Assembly (NCBI RefSeq): GCF_006345805.1
Contig: NW_021825797.1
Coordinates: 1-14,203 of the forward strand
Direction of reading: 5' to 3'
Source: Octopus sinensis
Lineage: Eukaryota
DNA: 14,203 nt
Shown here: in pieces, positions 1-14,203 of the stretch
Position numbering within the stretch: position 1 is the stretch's first letter
Layout of the letters: every line of letters begins with the position of its first letter
Translations under genes and position numbers: made by a program
Notes under the pieces: generated by a model
Databases searched by the model: none
Seen by the model: the letters and a program-made list of their open reading frames with translations, nothing else
What the model was told of the DNA's origin: nothing

Positions 1-609
1 GGGCAGGCGGGCGGGGCGGAGAGAGCAGATGCTCGGTCCACGGAACATCCTCTGACAAGGGCGGTGTGGATAGGGGGTGAGGGGATATCCACGTAGGATG
101 AAGTGGCGAGCCACGAATTGAGACTGAGTCTCAAAGTCATGGTCTTCACTACAGAGCCTGCGTACACGGAGGAATTGGGAATAGAGGATGGAAAGTTTGG
201 TGTATCTAAATGGGAGGAGGAGAAGTTGAGGTATGAGTGTGAGTCTATGTGTTTGTAGTTGATGGAAGTGGTGAGAGTGGAGTGATGAATGCTGACCGAA
301 ATATCAAGAAAGGAGACAAAGGTGTCAGAGATAGTGCAGGAGGAGTGGAGGGCAGAATAAAAAACAGAGGAAACAAAGGAGAAGAAGGAGTCTAGATGTT
401 CACGGGAGAGTGAGATCGCACCGATACAGTCGTCAATATAACAGCCGTATTGTTCGGGAATGGGACAAGTGAAACTTGAGAGTATTTGGGCCTCAACGTA
501 GCCAATGAACAGGTTCGCATAGTCGGAGCCCATTCTTGTTCCCATCGCCACTCCCGAGACTGGTGGTAAAAATCACCAACAAACGAGAATCAGTTGAGTG
601 AGAGGACAA
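1..609 (-). mobile_element. Degraded Penelope-like element (PLE) reverse transcriptase fragment, running off the window start
   Basis: Manual minus-strand translation across frameshifts and a stop gives VLSLN*FSFVGDFYHQ / VSGVAMGTRMGSDYANLFIGYVE...YGCYIDDCIG / SDTFVSFLDISV...NYKHIDSHSYLNFSSSH / SILYSQFLRVRRLCSEDHDF...FILRGYP. The GxAMG, YIDD, FLD, D-SHSYL, SQFLR-RR-CS and RGYP motifs are typical of PLE RT and thumb regions. Confidence 0.88.
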
Positions 610-610
610 A

Positions 611-780
611 TATACAAGGATGGTCAAAAGTCACCTGACAGTAAGTCAAAACTATTTAATTCCAAGATGAGACTTCACTAATAAATACACAAATGCTGGA
701 AAACAAAACGGTGATTTTGACTCACAGCATTCAATTATTAAACATTCATAATTGGAATGAATAAATAAAATCGAATATTA
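611..780 (+). mobile_element. Possible Tc1/mariner-type terminal fragment abutting the PLE
   Basis: TA-TACAAGGATGGTCAAAAGTC starts where PLE homology ends and resembles TACAGGGTGGTCAAAA-type ITR starts. No partner ITR was seen and the right boundary is arbitrary. Confidence 0.3.
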
Positions 781-811
781 AGTATATACATGTGTATGTG
801 TGCGTGCGTAC

Positions 812-1003
812 GTGTGTGTTTGTTCCTCCTCCCTGTTATTGCTTGACTACCGTTGCTGGTGTGTCTATCTCCCTGTAACTTAGCAGTTCAGCAAAACCGT
901 CCGATAGAATAAGTCCTGGCGGAGTCGATGTGTTCGACTAAAACACTTTGAGATAGTGCTCCATCATGACCACAATCAAATGATTGAAGCGAGTAAAAGC
1001 ATA
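812..1003 (+). mobile_element. SINE family A (octopus-type tRNA-derived SINE), 3' half
   Basis: CTGTAACTTAGCAGTTCAGCAAAA...GATAGAATAAGTCCTGG...GTCGATGTGTTCGACTAAA...GTGCTCCATCATGACCACAATCAAATGATTGAA matches the copies at 1415-1650, 4970-5358 and 5880-6239. Confidence 0.8.
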
Positions 1004-1060
1004 AACACACACACAGTCTCTCTCTCTCTCTCTGCTAACACACACATGCACACACACACA

Positions 1061-1110
<50 letters not shown>
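1004..1110. repeat. (CA)n/(CT)n microsatellite
   Basis: Directly visible dinucleotide runs. Confidence 0.95.
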
Positions 1111-1111
<1 letters not shown>

Positions 1112-1112
<1 letters not shown>

Positions 1113-1295
1113 CTTTTACACGTTTCACACTTCAGACAGAGACCATGCTGGACAACCGGCTTATTCGGTTTCATCGATAACTGTATTTCTTTATTTCAGC
1201 CCGGTACTTATACTATAGGTCTCTTTTTGTCGAAACTTGAAGTTACGAGAACGTACACAAAGTAACACCGGTTGACAAGTGGTGGCGGGCAAACA
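1112..1295 (-). mobile_element. SINE family A, 3' half, inverted
   Basis: CCATGCTGGACAACCG...GGTACTTATACTATAGGTCTCTTTTTGTCGAAACTTGAAGTTACG...CGGTTGACAAG is the diverged reverse complement of the family A body. Confidence 0.72.
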
Positions 1296-1377
1296 CACAC
1301 ATACACACGCATGCACACACATACACACGCAGACACGCTTATACATACATATACATATACATACATACATACATAGA

Positions 1378-1413
<36 letters not shown>
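1296..1413. repeat. (CA)n/(TACA)n microsatellite
   Basis: Directly visible. Confidence 0.9.
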
Positions 1414-1414
1414 T

Positions 1415-1650
1415 AGGCGTTGGTGTGGTTGTGTGATAAGAAGCTTGCTTCCAGCCACATGTTTCTGGGTTCAGACCGCGGGCCAACCAGAGCCGTTCCC
1501 ATAACTTAGCGGTTCGGCAAAAGTAATCGATAATATAAGTACCAGGTTTGAAAAACAAATACTGGGGTTGATTCATTCGTCTAAAAATTCTTCCAGGCGG
1601 TGCCCCAGCGTGGCCGCAGTCTAATGACTGCTACTAGAAAAACGAAAAAG
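1415..1650 (+). mobile_element. SINE family A with tRNA-like head and an internal deletion
   Basis: The head GGCGTTGGTGTGGTTGTGTGATAAG (A-box-like)...GGGTTCAGACC (B-box-like) is joined to the body CATAACTTAGCGGTTCGGCAAAAG...GGCGGTGCCCCAGCGTGGCCGCAGTCTAATGACTG. Confidence 0.82.
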
Positions 1651-2010
1651 GTAAAAAAAAAAACGTAATATACATACATACCATACACCACACACAGGGA
1701 CACACATGCACACATACATACGTGCACGTATACTAGTGTCAGCATATATGTGTGTATGTTAGAATGAATATGATAATTAATAGAGTCGATAGAATCGATC
1801 AGACAATATATTTTATAGGACTCGTATCAGAATATTATTCCCGCAGGTAATATAGAAATACATATTCTATATTCCCATGCACGAATAAACAAACACACGA
1901 ACAGACACAAGCTTGTATCTATACATAACTTTGTATCATTATTTTCATATACTTTTAAGACAAATATTTAACTCCTATACAAAAACAATATAAAATGTTT
2001 TATTCTAATA

Positions 2011-2707
2011 TACGAGGTCTGATCAATAAGTATCTGGACTGTGGCCATAGTAACGAAGCTAAAGCACGAACAGTGAAGCTGCTTGGAAAAGATTGATCTT
2101 GAACTCTACTGTCAATGCACACTAAGTTTTAACGGTCTAGCTCATTTCTGCTGTTTATAACAGTGCTTAGAAGGAATGTGTATAGCATGTGATCGTCGCA
2201 TTGACCATGGCAGAGAAAGTTGTCATGGTAATAGCTGCTCAAAGGCCTACGCAAAGTTGCAGAAAGTGTATGGAGAGGAGTGTTTAAGCCGCACACAAGT
2301 TTACGAGTGGTTCAGACGTTTGCAAAATGGCCGAAAAAATGTTGATATTGACGAACGTTCTGGGCGACCCGCAATCAAAAGAACTGAGAAAAACATGGTA
2401 GATGTGCATGCAGCTGTGAGGGGAAATCCTCGAATCATCATCCGTGAGTTATCAGAGGATGTGCAGTCCAGTCCATTATCACTGAAGATTTGGGAATGAG
2501 ACGCATGTCTGCCAAGTTCGTGCCAAAACTGCTTTCAGCTGACTAAAAGGACACTCGGGTTTCAGCTGCACAATGTCCCCTTGATTTTGTCGCGAAGGAT
2601 GTAAACATTTTGAAAACTTTGCGTAGGCCTTTGAGCAGGTATCGCCAAGCTTTTGGCAAAATTTGATGCAGATTCTCTGCTCAACTTTCTCTGTCATATT
2701 CAATGCG
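2011..2707 (+). mobile_element. Defective mariner (Tc1/mariner) element: left ITR, transposase N-terminus, then an inverted copy of its own 5' region
   Basis: TA-TACGAGGTCTGATCAATAAGT is a mariner-type ITR start, with ATG at 2207 (MAEKV). The HTH region reads KLQKVYGEECLSRTQVYEWFRRLQNGRKNVDIDERSGRP...RIIIRELSEDV, then EDLGMRRMSAKFVPKLL (WVPHEL-equivalent) in a shifted frame. 2615-2707 is the reverse complement of ~2197-2258 and reads MTEKVEQRICIKFCQKLGDTCSKAYAK. Confidence 0.9.
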
Positions 2708-2959
2708 TTGTCGCATATCTTTGCGGGTCTATGTATAGAAGACATGTGTTTGTGCGTCTGTGCATGTCTGTATTAGCAGTCATCTCTAGGATTAAATTTA
2801 CAGCAAGTTTATTAAGCAAATTTATGCTGCAATTAACAGAATTCTGCCGTATTGTATAGCGATACGAAGAGATAGGTATATAAACAGTCACACATATACA
2901 CATGCACACGCATTCATACAAGTAGATATACCTACATACACATAAATATATTATATATG

Positions 2960-3259
2960 GAAAGAGAGAGGGGAGATAGGGGGAGAGAGAGGGAGAGAGA
3001 GGGGGAGAGAGGGGGAGAGATATACACATATATAAGCACTCAAATATATTTGCATTTAATTATAGAGAAATATAGAGTTAAGAAAAGAAAGAAAGAAAGA
3101 TAGAGGAGGTGCTTTACAAAACGGTGTATATATAATATATATATATTATACACGTATTATGTACATATTCACGTATATATATATATATATAATATATATA
3201 TATACATATGTGTGTGTGTATAGATATGTATAATATATATATATATACATACATAAATA

Positions 3260-3293
<34 letters not shown>

Positions 3294-3328
3294 TATATTA
3301 TATATCCACGTATACACACAAACTGTGC

Positions 3329-3367
<39 letters not shown>

Positions 3368-3425
3368 GTGTGTTAGCCACAGAGAGAGAGAGAGAGAGAG
3401 AGAAGACTGACAGACTCACAGACAG
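2960..3425. repeat. Compound microsatellite region: GA-rich, (AT)n, (GT)n, (AG)n
   Basis: Directly visible, with short unique spacers. Confidence 0.9.
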
Positions 3426-3924
3426 GCAGACGGGCAGGCAGACAAACAGATTGGCATTGACATGGAAAGAAAACGCGCGTGTAGAAACGAAATCCATGAT
3501 CAATAGGAGACCTTCCGCGCACCGAACATAATCCAATAGCAACAAAATCCGCCCCTAAGGCTCTAGCATTCAATTCCTTATAGATCAAGATTAAATATTA
3601 TTATAGTGTATCGATTTCCGCTCTGTTGTTGTTATTGTTGCTGTTGTTGTTGTTGTCATTGTCGTCGTCGCCGTCCTCCTCATAATTCTTATTTCCTCTC
3701 TTCGCGAATATCCTCCATCGACGTAACAGACCGGCAGAACCTTTACTCCGGGACTAATTTCACACCTCTTTCTCTCACTTCTCGCCCTCTTCTTCGCATT
3801 TTGCTGTGAAAATAGCCATTCATTAAGTTGGAAAAAAATCTCTCAAGAGAGATTTAATTATGAATAGCAATTATTTTTCATTTAGGAAATGATAATATTA
3901 CTGATTAATATCGTTATTGTAAGA

Positions 3925-4533
3925 CTGATGACGATGATAATAATAATAACAGATAGATATAATGGAAGGTCACTGTGGTGATGATAATCACGGTGGTGGT
4001 GGTGGTGGTGGTAGTGATGGTGATGGTGGTGGTGGTGGTGGTGATGGTGATGGTGGAGGTGGTGGTGATGGTGTTGGTGCTGGCGGTCGTTCTTCTTGTA
4101 ATGAAGATGGTGGTGGTGTTGGTGTTGTTGTTATTGGTGGTGGTGGTTTGCAGTTGTTGATGTGATAATGGTGGTGGTAGTAGTGGGGTGGTGGTGGTGG
4201 TGGTATTGGTGGTTGCTGTGATGATGATGGTGGTGCTGGTGGTAATCGTAGTTGTTGCTATTGTTCATTTTGCGATGCTGATAGAGGTGATGATGCCGGT
4301 GGTGCTGGTGGTTGTTGTTGTTGTTGTGATGGTGGTAGCGGGGGTGGTGGTGCTGCTGCCGGAGGTTGTTGTTGTTGTTGCTGTTGCAGTTGGGTGGTGG
4401 TAGTTACGGTGACGATGATGATAATAATCATGATATAGATTTGTCTGCTTTATAATAATGATGATTTCTCATACATAAAGTTGATGATGAGATGATCATG
4501 ATCATGACGATGATGATGGTGATGATAATGATG
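3925..4533. repeat. Degenerate trinucleotide tract (GGT/GAT/GTT)n
   Basis: Directly visible. It generates spurious poly-Gly and poly-Val ORFs. Confidence 0.92.
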
Positions 4534-4729
4534 ACAACTGAGAGAATCGTTGGCACGCCACACAAGATGCTTAATGGCATTTCGTCTGTCTTCATGTTCT
4601 GAGTTCAAATTCCGCCGAGGTCGACTTTGTCTTTGATCCTTTCGGGGCCAATTAAATAAGTACCAGTTAAATATGTAATCGACTAGTCCCCTCCAACAAA
4701 TTTGACGCCTTGTGCCTCCAGTAGAAAGG

Positions 4730-4730
<1 letters not shown>
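4534..4730 (+). mobile_element. SINE family B (tRNA-derived), near full length, ending in (TTA)n
   Basis: GAATCGTTGGCACGCC...GTTCTGAGTTCAAATTCCGCCGAGGTCGACTTTG (B box GAGTTCAAATTCC)...TCCTTTCGGGG...AATAAGTACCAG...GCCTTGTGCCT...AGAAAGGATTATT. The same motifs recur at 5368, 6751, 11519 and 12929. Confidence 0.82.
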
Positions 4731-4782
<52 letters not shown>

Positions 4783-4806
4783 CATTATTGTTATTATTAT
4801 TATTAT
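4731..4806. repeat. (TTA)n microsatellite
   Basis: Directly visible. Confidence 0.95.
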
Positions 4807-4940
4807 ATGTTTGACTTTTGCTTTATATTTGTACAAGTTGGCTCCAAGTCTTACCCAGAGACCTCAAGAGGCAACAGGTTGGAAGTTCGTATTGTTGTTA
4901 TTCCTAGTGTGCCATATATTTGGAAAAATGTATTGTGATG
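4807..4940 (-). mobile_element. Probable 3' UTR of a non-LTR retrotransposon (R4/Dong-like) ending in (TAA)n
   Basis: The minus strand reads ...CTCTTGAGGTCTCTGGGTAAGACTTGGAGCCAACTTGTACAAATATAAAGCAAAAGTCAAACAT directly into (TAA)n. No ORF is present. The family call rests on the tail type and my recollection of similar ends. Confidence 0.45.
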
Positions 4941-4969
4941 CTTGTTTCGTCTATCTGTTACCATCGCCT

Positions 4970-5358
4970 GTTCCAGTCATTTGACTACGACCATTCTGGG
5001 GCACCGTCCTAAAGAAATTTTAGTCTAATGAATCGACCCCTCCCCAGTACATATTCTATCAGTCCTTTTTGCCGAACCGTGAAGTTGTGGGGACTTAAGA
5101 GCGCCAACACAGGTTGTCAAGTGGTGGAGGTGTACAACACACACACACACACACACACACATACACACAGAAACACAGACACACAAACGCACATACACAC
5201 ATAAACACACACACACAAAGACACTCACACAAACACACACTCACAAGGATTGGTCGGCCTGAGGCTATTGTAGACGTCACTTGCCTAAGATGCCATGCAG
5301 TGGGACTGAACCCGGTACCATGTGGTTGGAGAGGAATCTTCTTACCACACAGCTATGT
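4970..5358 (-). mobile_element. SINE family A, near full length with internal (CA)n
   Basis: CAGTCATTTGACTACGACCATTCTGGGGCACCG...GCCGAACCGTGAAGTT...(CA)n...CACTTGCCTAAGATGCCATGCAGTGGGACTGAACCCGG...TTACCACACAGC. The minus strand shows A-box-like and B-box-like (GGTTCAGTCCC) motifs. Confidence 0.85.
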
Positions 5359-5367
5359 TTGCAGCTC

Positions 5368-5495
5368 TTTACGTTCTGAGTTCAAATTCCACCGGTGTTA
5401 ACTTGTGCCTTACATCCTTTGTGCTCGATAAACTAAATTACCTATATAAGCCTTAAAAATGACAGGCCTTGGCCCCAAAATTAGAAAGAATTATT
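5368..5495 (+). mobile_element. SINE family B fragment
   Basis: TTTACGTTCTGAGTTCAAATTCCACCGG...GCCTTACATCCTTT...CGATAAA...GGCCTTGGCCCCAAAATTAGAAAG. Confidence 0.75.
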
Positions 5496-5506
5496 TTTAA
5501 GTCTGT

Positions 5507-5594
5507 GAGGAGGCAGAATTTTCAACTTTAGCTTTTATCTTCTCGGAGTCAACAAAATAAAGTACCATTGAAGTTCTTGGGTAAATCGAATTCC
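5507..5594 (+). mobile_element. Degraded SINE family B segment, interrupted at 5595 by a TTAA element; its 3' end probably resumes at 6678-6701
   Basis: TCAACTTTAGCTTTTATCTTCTCGGAGTCAACAAAATAAAGTACC...AATCGA aligns to the family B body. The family B tail motif GGCCTTGTGCCTAAAT appears immediately after 6677. Confidence 0.55.
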
Positions 5595-5879
5595 TTAACT
5601 CGTTGCCTGCCATGAACCCTATTCGGGGAATCTGCTAAAAACAATCTCCCTGTAGGTTGTTCGTTGTATTTAAAGTGAATTGCTTCTGTACACCGCATTT
5701 GCAGAGGTGTGTTTAACAAGATTTTAGTAATTAAAGTTTGTCATTATCAGCTCTGGCTAATTCTAGAGGACATTTTATGTCATAAATCGCAATTTTTGGA
5801 CTACAAAAATATTGACTTTTTTGAAAGCGTTTTTTTTCTCTTTTTTATTTGTTTTTGCATTTCCCATTTATATCATTCT

Positions 5880-6239
5880 ACTCTTTTTTTATTCTTTTAT
5901 TTGATGCAGTCATTTGATTACGGCCATGCTGGAGTACTGCCTTTATTCGAACAAATCGACCCCAGGGATCATTCTTTATCGGTCAATTTGCCGAACCGCC
6001 AAGTTACGGGGACGTAAACACACCAGCATCGGTTGTCAAGGGATGTTGGGGGTAGGGGTCAAACACAGACACACAAGCATATATAGATATATGCGACGGG
6101 CTTCTTTCGATTTCCGTCTACCAAATTCACTCACAAGGTTTTGGTCGACTCGAGGTTTATAGAAGAAGACACTTGCCCAAGCTGCCACGCAGCTACATGG
6201 TTCGTAAGCAAGCTACTTACCACGCAGCCACTCCTATGC
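5880..6239 (-). mobile_element. SINE family A, near full length
   Basis: CAGTCATTTGATTACGGCCATGCTGGAG...GCCGAACCGCCAAGTTACGGGGACGTAAACAC...GAAGACACTTGCCCAAG...CTACTTACCACGCAGCCACTCC, with the tRNA-like head at the right end. Confidence 0.88.
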
Positions 6240-6256
6240 ACATGGAGAAAACACCT

Positions 6257-6321
6257 AAGCCACCTGGCAAAGCCACCTGGCAAAGCCACCTGGCAAAGCC
6301 ACCTGGCAAAGCCACCTGGCA
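6257..6321 (+). repeat. Five perfect copies of the 13-bp unit AAGCCACCTGGCA
   Basis: Counted directly. Units start at 6257, 6270, 6283, 6296 and 6309. Confidence 0.97.
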
Positions 6322-6405
6322 AAACCAAAATATATTTTTTAAAATTTGGCAGTTAACGGGTTAACCCACCCCACCTCATCTACCCAATGATTACCATCTA
6401 CTTAA

Positions 6406-6673
6406 CCCTTTCGTTACTGACCTGGCTGAAATCGTAGCGTCTCCTGGACTCGTAGCGTCTACTGGACTCGTAACCGATACATGACATCGTTATCTTGACG
6501 GTTATGCTTTTGAAAACCATAAGAAAGGGACAGTTACGAAACACCTCAAGAACAAAAAGGAAGTTTTTAAGATTGCGAGAGGCAATTTGAAATGTCACTC
6601 TTCTGCGAAGAAACAGCACGTGTAATCAGCTACACCCTAGTGACGTCATCAGCATTCTATAGCAACGAAAGTG
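6406..6673. mobile_element. piggyBac-like MITE 2 (268 bp, TTAA TSD)
   Basis: TTAA(6402-6405)-CCCTTTCGTTAC...GCAACGAAAGTG-TTAA(6674-6677). The TIRs match at 10 of 12 positions. Confidence 0.75.
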
Positions 6674-6750
6674 TTAAAACTACTGGCCTTGTGCCTAAAT
6701 CGTAACCCACCAGGACATTGCAGTTAATATTTTGGCTCTATGTTCTTATG

Positions 6751-6842
6751 CCGTGCTGAGTTCAAACCCTGCCGTCGTCAATTTCACTTTTCATATTTTC
6801 AATATAAAATACAGTACCTGCCTTCTCCCTAAACTAGAAACC
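6751..6842 (+). mobile_element. Highly degraded SINE family B fragment
   Basis: GTGCTGAGTTCAAACCCTGCCGTCGTCAATTTCACTTTTCAT...AAAATACAGTACC...GCCTTCTCCCTAAACTAGAAACC. Confidence 0.55.
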
Positions 6843-7157
6843 GTTCTTTGAGGCAGATCTAACTGCTTTTTCTAGCAACTGAAACAACCACCGCGAGATT
6901 CCTTCATTTATTGATTCTATGTGTAGGCACCACGTCTCCATTGATTCTCATTGTCAACGTTATTTACCTTGTCATTCATTTTATTTGATAATTTGTGTAT
7001 TTTTTTATATTTGTTTTGAAATAATTCTGTCTTGCTTTTAATGCTATTTTGTTGGAATTCATATTTTCGGTTTTCTATAGAATTTAGCGATAATATTAAA
7101 ACCTTATTTTAATCACTCTTTAAGCTGTTCAATACATTACTCGTTAGATTTTTGGCA

Positions 7158-7255
7158 AATATATACACAACCCAACACACATACATACATACAAATATAC
7201 CAATATACATACGTACATGCATATACACTCATATATATATATATATCAATATATA

Positions 7256-7331
<76 letters not shown>

Positions 7332-7543
7332 CATATATATAAATACATACATACATACATACATACATGTTGTGTTTGTGTATATATATATATATAATAT
7401 TATATGTATATGTATATACACATGAGTTTGTGTGTATGTATGTGTTCAGTTGTGAGTATATTTGTCAAAAATCTTGAGAGTAATGCAATATAACATCAAA
7501 ATTATCATCACTACACATATACATACCTCCCCCTATATATATA

Positions 7544-7588
<45 letters not shown>

Positions 7589-7593
7589 TATAT
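7158..7593. repeat. (AT)n/(TACA)n microsatellite region
   Basis: Directly visible, with short unique spacers. Confidence 0.9.
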
Positions 7594-7625
7594 GATGTTC
7601 AATTTAATAATTCCTTTTTTTTTGT

Positions 7626-7696
7626 AATTATTGAATCGCTCTTGCAATAAATGAAGTGCGATTATTGGATGGCATTGACAATGATGATGACGACGA
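7626..7696 (+). repeat. Short duplicated non-coding motif, copy 1 (copy 2 at 10653-10729)
   Basis: TTGCAATAAATGAAGTGCGATTATTGGATGGCATTGACAATGATGATGACGACGA matches 10675-10729 at 52 of 55 positions. Confidence 0.9.
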
Positions 7697-7930
7697 GAAG
7701 AAGAAGAAGAAGAAGAAGAAGAAGAAGAAGAAGAAAGAAGAAGAAGAAGAAGAATAGAAGAAGAAGAAGAAGTTAGAAGAAGAAGAAGAAAAAGAAGAAG
7801 AGACAGATTGCGATTTGTGTTTATATTAATAGTGGCGCTTTTAATGATATTAATGAGTTCGATGATGATGAAGAAGAAGAAGAAGAAGAAGAAGAAGAAG
7901 AAGAAGAAAGAAGAAGAAGAAGAAGGAGAA

Positions 7931-7977
<47 letters not shown>

Positions 7978-8020
7978 AGAAGAAGAAGAAGAAGAAGAAG
8001 AAGAAGAGGTGGTGGTGGTG
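7697..8020. repeat. (GAA)n tracts with a ~60-bp unique spacer
   Basis: Directly visible. Confidence 0.95.
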
Positions 8021-8316
8021 GAGATGTCGATTTGTTTGTTTGTGACAAAAAAAAAGGAGAGGTTTCTTCAATAACGTTTGGTAATTCTATTTGTTTCTTC
8101 CGCTCTCTGCTTAATCAGAATGATAATCCTTCTAATCTCTGCGAAAAAAAAAATAGAAAATCAAAAACCAAAATTTTAGAAAAATTACTTTTTACATAGA
8201 AAATTCTGTTTGTGTGTGTGCGTGTGTGCGGAATCGTGTGTGCGTGTGCGAATGTACGTTTGCGCGCGTATGGTAGATGTGGAGCTTGAAGTTGGAGACA
8301 ATAACAAAAGAAAGTA

Positions 8317-8514
8317 ATACACACAGACATGTGCACATATATACACACACATATATACATATACACATACATATATACATATATGCTTACATACAAAACA
8401 TACATACAAGCATACATACATACGTACATACGTACATACATACATACATACATACATACATACATACATACATACATACATACATACATCCATACATAAA
8501 TACATACATACATA
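8317..8514. repeat. (TACA)n/(CA)n microsatellite
   Basis: Directly visible. Confidence 0.93.
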
Positions 8515-8540
8515 TTTAGAAAGGTTGACATAAACAGGAA

Positions 8541-8817
8541 GTGTAGCATCTCCTGGACTCGCAGCGTCTCCTGGACTCGTAGCGTCTACTGGACTCGTAG
8601 CGTCTCCTGGACTCGTAACCGATACATGACATCGTATCTTGACGGTTATGCTTTTGAAAGCCATAAGAAAGGGACAGTTACGAAACACCTCAAGAACAAA
8701 AAGGAAGTTTTTAAGATTGCGAGAGGCAATTTGAAATGTCACTCTTCTGCGAAGAAACAACACGTGTAATCAGCTACAACCTAGTGACGTCATCAGGATC
8801 CAGCATTCTATAGCAAC
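8541..8817 (+). repeat. Second copy of the interior of MITE 2 (6432-6666), without TIRs, starting with four 18-bp units TCGTAGCGTCTCCTGGAC
   Basis: Beyond the 18-bp array (4 units here, 2 at 6432-6467) the copies differ by 3 substitutions, a 1-bp indel and a 7-bp indel over about 200 bp. Confidence 0.95.
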
Positions 8818-9067
8818 ATGGTGTTGTTGCTAAACCAATACACAATGCTATCTGCAGAAGAGACTTCCCTGGATTAAATATAAACATTTCTGCTATGGAG
8901 TACATACGAACACAAGGAATATTATGCGAACATTCCCATCAAAACTTCTGCCAAGTGCAAACAAAAGAGACCTGACATTGTTATTTGGGACTGAAAAGAA
9001 AATTACAGCCGACGAAGTCAGTTACTTTACAGATCTGAATAGCACTTTCAAATCCAGTGAGAAGGAG

Positions 9068-9098
9068 ATATTCTTTTCTGCTCTAGGCACAAGGCCCG

Positions 9099-9102
<4 letters not shown>
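9068..9102 (-). mobile_element. SINE family B 3' tail remnant
   Basis: The reverse complement ATTTCGGGCCTTGTGCCTAGAGCAGAAAAGAATAT matches the family B tail. Confidence 0.55.
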
Positions 9103-9162
<60 letters not shown>

Positions 9163-9407
9163 GCATATTCATTCACATATACACATATATATACATGGTT
9201 CAAATTTATCAAAACACCCCAGTTTGACCCTGGCTGAATTTCCCACTCGCTTGGACTTACATATCTTAACTATTTCCAGACGTTTCAGAATCTCTCCTCA
9301 TACACATACCAGCGCTGCACCCGGATTACCACTGGATCTTCGTATCCTTTTGAACTCTAGTTTCACGGATCTCACAAGCAACTTTCGTATATGTATACAT
9401 GGATAAG

Positions 9408-9725
9408 AGGCACTCCGTCGGTTACGACGTTGAGGGTCCAAGCTGATACAATCAACGAAACAGCTTGCTCGTGAAATTAACGTGCAAAGTGGCTGAGTAC
9501 TACACAGACACGTGTACCCTTAATGTAGTTCTCAAGCAGATTCAGCGTGACACAGAGTGTAACAAGGTTGGCCCTTTGAATTACGGGTACGAACTCATTT
9601 TTGCCAGCTGTAGTGGACTGGAGTAATGTTTTCTTGCTCAAGGACAAAACGTGTCACCGGGAATTGAACTCACGACCTTACGATTGTGAGCCGAATACTA
9701 TAATCACTAAACCACGCACCTTCAC
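9408..9725 (-). mobile_element. SINE family C (tRNA-derived head), apparently full length
   Basis: The minus strand reads GTGAAGGTGCGTGGTTTAGTGATTATAG (A-box-like)...GGTCGTGAGTTCAATTCCCGG (B box)...TGTCCTTGAGCAAG (typical post-tRNA SINE core motif), ending ...CGTCGTAACCGACGGAGTGCC. Confidence 0.8.
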
Positions 9726-9830
9726 TATACATGGATAGTAATGACTGCATGCGCATGCTCCATCTCAGGAAGATCTAGTGTCATTCTGAGATGTGGTGGT
9801 ATCTAGAACAGCGCAGCTGCAATGTAATAT

Positions 9831-10306
9831 AGTGTGTAGATGTGATTGTGTGTCTGTGAATGTGTGTGTGTTTGTGTGTATGTGAGTGTGTAGGTGTGAT
9901 TGTGTGTCTGTGAATGTGTGTGTATTTGTGTGTGTGAGTGTGTGTATGTGTGAGAGTGTGTTTGTGTGTATGTGGGGGGTGTATGTGTGTGTGAGTGTGT
10001 GTGTTTGTATGTGTGAGTGTGTGTGTGAGAGTGTGTGTTTGAGTGTGTGTTTGTTTGTGTGTGTGTGTCTGAGTGTGTGTATGTGTGTGTGTTTGTGTAT
10101 GTGTGAGTGCGTATGTGTTTGTGTGTGTTTGTGCGTTTGTTTGTTTGACTGTATGTGTGTATGTGTGTGTGTTTGTTTATGTGTGAGTGCGTGAATGAGT
10201 GTGTGTGTGTATGTGTGTGTGCATGCTTGTGTGTGTATATGTGTGTATACGTGTGTAAGTGTGTGCGTCTTTGTGAGTGTGTGTGTATGTGTGTGTGTTT
10301 GCGTGT

Positions 10307-10345
<39 letters not shown>

Positions 10346-10358
10346 TGTGTGTGTGTGT
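9831..10358. repeat. Long degenerate (GT)n tract
   Basis: Directly visible. It is the source of the HTHT and CVCV ORFs. Confidence 0.96.
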
Positions 10359-10652
10359 AACCTTTCTAAGACATATGATACCACATATGGAACCCTCTCG
10401 ATGGTTTTTTTGCAAGAATTATACTACATCAATGTCAGTAAGGGAAGCTAAAACTCATTTGCTTTCATCTTCTGCAGGGAGGTTCTTAAAAACCTGTGTA
10501 AGAAAAACATTGGCCCCGCCAGCTTGATACACGAGATCGGCTGAGAATTTTAAGAGCATCACTTTTGTCTAAGAACCAAAGAATACAAGAAGTGGCTCTC
10601 ACCAGAAAAGAAAAAAAGAAAAAGAAAAAAAATCCATTGGATGCTGAGATGA

Positions 10653-10729
10653 AATTATTGATGTACGCTTTTCTTTGCAATAAATGAAGTGCGAGTATTG
10701 GATGGCATCGGCAATGATGATGACGACGA
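10653..10729 (+). repeat. Short duplicated non-coding motif, copy 2
   Basis: Matches 7626-7696, and both copies are preceded by AATTATTGA..CGCT. Confidence 0.9.
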
Positions 10730-11043
10730 CAATGATGACGATGACGACGACGACGAGGACGATGATGATGATGATGACGACGACGACGACGACGACGACG
10801 ATGATGATGATGATGATGATGATGATGACGATGACGACGACGACGAGGAGGTAGGGGATGAGTGGGAGAAGAAAAGAAGAAGAGGATGAAGAGGAAGAAG
10901 GAGATGAAGAAGAGGAGGAAGAAGAAGAAGAAGAAGAAGAAGAAGAAAAGAAGAAGAAGAAGAAGAGAGAAGAAGAAGAAGAAGAAGAAGAAGAAGAAGA
11001 AGAAGAAGAGAAGAAGAAGAAGAAGAAGAAGAAGAAGAAGAAA
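10714..11043. repeat. (GAT/GAC)n followed by (GAA)n
   Basis: Directly visible. Confidence 0.95.
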
Positions 11044-11518
11044 GCACGCAATTTCTTCGTGTTTCTGCTAATCCCTGAAATAGAAAGTGCTGGTTGACGA
11101 ACGGGTTAGAGAAAAGAAAGACGCCTTGGGCTGTGGCGAAGAGTCTCTCATCAATAATTTTGTCTTTAGAAAGCGACGTAACATCGCTGAAATTTATTGC
11201 TTGCGTAGTGAGATTACAAAAAGCTGTCTGAATCTATGTCTCGTTCGTGGATATTCGAGACATTACGACTTAGCAGATTGCTTTTGATGGTTCTCGTAAA
11301 AGACTGGCTTACAATATAAGATTACACAGCTAAAATGCGAAGCAACTAATATAGTCGCAAACAGAAATAGGTCATCGACGGCATATTCCAAGCTGACAGT
11401 TTTCGGCCTCTAAGTTCGTCCTGGCAGTTGACCCCTTGCATATCCCAGTTAAGGGTACATGATAGGATCTTACAGTTGAGAGTTGTAACTGGGGAAAACG
11501 GGTTTATTATAGTATAAT

Positions 11519-11618
11519 AAGGTAAGGTCGACCTCAGCGAAATTTATATTCAGAACGTAAAGCCAGATTAAATGTCAGCGTTTTCCCGGCGTGCCAACAA
11601 CTCTGCTAGTTCGCCGCA
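11519..11618 (-). mobile_element. SINE family B 5' fragment
   Basis: AAGGTCGACCTCAGCGAAATTTATATTCAGAACGTAAAG...CCCGGCGTGCCAACAACTCTGCTAGTTCGCCGC is the reverse complement of the family B head. Confidence 0.75.
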
Positions 11619-11622
11619 CTCA

Positions 11623-11630
11623 ATACTACA

Positions 11631-11693
<63 letters not shown>

Positions 11694-11730
11694 GCTACTA
11701 CTATTTCTAATAATAATAATAATAATAATA
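11623..11730. repeat. (CTA)n then (TAA)n microsatellite
   Basis: Directly visible. Confidence 0.95.
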
Positions 11731-11885
11731 AGCTTCGATAATTAGCATCCGGGTAACAACGCATATATTTTGCGGAAAGAGACCCTGTGAGACCTATGAC
11801 AGCAGGCTGCTGTCCGCTCTCAGAATCAACCAGAGCAAACGAAACCGAGCGCTGTGAGAAGTAAAGCCATAATGATAATAATAAT

Positions 11886-12558
11886 AACGTAAAGTGTACT
11901 AGCCATCTCAATGTGACTAGCCACTGGGGGTGGGTGTTACTGAAGCTTTTAGCCCCAGGAGGCAAAAACCTCGAAACTATAGTCCGTATGTATCACTTAG
12001 GTTTTGCGAGAGGGGATGACCTCCTTTTGCGAATATCAGAAGGCAACAGAAAGTGTGTCTAAAGCCAGCTGGAGACGATGATCTCCTGGGGCTAAAAGCT
12101 TCAGTAACACCCACCCCAGTGGCTAGCCACATTGAGATGGCTAGTACACTTTACGTTGTCGAGCGGTTACTGTTTACATCTCGTTCGGAGATTTATTAAT
12201 GCTTTCAGGCAGTTTTTCGAAATCAGTGACAGTGGTTGCTGGGAAAAACATTAAATAGATATTCGCAAAAAGGTCTCCCCAATCGAAAACCGGCGATTAC
12301 CATACGTTGACGAGAGGCAAAAACCTCGAAACTATAGTCCGTATGTATCACTTAGGTTTTTCGAGAGAGGATGACCTCCCTTTGCGAATATCAGAAGGGC
12401 ACAGAAAGTGTGTCTAAAGCCAGCTGGAGACGATGATCTCCTGGGGCTAAAAGCTTCAGTAACACCCACCCTTAGTGGTTAGCCATATTGAGATGGCTAG
12501 TATACTTTACGTTGTCGAGCGGTTACTGTTTACATCTCGTTCGGAGATTTATTAATGC
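11886..12558 (+). mobile_element. Hammerhead-containing non-autonomous retroelement (retrozyme / Penelope pseudo-LTR-like): 355-bp-period partial tandem with a 5' inverted arm
   Basis: Direct repeats at 11959-12202 and 12314-12558 differ at about 10 positions in ~245 bp. 11886-11961 is the reverse complement of 12083-12157. A hammerhead lies at 12301-12345 with its 3' half repeated at 11959-11990. (TAA)n flanks both sides and there is no ORF. Confidence 0.8.
12301..12345 (+). ncRNA. Minimal type I hammerhead ribozyme (core variant UUGACGA)
   Basis: Stem I CATACG / core TTGACGA / stem II GAGG-CAAAAA-CCTC / GAAA / stem III C-TATA-G / TC (cleavage triplet GUC, 12337-12339) / stem I' CGTATG. All core positions are canonical except C3, which is U. 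Confidence 0.85.
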
Positions 12559-12583
12559 GATAATAATAATAATAATAATAAAA

Positions 12584-12826
12584 ATAATATGCGCATTAGG
12601 TATGATAAAAAAATATTCAGACAAATACATAACAAAAACACCAGGACTTACAACTATATATAACATAGAGAAAATTGCACTACTGGGCACTGCACATATC
12701 GTATGCAAAACGCTTTCATTACAGTAAGAATAAGAGCATCACAGCAAACCCCAGCACATACCCAAGGCACACAGAGGTGCGCTCCGTAGTGAAGAGAAAG
12801 CACGCTATAATAATAAAACTACTGAA
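12584..12826 (+). mobile_element. 5'-truncated R4/Dong-type (RLE) non-LTR retrotransposon: ORF C-terminus and 3' UTR
   Basis: IICALGMIKKYSDKYITKTPGLTTIYNIEKIALLGTAHIVCKTLSLQ* (stop ends at 12727) matches the (I/V)IGALG...QK..LLGTA.ILR..L C-terminus of R4/Dong ORFs. It is flanked by (TAA)n, the known Dong target. Confidence 0.8.
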
Positions 12827-12879
12827 TACTACTACTACTGCTACTATTACTACTACACTACTACTACTACTACTACTAC

Positions 12880-12928
<49 letters not shown>
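12827..12928. repeat. (TAC)n/(TAA)n microsatellite tail
   Basis: Directly visible. Confidence 0.93.
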
Positions 12929-12929
<1 letters not shown>

Positions 12930-13155
12930 GCTTCACGTTTTGGCACAAAGCCAGCAATTGTAGGGAGAGATGATAAAACGATTACATCGACCCCCCCCCC
13001 AGTGCGCAAATGGCACTTATTTTATCCATCCGAAGTAGATGAAAGGTACAGTCAGCCACGGCAGATTTTGACCTGAGAACGAAAAGAGCCGTAGCAAATA
13101 TCGTTATGTATTTTGTCCGTACAAATACCACACTGTATTACACTCACCTCGCCAC
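12929..13155 (-). mobile_element. Diverged SINE family B copy
   Basis: TTTTGGCACAAAGCCAGCAATT...CGATTACATCGACCCC..CAGTG...TGGCACTTATTTTATC...GATGAAAGG...CTGAGAACG is the reverse complement of family B. Confidence 0.72.
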
Positions 13156-13571
13156 ATCTATAACTATTTTCCAATTCTTTAATTTTCTCATCCATTGTCT
13201 TTTGATGCATCAGTATTTTCATCACTTGCTCTCTGAAGAAGTAATAAAACCCGAAGCGTTATCATTTTTTCATTTGCCACCGTAGAAACATATTTCTTTA
13301 ACAAAATCTCTATTAGAGACGGAAGTAGTATTTGTACCGAGAAGTAATGTTCATCGCCACCTAAACATGGTTGTTCAATAGGAACAGACAATACTGCTAT
13401 TTTAAACCCGGGTTGTTTGTTGTTTTTACACTGTTATTATTGTTATTTAATCATTTTATTCCTTTCTTTTTCTCGTATGTAATGCTGGAATTAAAAATGG
13501 CGATGAAGAGTATTTGGTCGAAGGGGGAGGTGAGTGATTTTCATGACCATCGTAGTAGTAGTAGTAGTAGT

Positions 13572-14203
13572 CGTCGATGCCTCCACCAAATTTGGAAGTG
13601 GTCTAACGATTGGGACCTGTGTCTGAACGTGTCAAAGTGCTGTCATCTGCCTGTCGGCTCTACTCCTGCAACTCAACTTGATTTCGAGCCGGGTCGTCTG
13701 CTGCTGGAGAGGACCGATCAGGTAAAGGACCTGGGTATCTTGGTGGATTCCTCCTTTTCGCCTTCGGCCCAGTGCGTCCATGCTGCCAACAAAGCGCGAG
13801 GAATTCTGTTTTTGATTCGACGGTCATTCGGAATGCTCACAGGCAGCATATTCCTGCCACTCTATGTCACACTGGTGAGACCCATATTGGAGTATGGGAT
13901 TCAAGCCTCTTCTCCTTATCTCCTCAAGACATACAGCACCTCGAAAGAGTCCAGAGGCTGGCTACCGCATGGTTCATGGTCTCAAAAATTTGTCCTACGA
14001 AGAAAGGCTGAGGACGCTCGACCTTTGTTCTCTTGAAAACGCCGCCGCCGTGGTGATCTCATTCTCGCCCAGAACATCATAAGCGGGAAGTGTAACCTCT
14101 CGAAAGAGCTGTTCTTAACTCCTGCTCCGGAGCGTCGGCTGCGGGGTCATTCCGAAAAGCTCTAACCTGCGACGATTTCATCTCAATCGAAGGAGAGGAG
14201 CTT
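13572..14203 (+). mobile_element. 5'-truncated CR1-group LINE, ORF2 RT C-terminal region, frameshifted, continuing past the window
   Basis: Joined frames give WKWSNDWDLCLNVSKC...VKDLGILVDS...KARGILFLIRRSF...LYVTLVRPILEYG...SPYL/DIQHLERVQRLAT/RMVHGLKNLSYEERLRTLDL.SLE/RRRRGDLI...RLRGHSEKL/LRRFHLNRRRGA. LERVQR, SYEERL, RRxRGDLI and RGH are hallmark CR1-type motifs. Confidence 0.92.

Follow-up and report, generated by a model that had tools for sequence, protein, structure and literature searches.

The window analysed here is a stretch of 14,203 nucleotides from Octopus sinensis (contig NW_021825797.1). At 12202-12558 it carries one copy of a 357-nt non-coding mobile repeat (43.7% GC, longest stop-free frame 52 aa) with a hammerhead motif. 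The features in and around this copy are given below.

11874..11885, + strand: 12-bp target-site duplication on the left side, lying within a (TAA)n tract; the identical 12 bases stand at 12559-12570
11886..11961, - strand: inverted piece, 5'-truncated, covering unit positions 237-312, with end site A as its outer end
11959..12201, + strand: partial upstream unit, unit positions 113-357, 96% identical
11976..11990, + strand: upstream substrate strand, comprising the palindrome, a GUC triplet (C17 at 11984) and the 3' strand of stem I
12202..12558, + strand: full retrozyme unit, 357 nt, non-coding
12258..12392, + strand: long hairpin with the hammerhead at its tip, from the MFE fold and pairing
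12279..12292, + strand: unoccupied target site of L1/Tx1-type LINEs, which have inserted at it elsewhere with a duplication of about 13-14 bp
12297..12300, + strand: bulge on the 5' side of stem I, with loop 2 as its predicted partner (aligns with the HH9 bulge; putative contact)
12301..12306, + strand: stem I, 5' strand, from pairing probability and covariation
12307..12313, + strand: core positions 3-9, with U3 (12307) opposite G8 (12312)
12314..12327, + strand: stem II, 4 bp, with G10.1-C11.1 and a 6-nt loop
12328..12339, + strand: G12-A13-A14, palindromic stem III (12331-12338) and the predicted cut after C17 (12339)
12340..12345, + strand: stem I, 3' strand
12514..12558, + strand: 45-nt Penelope-type tail, from end site A (12513) to end site B (12558)
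12559..12570, + strand: right target-site duplication

The inverted piece and the partial upstream unit share a 3-nt overlap. The upstream unit begins at G10.1 and retains stem II, GAAA, the palindrome and the cut site, without core positions 3-9. Its GUC cut site (11984) and that of the full unit (12339) are 355 nt apart, and the segment between them (11985-12339), folded as a circle, reaches -121.2 kcal/mol (z -6.0, 60 shuffles). Elsewhere in the 2.7-Gb genome, where 3019 first-look candidates for the unit were found and 40 were scored, copies occur as dispersed insertions and as head-to-tail arrays of 2-4 units (L012, L013, L043, L056). Judged from its sequence, the hammerhead unit is a non-LTR retrozyme, a class of low-GC, non-coding units of 150-450 bp that bear one type I hammerhead.

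The long hairpin and the hammerhead at its tip are as originally predicted, and every pairing that had been claimed is present. The segments 12258-12269 and 12381-12392 are exact complements, and the region 12258-12392 folds at -50.3 kcal/mol (z -6.09), with 0/200 shuffles equally stable. Pair probabilities in three sequence contexts were 0.78-1.0 for stem I (12301-12306/12340-12345) and stem II (12314-12317/12324-12327), and 0.0 for stem III of the monomer. The extended stem I of about 50 bp holds as a span but not as a pair count, since 35 pairs were counted below the 6-bp stem I. The core reads UUGACGA at 12307-12313, with T at 12307 and C17 at 12339, and the palindrome ACTATAGT occurs at 11976 and again at 12331. 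The proposed comparison with Rfam models gave a match of Hammerhead_HH9 to 12289-12361 (37 bits, E 1.2e-7) that lies below the 52-bit gathering score; an Rfam scan of the whole window returned no hammerhead, only microsatellite-driven miRNA matches.

The motif has an open helix I of 6 bp, a helix II of 4 bp with a 6-nt loop and a helix III of 2 bp with a palindromic loop, the three helices standing round the core in the canonical type I topology. Loop 2 and the stem I bulge align with Rfam HH9, loop 2 is alike across lineages, and a tertiary contact between loop and bulge is predicted. In the window copy, as in its U3·G8 clade, all core positions outside the 3-8 pair match the consensus (CUGANGA, GAAA, UH), but the Watson-Crick 3-8 pair of that consensus is replaced by a U3·G8 wobble. 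Helices of 6, 4 and 2 bp with a loop-bulge motif are what PMC4209133 describes as the canonical hammerhead; its minimal forms are described there as having no or a rudimentary helix III, a helix II of 7-8 bp, a helix I of 4-5 bp and an additional nucleotide separating position 9 from position 10.1. Neither those helix sizes nor the extra nucleotide is found in the window hammerhead, which does share the palindromic 15.2-16.2 region with minimal forms. The label "minimal" was therefore wrong, because the architecture is the one called canonical in that source. As modelled, the motif is a real, canonical type I hammerhead for which self-cleavage is predicted.

The word CUGAUGA at 6646 and 8790 was considered and rejected, as neither occurrence has a matching GAAA; these words lie on the minus strand in two copies of a dispersed repeat (window ~6580-6680 and ~8720-8820) without a hammerhead fold. 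The window also contains a degenerate LINE-like coding fragment (13365-14036), whose 109-aa frame has no Pfam match, and at 2161-2499 a frame that we take to resemble the N-terminal helix-turn-helix part of a mariner transposase.

Descent and conservation of the U3·G8 core

The family was searched with a pattern in which positions 3, 8 and the loop centre were left free, giving 130 matches, 100 of them listed. A hand count of the 100 listed gave 57 U3-A8 copies with UGCA, 36 U3·G8 copies with UAUA, 6 U3-A8 copies with other loops and 1 with A3; none had C3, and none combined G8 with UGCA. U3 was thus found in 99 of these 100 family matches, and it was found in 37/37 distinct aligned copies. 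Exact searches returned 49 copies of U3·G8/UAUA, spread over many contigs, and 85 of U3-A8/UGCA (0 for reversed controls), and 0 matches for the C3 version of the family pattern. It is position 8, not position 3, that varies within the family. A check of C versus T at 12307 in the family had been proposed, and the answer is T in 99 of the 100 listed matches and never C. Contigs of sequencing runs from three organisms likewise show a G majority at 12312, with no C listed at 12307.

A maximum-likelihood tree was built from 70 of the 112 eligible copies and rooted with a sister family that has C3-G8; it placed 36 G8 copies and one A8 copy in a clade (UFBoot 99) nested among A8 copies, and a second tree of 136 segments, which excluded three segments with fold-back junctions or heavy damage, gave the same branching order. 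There are supported sub-clades within the G8 clade, including a lineage with G10.1·U11.1. The window copy lies near the base of the clade in the maximum-likelihood tree, so its placement as the most derived stem I sub-lineage was dropped. Because the G8 clade is nested in A8 copies and has supported sub-clades, G8 is derived and has outlived several copying rounds. By these sequence comparisons, U3-A8 is the older state and U3·G8 a derived, repeatedly amplified subfamily. With U3 fixed and G8 derived and amplified, the natural comparator is G8A rather than the U3C revertant. The repeat is likely still spreading, because the U3·G8 change is common to dozens of separately inserted copies.

The original prediction took U3 opposite G8 as a possible mark of a decayed or attenuated copy. 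Copy-specific decay is contradicted by a fixed U3, a G8 that is derived and amplified, 49 exact copies and no copy with C3. Attenuation is likely: in the full mutagenesis reported in PMC9901934, low activity was found for every single mutant that changed the CUGA and 3-8 region of one construct, and by analogy the U3·G8 core is likely attenuated, with weak cutting predicted. U3-A8 is a published natural variant (PMC3088659; PMC4209133), and one natural U3...G8 core is printed for a halophile, with a 2-nt insertion (PMC7151607). No amplified U3·G8 family was found in the literature searched; the supplement of PMC7229834 may bear on molluscan core variants.

Conservation of the structure was compared across five lineages that are 72-93% alike, and a similar fold was predicted for one sampled natural copy from each. 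Each of the 30 stem I cells holds a Watson-Crick or G·U pair, and the proposed search for covariation showed changes on both sides of two pairs in stem I and of one in stem II, some of the stem I changes being at CpG sites. The five lineages do not differ at G5, A6, A9, G12, A13, A14, A15.1, U16.1 or C17, and position 3-8 stays pairable in each. The predicted conservation of core nucleotides among homologues is borne out to that extent, but not as an excess over the surroundings: 9/13 core columns are invariant versus 109/154 downstream, so that the core is no better conserved than the rest of the unit.

The palindromic stem III had been proposed to suit dimer pairing, and the five lineages agree with this. 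The palindrome centre is CG, GC or AU, the central two bases pair only in the dimer, and the palindrome duplex is predicted at -7.2 to -11.1 kcal/mol versus +2.9 for the monomer hairpin. Dimer pairing is supported because the centre changes as a pair whose members meet only between two molecules, these changes amounting to only two independent events. The further proposal that the two tandem palindromes form a double hammerhead holds as far as pairing goes, but only one active site (11984) would result. The locus gives half a double hammerhead in cis because the upstream copy is without core positions 3-9. As modelled, a double hammerhead in cis could cut 11984 only and the dimer would not rescue 12339, for which a monomer fold or a partner in trans would be needed.

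Other lineages of the superfamily have altered cores as well. Two sister families were recognised where they adjoin LINE ends, one with C3-G8 and C10.1·A11.1, the other with C3-G8, U4C and C10.1·U11.1. In the youngest sister family (L203-L232), with a mean divergence of 1.3%, the core is U4C, C10.1·U11.1 is mismatched and the palindrome is a third one. The 5' breaks often met at unit position ~81 of sister families were attributed to the alignment and set aside. The C3-G8, U3-A8 and U3·G8 lineages have mean divergences of 1-4% and were amplified to similar ages. Within the G8 clade, the variant with both U3·G8 and G10.1·U11.1 has about 10 assembled matches (L233, L235, L238, L240, L241, L243), and at 12327 it accounts for 74-81% of depth-weighted contigs in three runs, where contig depth does not stand for copy number; this is a weak hint that the variant may be present in large collapsed arrays. 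Several lineages, G8 types included, are represented among the contigs of four runs guessed to be RNA, as is a motif shared with the youngest sister family (U4C). These contigs contained no ends and no piece spanning the window locus and were therefore not used as evidence.

Insertion scars and the LINE target site

Insertion loci were picked by their likeness to the hammerhead region, and the following counts describe that sample. Among 138 distinct insertions, 50 cross a unit boundary and 59 contain an inverted piece. One outer end at ~312 (site A) and the other at ~357 (site B), 45 nt apart, were found in 41/59 inverted insertions; 2 had both ends at ~312, 4 had both at ~357, and 12 had an end elsewhere, several of these because a LINE interrupts them. 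The excess of mixed ends, 41/47 where both ends are at A or B, is significant (p 8e-8). Uninverted insertions end at one of the same two sites in 69/79 cases. Non-simple target duplications of at least 8 bp flank 23/47 insertions (shuffled mean 0.72), and 16 of these are 12-13 bp long. Retrozymes are expected to have target duplications longer than 4 bp, and those found here are mostly 12-13 bp. No clustering of genomic ends is seen at the cut site.

The tail between two fixed ends, the inverted 5' copy and the AT-rich targets are the traits of Penelope-mobilised sequences, and the tail-and-inversion pattern is described as typical of Penelope elements (PMC8557442). A Penelope element studied in vitro has two adjacent internal start sites, cuts both strands and uses AT-rich targets; protein-assisted hammerhead cleavage is reported for it, and hammerhead mutants showed no drop in its insertion (PMC11167929). 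The Penelope link first suggested on the grounds of the hammerhead thus gains from the scars themselves, in the paired ends 45 nt apart and the 12-13-bp duplications.

A decayed Penelope-type reverse transcriptase fragment lies on the minus strand at window 3-572; it is unlike the unit in sequence and has 9045 first-look candidates in the genome. This fragment served as the query in a search for an autonomous partner, and 150 scored relatives were retrieved. None of 40 PLE loci among the relatives of this one query (30 loci and 10 longer stretches) shares unit sequence, and no ORF with reverse transcriptase and GIY-YIG is joined to the unit in L001-L100. One of the 40 loci has its own, unrelated minimal hammerhead. 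Unit position 1 is preceded by position 357 of another unit, with no ORF. On present evidence, the sequence arrangement indicates that the locus is not a fragment of a Penelope pLTR.

Part of the long stem is itself a target. The segment 12279-12292 is the insertion site of several L1/Tx1-type LINE families (L061, L063, L064, L093, L101-L124, L197-L202). Each of the 14 exact 3'-end matches of a 5.5-kb LINE (family A) is followed by the target; two of them represent one segmental duplicate, and in four the sequence runs on into a further nested LINE. Of ten exact 3'-end matches of an ORF1-only family of 1.6 kb, 7 are followed by the retrozyme target, one stands ahead of a different hammerhead and two ahead of unrelated DNA. 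The site is also used by two other LINE 3' ends. The target is duplicated over 13-14 bp, truncations vary and several retrozyme lineages have been struck. The inserting LINE has APE, RT and zf-RVT domains, with zinc-knuckle ORF1 matches below the Pfam cut-off; these domains and the fixed target suggest an L1/Tx1-type element. Tx1 LINEs that target other transposons are known, and a legend in PMC4494074 lists "satellites" among the targets. No paper on LINE targeting of a ribozyme was found in the literature searched.

LINEs at the retrozyme site include the autonomous 5.5-kb form, an 81%-identical relative and the 1.6-kb ORF1-only form, and they are often nested in tandem. At L117, immediately past position 1520, a LINE 3' end is directly followed by a distinct U3-A8 hammerhead, whose palindrome is shorter, and at L192-L193 there is a 5.3-kb tandem repeat in which the LINE-like 3' end of each copy is joined to the retrozyme site.

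Interpretation of the probably weakened core

The reading that we consider probable is that of a canonical type I hammerhead in a 357-nt retrozyme, belonging to an amplified U3·G8 subfamily that is copied by Penelope machinery and that cuts weakly and preferentially as a dimer. Multimeric transcripts would be cut after GUC as double hammerheads, perhaps aided by a Penelope protein, and the monomers would be ligated into circles. A Penelope reverse transcriptase-endonuclease would nick AT-rich DNA on both strands, the two nicks lying about 12 bp from each other, with cDNA beginning at two internal sites 45 nt apart. If one cDNA overran the unit length and the other stopped early, their head-to-head joining could give the window locus. 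A weak core would fit an RNA that must not recut itself as a circle. In one U3·G8 copy (L061 7699-7765; duplicate L062) the unit is joined to a 5'-truncated LINE fragment exactly after C17, and the same junction is present in contigs of runs X15 and X16. Ligation of a cleaved RNA end would produce such a junction, but it is a single event, one among 17 other breakpoints, with a roughly estimated ~6% expectation by chance. More-than-unit copies could also arise from tandem transcripts without circles, and the sister-lineage changes U4C, C10.1·A11.1 and C10.1·U11.1 look damaging and count against this explanation.

A serious rival to weak dimer-favoured cleavage, although we think it unlikely, is a lineage that is dead but still copied. 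Here the same Penelope-driven element would have an effectively inactive U3·G8 hammerhead, its templates being uncut tandem-array RNA or RNA cut in trans by more active relatives, and the fold would be kept for packaging or dimerisation or would ride along. This would explain why the core is no better conserved than the rest of the unit, and the repeated, independent core damage in amplified lineages points the same way, as do the low activity of comparable mutants (PMC9901934), the dispensability of cleavage in vitro (PMC11167929) and the assembled tandem arrays of up to 4 units. The G10.1·U11.1 variant of G8, weakened still further and with only 10 assembled matches, dominates depth-weighted contigs in three runs, a weak hint of collapsed arrays. 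An inactive motif is harder to reconcile with nine core positions invariant in five lineages, a 3-8 position that is always pairable, a palindrome that has been kept and the junction exactly at C17.

The unit might instead be the pseudo-LTR of an autonomous Penelope element, the loci being truncated ends, which we regard as improbable. Such an origin would account for the Penelope-type tail, the inversions and the AT-rich targets; Xenopus retrozymes are described as related to pLTRs (bioRxiv 10.64898/2026.07.22.740005), and the examination covered a small fraction of the roughly 3000 first-look candidates. It is opposed by the position 357 of a neighbouring unit that stands directly before unit position 1, by the lack of any ORF longer than 52 aa in the unit and by site-specific LINEs being the only long shared upstream sequences in L001-L100. 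The earlier idea, a lone decayed copy of a minimal PLE hammerhead with C3-G8, has in its favour that C3-G8 is the usual pair and is carried by a sister family in this genome, but it is hardly credible given 49 exact U3·G8 copies on many contigs, no C3 in the family, canonical helix sizes and the maximum-likelihood tree, which contradict it.

A wider proposal, possible but doubtful, is that the superfamily repeatedly breeds successful lineages with crippled cores (U3·G8, then also G10.1·U11.1; U4C; C10.1 mismatches) while compensatory changes keep the dimer palindrome, the hammerhead being conditional, protein-licensed or purely structural. If so, cutting would be confined to encounters of two copies on the Penelope enzyme, the lineages would form a natural allelic series for testing if catalysis is needed by genomic retrozymes at all, and the long stem would also be a dedicated landing site of several LINE families.

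The need of hammerhead cleavage for the spread of retrozymes or Penelope elements is an open question in the literature (PMC8557442, PMC11167929). Because the C3-G8, U3-A8 and U3·G8 lineages are similarly aged, natural sequences allow activity to be set against success in transposition. The paired ends mark out two exact positions at which a Penelope enzyme should prime on retrozyme RNA.

Comparison with known systems

The class is already known; added by this locus is a derived U3·G8 lineage that appears to be still amplifying, within a natural series of weakened cores. Metazoan non-LTR retrozymes as described in PMC7229834 (350-390 bp in Mytilus, 331/353 nt in axolotl) are likewise non-coding units of ~350 nt, with a GC content below 45%, a type I hammerhead, tandem copies, a highly paired predicted circle and target duplications longer than 4 bp. 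The weak palindromic helix III resembles that of the axolotl motif, which requires a dimer. Unlike these retrozymes, the present family has U3·G8 or U3-A8 in the core, and most of its assembled copies are dispersed, with a Penelope tail and an inverted piece. The comparison is one of genomic sequence, with expression, cleavage and circles here being predictions only.

Penelope is likewise proposed as the mobilising partner in a preprint by Li, Clavereau and Pollet (bioRxiv 10.64898/2026.07.22.740005). That argument is built on co-occurrence and pLTR similarity in vertebrates, whereas here it is the insertion scar that points to Penelope, and no partner pLTR was found in the loci searched; the words "tail" and "core" are absent from the available text of the preprint. 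As in PAc (PMC11167929) and in PLEs (PMC8557442), there are two internal start sites and a one-ended tail, and as in PLEs generally (PMC11167929, PMC8557442) an inverted 5'-truncated copy and AT-rich or microsatellite targets. Unlike PLEs, the unit has no ORF, its tail is 45 nt long rather than 30-40, and its 12-13-bp duplication is resolvable. With PLE minimal hammerheads (PMC4209133, PMC3088659) the motif shares type I topology, a palindromic stem III and, in the parent subfamily, U3-A8; unlike them it is not minimal, and its U3·G8 is a wobble rather than a covarying pair. The LINEs resemble Tx1L in Tx1D, Tx1-Mar and Keno (PMC4494074, PMC4640811) in having APE and RT, a zinc-knuckle ORF1 and one site in a repeat. 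The "satellites" in the PMC4494074 legend come with no word on whether they bear ribozymes; unlike the target of Tx1L, Tx1-Mar or Keno, the target here is a hammerhead retrozyme.
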